From Vicugna vicugna (taxonomy: Eukaryota), in assembly GCA_013265495.1 (NCBI GenBank), contig MU057651.1:620001-684000 (forward strand): a stretch of DNA of 64,000 bases, read 5' to 3'. The notes beneath the pieces were generated by a model. It saw nothing but the letters and a program-made list of their open reading frames with translations, made no database searches and was not told where the DNA came from. A program made the position numbers and the translations under genes. How positions within the stretch are numbered: position 1 is the stretch's first letter; the number at the start of each line of letters is the position of its first letter. Positions 1 through 64,000 of the stretch are shown here, piece by piece.

Positions 1-246
1 TGCTCTGTAAATTGAGGATGTGAAAATTCACCACAAGAAATTAGTGTGAAAATTAAACCTGCAGAGAAGGTGCTCCATAAATGGGAATTATTCCTGTTGT
101 TATTATAGCAAACAGCTGGTATGAGCACTAGAGGCTTATTTCATTACGTCTAGTAAAGTCAGTTGGCTAAAAGCCCTCAGTTCCAGTTCTGAGCGCTCAC
201 TGACAACAGCAACCTAAATCTTTGCTTTTCCCAACACCTCTGTCTC

Positions 247-460
247 AGATTGTCTCAACATCAGCACTGCTGACATTTGCGGCTGAATAATTCTTTGTCA
301 CAGAGAAAGGAGGGAGGCTATCCTTTGCATTATGGTTTAGAAGCATCCTTAGCCTCTATCCACTAGATGCCAGTAGCATTCCCTGTGTTGTGACAATAAA
401 TGTGTCTCTAGACATTGCCAAATGTCCCCTGGAGGGCAGAATGGCCCTACGACCACCTCT
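247..460. mobile_element. MER20-like hAT-Charlie MITE
   Basis: Matches the recalled MER20 consensus: gcactgctgacattt...ccactagatgccagtagca...gacattgccaaatgtcccctgg. Confidence 0.75.
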
Positions 461-714
461 GCAGAGTCCTCCCCGTGCCCTACAGCTTGCACGGCTCTCT
501 TCCTTCTCTGAGTGCTTTTAGACGGACAGTTGCATGAAACAAGACGGCCTCCTATTCTCGAATTGTATCATGCTATTAAATCTTATCTTCCAAATAAAAT
601 TATAAGTTTCTTAATGGCAGGGAATTGTTTCTCTACTGTTTCCTCCAAAGAGTCTGGCACAGAACAGACAAATAGAAACCCAGTAAAGGTGTATTTCTTT
701 GCTCATTTTTTTCA

Positions 715-990
715 CCCATTCAATCAACAAGCATTTGTTAAGTGCCTTTATGTACCAGGCACTTAATTGAGCTGAATGTATCGGAAAAGAAGACACACTC
801 TCTGCCTGTAAAAAACTCACAGTCTAGTGAAGGAGACAGACAAGTATGGGGTGATATTTGCTGTGATAAAGGCAGTAAAGAAGAAGCTCCCTTAACTCAG
901 ACTGGGAGAGACAAGGAGGGCTTTCCTGAGGAGGCATCTTTTGAGCTGAGTTTTGAAGGATGAGTAGGGGTTAGTCAGACTGGAGGCACT
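715..990 (-). mobile_element. L2 LINE 3' fragment
   Basis: cattcaatcaacaagcatttgttaagtgcc...ccaggcact...gagctgagttttgaaggatgagtagg is typical of an antisense L2 3' end. Confidence 0.6.
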
Positions 991-1637
991 AACTGCAATA
1001 AGTAGCAATTTGTTAGATGCTTTTGTAGTATGAGTTTAATGAATATGCCTCATAGACCTTTGACTCTTTTCAACAGAGAATTTATTTAGTTTCTTAAAAT
1101 CTCTTTGACCCAGAAAGCTAACGGGAAGGGGAGTGTTTCGTAAAACAGAGTGGGTGTACACTAATGACACTGTGGGAAGGAGGCTTTGAGCATTTGCTGG
1201 CTCTGCCTCCCTGTCCACATAGCAATGTTCCTAAATTAAGAGAAAAGGCTATTTTATTGTGACTGTCCATTTTGAGGTTGAATTATCTATCATGATTGAT
1301 CAGGTGGGGGCCCCTGGAGTATGATCATAAGATATTTTTCATCAGACTGTTTGATCCCTTTTGGGGGTATAATCTTAAAACTTACTACTTAGTTCATTTT
1401 GTGATGTTTTCTCCTTACTTGATTTTTTCAAGTGAAAATATTTGGTTTCTGTCAGATTAGGAATATGAGGGAGGGGATGCTCTGCAGTACACGGTGAGTC
1501 TCAAACTTTTTATCTTGTGACTTCAGGGAGCCTGGAGTTCATGCAAGCAGGGTTAAAATTTTAAACGTTCAATTCCCACTCTAGGTGGCTTATGAAAAAC
1601 CTTCCCATGAAGTAAGTAATGATGGCAAAAAACTCAC

Positions 1638-1803
1638 TTAGCTTCTCTAGGATCTCCTCATCTGTCATCTTGGATTTTTTCCTTTGCCGATCTGTGTTTC
1701 TGTACAAAGTACTGGAGTTGGCGTTCTCAGCAGAAGGTGGTGTGACTTCTTTATTTGGTGCCGCTGGTGAAGCAATGGACTCAACCACGGAACGAGTGTA
1801 GAT
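1638..1803 (-). CDS. PAK3: PAK3 coding exon 6 (166 nt)
   Basis: ctctaag|ATC TAC...[55 protein letters not shown]+A|gtgagt. Confidence 0.97.
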
Positions 1804-1844
1804 CTTAGAGATAAGATATTTTGTTACACATTAAAGGCAAAAAT

Positions 1845-2065
1845 AATGCTACAATGGATAAACTTACATTTGACACATCATAATCACCCAAAGTCCATAG
1901 TTGACAAATGGCTCACTCTTATTAATGTTGTACATTCTACGGGTTTGGAAAAATGGATAATCAGGTGCATCTTTCATTATGGTATCATACAGAATATCTT
2001 CTCTACTCTAAAAATCTTCTGTGCTCCACCTATTCATCCCTCCTTCCACCTGGCTCCTCAACCCT
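1845..2065 (-). mobile_element. L1MC-like LINE-1 3' end fragment
   Basis: catcataatcacccaaagtccatag...gttgtacattcta...atcatacagaata...gtgctccacctattcatccctcc. Confidence 0.65.
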
Positions 2066-2481
2066 CAATGAATTTTTAAAGACAAGTGATTTCTCTTAAA
2101 AAAGAACTTTAAGTTGTTTCAAGTCTATGGCCCTTGAAAGCTCTCAGGAGCTAGTCTTTTGAGGTCCTCAAACATGCTGTGCTAATTGTGCTCTTGGTAC
2201 CCCTGCTTAGGCAATTCTTCTTACCTGATTCACATGGATTTCATTCTCTATCTTAGCTTGTACAGCAGTTTTAAAATTTAGCCCTTATTTGTATACCATT
2301 TGGTATTATTCTCTAACTGTCATGTGCTCATCTTGTCTCCCCAAACCACAACATCAACCAAATTTGTATCATATACTCTGGTTCTGGGAACACAGATGCT
2401 CAGTAGGTACTGGCTGATCAACTAGATTCTGACTTTGTGACTGTTCCAAAGGACAGCTTCGGAATCATGTGGAAATAGTCA

Positions 2482-2706
<225 letters not shown>

Positions 2707-3349
2707 TTAAGCATGTAGGGATAGAAAGGAACCATATCTTTTACAAATGAGCAGAGCCACCTACAATTTGGTGGCCAGGACCTATCCACATTCAGAGAGA
2801 AATTCAGGTAATAATGCAAGCGCCAGGAAATTTAAAAAATTCCTTTTATTGTCCACTGAGCTCAAAAATTGTGAACTTCATGTAACATTTTAAAGTTCAA
2901 TGTTTTTAAAATCAATGAATATATTTTAAAAATCAAATTCATTGCTTTTAAGCCTTGCATTTGTACCAGACAGATCATCAATTTGTTGACTGACAGTTTG
3001 CCAACCAGAAAAGGGCTATTTTTTGCCTAAAGATCAGAGCATGCTTATGGATGTGGCATTAATTCAGCTCTGCAAATACTCACTAAGTATAAGCAAGCCC
3101 ATGAATGTTTCTTTCCTGTTCAGCTTCCTGGAAAGAAGCACTCAGAGAGTATTTGACTTGAAGGAATACTCATCTATGTAAGTAAGTATTCGATCTCAAG
3201 CAACAGGTAAATGGTGATTTGCCATGTTAAAAATTGCAATAACACCAAAAATAATGACAACAACCACAGTATCTAGGGTTGTTTCTTGACCATTCATGTT
3301 AATGAAGGAGTCAAATGGTACCAAAGCTAGATTTTGAAATAACGATGGC

Positions 3350-3535
3350 CATGGTTCTCAAAGTGTGGTCCCCAGATCATCAGCAGCAGCATCATCAAGG
3401 AACTTGTTAGAAATGCAAATTCTTGGGTTCTATCCAGACCTATGAATCAGAAACCCTGGGGCTGGGACCCAGCAATCTTTGTTATAACAAGCCTTCCAGG
3501 TAATCCTGAAGCTTGCTCAAGTTTAAAAATCACTG
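3350..3535. mobile_element. MER5A-like hAT MITE
   Basis: tggttctcaaagtgtggtccc...cagcagcatca...gaacttgttagaaatgcaaattcttggg...aacaagcc.tccaggt. Confidence 0.8.
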
Positions 3536-3552
3536 AACTATGATAGAGGTCT

Positions 3553-3905
3553 GTGTATGTTGTTCAACATGACAGTCACTAGCCATACATGGCTATCCAA
3601 CACTTCAAATGTGGCTAGTCTGAATTGAGTCATAAGTTGCAAGTGAAAAAATATCTACCAGATATTGAATACACAGTATGAAAAAAATTCTTTTTAATAT
3701 GAAAAACATTATTTTAAGGAAATAGAAAATATTTCTTTAATGCTTTTTTAATTGAGTGTATGTTGATATAATATTTTTAATACGTTAGGTTAAAATATAT
3801 CACTAAAATTAATGTCGCCTCTTTCTTTCTACTTTTCAAAATGAAAATTAGAAAATTTAAAGTTACATATATGGCTTTTATTACATTTCTGTTGGACAGC
3901 ACTAT
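3553..3905. mobile_element. MER33/MER3-like hAT MITE
   Basis: cactagcca.acatggcta...aaatgtggctagt...AT-rich core...ttggacagcact terminus. Confidence 0.7.
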
Positions 3906-5571
3906 TATAGATGGCTTTTGATTTTTTGGTGTGTGTGTATTTATTTACTTATTTGTTTGTTTTTTGCTTATGCCTTTGGGTACACTGGCTCAGGCTAATC
4001 CTAAAAAGAATTTTCATTCCTTGAGGACAAATTTCTCGAGGCAAACATAGACAGCCTAGTAAAGGACTATTACATTGAAGGACCTCAGTCTGTGATTCAC
4101 AGTGGATTTTCTAGAATTGTGTATAAACCTATGGTGGTGTAATACGTGTAACCATATATTTTATTGGAGCCAGAAAGATTTATGTACTGTGAGAAGACAA
4201 CTTAGAATTAATAAACTTGAAAGAATATTTGATTGCCCTGATGTATATGCTGAGTGGTTTATAGATTAACAATTATATGCTTATGTGATAGTTTTTTTAT
4301 TTATATACCTGTATTTATCCTTAATTTAGCCACAACAACTGGGCTTTTATATTGTGTTATGGCTGTGCAGATAGCAACAGATATTAATGACACTATGTTT
4401 CTAGATAAAAAATAAGTTTCTTTTTGTGAAAGACTAACTCTTCAGGGCATCTCAGTGGGCTCAGGGAAAAGGTGCCTTTGGATTACTGGTATTTGCTTTG
4501 ATATTATTTTGTTGCATAAACTTCTGCTCTATCTTATACCAGCTGGGATCCAGAATGCAACTAATCACTGTTCCTTGATAGAAGGGCAGGACCTGCATAT
4601 AAACTGACTACTTTGTATATGGCAAACAATGCTATTTTAACCATTAGGCAATATGAACCATGCTTTATGTGGGCCTATGAAAACATCTGAAGTCAGAAAT
4701 AAATCATCAGCTCCAAAGTGCCACAAGTAAATGATAAAATCTAAGTCAATTAATGTCTAATTAAATGTCTATTAAGTATAATATATGTCAACTTAAATAG
4801 TCATTTAAATTTAGTATTTATAGAAATTTCATTATATTAAAAAACAAATTATGGGTTAGAATGCTCTATTTAGCAACAATTCTTGAGTACTCACAATGAT
4901 TTCCAAGAAACTATACCTAACTGTAACTTAAATGATACTTATAATCAAATCATCTCAAAATCAATATTTTTAAAAATCACTGTAAAAGTTTATAGCAAAA
5001 ATATAAAGGGGGGGTGTAGAGGCCCTTTAATATATTTGATGCATCACGTGGCCACCATAAGTGAGGGTGTATATGCAGCCTATCAGGATCTAAAAATGAC
5101 CCTGTTGGCAAATATAATGGGCTAAGGTGTAAGCTTCTTAGCCCAAACCTTAGACTGGTACAAAGACCAATCGGCGACTACAGGCCAAGCAGTAACCTTG
5201 CACGTCTCAGGTCTTGCTATTTCACTAGAAAAGATCCACCTGCAAAATTTCATTGATTGTTTCTTAACATTCGTTACTATCCTCATTATTGTAATTCCAT
5301 ATGGGGGACATCCCACATCTCCAAGGATGGACAAAGGGACTATTCAAAATGTATTTAAATGTTTTCATCCTTTGAGGGTTTGTAGGGGAGGCAAAGACAC
5401 ATGTTTCTCTTTATCTGGGACCAACACTATGCTACCATGTTGGTTGGTTGATTGGAAAGAATGTGTGACTTTCAGTGGACCTTATGTTTTGGATGATGGT
5501 TGGGCCAGGGAGCATGAACTACCCAGTAATACACCCAAAAAAAAAAAAAGACCAGTCCTTGGTACTAAGAA

Positions 5572-6110
5572 CTGAAGTTAACATAATTTCCTTCCCCTGT
5601 GTATTTTTTCCACATATTTTTCCATCCCTGTGTAAATAGTATTGGGACTGGGCATACTTTCTTTTCCCTGTGTTAAACAATATCAAGATAGAGAATATTT
5701 TCCTGTTCTTATGTTAAACAATACTGAGAACAACCAGAAATAACTTAGCTTCTCAGTTTAAGAAATATTTGTTCTTGGAAGGTAAGACTGAACCAACTCA
5801 AGTACTTTATTTATTAAGCATGACAGCTTGTTCACCAAGACTCTCTTCAAAACCCTCACTTTGTTATAGTCACCAATCCAAAACTATTTTATCGTAAAAA
5901 CTGCACAATCCTAACTCATTCCTTCCCTCGCAAGACCTGCTTCAAAATTACACAGTCCTGCTCGAAAACCCTATAAATATTCTTCCTTGATAAGACACTG
6001 CTAAGATTCTATCAAGGCAGTGCTTTTTCTTGCTACTGTAAGTATAATAACTTAGCTTTCCTTGATTAATAGGTTTTTCTGGTGGTCTTTTTTGGGAGTC
6101 AAAGTTATAA
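5572..6110 (+). mobile_element. Possible old solo LTR
   Basis: TG start, internal short repeats (tgttaaacaata twice), a TATA-like ccctataaata and an LTR-like 3' segment; family not recognised. Confidence 0.35.
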
Positions 6111-7439
6111 TGTTGCTACACTCTCCCTTCTAGGCTGAGGGTTATATGTCTGGTACGTCTAAACTTGTAAAAATATAGATAGATGGATATCAAGTAAGGA
6201 ATTTGTTGTCTTATTGAAATTAAGTATTTTTGACACTCATGATGGCATACAGTCGGGAAAGGGAGGTTATTCTCAACCTGAGTTGGGTATTGGACTCGTT
6301 TACAATTCTAAAGGGTTTAGCTTATCTCCCCAGAAAAATACAGGTAGACATATGTTTTTATATATAATTTCAAGGCTTCATAGACCTTCTGAAGCCCATT
6401 CATGGACTCCACATTGTAAACAATACTCTAGAGAATACACTAGCTAGAGAAACTACCTTAAGAAACTCTCCTTTCTTTGAGCTTAATTTTTTAAATTGAT
6501 ATATAGTTGATTTACAGTGTTGTGTTGGTTTCTGCTGTACAGCTTAATTTTTAAAGACTGAAGAAATAAGAAATAAGGACTTTGAAGACTTTAGATAATG
6601 CTAAATGTGGTCTGTGAGCCACTCCTCGTGCTTTTTTAAAACGCAGATTTCACGGTTCCATTCCAAATCTCTGAGAGTGGAGACCTGGAATCTGCATTTT
6701 AACAGCCTCCCTGGGCAATTTTAATGCATACTGAATTTGTTTTAAAAACACTAGCCTAGATAAACAAAATAAACCAGGACTGGAAATCAAAAGTATAATC
6801 TGTCCAAAGGTACACCTGGGTTCTCTAGGCACAAATCATGGCAGATTCGTATTATCACTGTTATCTTCCACTCAAAATACGAGCTCAGGATTCCCAATGC
6901 ATTACTTAACTCTCAATAGTACAATAAAAATACAAAAATTTAAAAGTAGCCTCAAACTGAAGAGTAGGTCCCTGAACAGTATTCAGCATCTAATAACAAT
7001 AATATTAAAGAAGCTATCACGACCGAGCAGTAAAGCATATGATTATGGGAGGCATCGCTGAATTCAATATTAATTATATAGCCATTAGTTTAACACATTT
7101 AGAGAAAACAACATTGTTTCTGTTTTGATTCCCAGCCAGGCTACTAGAAGATGCCGAAACTTGTGAGCAACTTAGGCTATGTCTATAAGGGGTAATCAAT
7201 CCCATTACATCACATCCTGCAGACAGCTAGGTCTACTGGGAGCGTTTCTAATGCAAAACAAACAAAAAAAATTCCAAAACCCATAAGCAGTGGGAAGTAC
7301 AATCTCCTCCTAGAACCATGAGGAGAATACAAGGTGCAATTCCCCATTCCTTAAGTTACTGAGTCTCAACAAAGTGATCCATCCTGACCTTAAGGGTCTA
7401 AATTCAGTTCATTCAATGAGTAGAAACCCAGCCTTAGGT

Positions 7440-8405
7440 ACTTTAATCAATCATCTCCATCTGGACGTCCTACCAGCCCTTCAAACCCAAACTTTACAAT
7501 AGGAAACTCAGCATCTTTTCACAGAAGCATGCAACTCCTGAAAAATAACACCCTCATCCTTTTGGCCACCCACATATCATTCAAAGCCCGCAGTCATCTT
7601 TGACCTCAACCTTTCCCCCAACATCCAATCAATAACCTAAACATCTCTGGAATTTGAATCTAATCTCCATCCCCACTGCTACTATCTCATGTAGGCCCTC
7701 ATCACCTCTGGCCTTGGATGCTTGCAATATTTTCCCGGTCAGCCTCCCTTCATCGACTCTTCTCTTCTGTCCTTAATTCATTCTGGACATTTGCTGTCAG
7801 CTCATTCTTCTAAAGCATAAGCTTTAAGCATCTGCTCCACAAAACTCCAAGGGCTTCCCACTGTACACTTACACAAGCCAGATTCCATAGAATACCATTG
7901 AAGGGCTTCTATGACTTGGCTCCAACTTAACTTTCAAGGCCTAACTCCTATAATGCCCTCTCCTGCATTTCAGTCTTCATTCAAACCCACACTCCCTTGT
8001 CCCCTTGCTCTCTTCACTACCCTGCCCTTTATCATGCTTTTCCTTTGCCTACAATGACCTTCTCTATCTGCAGATCCAAATCGCATTTGACCTTCAAGAT
8101 CTAGTTCAAATTCCACCTTTTATATGAAGCATTTTTTGGAATCAACATTCAACAAATACATACCAAGTGCCTATTTTGTACTAGCTTAAGCCTTTGAAGA
8201 CAAGGGCCTGTGTCTTTTCCCTCCCCAGCTAAAAGTAATCTCCTTTCTCTGAATTCTCATAGCAAATGGACAGATTTTGTGGTATATAACATATAGTACT
8301 GTGCTCCTTTATGTTCATACTTCTCTTCCCTTACCAGGCTGAGCTCCAATTTTCTGACTGAGCTCCAAAAAAGCACTTGATAAATATATGTTAAATAAGT
8401 GAGTA
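7440..8405 (+). mobile_element. L2 LINE fragment(s)
   Basis: Pyrimidine-rich L2 ORF2/3' motifs (ctccatctggacgtcc, catccaatcaat, ctcaccatccccactgc-like) ending in an ataaatatatgttaaataagtga tail. Confidence 0.6.
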
Positions 8406-9184
8406 TCCCGTTGTTTTATCTCCAAGCAGTGAGATCATCAGTTTTTTTCTGATCTGATGGAATATTTTGAACATTATGTAGAGTTAGTTTTAATTCTACA
8501 AGTAAAACCAAGCTTAAAAAAGCCAGTATTTTAAGAGATATATAAAATCAATACAAAGACTATCCTAGCAGGGTGGTGTTTAAAATAACTGAGCTCCCTA
8601 AAAAACAGCAACTCTTTCTTTGCCAAGATACCTATCTAGTATTGCACAACAATGACAGTAATTAAATCAAGGGCGGTAAGGTATGTGTTGATCACGGAAA
8701 GTTGGCATTTTTGTCTTTCCCACTTTGCTATTACCTCCCTTCACGTGCTGTTTTCAATGTGGCCCAGGAAGCTGTCATGGCAAAGCAGCGGCAGGAGGGA
8801 AAAGACCAGTGAGACTGGGAGGGCGACATTCTGCTCTGTTTTGAGAATTCTGAACAAGGCACAAGTATGGCAGCCTCATACAAGTCTCATGTGAGGAGAG
8901 AGTGAGTTTTTGTCTTTGTAGCCACCTAAAAATAGTAGCGAAAGTAGCTTACATGTAATAACCACATAGTATGTGCTAGGTGATGTCCGAAGTATATTAT
9001 ATGCCTTATCACATTCAATATTCACACAGGTTTTAGGAGGTAGGTACTGCTATTATTCCCAGTTAAGGCTGAGGAAAGAGAGGGTCACAGGAGCTGAGCC
9101 ACGTTCCTGAAGTGCCTCAGCTTGGAAGTGGAGGAATAAGACTAAACACCTATGTCCAGAGCCTCTACTCCTTTTTAAAGTTTT

Positions 9185-9770
9185 ATGTTAATGGTGGTAA
9201 AACACACATAACATAAAACGTATCACCTTAACCATTTTTAAGTGTACAGTCCAGGAGTGTTAAGTTTATTCAGGTTGTTGTGCAACCAATCACTGCTGTC
9301 TATCTCTGGAATTCTTTTCATTTTGCAAAACTGAAACTCTATACCCATTACACAACAACACTCCATTTCCACCTCACCCAGCAACCACTTTCTGTCTTTA
9401 TGATTTTGACTCCTCTAGGTACCTCATAAAAGTAGAATCATATAGTATTTGTCTTTTTGTGACTGGTTTATCTCACTTAGCATAATGTCCTTGAGGGTCA
9501 TCCATGTAGCATGTGTCAGGATTTCCTTCCTTTTTAAGACTAACATTCCAGTGTATTGGTATATTACTTTTGTTTATCCATTCAACTGTGGATGGACACT
9601 TGGGTTGCTTGCACCTTCTGGTTATTATGAATAATGCTGCTATGACTATGGGTGTACAAATATCTGTTTGAGACCCTTCTCCCAATTCCTCTGGGTATAT
9701 ATCTAGAAATGGAACTGCTGGATCATGTGGTAATTCTCTTCAAAATTTTTGACGACCTGCCATACTATTT
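9185..9770 (-). mobile_element. L1MB-like LINE-1 3' region
   Basis: aaccatttttaagtgtacagt...tttgtgactggtttatctcacttagcataatgtcc...ggatggacacttgggttgctt...ctgctggatcatgtggtaattct. Confidence 0.85.
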
Positions 9771-10394
9771 CAGAACCTTTAGTCTTTACCAGTAATGATT
9801 TACTGCTATCACATTGACTGCCCAGGGTGACCACCAAGTAGGTTAGCATGTTTGTCCCCTATAAAAGGAAGACTCAACTTGATTGTTCATGACTTTGAAT
9901 AAGCAGTTAGGAAAATTTCACTAATGGTAATTATTTCACTCCTAAGGAAGCAAATGGGGCAGGAAATAATTTCTATCAGGATATCAAAATGAAAATCATA
10001 CAAAGGGAAGCCTTGTCTAAGATCATTTTCTGTGTGGGGTACTCTTTTAGATACTAAAGTACTTCCTAGGCCTTGGAGCTTGGTTACTGATTTTCTGGTC
10101 ATATCTCTGATAAAACTATCTACATGACTTTGGGCAAAGTCGCCTCCCTCACTGCATCTCAGTTTGCTGCAGCAGGTGACAGCAAAAGGTGTAATGGTAT
10201 GACCTTAGACAAGTTATTTCACCTCTCTGAACCTCATCTGTAAAATGGAGACAATGATAAGACTTATCTAACTAGGTTGTAGGAAAGGTTAAGTGAATAT
10301 AAAGAATTATTAGCCCAATGCCCAGCACATTTGTTCAGTAAAGAGAAGTTTCTATCATTATGTTTATTATTTTCAAGATTCTACATGTAAAAGA

Positions 10395-10885
10395 AATAGA
10401 AACACTTGTCTTTGTAAAAACTTATCTATGAATTTTCATAGTAGCTTTATTTAAAAGCCAAAAACTGTAAATAGTCTAGAAACCCTTCAGTGGGTAAATT
10501 ATTAAACAAACAGGTATATATCCATACCATGGAATAGTATTTAGCGATAAAAAGGAACAAACTTCTGATACATACAACTTGGACGAATCGTAATAGCATC
10601 AGCTGAGTGAAAAGCCAATCCAAACGGTCATGTACTATATTATTTCATTTACATGAAATGTCCAGAAGGATAAACCTATAAAACCAAATTATTGATAGCC
10701 TAGGGCTATGGTGGGGTGGATGGGGGTTAACTATAGGCAGATATGGGAGACCCTACTGGGATGGTCAAAGTGTTCTAAAACTGGATTGTGGTGATGGTAA
10801 CACAAGTATATAAATTTACTAAAACTCATCAAATTGTACACTTAAAAAATGGGTGAATTTCATGTACCTAAATTATACCTTTAAA
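10395..10885 (+). mobile_element. L1ME/L1MB-like LINE-1 3' end
   Basis: atccataccatggaatagtatttagcgataaaaaggaac...ctggattgtggtgatgg...gtacacttaaaa...aaattatacct. Confidence 0.8.
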
Positions 10886-10996
10886 AATATTTTTAAAAGA
10901 TTCTATGTGTATCTAAAAACTAGATCTACACAATTATATTCTGTTGGACCACTAGAAACACTAGTCACACAAAACTGTTTTCAATTTTTCACTTAC

Positions 10997-11034
10997 CGAA
11001 GGATGAGCTGCTATGTATCCATGTGCGCTTTTAT
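10997..11034 (-). CDS. PAK3: PAK3 coding exon 4 (38 nt)
   Basis: ttttcag|AT AAA AGC GCA CAT GGA TAC ATA GCA GCT CAT CCT TCG|gtaagt = (D)KSAHGYIAAHPS; phases fit both neighbours. Confidence 0.95.
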
Positions 11035-12246
11035 CTGAAAAATGAAGATAAAGATATTACAAAAAGATTGCCTCATTTAGAGACCATGCTTAAAAAAACT
11101 GCATGTGTTTGATCAGAAAGACATTTTCCAATTCAGTATTAAATAGATACTATGACAAATGACATAGTTTTTCTTAAAATAGCTCACACTCTTACATCAT
11201 TGCCATATTCTCACCACCCCATCTTATAGATCTTAATGAAGGCCTCCAGTGAATCTCATCTATACTGGGGAATGTTGAGGTTACTATTCCTGATTGGTAT
11301 GATTCTACACATTTATATCCAGAACTTCTCCCCGACTGCCTCCTTCCCTCTCCCCCTCTGTCACTCCTTTCCCTCTTCCCTTCTACCATTCCTTCCTTTC
11401 TTCTTCTCTTCCTCCCCTCCCCCTCTTATGCTATTAGTCTCAACACTAGAGCATCAAGAATATATGGTGAATTTCAGAATAAGCAATAACTCAGACACTG
11501 TTGAGTTCTAACATAGTTTTCAGGATTTCATCTTTGTAAACTGAGAGAATTTGACACATAAAAATAAAAGGGTTAAAAAAGCAGTGGCAACATGGAATAA
11601 AGAATAAATTTTGAAAATCTGCCTCTAGTAAAACCAATGTCAAGAGGTGGGGACTCTTTATAGCTGGGGCACTAATGATAGTATTCTCTTCTTTCTTTAA
11701 ATGTAAAACAACAAATTGTTTTAGAGAGGCGACCCAGATCATCTTTTTCAAATTGCAAAAATTTTGTCTGGTGTGTTTTTTTCAGGTGCTTATAGTGGAA
11801 ATTTGAACATCAAAGCTTCAAACAAAGGCTGGGTCTACATGCTAGCAAATGAAATCGAGATTTGGCAGGAACATGGCCATTTCTGTCTCTTATAAATACC
11901 AGGACATGATTTCTTTTTTTTAAGTCTGATTTTGAGGTCTGATCAAAATAACCTGGCAACCACAAAATTTGTGCTGTGTCATCATGGGGCAATTCAGTGA
12001 CTCTAAGGCAATATAATAAATTTCAAGAGAACATGGTTTGATCCAGACATCTCTTACTTCATGAACACATTACAAGGCCTGATCCTAAGTGACTGAGTGT
12101 CTTCACACCAGTGAAGAGACAAAACAACAATTGTGACTGCTGACTCAAACTGACAACTACTGCTTCACTGAACAATTTCCTTATTTGAGTTCTAAAATCA
12201 CCCAAGTGCTGTAAATCTCCTAAGATCAACTTCAACTTCCAACTCA

Positions 12247-12618
<372 letters not shown>

Positions 12619-13704
12619 TCACCAAGAAGCCCATGCTACCTGTAGGATTACACTTGGGAAACTGAAGTTACACTCTAGATTTAAAGTTAGTAACTTAATA
12701 ATGCAATCATTCTCTTCTCTAATTAAAACACATAGGTAAAACTAGGATCCAACTTAAAAAGGGTGGGTGGGAGTATGACTGTGATAGAAAAAAAAAGCGC
12801 ATGAAAATCACCTCCATATTAACTCTGCTCATCCATGAAATGATGTTTACGGCTTAGCTTATTTTTTCTGGCGACTCAGGGCAGACATAGCAAGACTTCT
12901 CTAAATTTGTGCACAGCATAGTATAGTGCAGATCAACAGATTTTACATGACTGGAATCACATAAGCTGTTTCTGGGCATGTTGAAATTAGAGTATCTTTT
13001 AGAATACAAGGAAATCCTCACCCTTGGTCAGTTCATACTTTGTGATTATCAAATGTAATTTGGGGTGGGGTCTAGAACTTTTAATGTAAAGGGGGATTGA
13101 GAGGAGACAAAAATAGAATTGTGGAGGAGGAATAACCACTGTGATGCTAAATAGTAACATTAATGCTGCTTTGGGTGTTTTCCCTGCAGCTGTCTCCTCT
13201 TCTCCCTCCGTCCTCTCCTCCCTGCTTCATTCATTGGCCACATAGAACCTGGGGACTGTGACAACCATGCCAAAGCCTTATGAGAATTTGCAATAATAAG
13301 AAGCATTTAGAGGAGAGAGGAGGGATTATTTGGCAATCGAACCCAGGAGAATTGCAAAAATTACACAGAGAGGTTAGTTTTGCATTGAGCATTCAGCATT
13401 GTTTCCTACGTGTTCGGCCTCCAGATGTCCCCATTTCATAATTATCCAACCTCCAAGAACAACTTGGAGCGAGAAACAGACACACTATTCCTGCAGTGCA
13501 TCTAGACACAATTTCTGTGGCTTTGTCCTATGAAGTCTCGGCAAAACAATGTGTGACGTGGGCCTCCAGAGTTTGGGAATGACAACAAAAAAGTGAGATA
13601 AGCCAAGCAACAACTCTACTGCACACACATGAACCTGCTGCTGCAGTGCTATGACATCTCAAAGAAGCACTTTGATGCAAGCTTCTTTTGGGCCTGTGAC
13701 GCAC

Positions 13705-13749
13705 CTCTGGGAGCTTCCCTGGGCACATCTGTGAGCCATAGAGATCTGG
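13705..13749 (-). CDS. PAK3: PAK3 alternative cassette exon b (45 nt, 15 aa)
   Basis: ttacag|CCA GAT CTC...CCA GAG|gtgcgt encodes PDLYGSQMCPGKLPE, the known PAK3b insert; symmetric phase 0. Confidence 0.94.
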
Positions 13750-15355
13750 CTGTAATGGACGTAAATAAAGAAAGAAAAGAAAGTTAAAACAGAATGTGGG
13801 ACAACTTAGAAGGTGGGAGGAGATGAAACCAATGGGTCTGAATGGGGAGGGGGTAATCCCTTTTAAAGTGGGGCGGTTATGAAAATAGGGAGGTATTAAC
13901 TAAATCGGGGGCAGGACAGGCTACAGGACAACAGATTTAAGAAAACAGAGAAAACGACAATGTTCCAAAGTTTGGATGCTTAGTTCCACTTTTGGTCAGA
14001 TGCTTCCTCCATAAATATGCAGTAATAAGAATTACCATTCAATGACTGCAGAAGTTACTAGAAGGCAGAAACATGATTTTGGAGGGAAGAAGGATGGCAT
14101 CGTGAAAAGCTTCGGCAATCACTTGTAAGTTGTTTTTACAACTAGGTGATCACAGGTAGCCAATGGCCATGTGACGAACTTACAAATTTCAGTTCCCAAT
14201 TCTGGTGAACCATTTTCAACTCCCCATTGGAAGTGTCTGTATGGCTAAAATTCAAAGAATAGTTATATGGTAATGCTGAATTTTAACCTTTTGTCCTCAT
14301 TAAGATGATTCTGTACTTTGGAGCTTAAGTCATGGCTGCCTTAGAGAAAACTAGATTAAGGATTTCCCACACAGCCAGACTCTATGTTTGAATTTCTTAG
14401 GCATTTAGACCAGGGAAAGGAAAACCATTTCATTTCAAACCATATTATGAATAATGTCCATTTTAATGCTGCAGTTCCAAACTCCCACTTCCCAAAAAAT
14501 AAGATCAGCTATAAGGTAACAGCTTTGTCTAAATAAAAAAATAAAAATTATCTCCGACGCTACAGAAACATGCTTTGACCCAACTAGTTTGATCTGGGAT
14601 ATAGGTCTTTGATTCCTGACCTGGTTACTCCAAGCATAGTGAAAGGACACTTTTACATGCATTCATCACGCAATTTGATGCTAAAGCCTTAAGCCAAAAA
14701 TTTGAACTCAGGAGCCCATGCATGATCCCAGTTCTGATTCTAAGTGCAATTAATGGCATTTGGTTAATACTGTAATGGCCAAAGGAGTTATTAAGTGTTA
14801 CAAAACCAGGTATGCATTGCACATAACCACTAGAGCAGACATCACTGGCATGATCATTACCATAATCATTAGAATATTTGCAGTTATTTATACATTCTCA
14901 TGGCACTTCTAAACTTTTGTGATAATAGTCTTGCAATCACTAGACAGCAGGAAAAAATGCTGTTGGTGGCAAAAGAGTCTCCAGACAACTATACTTACCA
15001 TGTGACTACACTGCTGACACAATTTCTTTTTGCTTTTTTTAAGTTGAGATAAACCAGTGAATCAATGAAACCTGACACTAAAATTTGAATGTATGCCACA
15101 AAGGTACATAATCAGACAGCCACTCATTACTCCAAATTGAGGTACAAATCCCAAAAGTTAGATAGCTAATGGAGACCTAGAAGTGTGAGCATCAGAAGCA
15201 GGCACACATATCAATGCCTGACCATGTATATAATAACAACTAGATGTACATCAAGCTGGGGCGGGTGTCCAGTGTAGCCCAGGAGAATGGCAGCATGATA
15301 CAACAGGCCAAGCATTTATCTTATCATAAGAAATGATAATTGATATCACTCATAC

Positions 15356-15418
15356 CATTTTTCCCTCTGATTGACTTGAAGCGACCGTCACAGGTCTAGA
15401 GGTCTGGAAGGGGGAGTT
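15356..15418 (-). CDS. PAK3: PAK3 alternative cassette exon c (63 nt, 21 aa)
   Basis: acttcag|AAC TCC CCC...AAA ATG|gtatga encodes NSPFQTSRPVTVASSQSEGKM, the known PAK3c insert; symmetric phase 0. Confidence 0.93.
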
Positions 15419-17466
15419 CTGAAGTATTTGGGACAAAAATGGCAATATAAAGGGTAAAGATTTGTAATAGTTTAATACCGCCAAAAAATCTCACCTCCCA
15501 TCCTAATTTTAAGCTCAGCGGATGAACAAGTGTACAAGGTTTTATGGGCCAATGAGCCAAAGGGTAATCACCAAGCAATACACCAACTCAGTGTCCAAAT
15601 ATTCAAAACAACAGGTCCTTGTAAGACACCTGACTAGACAGTTCAACAAATTGCTCAAAATTCAACCTCAGCAACCTCAATGATCACATTTAGTAGTATG
15701 TCCACACCCCTCCCCGCAGGCACATGCGCGCACGCACACACACGCACTCTCAATTACTGGTACTGTGGCATTTAAGACCCAATTCTAAATCCTACCAATA
15801 AAATGACTTTTTAAAGCTTACTATCATTTGGTATTTTTAAAGTGAGTAAATATAAATCATAGGTTATGATAGTAAGATAGTAAAAAATAAAAAGGCAGAA
15901 TTTGGTATCTTTAAAAATAACGTGGGGACAAATAGAAAAGATTATCCACATGATAATAAAGTACACCTGATTTCCAAATTTAGCCTGTGTCTTATCTATA
16001 TATTCAGTGGATTTCTAACAACTGCATCCAAACACTTTATTTCAGATTAGGTTTTTGGGAGGAGGGGAAAGTTTTTTGTTTGGTTTGCATCCAACTGTTT
16101 TGCACAGTTGTAGAGACTGCCCATCACATAGCCCACCCCATCCCTCTCTTGTTGATTCTTTGGGTTCTAATTTACAGTATAGTGAAAATGGCTGGTCTAT
16201 AATCAGCAAGATGATGGTGATTCACTTTCCTTCATTTCCATTCAGAACCCATAAAGAACAAAGAAAAAGGTGAAGGTAGAGAAATTACATCAAAAGATGT
16301 CAAGCAAGTAGGAAAGAGTGGAAAAGATAGAAAATTGGAAAGGAACCAGAATGTCACATGAGAATAGTGGAGGGGAAAACTTTCACATCAGAAAACAAAA
16401 TGGAAGAAAAAAGAAAAGAGAAAACTTGGAATGACAACAATAAAACATAAAAGAAGATTAAACAGAAGAAAAGCACATAGAAAGCAAAAAGGTCAAAACT
16501 GGAAAGAGAGTTCTCAAAATAAAAAAGGGAAGAGTTTTTTAGATAAAACTTAAAATGATTAAAGTGTTTTTACTGTTTTAAATGTCAGAAAAAATCATAA
16601 TCTCTTTGTTTACAATTTTGTAAAATCTAAACTTTTTCAGGTTATAAAAAATACATATTTTTTGTTTTTGGTGGTGGTGATGATGGTGGTAGTGGTGACA
16701 GTGAGGTTGTATTTTCTAAGTGTAGCTAAGAGAATATTCTCAAACACAGCAAAGAACAAAGGCTGGGCTCAAATTCAAGGCCATTTGAATAATGTCTCTG
16801 ACTCCAATGATGAAATTGGTTAAACCAGTATCTCAGCTTAATCAGTGTCAGTACTTCTTAACGTTCTCTTCTGCTTGCTACTGAGAACATACAAATAATC
16901 TGCTCATACCACTTTACAAGGCTAAGATGTTTATTCAGTTTCCATTTCATTCGCATACTGTTTATTCCCTGAATTGAAAAAAATAATTTGTCTGTCAATT
17001 CAGAAACATGGTTTGATTCCCCAAATCAAATTAATTTGTTCCTTCTTTTTTTTTCATTTAATCTTATGACACAATCTGCTCACTAACCATCATGTTATGA
17101 AATAGGAAATTTAATTATTGAATATCTAAATTTATCTCTAGCTTAAGAACCAAGAATCAATGGTGATGGTTCTATTGAAGATTTCTTTTCCAGAATGCAT
17201 TCAAAATTACTCATTATCTCAGAATGCACATTTTGTTTGAGTTCCTTACTAGTATGAAATGGTAGTAGATCTTCCTGAGGACATGTTTCTAGCCACATCT
17301 TTTCCTTCATCCATCTAAAAGAAAGATGTCAGATCTTTAAAAAAATATATAAAATGTCATAGATCTGAGATTGTATACTATTTGAGCACAACAGATATCC
17401 AAAGAAAGATTGGACCTATAGCTATGGTCCTTCTAGAGAATTCTTATTGGTATTTATTGTGGATTG

Positions 17467-17476
17467 TGTATATATA

Positions 17477-17513
<37 letters not shown>
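17467..17513. repeat. Compound (TA)n(TG)n(TA)n microsatellite
   Basis: Seen directly. Confidence 0.9.
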
Positions 17514-17515
<2 letters not shown>

Positions 17516-18100
17516 AAAGTTAGCACAGAAACACTAAAGCATACATGATATATCCATCAATATTTCTCCTGAAACATGGGGCTTGTTGTTTGAATGCTGA
17601 CAAAATATACCTGTTAATAAGCTTAAAAATAAGCTATATTCTTGAAATCAAAGTGAAGAAAAGGTTAATTTTACAGAGTTTTTGGTTAGTTTATCTGAGT
17701 AATCCAGGTTCCAATGTAAAGCCTGAATTATTCAGATGGACTGTCTTCACTGGCCAAATTGAGGCAATGGTTCTCTGATTCACTCCATGTGATAAAGAAC
17801 AGGCTCAAGCTGAGTCTGTCTGTCAGGACTACATCTCCTGTGCCACAGTCAATTAGCATTTTCAATCAAGTTGAAGACTAATCACGAGCAGACATTTTTG
17901 TTAAGATGGACAAAATAATTTTGCTAGTACTCTTGCCACTCTCTAGTTCCATCTGTGATGGTCTAGGCAAAGTTCATCTTCCTTGAAATCCCGCAAAACA
18001 TCAAGTCTGATATTTTGGGATGTGGCAAGTCTTCCTTGAAACCTATTTTCACAAAGGAATTTGTTCATGGCTTACAAAACAAAATAAGGAGCTTACTTAC

Positions 18101-18201
18101 AGTGAATTCCCCGGTGACTGCATCAAACCCCACATGAATCGTATGTTCAAAGTCTGAAGGAAGAGAGATCTCTGGGCGTTCTTTCTCTTTCTTCTTATTG
18201 G
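18101..18201 (-). CDS. PAK3: PAK3 coding exon 2 (101 nt; basic stretch and CRIB core)
   Basis: tttag|CC AAT AAG...(T)[33 protein letters not shown]|gtaagt; CRIB motif ISxPxxFxHxxHVG; phases 1 to 0. Not in the ORF track. Confidence 0.97.
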
Positions 18202-20139
18202 CTAAAGGCAAAATGTTAACATGTATTTATTTGGATATAGTTTTGGCATCCATAAGTTGTACAATTAGGTTCATCAAAACAATTACAAAGTTGAAAGACA
18301 AATGATTCCAACATGATTTTAACAATATTTAACTCCAGAATTTATAATTTTATTTAAAAAAGCAGCTAAGAGTTCGACAAAATGGTTATGTCCAAATAAT
18401 TTACAAATTTCAAAATCCAATTCAATCAAAACTTGTAGTCAAACTAATTTATGTTCTTCACTAGTCTAATGATGTAACTAACATGTATCTAGGTATATTG
18501 AGTTTAACTGGCTTTGTTGGATCAAATACCACTTACTAATGAAGAAATTCATTTGATATCAAGTCAAGCTAAGCCTTACTGTTAAAAGGGATAGGAAAGA
18601 AAAGTGCTTAAGCTATCTGTAAAAGTGTTATGAATTGTTTCCATGTTAAACTTATAGCTAAATATCAAGTAGCTAGAACTTCTTTAATAGACTCTTGGTT
18701 TTCTTTCAATGAGAATACTATTGCAAATCAATAATGTTGCAAATCTTTCTTTATCATTAAAATGTTTTAAATCATATCTTTCCCAGCACTTTGCTAGCAA
18801 AAAAAAAAAACCCAAATTACTGCTTTTTACTGAATTAATTTTTATTTAATTCTTAGAGACCTCGAATCAATTCCTTGGTTTAGTCATTCTAGTTTGTAGC
18901 TATTTTTTCCATATCCCTATTATACTCTATCATATTAGCCACTCAAAACCACTCTCAAGTAACAGATTTTTCATAGTGACACAATTATGAATAAATATGT
19001 CCATAGTTAATAAGTCAAAAGCCTTTAAAGATATAATCACTGAAGAAATTAAGTTGGGAACTGTAATGAAATTAGACTATCTCAAGAGATCCCAGGAGGA
19101 AGTTATTGTGGAAACATTGTAAAATGGCATTTGGTAGCTTCCATAAAAGACATATCAGCAAATTTGAGCATGTATCTCTGATAAGGTGACATTTCACAGT
19201 CAAAAAAATAACACCCACTCTCCTAATACTGGGTAATTCGGCATGAACCAGTTTTACCCAAGTTGAAACCAATCAATGTTAGAATTGCCAGGGTGGCCAA
19301 TTTAGAACATTCTGGTTTAAACAGATGTTTCCTTGGCCTGAATTTCAGACAATATTTGATTAACCATAATGGATTACTGGTTTTGTGGGTTAACCAGGAT
19401 AAATTTTAAATTCAAAACGTTTTGTGTTCAAATGTCATTCTTATGACTTCTTTTCTCTTTCTACTCTCACTGCGGCATATCTCCAGCCAGAGGACAGAGA
19501 TACGGGACAGAAATACAGAAATTCAACTTGTAAGAGGATTAAGGTACAGGATTATGAAAGAAAGGTTGGGATGGGGGTTGCAGGGGAACAAGGGTCACTC
19601 AAAGCGTCTACCTGGCCATGGAACACATTTAGGACTCATTTTGAAAAGTATATATGGGCCATCTAACTTAAAATTCAGCATGGATTCTATATTTACAGTG
19701 AGCCTACTTTATTGACTTTTATTTTAACTTAACAGTGAAGATTCGAGTTTTCTGTTGGTACTTCTACTTCCTCTGCATGTTTGTGGACTGTAGCTACCAT
19801 TTATATTTGTTCAGCTACCATTTTTACTTGTTCAGAAAGGCAAACAGAACAGTCAGCTTTCTGTTCTTGCCCCTCCACTGAATGTGTCCCACCTACTCCT
19901 GTAATCGTTTTCTTATTTTTCCTCTTTCCTGATCTCCGCACCAGGTTGGACATGGCTCACCACCTCTCTCCTTCCTTGACAGTGTGAACTGATTCTCCCC
20001 CTCCCTCAGTGACCATTCTTTATTTGATTGGCATCTCTTCTTCTGTATTTCCTAGCGCAGGCTTTGGCATTCATTTCTCTTGGATGGCATCCACTACCAG
20101 ATTCTAACTTATATTGGGTAATTTCCTAATCTGTGGCTG

Positions 20140-20478
20140 GCAGGGGTAGATACAGATTTTGTGAGACCCAACACATTATGTAATTTGAGAGGAGAGCTCC
20201 CTTTAAGTGAAAACAATACAACATTGCTAGGGTGCCTCCTAGAGTCTTGGAAGAATCCCAGGCAAAGTGAGAAACTCTGAAGAAGCAGCTTTATTCATTT
20301 CATAGTAAATCTACTCCTGGCGGTTGGTAACGTTTTTGGGGTCAAAGACCACTCTGAAAAAATCTGAAGAAAGCTCTGGTACTTCTGTCTATAAAAGTGC
20401 ACTATACACGCATACACAATTTTGCATATAATTTCAAGGGTTCCAAATTCCCCTGGACGCCAGGTTGAGAACACCTAG
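20140..20478. mobile_element. Two adjacent hAT-type MITE fragments (MER53-like, then Charlie-like)
   Basis: caggggtagatacagattttgtg...ctttaag, then tttttggggtca.agacc...caattttgcatataatttcaaggg...ccaggttgagaac; a related Charlie-like copy lies at ~6325-6420. Confidence 0.5.
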
Positions 20479-21119
20479 CTTAGTCTGTATCCCTAATTAT
20501 ATCAACTTGCATTCAGGAACTCTCTTGCCAGAAAACAGGCTCCCCTTACTTCTCCATTAGTAATAGCTGCACAATTGAAGCATGTTGACTTAGATGTAAA
20601 CACTCTATTTGGGCTAAGTTATGTGAATCAGCTTAACAGTTTCTCCCTAGAAGGCCACCTGATTGCCAGTCCCTTACCAGCCTAATTATGTCATTCCCTT
20701 CACTCATGACTAATCAAAACAGAGGCGCGAAGCCCAAACTTGCTTCTCTTCCAGTGTCCATGCTCTCCCTGAAATGATCCCACTCACCACTCAGATCAGA
20801 GAAGACTTAAGGTCTTGGACACCTCTTTGGGAGGCTGTAAGCAATGAAAAGATTATGACCCTCTCTCAAATAAAAACAATATTAAAGCATAAGAAAGGTA
20901 AGGAAGCCCCAAAAGTTCATGATCCTATGATGATTAATTTAAGTCTTAAAAAAAACTACTATATATTTCAAGTCAAAATGTTCCCACATTTTGAGTGCCC
21001 TGATTTACTGGGCCTTAGGCACATGCTTTCTTTGACTATACTGGATATTTCAGCACTGGCCCAACTGCCCAAATCATCAATTTGGGAGCTTGACTCCTAC
21101 TTTAATTCTGTCTTTTAAA

Positions 21120-21250
21120 AAAATTATTATTTTTTGGCAGTGGGGGAAGGTAATCAGCTTTACTTATTTTTTAAATGGCAGTACTGGGGATTGAACCCAC
21201 GACTTCATGCATGCTAGACACGCACTCTACCACGGAGCTATACCCTAACC
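21120..21250 (-). mobile_element. tRNA-derived SINE (camelid Vic-1-like)
   Basis: Reverse complement gggtatagctccgtggtagagtgcgtgtctagcatgcatgaagtcgtgggttcaatccccagtac has A and B boxes and an A-rich tail. Confidence 0.8.
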
Positions 21251-22019
21251 TCCTATTTTGATTCTGTCTTAATCAGTCACCAAGTTCTCACTAGACTATC
21301 TCCCAAACTCATCTTGAATCCATCTTCTTCCTTTCATCTCCACAAAGCATTATCTTAGTCCAAGGCACCAGCATTTTCCACCTGGTCTTACCGCCTCCAA
21401 TTTGGCCCCCTGCAATTCATTACTCTGTGGCCAGAGTAATTTTTTTTTAAAATATACATGTCTAACTATATTCCTGCTTTTAAGATCCTTAAATGACTCC
21501 CCATTATCCATATGCTAACAGTTCATGCTCCTCAGCATGCCAGCCAAGGGCCTGCATGAGCTGCTCCCAGCTTGCCTCTCCATTGTCTATTCTTGCCATG
21601 GCCCCCACAGTTCCAGATCCATTTCATGCTCCTTCCACTGCCAGCTTTCCTCATACTGCCAAGCTTTTCCACATGCTAGACTGAGGCCTGGAAAGTCTTA
21701 CTTCTTACTGCCTGCCCCACCTCTGCTTTGTGTGGATCACTCCCATTAGCCCTTATTCTTGAAGACTCACTCTTGGGCTTCCTCTCCTTTGGCAAGTCTT
21801 TTCTCTCTTCTTTCTGCAGACAAAGCTAAATGTCCTTCTCTTCACGCTTCCATAAAACTACCCAGTGTATACTCCGAGCCTGGCCCTTATTAACACTGAA
21901 TTGTTATTTCTTCTTTACACACCTATCTCTCTAGCTAAAATTTGAGATACTTGACAGCAGAGACTGTATCTTACTCATGCCCACATTCCTCGCACCTGGT
22001 TTATGTCTGCACACATAAT

Positions 22020-22265
22020 CACTATCATTTATGGAATATTCACCATGTGCAAAATGCTTCTAAGGTTATCTCATTTAATCTCTACCGCAATCTTAAAAGG
22101 CAGGCCTTACTATTACTGTATTATTATATTTTTATTGTTTTATAGATGAGCAAAGTGAGACTCCATGAAGTTAAACCACATATCCATGATTAGACAGCTG
22201 GCAGGTGTCAGAGCCAGGATTTGAATCTAGGTCCCAACTGTATCTACAGAACCTAAGTTTTTAAG
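22020..22265 (-). mobile_element. MIR SINE
   Basis: tcatttaatctc...tagatgagcaaagtgagact...cagagccaggatttgaatctaggtc. Confidence 0.65.
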
Positions 22266-23199
22266 AGCTATACTATTTATTACTCAGTAGCATTAAAAAA
22301 AAAACTCAACAGATTTGAGCCCTAGTCTTCAGTAAATGTTTAGTGACTGAATGGAGCCTCACTGAGAACTTTTTTTCTTTCTTTTTCCTTTAAGGAATAC
22401 TAAAATGTTTGTAGCTCCCCCTGAAAATTCTGTGAGCATTGGTTGTTTATATTAAGATTCAGCTTAACCTGAATATTGGGCTCGTAAGACTCAGCCTGAT
22501 CAGCTCTCAGAGCTGAGTTGATATTTGCAGAGAGAAGAAGCACAAATGAGTATCACTTTCTAAGCACATCAACCATATTCTATTGGAATCGAGAACAAAG
22601 GCCACAAATTGCTGACTAGACCACAAACTACCAACGGTGTTTGGCCCTGGGACCCTCTGTTTGGACATAGGTTCTGGCTGTAACTCCAGGATCCAGCTTA
22701 TCTCTCCAGAGTCTCTCATCCTGACATCTTTCTCCATTCCACTCCATCTCCATCTCCAGTCATCTGTCATCTCCTATATGCCCCACTCCAATGTTCTGCA
22801 TTTCTTCTAGTGACAAGGGCTTGCTTCATTAATATCCCCTTACACCTTCAACCTCTTCATTAATTGTGCTCTTTACTTCTTGCCCTAGGTTCTCAAACTT
22901 CACTGTGCACCACTCTCATGTGGGAAACTTAAAAAGAGGAGAGAGAGAGAGACATCAAAGCCCTACTCCCAGAGATTCATATTTAGTCTGGGGTAGACTC
23001 CAGCAACTTTAATTCTTAAAGATCCTTGCGTATTTTCATTCAGCAGCTGGCATGGAGAAAATTTTAAACCCTACTATTCAATGAAGGTATCACTTCCTCA
23101 GATTCGTCCTGATGGATGCTGACCATTCTTCCTCATTCCAAGTCTTTAGGCCTGGGGGAGTAGAGAAGGGCAGAGTTTCCTCATTTTTATTTCAGATTG

Positions 23200-25953
23200 T
23201 TTGTCTAAGATCAGTACTTCTGCACTTGCCTACACACCCCTGTCTTTTGAGGTTACTGCCACTTTGTTCTCCTGGTCAAGTTCCCTAATCCACTGAGGAC
23301 TTTGGCTCCCAGTATTCCTTCCTACACTCAATGCTGCCATCTCTCTGTGAAATGTGATATACAAATGGACACCTCTTTCACACCCTTTCCTTGTACCTCC
23401 TTGACCTCTCTCAACTCTAATGGACTTCATCTACCTTCCACTTCTTCAATCCACTCCGATGGCCACCATTAAACCAGTGGTTCTCAACCAGGGCTGCTCA
23501 TCAGAAGAACATGTACAGTTTCATAAAAATCCCAACATCCTGGGCCTACCCAGAACCTACTATATCAGGATCTCTGAGGGTGAGACATGGGAAATGATTT
23601 TTTTAAGCGCCATAGATGATGTGCAGACAGAGTGGAGAACCACAGCTACCCTAGGACTTTTCATTATCCAGAACGACCTTTTCTCTGAAATAGTCTCTGA
23701 AATAGCCCTGTTATCTCTTAACAAAGGCCCAGCCCCCCATCCCACTAGTTCTCTCACTCTTTCAAGTCCTTAATTCCTATTTTACTTGTTCTTTGATTTT
23801 GACAACACCTCCAATCCCTGGATCCCTCCATTTTTAGCCAATTTCTCATCTTCCACCTGGCCTAGACTGCATGGTTCATCATTTAAACTGCTCTTAAGCC
23901 ACTGCCCTGGAAACTATGCTCTTTTGGCCTCCTCTTGCAATTCTCCTACATAATCCTTATCCTGACAGAATCCAACCATCCATGAAAACTCCACTTCCAT
24001 ACTGAGGCTGCTGAAAGTTTTGGGGGGAAAATTCACAGAGCCATGCAGATGGGTGCTGACTATACAGGTCATGGACATCAATGGGTCATCAGTAGTGCTG
24101 GGTAATAATCTTCTTGCTCCTTGCCGACTTCATTTCCCACCTCTCTTACTGAATATTCTAGAATTTCACCACTTTGCTCAAACTTCTGCTCCTCTTCTCC
24201 CTTACTTTTAGTCAGAAATCCCTTCTACTTCACTGAGAAAAATGAAGGCCATCAGTTTGGAACTCCTTTGATTCCACTTTCTCTCCCACTCTTATGAATT
24301 TATCTCCATCAGTAACATCTTCCCCCTTCACATCACATCTTATTGGAAACAGTGTCTGTCCTCCTGCCTAAAGTTTATCCCTTCACTGATGCTCTAGATC
24401 CCTGTCCCTCTAAATTCTCCAAAGGATTCTCACTCCATCAATTACCTCCTATTTCTTCTTGTATCTCCAATCTCTCCCTCTCTATGGACACTTCCTATTT
24501 GGCTTAAAAAAACATGCTGAGTTCTCTTTTTTCCTTGAAAATTCAAACTCTCTGCTACCTCTCATCCTTCTTTAGCTGCTAGAGTCTCTCAACCTTTCCT
24601 TCTGTAGCTTAAACTTCTTGAGAAGGCAATCTAGGCTTCCTTAACCCTTACTCTTCAAACCACTGCAATGAGTCTCTGAGGTCACCAACTGATCTCCTTT
24701 AATATGGCCTTTTTTCAGTCCTCAGAACCCTTGACCTCTCAAATGTCAAAGCTGACATTGCTGAGTCATGAAAGTCCTGACCTCATGAAACTAACTCCTC
24801 CCCACCTTCTTTCCTGGAGTCTGTTCCTCCATTTCTAGGTTTTCTGTAGACTCTCTAGTCTTCCCTGGGAGCTGTCCTAGGTCCTCATCTCTTCTCATCA
24901 ACACAACTCTCTTTTAGGTCACCTCATCTACTTGTATGGTTTCAATTACTATCTACCTTCGTGATCTCCGGCCCTGACCTCTCTGCTGTACCCTGACCCC
25001 ATGGAGTTAATTGCCCACTGAATACCTCTATTTGGGTGCCTCACAAGCTCCTCACTCTAAATATTTTCAAAAGAAAACTAATTCTCTACTGCCTTTCCCT
25101 ATCTAAAATAAGAAACTACAGTCCTCTTGTGTTCCCTACCTCACCTTCCTCTAGCTTCTCCTGTCACTATCCGATTTGTTGCCTAGTTCTACTAATTCTT
25201 CCTCCTAAATATTCCCTCTGCATTTTCTCTCCTAGTCTTACTAATACTAGTCCTTAGGCTAGGTCCTTTCTCACTTGCATGACTCCAACAGCCTGACTCG
25301 CCCTCTTTCATCCTCCCCTACCCCGCCCACAGCCATTCTTCTCCTTTGGCTAGAGTGGTATTTTGAAACGCAAATCTGATATTATTCCCCAGCTTCAACA
25401 TTTCCTCCTTGCCTCCAGAATCATATTCAAAGCCCTTAGCATGGCATATATAAGCCCTCCAGACACCTATCCCCAATTACTGCCGCAGATCTGTCTCCCA
25501 CTTCTCTCCCACTCACGCTCGATGCACTAGCTCTGCTGAACTACTTGTAGTTACAGTCAGAGAACCTCAACCAGTAGTGTGTCATGCCTGCTGCCCTCAT
25601 AATGCTGCTCCTTCTATATGGGATGCCACCCAGCTCTTACATAGCTGGCTCTATTCCTTCTTTAAGACTCACCTCAGTTCAGTGGTCACATCCTCCAGGA
25701 AGCCTTCCCTAACTGCCCCTCCCCTCAATCTTGAATAGATGCCTTCAGTGCCCCCTTCTCGATTGTACTTAGCATGCTAAACTCTGCTCATTGACTAACT
25801 TGTCTGTGTCCCTTACTAGGCCATCAATCAGTTCCTAAAAGGCAGGAACTGGGACTTATTCACCTCTGTACCCCAACATCTATCTAGCACAGTACCTGAT
25901 TCAATAAATATTGAATGAATAAGCAAATGAACAAATGAATGGATGAATGAATG
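23200..25953 (+). mobile_element. Long degraded L2 LINE interrupted by a MER5-like MITE (~23475-23645)
   Basis: ~2.7 kb of L2 ORF2-like C/T-rich sequence (ctcatctacttgtatggtttcaattac near the YADD region) ending in tagcacagtacctg...aataaatattgaatgaat(gaat)n. Confidence 0.7.
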
Positions 25954-28900
25954 ACCTGCATTATGTGAAATGAGACCTAATACATGGAGACAGGGCATGC
26001 CTATTTGCCATTATGTGTTCATGGATGAGGAGACATTGACCCAGTTTCCCCAAGAAGGCTAGGATATGTTTGCGAGTAGTTGCTATATTTGCAGTTGGTG
26101 GTGATGGTGTTGTTGCTGTTTTGTTTCCCTAACACTGAGGATGACTCTGTACTCACTCGGGCACACCTCTTGTCAGGTGCCACTTTGGGGCCACGACCAT
26201 ATATTGGCAACACAATTGTGCAGGGTTTAAGGTACAGCAAAGCAATCAATTCTCCCCTGGATGAAATCCCAGGGTGGTGCTATGCTTGCCTTCTGAAAGC
26301 ATTTTAGAAAACTGTCACCTGAGTCTTCCTTGTTGTACGAGTTCCACTTGTCATCTTCCCTAAAATTCCTGGAAGATTGGTTGGGCCTTCTCATTGGATG
26401 TCATATGGTCACGTCCAGAATTATTTTTTAGAACACTGTCTAGCTCCTTGAAAACAGAGCATGCAGGAAAAGAAAAGGAATAACAGAGGACAGACATAGA
26501 GAAATGCTTTCCTACATAAATTTAGCCTAAAAGCATAGAACAATAATCATTTTTTAAAAAAAGCAATGGAAAGCACACAAAGTTACAGTATATGGCATAA
26601 TAAAAAACGACATTGAAAGCCACATTAATACAGAAAGCTAAAACCAAAATATTATATAAAACATATTTTTAAATGCAGAAATAATTTTTTTCCAAAGAAA
26701 AAAACCCACACAGGCTAGCTAGTTCTAAGCAGCAAGCATTTCACAACCCTGGCTCTGAGGAACAACTCTCTCTTGCTACTGTTCCAGCTTCCTTTCCTTT
26801 GAATCAGTCAGTGGATCAGTTAACCAGCACACGTGGAATTGTGGATCAGTGTAGTGACAGATTGTGCTGAGTGACTCATTAGGAATCAAAGTAACAGTCT
26901 AAACTTGCGATCTAACTGGAGAAATAAGCCGCGCAAACAAGAAATAGCAACTGATACTACCAGACCAAAGAAAATTTGGTGCTAAATGGGGAAGAATAGA
27001 GTATAAATGCTGTAGCATGTTAAAAGAAAAGAAGATCAGAGAAATTCGCGGTGGATGGCGAGGGCTTACTGGAGGAGGGAGGACTTGAGAAATGGGTCTT
27101 AAAGAATAGAGAGGCAGGGAAGGAAAGGCAGCTCAAGGAGGAAGGAAAGGAGAGGCAAAGCTTGGAAGTAGGAACATATATAGCATATTGACGAGTCAGG
27201 GAGAAGACAGAGGGATAAATAGATAGGGTATAGTCTTGGAAATCAGGAAGTAAGAAAGATGGAATTAGAGGTCGCTTTTGAGCAGGGAGGGTGATATGAT
27301 AGAAAAGGTGTTTTCTGCAAGACAAACCAGGTAGCTTTGTGCTGCCAGGTACACATGGCATGGCGGGGTCAGGCTTCAAGATGGTTGCTATTCCACACAG
27401 GCTGAGGAAGAAAATGAATGGTGGGGGTGGAATGGGGGGAACCTATCTGCCACTGCATCTGTTGCCTCCAGATCACCTACTGGGCATTTCCTGTATAAAC
27501 TGTACATGTGTCTGATTTCTGCCCCTAGACTGAACATTTTTACCTGAGGACATGGAACCTTGCCTTATATGGAGTATCCCTCCACAATACTCAGCGCAGA
27601 GCGAGGCACATAAAAAGCAGGCACAAATCTTTTCTGAGTAAAGTATAGAAGTGAACTATAGAACATGTTCCAGGTAAGCCTATATGAACATCCAATTCTG
27701 TTACAGCTCATTCTTAAACTGAGCTAGTTAATAAACCAGATATGTGCTCAAAGCCAGCATGCCACTCAGATTAATGCACTGGCTGGTTGCACGTAAGTCT
27801 CTATCCTGTGATCTTCCATGAAGTCCTTTGAGATAAAGAAGGTCTAAAAAGTATTTTGCCAGGAGGCTCATGTTGGAGTTGCTGGGTTTGGAGCCCTGTT
27901 GGGAGGGTCCCTTGTCCCACAACCCCTAGCTTGACACAAGAAGCCCTCCTCCCTCTCCCCTCTTTGTCCCGTTCCCCCGGCCCAGGTGCAAATCTGTACT
28001 CAGTGTTACGTGTTCCTGAAGCCAAAAGAACTTGTGCAGAGATAGGGGTCACTTCTGGCAGGGGCAGTGGGGTGCTAGGTTAGAAACCCATCATACTAAA
28101 ACGCTTGCTTTTCACTTCAGTATCCCTGGGCTTCGCTCTGGGAATGCCATGTTGAAAAGATATATAAGTATTTTTAAAGGGCCATCCATCTCCTATGGGT
28201 GACAACCTTTACTCTTCCCAACAGACGATCCTTAGTGATTTAGTCACTCTTTAGCTAGGGGGTAGGTGTTTTCAGTGGTTCAATAATAATGAGAAAAAGG
28301 GCCCAAATTGTTAAATACTGGATTATGGGTGAATCTAAAGGGAAGAAGGAGAGGTGACTCTCGTGTTCTATTTTAATATAGTTATTTAATATTTTAATTG
28401 TAAAAGCATTAGATATTATTTTTGTAAGAGAAGAATATTTAAAGGCTGAAAAAACAACACATGAATCGGGGAAAATAATTAACAATTTTTTTTTTAACAA
28501 AGGCTGTTACTTTCTGCTAGCCAGTTAGGCCTTCAGGAGGAGCGACTTATAAAAATAAAGCTATGACTACTGTTGTAATTGCTGACTGAGAAAATGGGTT
28601 AGATTCACCTAGGTTTCACTTACTTTCATTAAAAACTCCATGTTTGCATTTTCCATTGGCCAAAATCTATCCGCAAAGCAAGTTAGGTGACCCTCATTTT
28701 ACTGCAAGCAGTATATGATTCAACCACCACTGGACTAGGAGTCGGGGATAGAAATTCTAGGCCAGCCTCACTTTGTAATTAGTAGTGGGGCAAGTTTGTG
28801 GAAGTCAGTTAACCTCTTTAACCCTCTGCCTTCCTCTAGAAAATGGATAATCTTTGCCTCCATCATAGGGAGTTTGAAGGATGTAATTGATATGAAAGTA

Positions 28901-30667
28901 CATTGAACACTGCAATCCCCCAACTGTCATCCGAAATACATCATCTCCTTAGGAATAGACTTATTAACAGTGTTAACTGCTTGCTGGAGAACTAAGTAAT
29001 CTGTTGCTTCTTAAACCCAGCACTTCTATCCTATGAGTGATGCCCTTGCAAATATAACTACCAAGAAAGAGGATTAAACTGGGCTATCGAACATTCACTG
29101 CTCTTATATCTTCCATTTTATTAGCAAAGTCCAGAAGTATATAGTTGGGAAGGCCCATGGTGGAAGGTTCATTCTCCTGTTTTCAGGTAGAATCTGCTAA
29201 AGCCATGAGACTCCCTCAATAAAGAACCTAGAAAATTTCACCCTTGGTAATTTGTAATATTTAATCAGCACATTTGGAATTTATGGCTAGTCACGTTCCC
29301 TCTGGTGGAATGGTAAGCTCATTTCCTCCTGTCAGGTCTTCAGTGGCTATGGAAAATAATATGTGCTCTTCATAAATCAGTAGCCTTTAATGTACAGATA
29401 CAAAACTCAAAGTGGTCCCTGATTTCTGCAAGGGCAGCTATAAATGCAATTCATGGGTTGAGTGTTCTATGAGGATGATGGGACAATAAAGAAATGATGG
29501 TCCCTTGTGAGCCCTTCTAGTGACCCCCACTCACACACCCACAAACAGCCATCACCTTCAGTAGTATCATCTTCAAAAACCTTCAGCCACAGTGATCATT
29601 CTGGCAAATCATTAGGAAGTTGACTCTTACCCATCTTCTTCCAGGCAACACACACTGGTTCCACTCTCATTTACACCCAGTTCACGCGTCCAACAGTTTC
29701 AATGGAAAATGTTTGAAAACAAAAAGCAAATATGAGGCAATGTCCTAAACCAGACACTTCTGATGATGTGGATAATTATACAGGGCACAAATAAGTTTGA
29801 GAGGGGGAAAAAGGCCTCATTTGTTTTAAGGATGAAAGCAACTTCACATCCCTTAGCTAGTGTCAATTTTCCTTTCCTTGCAACACTTCGTTTTAATGTG
29901 TAATATATCTCTCTTCTGTCTTCCTCTCTTCTCATACATCCCCTGTATCTTCTTCATCTCCAAATCTCCCTCTCATATATTACTTCCTCTCTCAATTTAT
30001 TTCCCCCGTTGCTTCTTTCATCTGTTTATCTCCCAATTTCATATTCCATATTTCTCTTGTATTTGTCTGCTGGGTCTAGTGCATCACCATATTTGTGCCC
30101 AATTTCCCTGTTTATCAGCCTTGAAGTAGAAATATAGGCCCTAGTAAGTAGAATGCATCCTTATCCCCCTTTCTTCCCATTTCAAACACAGAGGACTCCT
30201 AGGAGAAAAGAGGAGGCTCTTTCCTTTGTTGCCAAAGGGCAGGGCATTGATCTCCAAAGAGCACTCTTTGTTGAGCTGTACGGCCTACATTTGAAGAACC
30301 AAGAGGAATGTACACACCATTCAGGATGTAGCAGTCTCTGACATCTGGCTTTCTACTAACAAAACCCTCAGTTGAGACTCCTACTTATTATGAGTGCAAT
30401 GAAAATAACCTTGAGCTACTGCAAGATCCCAAAGGGTCTTCAGCATCACTGAAGAAAGACTGCATACTGTTCAGTCTAGTTACCACACTAAGTATTTTTT
30501 ATTGTGCATTAATTAGAAGAAAGTTAATAACGTGTATTGACAAAATATTGGATTAACAAGACCATAAAGGATGACTGAGTCTTCTTTAATATAACTGTTG
30601 CACAGTAAGGCTTCCTGCTATGTAGTGTGTAAAGAAGATAACATACTCTCGGAATTAGAACAATTAC

Positions 30668-30689
30668 ATATATATATATATATATATAT
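30668..30689. repeat. (AT)n microsatellite
   Basis: Seen directly. Confidence 0.9.
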
Positions 30690-33044
30690 GCAATACAATA
30701 ACAAAACTATATGACATTATTAAGACTTTTTTCACACAGATGAACACACTCATGCAGAGCCTCAACTTTCTAAAGTAAGTAATGTGCAGGCTAGTAAAGT
30801 ACACCCACCTAACCCACCAAATGAGAATCTAACCCACTCAACACCCAAATCAAATATTAGCACATCCCTATTGTCAAGAATATTTTCTCACCATCATTTT
30901 TTTGCAAAAAAAAAAATGAAAAAAAGTTTTCTTTCCCTTTGAGTGGCAATAGAAAAGTCCTCTTTTCTGAAATTCAGATATGTTTCAAAGCTCACTAACA
31001 TCCTTTTAAGGAAAAGTGAAAGCCACTGCTGGCTTCTGGATGCTAGGAACATAGTTTACCACATATCCCTTTGTCTCATTGCTAATGTACAAGTATAGCG
31101 ATTGGCGCCCCAGAGACCTGGGAGATTTCTGGCTTCTATTGTTTGCTATGTGACCCTAGGCTGTCTGCTTAAACGCTTTGTGCTTAAATCGCCTCATCTG
31201 TAAAAAGGGGATAATACAGAGTAGTTGTAAGGATTGAGAGACTCAATACATGAAAAGTACCTGTCACACAGCTTGGCACGTAGGAACTAATTAGTAAACG
31301 ACAGATCACTTCCTATGCATCTTGATTTGACTGATCCAACTATCGCCTTGTACTCCTCCAGGAAGAGGGGCCTTCACTTCATTTCCAGGCTCACCAGCTC
31401 CCAAATCTCTGTACATTTTCCACAAACAAAATGCACATGAACTGTGCTCTCTGAAGACACGACCCTTCACACAGCATCACGCGTCCCCTGAAACACACCT
31501 AATGCTCTAATGCAGCACAAGACACAAGATGCAGAAGCACACTTCAGAAGACACAGACGTCACACAGAACATGCCACCGCCAAGTGCAGCCTCACCTGCT
31601 TCTTTCCCACATATGCTTCTAAGCTTCAGGTCCTTAACCTTGATTATTTTTAGAGGTACCACGCCATTTCCACAGTCCTGGCTGATTTGTCTGTCTCATT
31701 GCCTTTGCCTTATTGTTTTATTTATTCACGTATTTTTTCATGTATTTATTTCTTCATCCATGTATTCATTTTCTACCTTGCTCCAAAATGGATATAAGGC
31801 AGCTCCCAAGAATACGCAAAATACGATGTGACAGCAGCAGAAATTCAAAGTAGATAAAGTGAAAGGGAAAACAAAACAAAACAAAGATAGGCACACAAAA
31901 TGGAGTGGAGCCTAGAAGAAAGCTCATACAAGGTGTGCACACACCGCAGTCCCACTACAAGTGCTATACGTGGGCCAAACGCTTGGCGCCAAGCTTTCTA
32001 ATATCCAACAGAAGAGAAACCTGATCAGTCTCACACGTCACAGGGTCCATAAAATAAAATCAAACCACGTGTTCAGAATGTCCTTTTCCTGGTCTAAATT
32101 CTGTAAATTTTTATATGGTGACGCATCATAAGACAGTGGCAAATTGTCCCTCTGACTTTGCTCTAACACCAAGATTCAGTTCCCAGAACCGCTTCCAACA
32201 AAGACAGATCCTCAATCTGGAAATTACGTTTACTACTTCTTTCTCTTCTACCTATCTCTTGAAGTTCCATTTGGTCAATGAAATGTGGCTATTAAAGAGA
32301 CCCCTTAAAACAAACAAAAAACTCGGCTGTCACCAAAGCAAGCATTTTCATTTAACTAAAGAAATAGACAACATGACATTATTTATGACAAAAATTTGAA
32401 TAGGATCCCAAATAACTGACCAAATAAATGGTTAAATCAACCATGATGCCACTATATGATGAAATATGATATACCATCAAAAATGATATTTATGAACGCT
32501 TTTTTAAAATGTAGGAAAATGTTCACTGAGTTTTTGAAAAAGCAGGATATAAAACTGTATATATTATGATTTTAACTATGTTAAAAAGCATACATATATA
32601 TATATAGCCATAAAGAAGTCTGGAAAGAAAGCCATTAAAATATTAACATTGTTTCTGAGATTTGTGAATATGGGTGCTTTTTATCTTTTCTATATGCTTG
32701 TCTTTATTTTCCAAGTTTTTTATATCGATGAACAATTTCTATATGATGAGAAGAACTGGGGGAAAAAATACCAACCCAGCTACTTATCTTTGGCTTGTGA
32801 AATTATGGACAATTTTAATTACCTTTTTAAAATGTTCTATAACTGACATACAGATTTTAGTTAGGGCCAAAGTTACTTTAAAACAGAAATGGGAATTCTA
32901 AAATCTAGTTTTTTTAGTTGTTTGTTTGTAAGTTCCACAATGACAAATGTAGTAACACCTCACGACTATTCAGCACTTTTTAATTTTACTTTTAATAGCA
33001 CTCTATTTAGAATTACATTGGATTAGCAACAATATTTTTGCTAG

Positions 33045-33190
33045 GTAGGCCAGGTCTGATTATCTTCATTTAACAGGTGATGAAACTGAGGATCAGAGAA
33101 ACTAAGTGATTAGCCCAAAGTCACAAAAATCTGGCAGAGCTGGACTTCAACCCAGGTCTCCAGAACCCAAGTCCAGTGCTCTTTCCATTC
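33045..33190 (-). mobile_element. MIR SINE
   Basis: acaggtgatgaaactgagg.tcagaga...aagtgattagcccaaagtcaca...aacccaggtct. Confidence 0.7.
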
Positions 33191-33719
33191 ATTCAAGACT
33201 GATTGTGGTATAACCCAGAGAGGGTTATAATCACCAAGATGTAAAAACACAGAGATAGTAACCCTTCCTTACCTATGAAGGTCAAGTTCCTGAATGACCC
33301 CCACCCAAGTAGGAGAGTTCAGCTGAGGAAATTATTATTTTAGGAGGTAAAAAAGGGGCAGAGAAACTGAGGTCACATATGAACCTTTGAAAGCCCTCAT
33401 AAATATTTGTTTGTGCAGTAAAACAAAACAATGATGGTACATTACAGAAAACAATAATGAGAGTTGACATAGCTTAAATCAGTAAAAGTGACAGGCTCTA
33501 TATACTTTCCATTTAGATCTTGAGATGACTTCCAGAGGTGATGAGAATGCACCACTTATTATGCCAATGGAAAATGGGGGTGACAGGGAAGCAATGAAGA
33601 GAGGTGGACTGTTAGTTCAAATCATGGATCTTCTTGCTCTCAGAGTCTTAACCTAAGTCCAATCCTGAGATTATAATAACTTACTTGGGGCTTTAGCCCT
33701 GTCAAGCAAGCGAATTTGA

Positions 33720-35778
33720 GTGGCATGACTTAATGACTTTGGCTCCTCTGAAGATGCTTTCTGTCTTCTCAAGTCTGTTCTGAAGACACCTTAGCACTCC
33801 TGTATCGAGCTCAAATTAAATCATGCAAATCTGTCTGAAGGCAGCTTATCTGCTGCCTGGCACATATTCAAATGGCACTACTCAATGATTTAGGCTCTTC
33901 TGAGGTTGCTGTCTTCTGAACATGGTGATGTGAAAAGACTCTTTGCACCTCTTTATAGAGTTCAATTAAATCATTCAAGCTTTGTCTGAAAGCAGCTTAG
34001 CTCTCCAGCAATGGTATTTAATGGCACTACCCAATTTAAGTTCTGCTGAAGATGGCCTCTCTCCAATGTGATTTGTTTTGAAGGCATCATAGCACCTCTT
34101 TATGGAATTCTGCTAAATAACTCAAGCTTTGAACAGGTACGATTTGACACGTAATAGTACCGAATTTCTTCATTACTTTCTTGGGGAGGTTTTAATCTCA
34201 TCCTAAAAGATTTTCTCCAGTTGCTTATAACTGTATTCATCTCCAGTGTCACAGCTTCCTAATTATTTTCATCATCACTTATGATAATCACCTCTGGGGT
34301 CCCAGGAGTTTCCTGGCAGTCATCCTCTAGCACATCACATCACCGGAATCAGCATCAACAGGTTCTGATTCAACTTCAGCCAGTGATTGCTCCTGAGCCA
34401 AATGTTCATCCTCAACCATAGGTGGTTCTTGATCCAAAGAGTCTATCTTCAGGAAAAATCACTGACAGATATTTCACCCTCTCCAGCCAAATCTCCAAGG
34501 TCACATTAACAAAAGGCTCTGTTAAGATATCTAATGCCTCTTTCATTAAGAATACAGCATTAGAGTTAAGATATGCCTCTTTCATTAAGAATACAGCATT
34601 AGTGATGGTGTAGGAATCCCATGCACTAAGATCTTCAGGCAGAGGAATCTTTGTGAGATTCTCAAGAACAACATTATACATTAGTTTGGCTGAAGTCTTC
34701 TTGAATGGCCAGTTCAAACACTGATCTAAGGGCTCAAGAATCCGAAACGTGCAGCTGGTTATAAAGACAAACTTAACATTAAGCCTAACATTTACCCATT
34801 GGCAAATGTATCTGAGGCACCAAATGGACAGTGAAGAATCAATAGGACTTTGAATTCAAGATATTTTGAAGCAGTCCCGAATTTCCACAAGAAAGCACTC
34901 TTCAAACCCTTCCTTAAGGAGAGAAGGAGTCTTTCTGTTTGCATGCCAGCATACTGGAAACTAAGCTCAGTTTTTTCCTTGGAGATTTTGGGCATACTTT
35001 TCTGCAGAGCAGTATTGATTTCACTATGAGGTCACCTGGAGTATTGGCAAAAAACCAGAAATGGCAGCCTCTCTGTTTTGGCTGACCTCACGTCAGCATC
35101 GGTTGGTTCCTGCTCTTCTAAGAGGCAAGTAGGATTGTTCAAGGCTTTCAAAGCATGGTGGTCTCAACAGCATCTAAGATTAGTGTAGAAATATGGTCCT
35201 TCTCTTCAGTCATTTTCTGCAGTTGTGGCAGATACAACACAGGAGTTGCAGGATCTAGTGGCTCCTTCTTTGATACCACTGTCACATAAGACTTGGTCTC
35301 CAAGTCATGGTGCACCATAAATTTCTCAAACCATCCCTTGCTCCTGGCAAAATTTTCTTTGGAACCCACTTTGGTGTCTGAAAACATGTCTTTGAAAATT
35401 CTGTGATCACATGTCCCTTGCATGGAAAGTGTTTTCTTATTTCCTTTGCTTGTTTTCAGTCCAGAGGTTTAACATCATTTCCATCTTCTCCATCCTTGGG
35501 TCATGAGGGATCAAGCATCTCTAAGGTGATGCAGGTGTACAAGAGGTGATACTGGCCCTAATAAGAGTTTCAGCTTTCCTTATGGTACAAACTCACTAAT
35601 ACCATATAAGTAACCTACAAAGCTATTTGTTTTACCTTGAAGAAGCAGATCAAAACTGTCCCTTTTCTCTTCCAAAGACATCACCCTTCTTGCCATTTTG
35701 GCAACTTTCTCTGGTGCCAGAGTCCTTGTTCTTGGTTTCACTCTCTTCCACTGCAACGGTCACGTTTATAGAAGCCAT
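33720..35778 (-). pseudogene. Decayed pogo/Tigger (CENP-B/TIGD-like) transposase reading frame with extended repetitive C-terminus
   Basis: Ordered motifs across frameshifts and stops: MARRVMSLEEK..YGISE (HTH_psq-like), MEKMEMMLNLW and FARSKGWFEKF (CENP-B HTH), LILDAVET, KVLLILHC, LEPLDQCLNWPFK, WDSYTITNAV (DDE_1-like). Confidence 0.85.
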
Positions 35779-36466
35779 GTTTAAGCTTTATGCTTATTCA
35801 TGCAACCTGACAATTACTTACTAGAGATTTTATATTCCCCCAGTGTTACAGAGTGTCAGCATGTGATATTTAAGGACCAAATGGTATTATGCACAACACA
35901 AGGATAAATGATAATATACTGTTGTGATACTCAGTGCAAAAAGGGCTGGTTGTGTAGGGGACGACTGGCAGAAAAACAGGAGAGGAAACAAATGAGTCAG
36001 AAGTTTCTTTCCACCTTGCGATATAGTCAGAGAGACAACAGCGTGGCACTTGGACTGACTCCCGTATACTCAATTCAAAATTTTCATGGTTGTCAAAAGT
36101 GTATACAGAAGTAAATTCACCTATACTCAAATATCTAATAAGGACAACTTACAGTTAGAAAAGGATGACTATAAATTCTCCTTTAACTTATGAGAATGAA
36201 AGTCACTATTTATATACTTAAGACGGTACTGTTGCTATGATTTCCCCTGGCTTAATGCTATGAATTCAATTTTATGGGAAAAGCAAATATAGCATAAGTG
36301 TATCTTCTGCAAACCCACAGTAAGTCAATCAAACATTACCCTCTGACAAAATGCAACCTCTGAAGATGCAGATGAAAAAGGTCAGGCAGGCCCTGAACAT
36401 CCAACACTCAAGAAATGACTACTCAAGAAAGAAAGAGACAAGGAAAGAATCAACTAGCCCCTTTCA

Positions 36467-36670
<204 letters not shown>

Positions 36671-38819
36671 TTACAACTGACTGCACAGCTCCTAAAGAGG
36701 AGGAGAAAACAGAAGTTAGGAGAGGGCTAAAAAAAAACAATCTATAAGAGTCTAATATCTTCAAAACAAAAGCCTGGGTCTCATGTTGTCTTAGGTTTTG
36801 TGTTGACCGTTTTGAGGGGTTTCTTTTCTAGAAAGAATGGAGCTGCCTCCTTAAAGACCAGTGGTGCAATTTCGCAGAGGAAAGCGTGGGCAATAATTAA
36901 TGGCTTTTCAATATGTAACCACAAGTACCTAAAGTCCCTTCCTTTTCTCACAATGAAATTCTATTTTCTATGGTCCACTCACAGTCTTTTAATGAACAAT
37001 TGACAATCGTTCTTCTCTAAACATTCTATCCTGATGATCATCACGGTCAGGTAGCACCACCTCCTTGAAGTCTTCAGTTGACACAGGCCTGACTGTTGAT
37101 TTTGAGTGACCCACAACAATGACGTGTTAGTCGCTTTGACACTGGGATGACTTTGGCATCTGATTCTCACCTGTGTGGACCCGATTGCTAAAACACACTC
37201 TTATTGTTTTATGAGGAGGAACTGAGAAACAATCTCATAAACCTGGTAGTTTCAGCAGAGTTGGGGTGAACTGCTAGGGGAAACAATGCCCCACCTTCAA
37301 GAAGCAGGTAGAAGATAAAGCAAAGCCAAATGTCACCAGGAGCAAAGAGGCGCTCTAACGAGAAGATCACTTCCAGAGGCGACATCAAAACCTTACTCCT
37401 TGTCATATTTTATGCCCTGGAACAGGAAACAAGGGAGCTGACAGGGATAACAGGGCTATAAGAACCAATCTGGGTTTTAGCAACTTATCTGCTCTTCATT
37501 TTATCATTCTTTAGTATCTTGTGTTCGGGATGAATACATTCAGGTTTCATCCCACTGGAGGGTAAAGTGAACTAGAAAAGCACTGACTCCCCAGGGATCT
37601 GTTTCTGTTTCCAGCTGTTCTCCCACTAGAATGCAAGTCCTGCCAGTCAGGGTCTGACACTTGCCATCAGAAGTCAGGTGTTAAGAGAACCTTCCAAGTG
37701 AATCTCCAGTTTGAATACAAGCAGAAGCAAATACCACTGCAACAAAATCTCTAATTTCATCAAGTATCAACTGGCACTAATTTAGGAGTATAAGAGCTCT
37801 CCAAACACAACTTGGCCTATCACTGTATCCCAATAACATTTACTATAAACAAGCCTAAGTACAACAACAAAAACAGAGGTCTCCCGGTTACCTGCTACAG
37901 TGAGAAATAATCTATCATAATTTTCAGCCCTTTAGTGGTTACAACGTGTTTATTATTTTCAGTAATGAATTCTAAGTTCCATTATGTCATGTGGAGACTT
38001 TTTGTAAAAACTGCATACTATGTTTCAAATTTTCCCCAGTGTACAGAGCCTGCAAGTATTCAAGAATAAATAGGTGAGTAGCAATTGATAGTTTCTCCAT
38101 CTGCACAGGTGACTGCCAATTAACAATGACTGGCTTAACCTTGATTTGGACAAGTTATCTTTTCCTTTGCCTGTCTTATGCCTTGCATTATCTTAATGAA
38201 TTAAGATCAATTTTGTACCTTTTTCAGGAATCATGACAGTGAAAATGTTCAGTCATAAGTATTTTGGCAACACCACCAACAACTTAAGTCTCACGTTTTC
38301 CTATATGGGTGAAGCTATAGCAAAAGGTAACATGAAAAAGCAACTGTGATGTCAAGGATCAAGTATATTCACAGATACTTCTGGTAAATATTTTAACCAG
38401 CATATAAAACCAGCCCTAATGTGTCTATATTCTCTTTTGCATTTTGATTTTGGTCCTTCTAAATTCATTCTTTCTCCAGAAGAAAACAGAATTTAAGACT
38501 GACTTCAACAGTGGTATTCTCTATCAAACAGGTTCATTTTTTTAGTTAGAATTATTATAGTTTGACTGCACATACACATTATATTGCATGTAAATACGTA
38601 TATACAGTATATTGCACATTTTTTAGTTTACATATATGTACTAATTATTGTTTCTAAGAACAGATTAGATCTTTAGCTTTTAAACTTACATAGGAATAAA
38701 GGAATAAAGTACAAAATAAGAATCAACAGAATGCGGTAATCTAGTCATAAAGGACAGTCAAATGTGCTTACACATATTCAAGAAATCAAAATAATAATTA
38801 GTTCATTTATGTCATTATT

Positions 38820-39095
38820 ATTATTTTTTAGATTCCTCATATAAACAATGTCATACAGCATTTTCTTTCTCTTTCCAGCCCACTTCACTAAGAATGACAA
38901 TCTTCAGGTCTATCCATAGTTCTGCAAATGGCATTATTTTATTCTTTTTTACGGCTGAGTAGTGTTCCATTGTATATATGTATCACATCTTCTTTATCCA
39001 GTCATCTGCTGATGGACATTTAGGTTGTTTCTATGTCTTGGCTATTGTACATAGTGCTGCTATGAACATTGGGGTGTGTGTGTCCTTTTGAATTT
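38820..39095 (-). mobile_element. LINE-1 3' fragment (relatively young)
   Basis: gcaaatggcattattttattcttttttacggctgagtagtgttccattgtatatatgt...gatggacatttaggttgttt...gctgctatgaacattggggtg. Confidence 0.85.
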
Positions 39096-42000
39096 TTCAC
39101 TGTTTTAATTTAGTCACTAAGAAGAATATACCACTCGAAATAAGAATTTCTCTCTCTCTCTCTCTCTCTGTGTTTTGTCATTTTACTTTTCTGGGTTCAA
39201 AAATAACACCTGAATGTGACGTGATTATTAAGTAAAGCTCAAATATACAAAACCAAGGTTGGTAAAAATAATGAAATTTGAAAGTTATTGCAAAAGCACT
39301 GAGGATGTAAATAGAAATACCTAGAAGATAAGTTTCTGAAAGATGTGTCTCACAGGGAGAGAGAGCCACCATATTCTGGATGATACGTATTATCTGATGA
39401 CATATTATTTAACTGGAGAAGACAGAAGTCAGAGAAACACGCATGGCCTCTTTAAAATGCTATCCAAAGCTGACCTTACCGAATAAGGCAAATAGGAGTC
39501 TGGGCCAGGCAGGGTTCTAGTGCACCTACGTAATTCAAAAGACTGGCTCCTTTGTTCTGGATAATTAGGTGTGGCTAACAGTGGCCTTTTCTGTTCCTAA
39601 TTACTCTCTCTGGCTGGAGACTCGAAAGGTAGATGCCCTGCTTCTTTTCAGGGCTCCTTGGTATGTAAAACTCACACTACACTCTCCTCTACTAGACCAG
39701 AAATGTCTGCCCCAAATTTGAACACCACACACTTGCTGTGGTCCATTCTGCAAGGAACCCAGCCTAGATGGCACATCTTTCTACTGTCCAGCAAACTGGA
39801 ATTGTTTTAATTCCATTCACCCCTCAGGGGATTATAAAACCTCTTTTGCAGAAGTGGAAATGGAATTGAAGAATCTTTGTCTGATTTCACAATAGGAACA
39901 TGAAGCAAATGATCGCTTCGTTTACCTAGACATTTCAGATTTGGTTTTGCTCAAATTATCGTGACATTACGTCAGTCCTTCTTTACCCTTTACACGGCAC
40001 GACCAACCTTCATCTTCTAATGATTCCACATAACTCTGAGTTGGTGACGGAGGAATAGTGCAGGAGGCTCTTTTTATCTTTAACTCACCTTCAGATCAAG
40101 TGCTTCAAAGCACACTTTCAGATGACCGATGGAGAAAGGGTAGGGACCTGTAAGGAAGCCCTGCTATTAATGTATTTGTTTCCCAAGTGGGAGGTGTCTC
40201 CGACTCTTCCACAAACATAGAAAAAAGGGGGATTCTATTCTGCTATGTTTGTAAACAGTGCTGATTTACTAAGACAGGTCCCTCCTCTGAGACAGCATTT
40301 TACAAAGGATACTATTAATGGATTGCTGGTTCAATCTGCCTATGAGGTCATTATTTCCAAGATCTTGAAAGAGACTATTTTGTTTGGGGAGGCTGTAGGC
40401 TCTATTTCAAGAATTGTACAAAAGAGCCATTATTCTCTAGGAACCCAATCGAAAAACTGTTGATCTTTCGAGTTTAACTGTTGTCGTTCACTTCTGCAAC
40501 ACAGCAGAAACTTGCAAGTTACGGTGGATCCAGCCACAGGCCATTTCATTTCACTTTTAGAACGTGGCCCTTAGCATTGTAGAGAAACATCTAACTTGAA
40601 TGGACAACCAGCAACAATTTGTATCTGTTCACAAATTGCATTCAGATTTGGCTACTAGGTATTTCAGAGAGAATTCAAACGGCTTTTGCAGATAGTGTAT
40701 TTTTGGTCCAGCCCTTGAGACTTAATGTGGCTCACTAATGCCCTGTAATTACAATTGAAATTCATCAGCAAAAAGAAATGAGCCTCTTGTCTCATGATAA
40801 CCAAGAAGCCGGAACAGCCCTCTTTTAGAGTACTAAGAAAGATTAATTCTTTCCCCACCTCCTTATCTTCCTTTCTCTCTCTCTCTTCTCTACTCCCCAC
40901 CTCCCACTAGGTATGTGCACACAGGTATACACACACACATACACACACACACACAGCTTCACTGACTTGCCTCTTGACACAGAGATTTACTGCAGAGCAT
41001 TTCAGAGGGAAACTTTTATCAAGATGCATGGCACCTTGAGATGAAATGATTAGGCATTATAAATAATTGTCATGATTCTTCCCTTCTTCCAAAATGCATT
41101 CTCTTAATCAATGCAGTGCCAAACTTGATCCTCAGAGAACGTTCAGTAGGCGAAAAAAGAAAGCCACCAACATGCATGAGTCAAGGGTAAAGATAGGTAA
41201 TCACATATATTCTAGGCTAATGTGGCAAAAATTCATACCATGGCATATGTGTTGAACTGGATGCAACCAAAAATGCCAATTTTGCCCATTTGCCACAGGT
41301 GCTCTACCTAGGTGTGTAAAGGGTGAGAATCCAGAAATACTGGCCCTACAACTTGCCAGACCAACTATTAAGCCAGTAGCAAATGGAATAAATATTTTCA
41401 TCAGTTCTGGTACCATCGGAGACAACCCACATGTCTGCATTATTCTGTCTGCTTTCAAAATCTAAATAACTGTTTATTTGCATATCTTCCCAATGAGAAA
41501 CAAACTAATATTGGCCTCCTTTCAAAAACAAAAGCCCAGGCTGGCCAATACACAGCTGTGATCTAATAAAGCCAGAGGTAAAGCTCAAAAACCACCAGCT
41601 GCACAAGGCCATTACTGCAAATCGGTAAGCGCACCAGTATGGCTTGTATCCATCTCATATCAAACAAGAGGATCTAACACAGGGTTGAGACACAGCCCAG
41701 GGGAAATTTCCAGGGTGAACTTCCTAATGTTTCTGAGATACCGACAGAAAGAATAGGGTTGGTTGCAAGACACCTGGAGCTGCTGAGATGGCAGATAAAC
41801 TGACGAGCACATATGAAAGAAGACTGATTTTAGGATCTCAAAAATGTAGTCAACAAGTCAAAGAACTCTCACTGTGTTAAGACATTAACAGAACATGAGA
41901 GCGTTTCAAATTTCTAGAACTGGGAAAATCTTTATAATAAGAATTAGTTCTACAGATCAAGAAAATTTGAACTTTTAATGACAGCTTCCAAACTTGGAGG

Positions 42001-45000
42001 TATTAAGTACACATTGATTTAAAGTCAGCTAATGTGTCCTTAGACAATGATACCAACACCAGACTGGTCTTCATATTTGAGGACGAGGTTGCTGCTTTTA
42101 CTATGAGAACGATGTATACACTGGATTATACTTTGGTGGTGGGAAAAGGATCTAAGGTACTTGCTGTATCTTTCTTGGGCTCCCTTGTAAACAGAAGCAC
42201 ACATTTTCAAGATGACTAGCTAAGCTTCCAGGTGTAAACTGTGACAGGGAAACCAATTCTGCTTTGCTAACTAGCCCACACTGACATTAAACCCACTTTA
42301 TCTTGGATATATTATTTGCAACTGAACCAACAGGCCAGACACTTATCACTGAGCCTGCTAAGAAAATGTAGTGAACTGTTTTCAATTGCCAAAAAGAAAG
42401 AAAACGAAACAAAGGAAAAAATCATCTAGCCTTCCACAAAAGGGACAATATATCGTAATTGGAAAGAAAGATACCTTGCTCTGCATTTCTATAGCAACTT
42501 GCATCTAAAGATTTCCAGCAGCTTTTCAGACATTATTTCCCATAATATGCTAAGATGCCAAAGAAGAGAGAAAGGGCATTCATCTCACTTTATAGGGAGG
42601 AGAACAAGCCAGGTCTGAGTCTCCCAGCAGCCCTAAACCCACACTCCCATTCCTAGACTAGGTAGACAAGGGAAAGCCCACCACACACTACCAGCCAGAT
42701 GGGCCCAAATTAGCATTTCCACCATCTTGTCTCAAATTGCACACAGTCACGAAACATGTCATTCACTCCCCTCACTAGATCATAAGCTCCTTGAGAGAAG
42801 CCCTCGGTCATAACTGTATGCTTCCTACTGTCTAGTATAGCGCCTTGCTCCCAGCAGGCATTCAATTCACATGTGACAGAATGACATGGAACTTTATACA
42901 TTCTATATACTTGTTGATGCTCTAAGTTTTTCATAATGTTGAAAAAGCCTACATGCCTACTAGAAGCAAGTCTGAGCCAAGAAGGCATTTAGAAATATTG
43001 GCACTATTCTAACTGCCAAGCAATTGGACACCATGGAGAATAGAAGCCACTGGATGGATTACCAACACCTCATTTTTTACTGTACAACTTTGTAATGTCC
43101 AAAGAGCTTCCGCGTCTTACTCTTCTTTGAGCCTGGCACCAACCTGCGAAGAAGGGAGCATCATCCCCACTTTCCATATGAGGAACTGACAAAGCACAGA
43201 GGTTAAGTGACTTACCCAGGGTCACCACAAAGTGAAAGAATGGAAACTAGAAGCTCGAACTCTTCTCAGTTCCCTTCCCATGACACCATTACAATGTGTA
43301 TCCAAGTAAACCCACCAACACACATACGCTCTCTTCATATATACACTTTCACCCTCCCCAATTTCATATGACAGTTTTAGCTTTTTTTTCATTTCAACCC
43401 ATTTCCGGCTGGTACTTACTGACTTCGACTGCTTTTCTCATCCAAAGACCCAAGGCTAGGAGATTTACTGACAGGACTCCAAGAAGATTCGTTGGCCGGT
43501 AGGACCAATTCTTCGACGGCCTTGTTTTGGGGCCTGTCTGTTCTAGGGCACTCACCAAGGGAACTCTGCTATCAGAGACAGGGGTGTGCTGTTTCAGAGC
43601 GCCTCGCCTGGGAGATACCATTACAGTGTGTAATGGAGGGAAGCCATTTCGAAGATCATTTGATCAGGAGGAGCTAAGCTACTTGTTAGGCAGATTTGCA
43701 AAAGCAGCCAGACAAGTAAGGGAGGCACTAGCTCTTTTTACAGCTGCCGAGTTTCAATCTTAGATCCTGCAAAAGATAGCTCACTACTGACACACATACA
43801 AAGCCCAGTCACACAGAACACAGCCATGATCTTTCTCAAATGCGAGAGCAAACGAGGTCGGTTCTGTGGTAGTCCTGTTCTCAGCTAACATCTTTATGAG
43901 TGACTTCCATTGTTTTCAGCAGGAAATCCACATTAAATAAATCCAATAAGCCAGCATATTACAGTTGCAAATTTCAGTGAGAGGCTGCAAATAAGGAAAT
44001 CGATAGGTGTGCTCCAGCGCCGAGACCTCATATACTGCATCGATTAGACAGGGCAAAGAGTTCCTATTCGAATGACTTCCTAAGCTTCTAACTTTATGCA
44101 GCACCATACTTTATTATTCATCGTGGATGCTGCATGAGCTAATGCCAAGAAAATGCTAATGATCATCTGACGAGTATTTATTTTTACAAACTGATGCATT
44201 ATTACAGGTTTCAGCTTTTCATTTCCAACACCGATGCTTCTGAGAAGAGAAACTAAGATGTATAAAGAACAGAGGTAGACATTTTTTAAGGATAAAAAAA
44301 TAGAAGATGCCTCAAATAAATGTGTGGGAAAAAGAAAAGGAAAGCAAAGCCTAGTAATAAAACATTTCCTAGTTCTCAAAACAGAATCCTTGGAAGCATT
44401 CAGATGGAAAAAATCTGGTGCAGACTACCCCGAGTGAGCAGGATATGGTAAACCATCGTTTTGAGTCTCTGGAGTTCTAGCTGCTGTTACTATGCCTGGG
44501 TGATAATTATACCCTTCCCTGATCCACTCCAGCGAAACAGCCACAAATTCAAGCCTAAGAATTCAATTCCATAAGTTGCTGGGGCTTTTTGTATGCCACA
44601 GAGATGTCTGGACATTGTTTTTCAGCCTGTACCTTGTGGCTCACTGTCCCAGGAACTTGTCCATTCTCAATTTTCTATACCCAAATCGGCTTTCTACAGG
44701 GAAGGTGTCCATCGAATGTTTGAAGAGAGTTGCTACATGGGGTCAAGTGAGACCCTGGCATTACGTAAACCAGGAATTTAGACCATTTTAGCAAAGTTCA
44801 CATTCAACTGCTTTTCTCATCTGAAGACCCAAGGCTAGGAGATTTTTTGGCTCATATTCTACCAAAAAAAAAAAAAAGACATCTTGCCAGAACTGGAGGT
44901 CAAAGAATTTTGGGAGGTGTAACTTGCAGCAACTCTTCTTCAGGCTTTTGCCTCTTGACCTAAGTTTACAAAAGAGCTGAGAGCCTGACTCAGCATCTTA

Positions 45001-45532
45001 TTTGGGGGCTATAGCGAAGGAAGAGGAAATGCTATGTATTAAAAAAGGGGCCTCCTTCAAATGCAGAAGGAAGAACAGGACATGACAAGACCTACATTCC
45101 ATCCATCCCACTGCACAAATGGCAGGGGATAAACATGAAGCTGGCCATAGCAGCAGTTGCAGAAATTCGCCATCTCCCACCCCCACCTCCTACCCCTACT
45201 GAAGATGATTTATATCTGAAAGGAAACTGGCCATGGCTCTAAGAAAAGATCACAATCCACCCAAGGAGATTCCTCTAGAAACCAAAAGCCTGAAGGATGG
45301 CATCACAATTGATCATGTTTGCTTTCCTATGGCTTCCCTGTACTCAGCTTACCAGTTCGTCACTTACAAGTTGTCAGATCCATTCAGCAGGGCTTTCCCC
45401 TTCCTGCCTGTTACTCTACCAGTTGGTTGCAACTACCGCTGTCCAGCTCTACGAGATGTGGCTCACGACTGGTTCATGCCAGAGCAGATCCTCCTCCAGC
45501 ACACAAGAAGCTTTGCTTCGCCAGTGCTCACA

Positions 45533-45534
<2 letters not shown>

Positions 45535-45564
<30 letters not shown>
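45535..45564. repeat. (CA)n microsatellite
   Basis: Seen directly. Confidence 0.9.
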
Positions 45565-45566
<2 letters not shown>

Positions 45567-47379
45567 GAGAAGACTTCCATGTGCCTAAGTCTTTCTGTGG
45601 CCCTGGGAAGCTCCCAGGCTGAGATAATGGGGCCCAGCCCTCACCTCAAAGGAGAAAGGGTATCAGGAAAATTGCAGGTAAAGCAGAAGCAGGGTTTGAT
45701 GCAAGGAGTGCGAGTCAGCAGGCCTGAGGGGGAATCAGTCAGCAGTTTCCAAATTACTCCTGTGGTGCCTGGACTGTGGCCGAGAAACACATCCCGACAG
45801 ACATTTGGGGAGGAAAGCTGAGTGTTTATATATCATCTGTGTTCATCTCTGAGTGTTCTTTCTCCTTTACAGTTGAGCCTAATGCATCCCCTGTGCTCAC
45901 AATCAGGTCAGCCAATCACCAGCTGGCTTCGTGGCCTTTTGCAGGTTGTGGATGCATGCCCTACACTCTTCTGGCCAGCTTAACAGTGAGGGTCTCTAGG
46001 TTACAGAGCTGTATAAAGACAGGAAAAGAGAAGATCTTATGTCAGCCTAACGTGGCTCTTTACAGGAAAAGAAACCAGTTAGATGCTGTCTTCTTGTGGA
46101 GTGCTGGTTGACTTTCATTTCAAAGAATCCTATGATCAAAGCAGAGACCTACTACCCTTTGAGGGAAAAGGTGAGACAGTAACTGTAAGAATATGCCTCT
46201 TAAGCAACCCATCTGTACATGCATTCATTTACAACGACAAATATCTATTGAAGTTTATATGCCAGGCACCATGTGAGGTGCCTGAGTAAAGAGAGAAATA
46301 AATGCCCAGCCCTGAGTGAGATTATAGGCTTGAGCAGTGGGTTTCATCTCTAGCTGCATATTATATATAAAATGTATATTAAATACATAGATAAAAATAC
46401 AACAACAAAACAAGTAAGAGAGGCTATAGCCGTTCAGAAGAAGGGAAGACTCTCTGACTGCTATCCTATTGTCTGAGAAATCAGTGCCAATTATCATACC
46501 TCCACATAGAAGGAAAGTGTTTGCTATGGATGCACCAAAGAACATCATTACCCCGCCTTTCATCTCCATGCCACCAACATTCACATGTACCAGGTATTGC
46601 ATCAGACATGGGCGCATGTAAAGAGAGATGAATGAAGACCAGTCCCTGTCTTCAAAGAGCCCCAGTTAAATGAGGGTGGCAGACATGCATACACACAATA
46701 GGGAATACAGTGGGATGCAACCCAGGTAGGCACAGGATTCTTCGGAGGGACAGAGAAGGAAGGGTAAATAATGTTTTCAGAAGGATCAGCGATATAGCAC
46801 TTCAGTGGGGTATTGAAGGATAAGTAGGAGTTCATCAGGATTTGGAAAATGAAAAGTACCAGGTTGGTGTAAGAGATTATTCAACAGTATAGTCCAACGA
46901 ACAAATACTCCAAGCATGCTAGATTACATTTCTTAGCCTTGGGTCCCTGTTTCTGCTGAACTAAGTGATGCTGGTGCTATATAAGAAAGAGAAGAAATCT
47001 TAAACCTCTGGAAGAAAGAGACATCATGAGACTTTGAAAAGCCAGAACACTGGCTCCTGGTGAACTACAGAAGGGAACTACAGTATAGGTGACACAAAGC
47101 ATTTTCCAAAACTAAAGCCATATACAAGCAAAACAGACTTCTTTGGGCAAAAATGTATTAAGAACATAACACTTGGAAAAAGAAACTGCTGCCTTTCATG
47201 CTGCATTTAAGAACTAAGTTGCATCTTGTTCTGTAGTTTTCGTTTCTGAGGTTGAGTTTTAGTTGGGTCTTTTTTATAAATCCAAAAGAATGGTCTCCAA
47301 CAAAAGAAGAATGGTTGATTCTAGTGCAACTTCTGGATTGTTCTGTGATCTTGAGGAAATTACAAAATCTTCGTAGATA

Positions 47380-48060
47380 AATTCATTCATTCATTCATTC
47401 ATTCAGCACTTCCACAGTGCCTAGTATGTGCCCAGGAAGGCAAGAGATGCTTTGGAAGGCCAGTGGAGGAGGGGTAGCTAATGCTTCCCAGAGGAGTCAG
47501 AGGTCACTACACTTGAGCAAGGTACTGAAGCTCACCAGGGTCTAGGGTAAGAGGTGAACAAGTTGCAGCCCCCACCCTTGAAGAGATTTAAAGTATAATG
47601 GGTCTTGGCCATGACAGCTCAGTGCAAATATGACAACAAGTTGCTGCTGAAGGTCAAGAGAGGGGGTCCCCACAGCCCAAAGAAGGCAGCTTCACAGAGG
47701 AAGTACACTTGAGCTGAATTCAGGAGAACAAGTAATCAAACCATGGAGAAGTCATGTTTCAGGCACAAGCAACATGTACTGAGGCCCAGAGGAGATGAGA
47801 GACAAAGTAGTGTATTAGAGGAACTACAGGCAACCTGGTGTGACCATAGGAGGGATGGGAAAAATAAGATCAGTAGACACCAAATTGAGAAAGATCTGGG
47901 ATGCCTTTCTTTGGGGTTTGGACTCTTCCTGTCTAGATGGAGAGGTTTCGAGCAGTGAGATGGCATGATCAGCTTTGAATTTCAGAACTATTACTCGGGT
48001 GACAATGCAGTAGATAGAGCAGGTTGAAGACTTAGGGATGTCCCAGGGAGCAACATGGAA
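47380..48060 (-). mobile_element. L2 LINE 3' fragment(s)
   Basis: (attc)n tail followed by gtgcctagtatgtgcccagg and L2-like purine-rich sequence. Confidence 0.55.
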
Positions 48061-48329
48061 ATAATTTTGAAAAGGGACAACTCTGAGAAAATAAGCCACG
48101 GGAGAGGAAGCATAGGCAGTATGGGAACCAAAAGACAGGAGAAGGGAGGCTTCAAGAGGGGTTTCCATTTTGGACATTGGCCAAAGATGTCACACATACT
48201 AAGCCTGGTGGGATTAACTGGTCTCAGGAGCCCAAATGGAAATCTGGGTAGAAACAAATTCCTATTCCAAGAGGTCCAGAGGAGTGTGGCAGGAGTAATG
48301 GTTTCTTTAGTCTTTAGGGGATTTTCCAG

Positions 48330-48590
48330 TTCTATTGAGGGATAATTGACACATTAAAAATGTATTTATTTAAGATGTACAACGTGATTGATGATTTGGT
48401 ATACATACACATTGTGACATGGAAATCACAATCAAGTTAATTCATATTGCCATCACCTCACATCGGTTTGTTTGCTTTGTTTTCCTTTCTAGTATGGTAA
48501 GAACATTTAAGATCCACTGTCTTAGCAAATTTCAAGTATACAATACAGTATTATTAATTATAGTCGCCATGCTGTACATTACATCCCTAG
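48330..48590 (-). mobile_element. L1MA-like LINE-1 3' end
   Basis: cacaatcaagttaatt...aagatccactgtcttagcaaatttcaagtatacaatacagtattattaa.tatagtcgccatgctgtacatta. Confidence 0.8.
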
Positions 48591-50929
48591 TGTAGCCTTC
48601 AGTTTTTGTTCAGGCTTTCAGACAGAACTGTGCCTCAGTTTCTGCTTTTTTCTGGAAATGAGAGTAAACAACTAGCTTAGAATGGTGATTATAAAAAAAA
48701 ACTAAGTTGGTATGCTGATAACAAATATGACTATATGGGAGTTCCCTTATATTAGTAGTCACTGGACCACCAGTAAAATCATATTCCCAAGAGAATAATA
48801 AGAGCACATTATTCCGATTTCGGCCAATAAGATAGCACTTACGAGTTATATAGAAATTTGTCTAAATTTTTACAAAGACTCGGCCAACAAACATAAACAT
48901 TCTACAAAGGCTGAATATCTGCAAATAGTCCTCGAATACATAACTTTTGCATACGTCCAAATGCAGAGAAAAAAGAACAAACCCACTGACACATTGGATA
49001 TCTCAGTAAAAATTAAACCAAGACTATCTAGTGGGAAGCAGAAGCACCCTGTGTTTATTACACAGCAAGTAATAAAAAGCTGAAGGAAACATCAAACCAC
49101 ATGTAGTGGGGGAGAAAATGTCTCTCTAGCTTTATCTATTACTCTCAATAGAGACAGCAAAATTAAGACAATAAATACAAATGTAGCAGCAGTTCTAACA
49201 TGTTTATTTGGCATCATGAAATGGTTCGATGGAGAGCAGGACACGTGGGCTGAAAATACTCATTTGGTGACTATCAGCATGGGAGTGGGTGCAATTGCCT
49301 AGGACGAGCCCAGAATAAGAGAGGAGGAAAGACCTTGGGGAAACACTGACATTTAGGGGCCGGTAGAGGAAGCCGAGATCCCTGAGAAACATAGTTAAAG
49401 GAGTGGAGGAACTGGCTCTATGACGTCATGGAAATCATGAGAAGGGTGTTTCAACATGAGTATGGCTATGAGGCAAATGTCACAAAGAGGTCAAAAGCGC
49501 GCTTATCTTTTTGTCCTCCCATCCTCTGCCTAGAGTTCACTACAGTGGACACCTTGTAATTTTCACGTCAGAAGAGAAAAGGCCAAGTGTCACCAGAGGT
49601 CTGTTGATGTGTTTCAGTATGTTTTCAGAACTTCCAGACTCTGGCCATTTGGTGCTCCTGGAGCAGCATGAAGAAAACCACACAGCATGCCTCAAGAAAG
49701 ACTTTCCTTTGGGTGATAAACCAGATCAATTGTAGCTAGCATTCAGACAGTTTTTCGCAAGAAGGACTATGCTCAGTTCAAATGGCTCGTATCTGCTAAC
49801 CATCTCCCCAAAGACTTAGCCAAGCAAAGAGGCAAATATTCAGTCTGGTCTGGTACCTTCTCAGCACTGCTGCTAATGAGCTTCAAGGCCCTGAGTACTT
49901 CCCTTGGTCCTTCTGAATCTTATTAACCTCACATATACAAGGTGACTACCTCACCCAGGAGTTGTGAGGATCAAACAATCCATGTGTGGAAAATGCTTTC
50001 AAGTAATTTAAGGTACTTTACCAGTAGAAGATGTTTACAATTACTGCCACAGATTTCACAAGCCATAAGTGAAATCACCATCATTCACTGAGATCTGTTT
50101 ATGTCCCAGGCACTCTGCTACAAGTGACTCAAGCACAAGTTCACATAACTTGCATAACCACTTGAGGTATTATTTTCATTTTACAGATGAAACTGACATT
50201 TAGAGACATCAGCTCACTCGCTAAGGTCACAGAGCAAGATCACACAGTAAGACTATACAATCCCACAGCTGTGTGATTCCAAAGCCCATGCTCTTACTTA
50301 TGCTTCCTCAATCACACTACAGTTTCATGTGATGTGAGGAGTTCTGAGTTACTCACAGCTTTTGCATGGTCACCAATGTTCTTAGAGCTTTGAAGGGAGT
50401 GAACTGTGCCTCTGCTGTGGTGTTTGGGAACCAAAGCCTAGAAATGAGCAGACCCTCTACCCACAAAGCAGACCTTTCAGCATGAGAATCAAGGGCAGAG
50501 GAGGGCCTGCAGTTAGAGACCAGACCTCTGGCTCCACCAGCATCAGTCTTTTCCATTCCTCCTCTCCTAAGTTTCTGTACCAGCAAATAAAGGTGACATT
50601 ACTGAAGCCTTCACAATTTCAAGGGGAAAGTTGTAGGACCAGAAGGTACATTGAAATGAACAAGAGACATTGCTACAGTGGCCAGATAAGCATGTCCTAA
50701 AATTGAATTGAGGAAACTCTCCTAGGTTACTTTTCTTTTTCACTCATCTTCTTAAGTGGGAGTAAGCACTGACCCCTAGCTCGTGGCTAAAGAGAAATGA
50801 CTTAAAGGCAGGCAGGCAACAAGTCCTGTGAAAATTAGGTCTTTGGTGGCAAAGAACCACACAGTTTCTCTGTTATTTCAGGGTTCTGCTCCTTTGAAAG
50901 CACCTCCTTCCAAGGGCTGTGTAAGGATA

Positions 50930-51180
50930 ATAATATCTACCATTTGTTGAGCACTGACTATTGTGCTAAATGCTTTCATATATTATCTCATTTCATCCTC
51001 ATAACAACACAGTGAGGCAGATGGTATTAGTGTCATGCCCATTTTACAGATCAGGAAACTGAGACTTGAGAAGGCTAGGTGATTGACTCAAACAAGGTTA
51101 CACAGCTAATAAGTGGCCAGATTGGGATTCACATGCTGTTCTAGCTGACTCCAGAGTTGGTGCTCCAAATGCTTCTATCA
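50930..51180 (-). mobile_element. MIR SINE, near full length
   Basis: ccatttgttgagcact...tcatttcatcctcataacaac...cccattttacagatcaggaaactgagactt...ggattcacat. Confidence 0.8.
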
Positions 51181-51949
51181 TAATGGACTTATGGGTTATT
51201 AAATATTTTGAGAAGTATAAAATACCACATAAATGCAAGGGGTGGGTCTCCATTCTTATGATTTCTCACTGTAATCAAGTGAATTCAGGCAGGCGCATTT
51301 TTCTCATCCTAAAATTCAGCCAGTACTGTCAGTTTTATAAATTGCTTTTGGTGAGTCTCAGCATATCGGCAGAGACGATCAAATGTAAATTTGCCAGGCT
51401 ATTTTCCTAAAGCGGTCTCCTGGAGGAGGTGGTGGCTAAATCTTAATTAAGTACAATATTTCCATTAAGGTCTTAAAAGCTCACTTTTCTTCCTCTGCCT
51501 TATGCCAGTGACAAAGCGCTTTGTTACACAATCTTCTAGAAAGATGACATATCTTTCCTGTGCTAAGCAAGATGTCTACAAGGAAGGTTGCTTTGTGAAG
51601 TGGCTTTCCTAAATGCTGACTGCTGTTCGCAACCAACCATGAGCCCTCAAGGCCTTTGGAGCCCGGAGACCACTGGATTCTACGATAAAGATTCCGCCAA
51701 CCCTCAAGCCTTGTACTCCTGTTTCATGGTGACTTCATCTTTCCAATTCAAAGGAAACGACCTCAAGGGCAGAGGGTGTGCCTTTTACCCATCTGAATCT
51801 CCCTCTGGGCCTCGCACTATGTGAGGTGCACAGAAGATCCTCAATCTGAGCTCATAATGCCATTGGAATTCTGGGACTGAGGAAGAGAGGCACTGGATCT
51901 GTCCTGACAACATGGTGCGGCCCATCTACTCCTTTTCATTTCTTTGTGT

Positions 51950-52073
51950 GTGTGTGGAGGGGGGGTAATTAGGTTTGTTTATTTATTAAATGGAGGTACT
52001 TGGGATTGAACCCACAACCTCACGTATGCTAAGCACGCACTCTACCACGGAGCCACTGAGTTGTACCCTCCCC
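51950..52073 (-). mobile_element. tRNA-derived SINE (camelid Vic-1-like)
   Basis: gggggtaattaggtttgtttattt...ggaggtacttgggattgaaccca...tgctaagcacgcactctaccac...taccctcccc; same family as 21120-21250. Confidence 0.8.
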
Positions 52074-52589
52074 CTACTTTTTGTTTCTTAATTGAGTTTC
52101 ACAAGTAAGCTGCTCTGGGCTTAGCATTGTGCTAGGCATTGGGAACCAAAATAAGTAAGGTGATGTGGTCTGTAATATCAAAGAAGTTCTCAATCTAATG
52201 ATGGAGGGAAGGTGGTGTTCCAGAGTATAGGCTCTTTCCCACGATGTGCCAGAACCCATATCAAATGGCAGCTTGGACATATTTTGCACTATTTTCACTC
52301 CAGGGAGAGTACAGCAGGGGAAGCCATGGACTAGGGAGACTTCTACAAAGTGCTCTTGTGGACTAGGGTGGCACGTGACTCTGGCACCAGGCTTCTGATC
52401 TACTGGTTCACTCCTGTTCTTTTTTTGCACCCTTGCAGGGATTCTACAGTCTATCTGGAGTGCAAGGAAGTATTTTCAGCTTGTCTTTACCCACGCCCAC
52501 TGAGAAATTCCCTCTGATAACTTGTTAGTAACAGATGTTGAAATTCCAGTGGGGTCTATATATGTGCACCCACTCCCAATAGAAATGTG

Positions 52590-53033
52590 TTGAATAAAAT
52601 AATGCCATTTGTGGCAACATGGATGAACCTGGAGATTGTCATACTAAGTAAAGTAAGCCAGAAAGAGAAAGAAAAATATCATATGAGATCACTTATATGT
52701 GGAATCTCAGAATATGACGCAAATGAATGTATTTGCAAAACAGAAACAGACTCACAGACATAGAAAACAAACTTATGGTTACGGAGGGGGAAGTGATAAA
52801 TTGGGAGTTCAGGACTTGCAGATATTAACTACTATATACAAAATAGATAAACAAGGTCCTACTGTATAACACAGGGAACTGTATTCAATACCTTGTAATA
52901 GACTATAATGAAAAAATATGAAAAGGAATACATATATATATATATAACTGAATCACTATGTTGTACACCAGAAATCAACACATCGCAGACTGACTATACT
53001 TCAATAAAAATAAAAGTTTAAAATAATAAAAAA
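52590..53033 (+). mobile_element. 5'-truncated LINE-1 3' end with polyA signal and tail
   Basis: atgccatttgtggcaacatggatgaacctggagattgtcatactaagt...cagactcacagacatagaaaacaaacttatggttac...tatacttcaataaaaataaaa. Confidence 0.88.
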
Positions 53034-53569
53034 CGTATTTTATCATCCAGTTAGCTCATTAACCTTTTCTTTCTCTTTCTTGAATACCATGGTCCAGGGT
53101 TAACAGGGGGAAAGTAGACCAGGCTAGATTAGAGGTACCTGCTGGAGGCAGGGCTGCCCTGTCTGTGTGTCTGATCACTTCTGCATAGGAAAGCACCAAG
53201 AATGCATAAAGAAATGCAAGCCTCACCTTTCTCTCCCGCTTGGGAGAGAAATGAGGTGGCCAGTTAAGCCATCAACTTCCAGAAAATAAACAAACCATCT
53301 ATACCCTAACTTCTTTTGAATAGGTCTGGCTAAGTTTCGATGATTTTTGTAGGTGGAAACTATGGTGAAAGGATATAAAACTTGATGTGAGGGTTCGAGC
53401 TTCCTCTTTTTAATTCTAGACATAAATGCCACTCCTTTCTGCTAGAAAGATCTTGTCCCACCACCACCCTGGCTGGGAACAACACTCTTCCTTTTAGCAG
53501 CGGTGAGAAGAGAACCAGAGGCAAAACAGGAAAAAAAAGTCAGCTGTGGTAATGAACTATTGCCTGCAA

Positions 53570-54480
53570 TTGGGTGTGTTACTGTGTGTGTGTGTGTGTG
53601 TGTGAGCGAGAAAGTGTGTGAATGTTGCAGTACCAGTGTGGGGGTGTGTATAAGAGTCTCGGAAATTATACATGGGTGTGTACGTGACAGTGTGTCACTA
53701 TTAGCACTATTGTGACTCTGTGTCAAAATGAGTGTTTCCATGTGTAGATGAGATGATGTGTGAATATGATGGCATTAGAGTGATTGTGTCAGTGCTGAGT
53801 ATAGCAATGGAAGAGAATAGAATTCTGAGTGTAAGAAAACAGAAGAGTTTAAATGGCTGAGATTGTGTTTATGGTGTGGGCATGTACAAGCGTGAACATA
53901 TGAGCATGTGTGTGTCCCTGTGAGTTATAAGCCACGTGAACGAGGTGATTTCAGTGCACATGTGTTGGGAGTGTATGAAATTGAGTGCGTGTACGACCAT
54001 ATGAGAAACTGGCGGAGGAAAGTCAACGTAAGAATGTGTTTAGAGTGTGTGTGATTGTATAGGAATTTGATGGTTAAGGGTGACTGTATCATATGTGTGG
54101 ATGTGAGTGTGTAGGTCTGACTGGGAAACTGTGAGGATGTAAGAGAGAACATAAAGGTGTGAGTGGATGAGACTGTGAAGGTGGGGTGTATGGTAAGTGT
54201 GAGTGTGTGTTGGTACAGAATAGTGAATATATAAATGGGAGTCTGTATCAGTGTTTGGCAGTATGGATGAACCTATATGCAGTGTGTTCATAAATGTGAC
54301 CGTGTGTGAGGATGTGGGGGTAAGAATGATCATCACTATGAATGTGTCCAGTGTGAACAATGAGTGTGAATAAAGGAGGTAAAGATGATCGTGTGAATAT
54401 ATAAGAGTGTGTGAGTGGACTTGAGAGAGCGTGTGTGGATGTGTGTGTGTGTGCACATGCACGCACATGTGCATGAGTGA
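53570..54480. repeat. Degenerate TG-rich low-complexity region
   Basis: ~900 bp enriched in gtgt/gtga/atgt, with pure (TG)n tracts near both ends. Confidence 0.75.
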
Positions 54481-56166
54481 GCACTGGAGGGTACCAAAAT
54501 AATCTGGGATGCTGAGAAACTCTCCAGGAAGTGTCTTTCTTCCCAAAGTCACAATGTGTCTAGTTTGAGGCAGGTTCCTTAGCCCATCTCAACTTCTATC
54601 TCCTCAGGGGTAAAACAGTGAGGCTAAAAATATCTACCTTGAGCCAGTATCACTTTTATAATCCAAAACAAAACCAGTAACTCTTAGAGAAAAACACCTA
54701 CCTTGTAGAGTTACTATAGGATCAAATGGTCTCATGCACGTAAAATGTCTAGCTCAGAGCTGGCAACAGTGGGCACTCAATAAATACAAGTTATTATTGT
54801 GGCTGTCATAGAACACCCAGGAGAAACCCAGGGGCTTACATCTTATTTTAGCCAGTTCTAGTTACCTTCTGTTGCTCAAGCTCTATAGAGGATCCCCTGC
54901 CGGAGAGCATCTCTAGAAAGTTGAATGCATCAGTATCGGCAAGGCTGTAATTTCATACCTTCAATTTCACAGCCTAAACTCTAGAGCTTCCCCTCCATGA
55001 GAAGGCATCACAGAAACAGCTGCCACTGAGCTGCAGTTTTCCTTTGTCCTTGCAGCCCCAGGACAGGCTCAGTGTGAAAGTGAACTATGCTGCATATTCC
55101 TCCTTTGGTTTTTGTTTAGGTTGTTTGTTTTCTTGTTAGGTTTTTTTTTTTTGGTTGTTTGGATGTGACTTGGGCAATACAAGAGACACCTAAGTAACTG
55201 ACAAAGAGACAGAAGACCAGACAGAGAGACAGAGGGATGGTAAGATACAAACAGATAGCTGGACCGCAGCATATAGCAACAGAAGACCAGACAGAGAAGA
55301 CAACAGAGGAAGCTGTAATGGCTGCCTGAGAGGAAAAGAGACAGGTAGATGATCAGAGAGGCAGACCAAGAAACCTGAGAGAAGTGGAGAGGAAGAGAGA
55401 GTGGCCCAAATCAAAAAGCTGCCGTGGAACTGTCAGGCACCTGCGAGAGAGACTGGAGACCTGTGAAATCTAGTTCCTACTCCTGAACAGCTTACAGTCT
55501 AGTTTACCTGCCAAGATGAATACTCCAGAAACCATGCAAGAATTAGTTAAGGCAGCAGAGAAGCAAGGGCCACACTCTATGCTAAAGACTCAAGTGTTAT
55601 TGAAGAGTGGGGGAGGAAATGCTCCCTGGTTGGGTGGGAAGGCAGAGGAAAGGTTTAGAAGGTTTAACTTAAGGCTGCCAGGCCCAGAAGCTGGGATGGA
55701 CGGGGTGGGGGTACACTTTGAATAGGAAGGTAAAATTCAGGTTATGAGGCAGTAGAAATTATAGGAACCAATCAGCGAATTGGTGGCATGTGGCCGAAAT
55801 GCCACTTCAACATCAGGAAAGCCAGAGGAAAGGAAATGACAGCTTGATGGAAAGCATGTCTGTGTTACACTGAAGCTCTTAGATGGAGCTTGACATCTGC
55901 AAAGGACTTGGCAATGACTGTTAGGTGCTTTCTCCTACTCACTCCAGGATGTAGGTCAAGGCTGTCATTCCCATATTAGAGACTGGGGAACCAAGAGAAC
56001 CAGGGCAGCTATACTGGGCACAATCCTCCAGAAAAGAGAGACTGTGCCCTGAGGCCTGGCTGGTGAGGCCCAGGCAGGGCCTTTAATATCAAGAGCTCTG
56101 GTGGAAAGGTGGCATTTACCTGGATTTGGAGATCCCTAACTCCCTGCCCTGGAAGCCATTACTCAC

Positions 56167-56314
56167 CTCACACCGCCACCGCTGCAGGACCTCAGCACAG
56201 GTGGGTGCTGCCCATGAGAAGGGGCCGGGCTGCCTTCAGCTCCGATGGACTCAGTGCTAGGCACACCAGCTGCCACAAGATGCAAGGACTCAGCTGCCTT
56301 TTCTTGGGGGAAAC
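56167..56314 (-). other. PAK3: Probable PAK3 non-coding 5'UTR exon (148 nt)
   Basis: Acceptor atgcttctctcggcag|GTTT and donor GAG|gtgagt enclose a GC-richer unique segment between the promoter and first coding exon. PAK3 is known to have several 5'UTR exons. Confidence 0.7.
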
Positions 56315-59300
56315 CTGCCGAGAGAAGCATTGTGGGGGAGCAGGAACCTCTTTCCCTACCTGCTATTGCTCCCTCGTCCAACCCCCCAAACATCACACAC
56401 ACACACACTACAGTGAGTCTCAGAAACTCCCTTAAGAAGACAGAGAATCATAGTCGAGAGGTGAAAAAAAAAAGCCTTGGTATGTAGGAGTCCAGAAAAG
56501 GCAGTGAACTGGGAGTTTCAAGTTGAGAACTGCTGTCACTTCACCACTCTGGATCTGCTTGCTAGCGAGTGGAAAAGACCTGCCGTAGTCACCTTGGACA
56601 AGTGTTGGGAGCACCAATATTACAGATGTGAAGTATCTGCATATTCACAGCAGATGGTACAGTCCAGTGAACAATAGGAAACTGCAAGATGATGGCAAAG
56701 GCAGGTTTGGCTCTGAGGATACCTGAGCTTCCTGAAGACCCCGCTGTTCAGTTTATGTCATCCCTCAACTCCAAGTCTCCACCACCATTTCCATTTCCTT
56801 TTTCAACAGCTTCCTTCACTGGGTTGGTGGGCAGGGTAGGGGGAGCATTTTGAGGTTCCCTAATTTGCTATCATCTCACAGCTGCTGAGGGCCTCTGAGC
56901 CTAATCTCCACCACAGGGATGTCTTCCATACTCTTTCCTAGATTTCTTTGGGTGAATACATCCTGGGGTTTTAGAGGGTTACAATTTACCCTGTCTTCCC
57001 CCAAAGAGGGTTCCATGGCCAACTATGACAGAGACAGGGCTTCTTTACCGCTCCCCGCCTTTCTGCCTTTCCCCACAATCGCTTGAGCCTCTCAAGGAGA
57101 CTGATATTCCCTTGATAGGACCCCAAGCTCTGAAATCCTTCCTAACCTTCCCCCTCTTTTCTCCATGGTGTTTGTCCTCGAAGAGCAGCACCTCTGTGCT
57201 AACTTCTAATAGAACCAGATCCAGGCTAGCACACATTCTATTAGAGGATTCCAGAATGCACAATGTCCTGATCCAAAGACATGGATGGACGGTTGGATAT
57301 CTAAAGATGGAGACAGTAAAACTGAAGCCTCAGGGAGCCAAGAAAAGCCCCATTATTCCCAATTTTCCCCCTTGAATAAAAAGACCAAGCCTTACCCCAG
57401 GTCTGCCAGTTGCTGCTGGCAAGCCTCCAGAGCACGTCTGTCCCCCAGCGGCCCTGGCATTCCCTGTGAGCTTCCCACGTGCACACTCCGAGGAGCCTTT
57501 CCAAATTCTACCCACTGCGCCGCTGAGCGGTGTGCCCACCCCCTCTCCCGCTGCATGAGCTCATCCTGCCAGGGCGTGGGGTAGGGGTAAGGGAGGGAGG
57601 GCTGCCAAAGCTCCAGAGAGGGGTGGGACTCGGAGAGGGCTCAAGAAGAAGGACTATAGAAAGTCCCCTGCCCGTCCCCAGGTAGGGAGGAACACTACAG
57701 GGACTCAGAGGGGGGAAAGGGGGACAAGTGCACCAACTGGTACTAACCAAGCACCAACAGGTCTCTGTGCAAGATCAAGAGCTTTCCTTAGGGCTACCTC
57801 CACCTTCCCTCGGCCGCTTAATAACTCCATGGCAGCCTGCTTGGAACCCACAGGTTGGGCAGCTGGAGCCAGTGCACGTGCAAATAGCAGGACACGGAGC
57901 TCCACCTGGTGGCCACACTCCTCTCACCTGTCTGCGGGTATGCTGTGTCGGAAGTGGGGGGGGTGCGTCCTGTGCATGAGTACATACGGGGTCAGATATA
58001 TCTGAGCTGCATCCTGCACCACTTTGTATTTGTGTGCCTGTACCAGGACGTGTGTGTGTGTGCGTACGTGCAGTGTTTATATCGCTCTGTGTATGTGACC
58101 TTGCCAGTGCCATCTTGTGCACGTGCTGTGGGTCTGCACTGTGCTGCATGTGCATTGTATCCATTCTGCGCTATGGAGTGCCTGTGCCTACCCTATAGCA
58201 TGTGTCCTATGTCTATGCCACATTGTGTATCTGCATCTTGTTGGGTGTCTATGCTGCCTTGTGCGTACACTGTGGTCTAACCTCCTGCTGGAGGCTGGGC
58301 TAGAGATATGCGCACTCATCAAGTGCCTACCAGCACCACGCCTTGCTGCGTTCCAGCTTCCTGCTGGCATCTTGTCTGGGGATTAGGGCTGCCACCTTTT
58401 TGGTGGGGCAGGGAAGCTGTAGACAAACACTCTCTCTCTTCCAGGGCCCTCCCATGGCAAGTGCCTGGACCAGCACTGAAGATAGGTGGGAACGTTCTGG
58501 AACCCTTTTCAGGCCCAAAGAAGGAAACTGGGCACTAGGGGCATGGCTCCCTCTCTCAACTCCCAGCGCCAACTACGTGTGAAATGGGCCTGCAGGAAGC
58601 TGCTGCCGCCTGAGTTTCTCCTTCAGGCCAGTTGGAAGGACTAGAGCCCTTCTCCACAGGGAGTAACAGTTGCACAGGGGGTGAAGCACTGGCTCCGGAG
58701 CTGGGCCCCAGGGACATATGGAGAGCTCTGCCAAAGGTGTTCTCATTGAGGTCACTAGAGGGCGCGATTGTGCTGAATGTTAGGGGTAGAGTCTCTTGAG
58801 AGTGCAGAATTCCAAAAAGTCTGCCTGGCTCAGAAAGAGAGAGAGGGGTGAGAAAGATAGGGAAAGGATGCACACCCTAAGCCAGGCCCTTCCTTCACCC
58901 TCACCCCAAGCCCTTCTGTTCTGAGACTGAGCTAGGGAGTCAGGGCCACTAATGTGTAGCTGCTCCCCTCACCCCCACGATGTAAGATCTGTACCAGATC
59001 CCCCACAGAGCTTTGCACGAGCTTGGTTATAGGGGCAGATTCTCCACTCGGGCATCTCTTCCCCTCCTGCTCCCACTCACATGAATAAAAGTAAGGCTGC
59101 ACTGCTGAGAGAGATGAAATGTGTGTAGTGGTTGTGTGTTCGTTGCCTGTCTTCCCTTCAACTGGAGAGCATACCAAAAAGCGTGATGTAGAAGGAGTAA
59201 ATGGAGTGGGGGGAATCATTGCCAAGAACAAATGGACCCACTTCCTAAAATGTCACCACCACCTTAGAAACCACCTAGTCCAACCTCATCATTTGAAAGA

Positions 59301-62089
59301 CAAGGAAACTGAGGCCCAGAAAGGGATAGAAACACTCAGACCCAAACCCCTGACTTCTGACTCCCAAGGTTGGTTCCACCCCAGCTCCTGGTCCTCTAGT
59401 CCATAAAAGACTTCCTTCTCCAAATCCAGCACCTTCCCACCCCAGGGCAAAACCACGGCCTCCACCTCCCCTGGGTGGACTCCAAGACCATCCTATTCCA
59501 TCTCAGTGACCAGGCGCGCCCAGGCCTTTCCGTGATTTCCACTCCCCACCAAGAAACCGTTCATCTCTTTCCAGTCTTCAAGGTCCATTTCCCCCATCTT
59601 GCATCCCGCTCGCAGACCCAGCTGTGGCTAAGCCATTTTGCCCCTGCTCACAATCCCCTGGCAGCACAGATTGCCCCAACCTGCAGATAATTGACCGGTT
59701 GTGCAAATCAGACAGGGATCCATCTTATTGATTAACATTTCCAATTAAACTCCGTGTTAGGCTGTATGAGAGACTCCAGCAATCACCGCGGGCGTAAATG
59801 CAAATTCCTTCCAAAGTTGCAGAGCGCGGTAGGAAGCGACACCTTTCTGGGAGGAAACGGAAACAGACTGCCAGAGCCGAGGGTTCATTTGGTTCTCTGG
59901 TACCTCTAAATCCGATTTGAAAAGTACGGCTGTTAACTTGATGGAGGCTCAGACTTCACCCCTGAAATGGAGGACCCTGGCCCCGCGCTGCTGCGTGCTC
60001 TCTCCCGCCCCCTGCTGGAGAAGCCGTGTAGTGCCGAGCTAGCCGGCGAGTCCACCCCAGGCCCTGTAGAGGGAACCACCTAGACTCTGGCAGGCAGTGG
60101 GGATGCTGGGGGACAACAGGACATCTGAAGCTTAAGCTGCACCCTAAATGCCTCAGAAACTTCACTTACCTTCTAGGGCAGTGGTTTTCGCCACCCCTGG
60201 TCAGCTCGGGGTCCCATGGGCCCCTGGGAAAGAGGGCTTCCTTTTTTGAGTACAAGCAGATACCTCCACACTGGCAGCTGGGGCCCTAGACTGGGCCCAG
60301 ACCCACCCCATATAGAAGTAGTCAACCTACCTGTCTCCACCAGATTTGAAGCTCCCCAAGTCCCCTTTGGGGCCCTGGCCCCCTACTCACTTCTTACTCA
60401 GGAGGAAGAGCCAGTGTTGAGGCTGTAGCTCATTGAGTTTCTTTTCCTTCCTGTGACCAAAGCTACTGGTGCCTGAAGATGGGTTACATGGGTGCGAACA
60501 CTACTATAGATTCTTCAACTACGGAGAAGTTGTCCCCCTAAGTCTGGGCTGAGCCACAGGTGCCTTAACCACCAAAATTTCTCCCATCTCACCAAGGAAA
60601 TCAGGGCCTTTGGGCTCCTGGTAAAATGATGTCTCTCTCTTCTTGTCTCTCCCTCCCTCTCTCTATGGATTTGTTCCTACCTACTCTATCTGATTCTTAG
60701 ATCCGATTTTTTTTGCCTTGGCTATCAACTTTGAACTCATAGTAGCTTAGTCTCTGACCTCGTACTAACAGGGTCTCTGATGAGGGCAGCACCTCCCCAT
60801 CCCCGCAGTGATTCCTCATTTCCCTCTCCTGTCATGCCCATCCACTCCCTTCCCCCCAAAGACCTCAGCAAGCTTGTTTGCTCTGTATTCAATTTCTGCC
60901 CCCAACTAGAAGATCTGCAACCTGTGGGAATGGACAGCTAGTTGGCATGTCCTTAGTTAGGGTGTTGTTGCTTGCACCCCTATCACAGGCAAACCTCCTT
61001 TTCCTGTTAGGTGTCTTGCCTTGTAGGCAAGGCCCACTTGCCTGCCTGGAGGCTTGGAGGGTTTGCTCCCTGACATCCCAAGGTCCCCCTGGCCTTGACT
61101 CGCAGCTGTTGGCTTTTTCTCAGCATACATCCTGGTCTCTTGCCATTTTGCTTCTTCCATGGGGGAGCAGGGTAGGATATTTGTATCCAGAAACAAGCTT
61201 ACATGGCTCTATCCAAGCCGGGGCTTGTTAATCATCCATGACCCTATTAAGCCCCTTTGCCCAAAGGTGTCCCTGATTGTCAGAAGCCTCTGACACATCA
61301 CAGACCTGCCCAATTTATAATTTTGCTGATGGCCCAGTGAAAACCGCACTGACCTTTATACCTCGGTCATCCCAGAACAGGGCCACAGTGCTGTCACCAA
61401 CAGGAATGGACCTCCTTCTGTTCCAACACCTCAGACAGCCATACAGTTGGCCTGGATTTGAGTCTGCAAAACCATGGGGGGAGCAAGACTAACATGGCTA
61501 AAGGCTTCCCTGTTGAAAGCCATTTTTTAAAAATAGCACTGCAACCGCCCCCTTCATGCCTCCCAAAGCCAAGCCACTCATCCTGCTCTCCTTCATCTCT
61601 ACAGACCACAGCCTGGAACCCTCAAGTCCAGAGTCTGGCCTTGGACTCTGGAAGGTGGGACCGAAAAAACAAGTGGGGCCTCTGGCTCCCTCCCTGCGGG
61701 CACCGCCCTCCCACAGCTCCCCACCCCACCCCTCAACCACCACCTAGGGAAGGAAAACCTGCAGAGAACAAGAATCTAAAATGGTCAATCCGTCCGAAAC
61801 TGTGGCAGGAATCTTGCCAGAGCCAGTTCACAATCTGAGGGCAAGGTCCCCCTGCAAGCTGAGGGGGACAGGGAAGGGGGGCAGTGGACCTTATGACCCT
61901 GCTCCCCAGACAAAGACGACGGCCAACTGAGGGACCCCGGGCTTTCTAAGGACATTATTGCATCATTCCAGTCCCCACAGAGGAAGAAAAGAGTCCTCCT
62001 GTCATGGTCCTCCCACCACCAAAAAAGGGGAGGGGGATAAAGAAAAATAAAAGGGGAAAGGCGCCCGTTTAAGAAAATCGTCACTTTTT

Positions 62090-62930
62090 CGGTTTGCTCT
62101 GATCGGACTGTGCCCCCTCCTCCGGACTTGCCGGGGCCGCGGCCACACCCCCTCCCCTTTGGATGGGGGAGCTGCCGGCGCTGCTACAGTGGCTGGGGGA
62201 GGGGGGGCGGGAAAACGGTATAAGACTTACAGGCTGACGTAGCTTTTGGGGCGGATTTTGCCTCAAGCGGCCCAGGCCCCGGTAAACGAGTCTAGGGCTT
62301 GACCCCTCCAAGGGGCCCAGGTCCTCCGGGAATGGCCCCGACACACCCACTTGTCCGCGTTTGCGAGCCGGGATCGTGCAAACTGTTCGCTGGCTGTCAG
62401 GGCTCCGGGGGAGCCACGGAGGGGACTCGAGGCCGGGACGCCGCGACATCCATAGGAGGGTCCGGGAAGGCAGAAAACCTGCCCAGCGGCCTAAAAGCAG
62501 AGCCCAGCGGCCACCCCCTCCCCAGAGCGAGCCAAATGCCATCCATCGCGGGATTTACCTGCCACTGGTCCAGCCACCCCGTCCAGACCTCTCCTCTCCC
62601 TCGGAGCGCTGGGGCTGGCTGGCGGGGCTGGGGAGCCGCAGCCCCGCGGCCGCGGCCGCAGCCCCGGGCCCGGCCCGCTCCCCACCCCACCCCCCCGGCT
62701 CTCCCCCCGGCCCCGCACACTCGCTCCGGGCCGGGGAAAGCCGCAGCCCCCTGCGCGAAACCCCAGACGGTCCGCTGCCCACAGCTGCCCGCCCGCGGTC
62801 GAGCCCTGCTCGGCAACCGCTCCCTCGCCCTGCTCCGCTATGACGTCACCCGGGCTCTGCACCGCACGGAGGCCAATCAGAGCGGGCGGAGAAAACTAAA
62901 ATCACCCTGAGTGGGCTACTGGGGACCAAT
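62090..62930 (-). promoter_or_regulatory. CpG island / PAK3 promoter with CRE, CCAAT boxes and GC box
   Basis: Dense CpG and high GC; TGACGTCA 62841-62848; CCAAT 62873-62877 and 62925-62929; GGGCGG 62884-62889; minus-strand donors CAG|gtaaat (exon edge 62559) and CCT|gtaagt (exon edge 62231) may end first exons. Confidence 0.8.
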
Positions 62931-63398
62931 CTTTTGTTTCCAGGCAGGAAGCGCCTGGGAGGAAAAAAAAAATGAAGGGGAGGGAACAGGGAGAGGGAAA
63001 GGAAAAGGAGATGGAAACTTCTACACTGTCAGGGTTGTCTAGACAGAGGTGGGGCGGTCGAGAAAGAGGCGCACCTGATAGCAAGGAGTGGAGGGGCTTA
63101 TTTCGTATGTCTTCCTCAACTGCACCCCCCCAGGAAGACTGGGCTTTCAGATACATTTTCAGAGGAGGAGATCTGTCCAGCTACACAAGCACTCCTTACA
63201 GGGAGCAAATGGTTTGGATTTGGGACACCACCTGTCAGGTAAGTAGGTTGCACTGACGGAGTCTCTGGAATCCACAGTAAACTGAGAGAGGCAGATATGG
63301 CAGTGGGATTCAAAGAGATGGCAGTCTAGATACGGAAACCGCCTTTCTGCACATGAAGCACATTCTTTAAAAAGCATTATAGAAAAAGAATATCTACT

Positions 63399-63399
<1 letters not shown>

Positions 63400-63439
<40 letters not shown>

Positions 63440-63455
63440 TACACATACACATATA
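63400..63455. repeat. (TA)n(CA)n compound microsatellite
   Basis: Seen directly. Confidence 0.9.
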
Positions 63456-64000
63456 CCGTTATATTGACAATCATTAAGATGTGGCTCTCCTTGTCCATCC
63501 TGTCCCTAAAACCTTCCATGGCATCTCTTCTGTTTAAGAAAAAGTTCAAATTTTTGCTGGTGTCAGAAAGCCTTCTAAAATCTAACTTCAAATATTATCT
63601 CTTGCTACTCCAAAATCCATCCACCCTAGGATTTGACTAGATTATGCAAATTAGGGTAAATCCTAGCAAGGAGACCATAAGCTGTCATCAAAAATGACAA
63701 AAAATACAAAATAATAAGTACATTTTGAATTATAACGATGAGAAATATGCCTGCAGAATAAAAAGATCAGAGATGAACATAAAATTATAATAGTTGGGTT
63801 AAAGAAGTAGGATTATGGGTGAGTTTTCTTCTTCACTTTCAAACTTCTTTTTATAAAGATAAATGTGTCCTCACATCCTTAAATGGTCAAGTTCGGCCAT
63901 GACCCTCCCCATTGACTTTTATCCAATTTTCTCAACACTTCATAACACCCAGCAATCACTTCTCCATAATGCCAACAAAAATAAGTTTCAAGACCAAGAG

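Follow-up and report, generated by a model that had tools for sequence, protein, structure and literature searches.

A Probable Unitary Pseudogene of a Tigger-Derived Host Gene in an Alternative Terminal Exon of PAK3

The PAK3 Locus and Its Alternative Terminal Exon

The window, that is, the whole stretch of 64,000 nucleotides of Vicugna vicugna DNA analyzed here, carries on its - strand exons of a PAK kinase gene at 36691-36490, around 18169 (PBD) and around 2520. Judging from the PAK3 sequence, we take this gene to be PAK3, rather than PAK1 or PAK2. Its upstream exons and an alternative terminal exon can be delineated by comparison with a processed retrocopy on contig C2026 of the same genome (G000), as follows:

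62559..62790, - strand: first (5' UTR) exon of PAK3 (87% match to C2026 8019498-8019707; GT donor after 62559)
61354..61463, - strand: 5' UTR exon of PAK3 (97% match to C2026 8019386-8019501; canonical splice sites; spliced in the retrocopy)
56167..56314, - strand: 5' UTR exon of PAK3 (100% match to C2026 8019240-8019389; AG and GT flanks in the window; spliced in the retrocopy)
36490..36691, - strand: first coding exon of PAK3 (ATG 36664; donor ...GATAAAA/GTAAAG, phase 1)
32652..36691, - strand: 4-kb alternative terminal exon (contiguous in the retrocopy at G000:C2026)

In the retrocopy (C2026:8015231-8019707) the three upstream PAK3 exons are joined at canonical splice sites to a contiguous equivalent of 36691-32652, and the whole bears a short A run and a target-site duplication of 14-15 nt; the insertion site lies, presumably, inside a MIR repeat. 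The 5' end of the retrocopy falls near 62790. The 4-kb exon begins where the PAK3 first coding exon does, at its acceptor, continues past its donor and across the whole of a fossil transposase frame, and reaches a 3' end near 32652 that is preceded by GATAAA (32685-32680) and AATAAA (32708-32703). The structure of the processed retrocopy shows that the fossil formed part of an alternative terminal exon whose transcription started at the PAK3 promoter; a transposon has here come to serve a host promoter as the last exon of an alternative transcript. The initial annotation had placed the fossil in sense orientation in a PAK3 intron. Its orientation is borne out by the PAK exons, which lie on the same strand as the frame, and so is its position inside PAK3; the description as simply intronic needs to be amended, since the fossil sits within the alternative terminal exon. 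We discarded the idea that the second copy is a haplotig or a segmental duplication, as the homology is limited to 4 kb and to exons in spliced form, the region of the PBD exon being unduplicated.

Read through its donor, the PAK3 first coding exon encodes 58 PAK3 residues and 8 more before a stop. The relic could still matter as RNA in this genome, with the 4-kb exon forming a regulated intronic-polyadenylation isoform that limits the output of full-length PAK3, or as the source of a 66-residue N-terminal peptide. The retrocopy proves that spliced RNA was made from the PAK3 promoter and ended near 32652, downstream of the two motifs just mentioned, yet it attests to the existence of this RNA and neither to its function nor to its abundance, and the fossil evolves neutrally; we regard a role of this kind as rather unlikely. 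In the run index, five runs recorded as RNA (from two studies) share 32-44% of the sampled words, besides 15 further entries; no weight was given to this sharing because the stretch is intronic.

A Broken Tigger-Derived Frame without a Family of Copies

The 4-kb exon contains the following features downstream of the PAK3 coding part:

34259..35778, - strand: pseudogenised Tigger-derived ORF (ATG 35778-35776; conserved stop TAG 34261-34259)
34534..34602, - strand: in-frame 39-nt tandem duplication (exact 30-nt repeat at 39-nt spacing; parental copy only)
33688..34140, - strand: three direct repeats of ~150 nt each (mean column identity 77%; 3' of the stop codon)

Frameshift-aware alignment of an intact protein from another genome, P0028, to the - strand begins exactly at the ATG at 35778-35776 (sequence context TTAAACATGGCT), for which a Kozak context had already been pointed out; it has its last match at 34262, followed by the TAG, and shows 69.3% identity over 486 matched codons. 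In such alignments the identity to the three intact frames P0028, P0030 and P0031 is 64-69% across 484-491 codons, in agreement with tblastn. The window frame is interrupted by about ten frameshifts (near 35733, 35591, 35442, 35153, 35055, 34988, 34873, 34797, 34444 and 34332) and, in the same frameshift-aware alignment, by three in-frame stops (35523, 34969 and 34963), and is therefore a pseudogene in this genome. Since 12 of these 13 breaks are also present in the retrocopy, the gene was dead before retroposition; the 39-nt duplication of 34534-34602 was not found in the retrocopy. A total of 96 sites distinguish the retrocopy from its parent; in the codons that align, 11 changes are synonymous and 23 non-synonymous. 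The current sequence of the window ORF evolves neutrally. ORF fragments from other assemblies cover eight of the 13 breaks and read through all eight, with no such fragment covering the remaining five; these fragments are nearer to P0028 than to the window copy. On this comparison, the breaks of the window copy are derived.

The window locus and its single retrocopy are the sole DNA or protein matches in this genome, the same search finding 38 short matches of old repeats in the adjoining DNA (72-90% identity); no family of copies was seen in either the DNA or the protein searches. No terminal inverted repeats were detected at the locus, the best inverted match scoring 23 against 23.6 +/- 2.2 in shuffled sequences, as the initial annotation had also reported by eye. 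The window ORF is not an ordinary repeat, and the combination of a multi-copy consensus bearing terminal inverted repeats with a lack of open frames in any mammal, which had been set against the host-gene reading, is not what we encountered when checking for it. Rfam matched nothing in 32000-37000.

The tail repeats are also single in the genome except for the retrocopy. All intact orthologues terminate at the position of the window TAG, and the repeats, being 3' of this conserved stop, belong to the non-coding 3' UTR. The triplicated tail noticed earlier is therefore real as three repeats and mistaken as a part of the protein; we accordingly rejected it as a protein domain, every intact frame ending before it.

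Domain Structure and Catalytic Triad

Three domains of this full-length pogo/Tigger frame can be located on the PAK3 strand by mapping to P0028, in the order proposed in the initial annotation:

35551..35699, - strand: CENP-B_N / psq-type helix-turn-helix (MSLEEKRD...YGISE), P0028 residues 27-78 (custom profile, E 0.012)
35292..35484, - strand: HTH_Tnp_Tc5 (MEKMEMMLNLW ... FARSKGWFEKF), P0028 residues 101-166 (window piece, E 0.075)
34496..35073, - strand: DDE_1 (RNase H-like) core, the whole catalytic region starting from ~35170 (window piece, E 0.04)

Pfam scores of the window pieces are weak, with pogo families in two of seven and both of these, HTH_Tnp_Tc5 and DDE_1, under their cut-off. 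A profile made from ten pogo-derived ORFs that are intact in this genome matches five window pieces, which are colinear (best E 2.9e-6), and tblastn of the genome's own pogo genes against the locus is weak (best E 1.3e-6, 24.6% identity). Among the orthologues, DDE_1 reaches 91.9-96.4 bits (cut-off 22; E 1.9e-27 in P0028) and HTH_Tnp_Tc5 25.8 bits in P0028 and 23.9 in P0029 (cut-off 22.2). CENP-B_N exceeds its cut-off of 21.2 bits in P0030 alone, with 23.6, and stays under it in the other three. The predicted structure of P0028 is similar to those of Mos1, Sleeping Beauty, Metnase and CENP-B(1-129).

The position of the first catalytic Asp is occupied by Val (GTT 35168-35166, 'AVET') and that of the second by His (CAC 34833-34831, 'LLILHC'); the third Asp is retained (GAT 34726-34724, 'EPLDQC'). 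The initial annotation was thus right in considering two of the three residues substituted and the EPLDQ motif intact, its register for the first being a few residues off. The same triad, V/I-H-D, is common to the window copy and to P0028, P0030 and P0031, the three intact orthologues, so that the DDxD triad of an active pogo/Tigger transposon is intact in none of them. The C-terminal 'EVIIISDDENN', with a hydrophobic run followed by acidic residues that we take to be SUMO-interaction-like, was not retained as a defining feature, because its hydrophobic run is not conserved in P0030 and P0031.

Intact Orthologues in Other Genomes

A phmmer search with a 147-aa piece against 1.84 billion representatives returned six short fragments only and no long relative. 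The long orthologues, four among the billions of proteins searched, surfaced only with a profile of a 106-aa region, at the length setting 'longer', and it would thus have been wrong to conclude from the phmmer result alone that no intact relative exists. Three of them are intact frames, P0028 (501 aa), P0030 (510 aa) and P0031 (501 aa), with a mutual identity of 74-79%; each is found on one or two contigs, which are short (3.5-5.9 kb). A further frame, P0036 (501 aa), falls in the same 90% cluster as P0028 and is 100% identical to it in alignment A4. By this measure an intact frame has been kept in divergent species, and the four long orthologues may all derive from one mammalian order. A metagenome scan for orthologue DNA gave 193 pattern matches, none of which was confirmed.

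The fourth long orthologue, P0029, is KAG8510685.1 of Galemys pyrenaicus, a computational GenBank model that joins a PAK3 exon peptide to the Tigger ORF frame. Its first 41 residues are identical to residues 18-58 of the PAK3 exon in the window, and through this exon in the gene model the PAK3 locus is seen to be shared in one other mammal, Galemys. P0029 lacks ~135 residues of the DDE core, from which it follows that the Galemys copy may be damaged or misassembled; its identity to P0028 is 88%.

Several signs of constraint can be recognized in the aligned intact frames. Besides the shared triad, conservation varies by domain, the fraction of columns identical in all three being 0.30 at the N-terminus, 0.77 in the first helix-turn-helix, 0.77-0.97 in the DDE region and 0.33 in the C-terminal tail. 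Moreover, the chance of finding zero breaks at 21-26% divergence can be put at 1e-4 to 2e-5, a rough Poisson estimate scaled from the 13 breaks of the window copy at 31%, with that copy's own decay as the yardstick.

These data bear on the reading that the window holds an ordinary dead Tigger insertion never used by the host, the long frames elsewhere being slow in decaying or open by chance. The weak Pfam scores of the window pieces, the many breaks and the neutral evolution of the present sequence are all compatible with it, but three frames of 501-510 codons have stayed open at their mutual divergence, their conservation tracks domains, and neither a family of copies in the genome nor terminal inverted repeats accompany the locus; we find it very unlikely. 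It could alternatively be argued that P0028, P0030 and P0031 are copies of a related low-copy transposon still present in other animals and that the window copy goes back to an old insertion of its own from this family, given that the three are known from Logan contigs. Against this stand the close identity of P0028 to the Galemys protein with its PAK3 exon, the sharing with the window copy of a dead triad that a mobile family would not retain, the presence of each frame on just one or two contigs, and start and stop positions that are the same in all, and we give this view hardly any credence.

Relationship to Known Pogo-Derived Genes

Among the intact genes of this genome, L020 and L019 come closest, with 31% identity, next to L012 with 29%, the last presumably being TIGD1-like. 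L019 is identical letter by letter to the Vicugna pacos RefSeq protein named CENPBD1 / TIGD1. CENPBD1 / TIGD1 and the PAK3-nested gene have the same domain order (CENP-B_N, HTH_Tnp_Tc5, DDE_1) and lie together in one well-supported clade of the ML tree (100/100). In this tree of 16 rows the clade of the window gene also obtains 100/100 support, its stem measuring 1.98 and its tips 0.06-0.13. The PAK3-nested gene differs from CENPBD1 / TIGD1 in being only 29-31% identical to it and on a long branch of its own, which makes it an independent domestication rather than a paralogue; it differs also in its nesting within PAK3 and in its V/I-H-D triad. Orthology with TIGD1 / CENPBD1 was rejected on the same grounds of low identity and a separate, fully supported clade with a long stem. 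The Galemys protein is labelled 'Tigger transposable element-derived protein 1' in GenBank, but this name was assigned automatically and is misleading with regard to orthology. Gao et al. (2020) describe CENPBD1 as patchy and lineage-restricted, with a triad partly conserved.

CENP-B resembles the PAK3-nested gene in being pogo-derived, with two N-terminal helix-turn-helix domains that match in profile (A4 vs 1hlv, E 2.1e-30) and in predicted fold, and in combining a catalytically dead DDE fold with an acidic C-terminal region. In contrast, their identity is 24% over a local alignment of 297 residues, they belong to different clades, and CENP-B is universal in mammals whereas the PAK3-nested gene survives in few. 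The protein atlas returned generic pogo clusters only.

A Candidate Fusion with the PAK3 N-Terminus

A possible splice site is present near the beginning of the ORF:

35751..35752, - strand: candidate splice acceptor AG in ORF codon 10 (GTTGCAG/TG), phase 1

The PAK3 donor and this AG are both of phase 1, so that the candidate join would be in frame. It is thus conceivable that the functional product consisted of PAK3 residues 1-58 spliced in frame into the Tigger ORF, the free-standing ORF not being the functional form. Apart from the matching phase, the Galemys model P0029 joins the PAK3 exon to the ORF one codon later than the candidate AG, and the element lies in sense, in an intron and with its own 3' end. 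The mechanism of host-transposase fusion by splicing to which we liken the PAK3 case is that of Cosby et al., who found the acceptor in most such fusions to lie immediately 5' of the transposase ORF. However, the retrocopy, which is the sole real record of a transcript, shows no splicing from the PAK3 first coding exon to the ORF; the ORF ATG and its first residues (MASVN.TL), which would be free to drift if intronic, are preserved both in the window and in the three intact frames; an in-frame AG is expected from phase alone with a chance of ~1-in-3; and the Galemys junction is a prediction. On balance, the fusion is a possibility that we entertain with some doubt.

In CSB-PGBD3 (ERCC6), SETMAR and KRABINER, as in the PAK3 case, a transposon in sense within a host intron supplies the last exon and the 3' end of an alternative transcript from the host promoter, and the phase-matched AG at the start of the ORF would extend the likeness to the fusions themselves. 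The elements of these three genes are piggyBac or mariner, the PAK3 one being Tigger, and their fusions have been demonstrated by RNA and protein, whereas that of PAK3 is a gene model in Galemys only. The host part would here be the 58-residue N-terminus of a kinase instead of a KRAB, SET or helicase domain.

Proposed Origin and Fate of the PAK3-Nested Gene

The intact orthologues, the dead triad that they share and the PAK3-linked Galemys model support the proposal of the initial annotation that what has been broken here is a TIGD-like host gene that was once functional, as opposed to an ordinary Tigger copy, a proposal with which single-copy status, the lack of terminal inverted repeats and domain-wise conservation also agree. 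We consider it quite probable that a host gene derived from Tigger, once functional and transcribed from the PAK3 promoter, is present in the window as a unitary pseudogene and persists in intact form in a few mammals.

In the scenario that we favor, an early ancestor of the placentals would have acquired a transposon of the Tigger family (pogo superfamily), in sense, in the intron that follows the PAK3 first coding exon. Of the three catalytic Asp residues of the transposase two would have been lost (giving V/I-H-D), as would the terminal repeats of the element, with the domesticated protein retaining both DNA-binding helix-turn-helix domains and the RNase H-like fold. Most likely, to go by the analogy of CENP-B, JRK and TIGD proteins, it was a non-cutting, sequence-specific DNA-binding protein or chromatin adaptor. 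Its gene was transcribed from the PAK3 promoter within the alternative 3'-terminal exon, as the retrocopy shows for this genome, and would persist intact in a few mammals, having decayed long ago in the present lineage. What is left here would be a transcribed relic in a short PAK3 isoform encoding only PAK3 residues 1-58 plus 8.

The vertebrate catalogue of pogo-derived host genes by Gao et al. (2020), as far as its available part goes, comprises 12 genes, and the PAK3-nested gene is absent from it. A literature search for PAK3 together with Tigger or with a domesticated transposase found no relevant paper. More tentatively, the locus might represent a further placental pogo gene that arose from a Tigger insertion 3' of the PAK3 first coding exon and its capture by the PAK3 promoter, perhaps encoding a PAK3(1-58)::transposase fusion, with few survivors, a desman among them, and many independent losses, that in this genome included; if so, PAK3, a brain kinase gene, would for tens of millions of years have had a partner gene for a DNA-binding protein nested within it. 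Intact in a few mammals and dead in many, such a gene offers a natural experiment on the gain and subsequent loss of domesticated transposases, and genes of this kind are easily missed by catalogues built from human or RefSeq genes. The retrocopy acts as a fossil transcript, revealing without RNA data the promoter and the exons that carried the transposase frame, and it makes the model of transposase capture by alternative splicing testable at the PAK3 locus. For annotation, the short isoform of PAK3 should not be read as coding past residue 66.

A Broken Transposase Frame in Sense Orientation within PAK3

The gene surrounding the fossil, a broken pogo/Tigger transposase frame, belongs to the group-I PAKs and is read from the - strand; we take it to be PAK3 rather than PAK1 or PAK2 from its sequence. 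Since the PAK exons lie on the - strand, the fossil is in sense to its host gene, 710 nt downstream of the donor of the first coding exon. The full-length frame extends on the - strand from the ATG at 35778, in the context TTAAACATGGCT, to a TAG at 34261-34259; frameshift-aware alignment reveals about 10 frameshifts, 3 premature stops and several in-frame codon indels. These results bear out the initial annotation, which had proposed nesting in sense in a PAK3 intron, a start at this Kozak-context ATG, breakage by stops and frameshifts, and substitution of two of the three catalytic Asp (the window triad is V-H-D in place of D-D-D).

Features of the host gene and the fossil
36691-36490, - strand: PAK3 first coding exon, translation ending ...GGGDK
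35168-35166, - strand: triad codon V
34833-34831, - strand: triad codon H
34726-34724, - strand: triad codon D
near 18169, - strand: PAK3 PBD exon
near 2520, - strand: PAK3 acidic exon

Pfam recognized pogo families in 2 of the 7 open pieces of the fossil, both below cut-off (HTH_Tnp_Tc5, E 0.075; DDE_1, E 0.04), and the same run gave three further chance-level matches to unrelated families; the evidence from the fossil sequence taken alone is thin. A custom profile of 10 intact pogo-derived ORFs from the same genome (L014 being left out as a KRAB-type outlier) matches five fossil pieces in colinear order.

Matches of the custom pogo profile to fossil pieces
Profile positions 12-51: E 0.012
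Profile positions 84-103: E 0.07
Profile positions 123-192: E 2.9e-6
Profile positions 256-288: E 0.087
Profile positions 315-386: E 0.005

Intact Orthologues and Signs of Selection

A phmmer search with a 147-aa piece of the fossil against 1.84 billion representatives returned 6 matches, all ORF fragments of 48-190 aa, and a word-index search with a 106-aa piece added 6 further fragments. The profile A1, built from these short fragments and then run against longer proteins, retrieved four long relatives: P0028 (501 aa), P0030 (510 aa), P0031 (501 aa) and P0029 (397 aa; KAG8510685.1), the last labelled 'Tigger transposable element-derived protein 1 [Galemys pyrenaicus]'. A search with an alignment of the four (A3) found 8 proteins: the four again and four more, distant pogo proteins with 26-39% identity. 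P0028, P0030 and P0031, intact frames from other assemblies, share 74-79% pairwise identity, begin with MASVN/S.TL, similar to MASINVTV in the window, and end where the window stop lies; they match DDE_1 with E about 1e-26 to 1e-27, while HTH_Tnp_Tc5 and CENP-B_N exceed the cut-off in some of them.

The first 41 residues of P0029 are identical to residues 18-58 of the translation of the window's PAK3 exon and are followed by the transposase frame; in a desman, then, the gene occupies this locus too. P0029 is a predicted gene rather than a transcript, and some 135 residues of the DDE core are missing from it. Its public label is misleading, for its identity to the TIGD1-like gene is 29% and it belongs to a separate clade.

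The triad V/I-H-D, not D-D-D, is common to the three intact frames and the window, and conservation among these frames tracks the domains.

Fraction of alignment columns on which the three intact frames agree (30-residue bins)
N-terminus: 0.30
First HTH: 0.77
Residues 61-180: 0.50-0.67
Residues 181-450: 0.77-0.97
C-terminal tail: 0.33

An ML tree of 16 rows, built without P0029, P0034, P0035 and the broken Tigger copies L021-L040, unites the three with 100/100 support; their stem measures 1.98 changes per site and the tips 0.06-0.13. This clade falls in a larger group, also supported at 100/100, that includes the TIGD1-like and CENPBD1 genes of the vicugna's own genome and two further pogo proteins. 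With the decay of the window copy as yardstick (13 breaks, with 31% divergence from P0028 at the protein level), the probability of zero breaks at 21-26% divergence is about 1e-4 to 2e-5, a rough value and not a test statistic. At the sequence level, triad sharing, domain-wise conservation, the tree and the break yardstick are signs of selection keeping these frames intact.

Elsewhere in the genome, two intact DDE_1 frames, both related to the CENPBD1-named gene (L019), occupy a single contig at a distance of 12 kb (L020; G000:C10179:11802-12341 and 24029-24577), and may represent a domesticated Tigger gene that was duplicated locally.

The main text of Gao et al. 2020 (PMC7386202), which gives 12 pogo-derived vertebrate genes, does not contain 'PAK3'. 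Cosby et al. 2020 (bioRxiv 10.1101/2020.05.07.082677) described transposase capture by alternative splicing in a main text where 'PAK3', 'Tigger' and 'pogo' are absent. A literature search for PAK3 with Tigger or with domesticated transposase found no relevant report. The PAK3-nested gene may thus be a previously unlisted pogo-derived gene, supplementary tables aside, which may list it.

Copy Number and Terminal Repeats

Across the 2.03-Gb assembly, searches at the DNA and protein level gave no match to the fossil beyond its own locus and a second copy on G000:C2026. Only these two were found with the whole fossil, the tail, the upstream 672 nt and the 147-aa and 106-aa pieces, for which every other row had E 0.13 or worse. 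As a positive control for repeat detection, the 1.1 kb just downstream yielded 38 short matches elsewhere, with 72-90% identity, to old interspersed repeats at window 33052-33187 and 32597-32733. Inverted repeats between the two fossil flanks did not rise above chance (best 23 vs 23.6 +/- 2.2 in 60 shuffles). The fossil does not belong to a repeat family. The initial annotation had recognised no terminal inverted repeats, in line with a best score within the shuffle range, and the alternative that it named, a multi-copy Tigger consensus with such repeats, is answered by a single locus plus retrocopy, without them.

The Retrocopy as Record of a Transcript

The homology of C2026 is confined to window 32642-36693 (96.4% with gaps), and the PBD exon region has no second copy. 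Directly upstream in C2026 there are three short blocks, each matching a distant window segment with canonical AG/GT bounds.

Window segments matched by the upstream blocks
56167-56316: 100% identity
61352-61467: 97% identity
62559-62790: 87% identity

The copy on C2026 (G000:C2026:8015231-8019707; loci L002, L042 and L046) is thus the processed retrocopy of a short PAK3 isoform, with a short A run at its 3' end and a 14-15-nt target-site duplication with one mismatch at its flanks, inserted in what is presumably a MIR repeat. From the spliced upstream blocks, the A run and the target-site duplication it follows that the PAK3 promoter once gave rise to a spliced RNA. In it, three 5' UTR exons preceded a terminal exon of 4 kb, which starts at the first coding exon's acceptor, ignores the donor and continues across the fossil and the three tail repeats to near 32652. 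Upstream of this end lie AATAAA (32708-32703) and GATAAA (32685-32680), the latter an established variant of the poly(A) signal. Translation from the PAK3 ATG with read-through stops after 66 codons, the skipped donor lengthening the PAK3 frame by only 8 codons (36490-36691, downstream to 36466); the predicted product of the short isoform is a peptide of 66 residues with the N-terminal proline-rich stretch.

Two side observations concern the ends of this RNA. The repeat at 32597-32733 extends over the 3' end of the terminal exon and is the source of both hexamers. The retrocopy 5' end marks transcription start in the window 62790-62900 region; a TGACGTCA (CRE-like) motif lies some 60 nt upstream of that start, within GC-rich sequence.

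Parental copy and retrocopy differ at 96 sites plus 5 indels over about 4.05 kb (2.4%), which suggests, at mammalian substitution rates, an age of very roughly 5-12 million years. Changes in aligned codons number 15/8/11 by codon position, 11 synonymous and 23 non-synonymous, as expected of neutral DNA. A 39-nt tandem duplication is present in the parental copy only. As 12 of the 13 window breaks occur in the retrocopy too, the gene was dead well before retroposition.

Another ORF of the assembly matches a RefSeq protein of Vicugna pacos at full identity; the gene loss therefore concerns a camelid-like lineage. ORF fragments of other assemblies cover 8 of the 13 breaks and read through all eight, the other five lying under no fragment. 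These fragments are closer to P0028 than to the window (for example P0009, 63% vs 55-57%, and P0002, 64% vs 44%), identities which fit a slowly changing intact gene together with several independently decaying copies.

Protein Function and Form of the Product

The analysis establishes which domains the gene carries, that its triad is dead, that it has no terminal inverted repeats and that the PAK3 promoter transcribed it within an alternative terminal exon; by comparison with other pogo-derived genes, we infer that the protein would be a non-cutting DNA-binding factor. The product may have been either the stand-alone ORF or a PAK3(1-58) fusion. In favour of the fusion, an AG in ORF codon 10 has the phase of the PAK3 donor (phase 1), and the Galemys model joins the PAK3 exon to the ORF one codon later than that AG; against it, the retrocopy is unspliced between the PAK3 exon and the ORF, whose own start is conserved.

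The AlphaFold model of P0028 has a mean pLDDT of 65, with domain cores at 70-94 and disordered termini. The predicted model resembles the transposase domains of Mos1, Sleeping Beauty and Metnase as well as the fold of CENP-B(1-129), and the profile of alignment A4 matches 1hlv with E 2.1e-30.

Among the decayed copies from different assemblies, a protein stretch of about 30 residues, HDLETKSYVTVV.KKEPLDPA.PVLY (window 35200-35300), is far better kept than its flanks (73-82% vs 46-61% overall, counted on alignment A1), and may constitute a DNA-level conserved element within the fossil.
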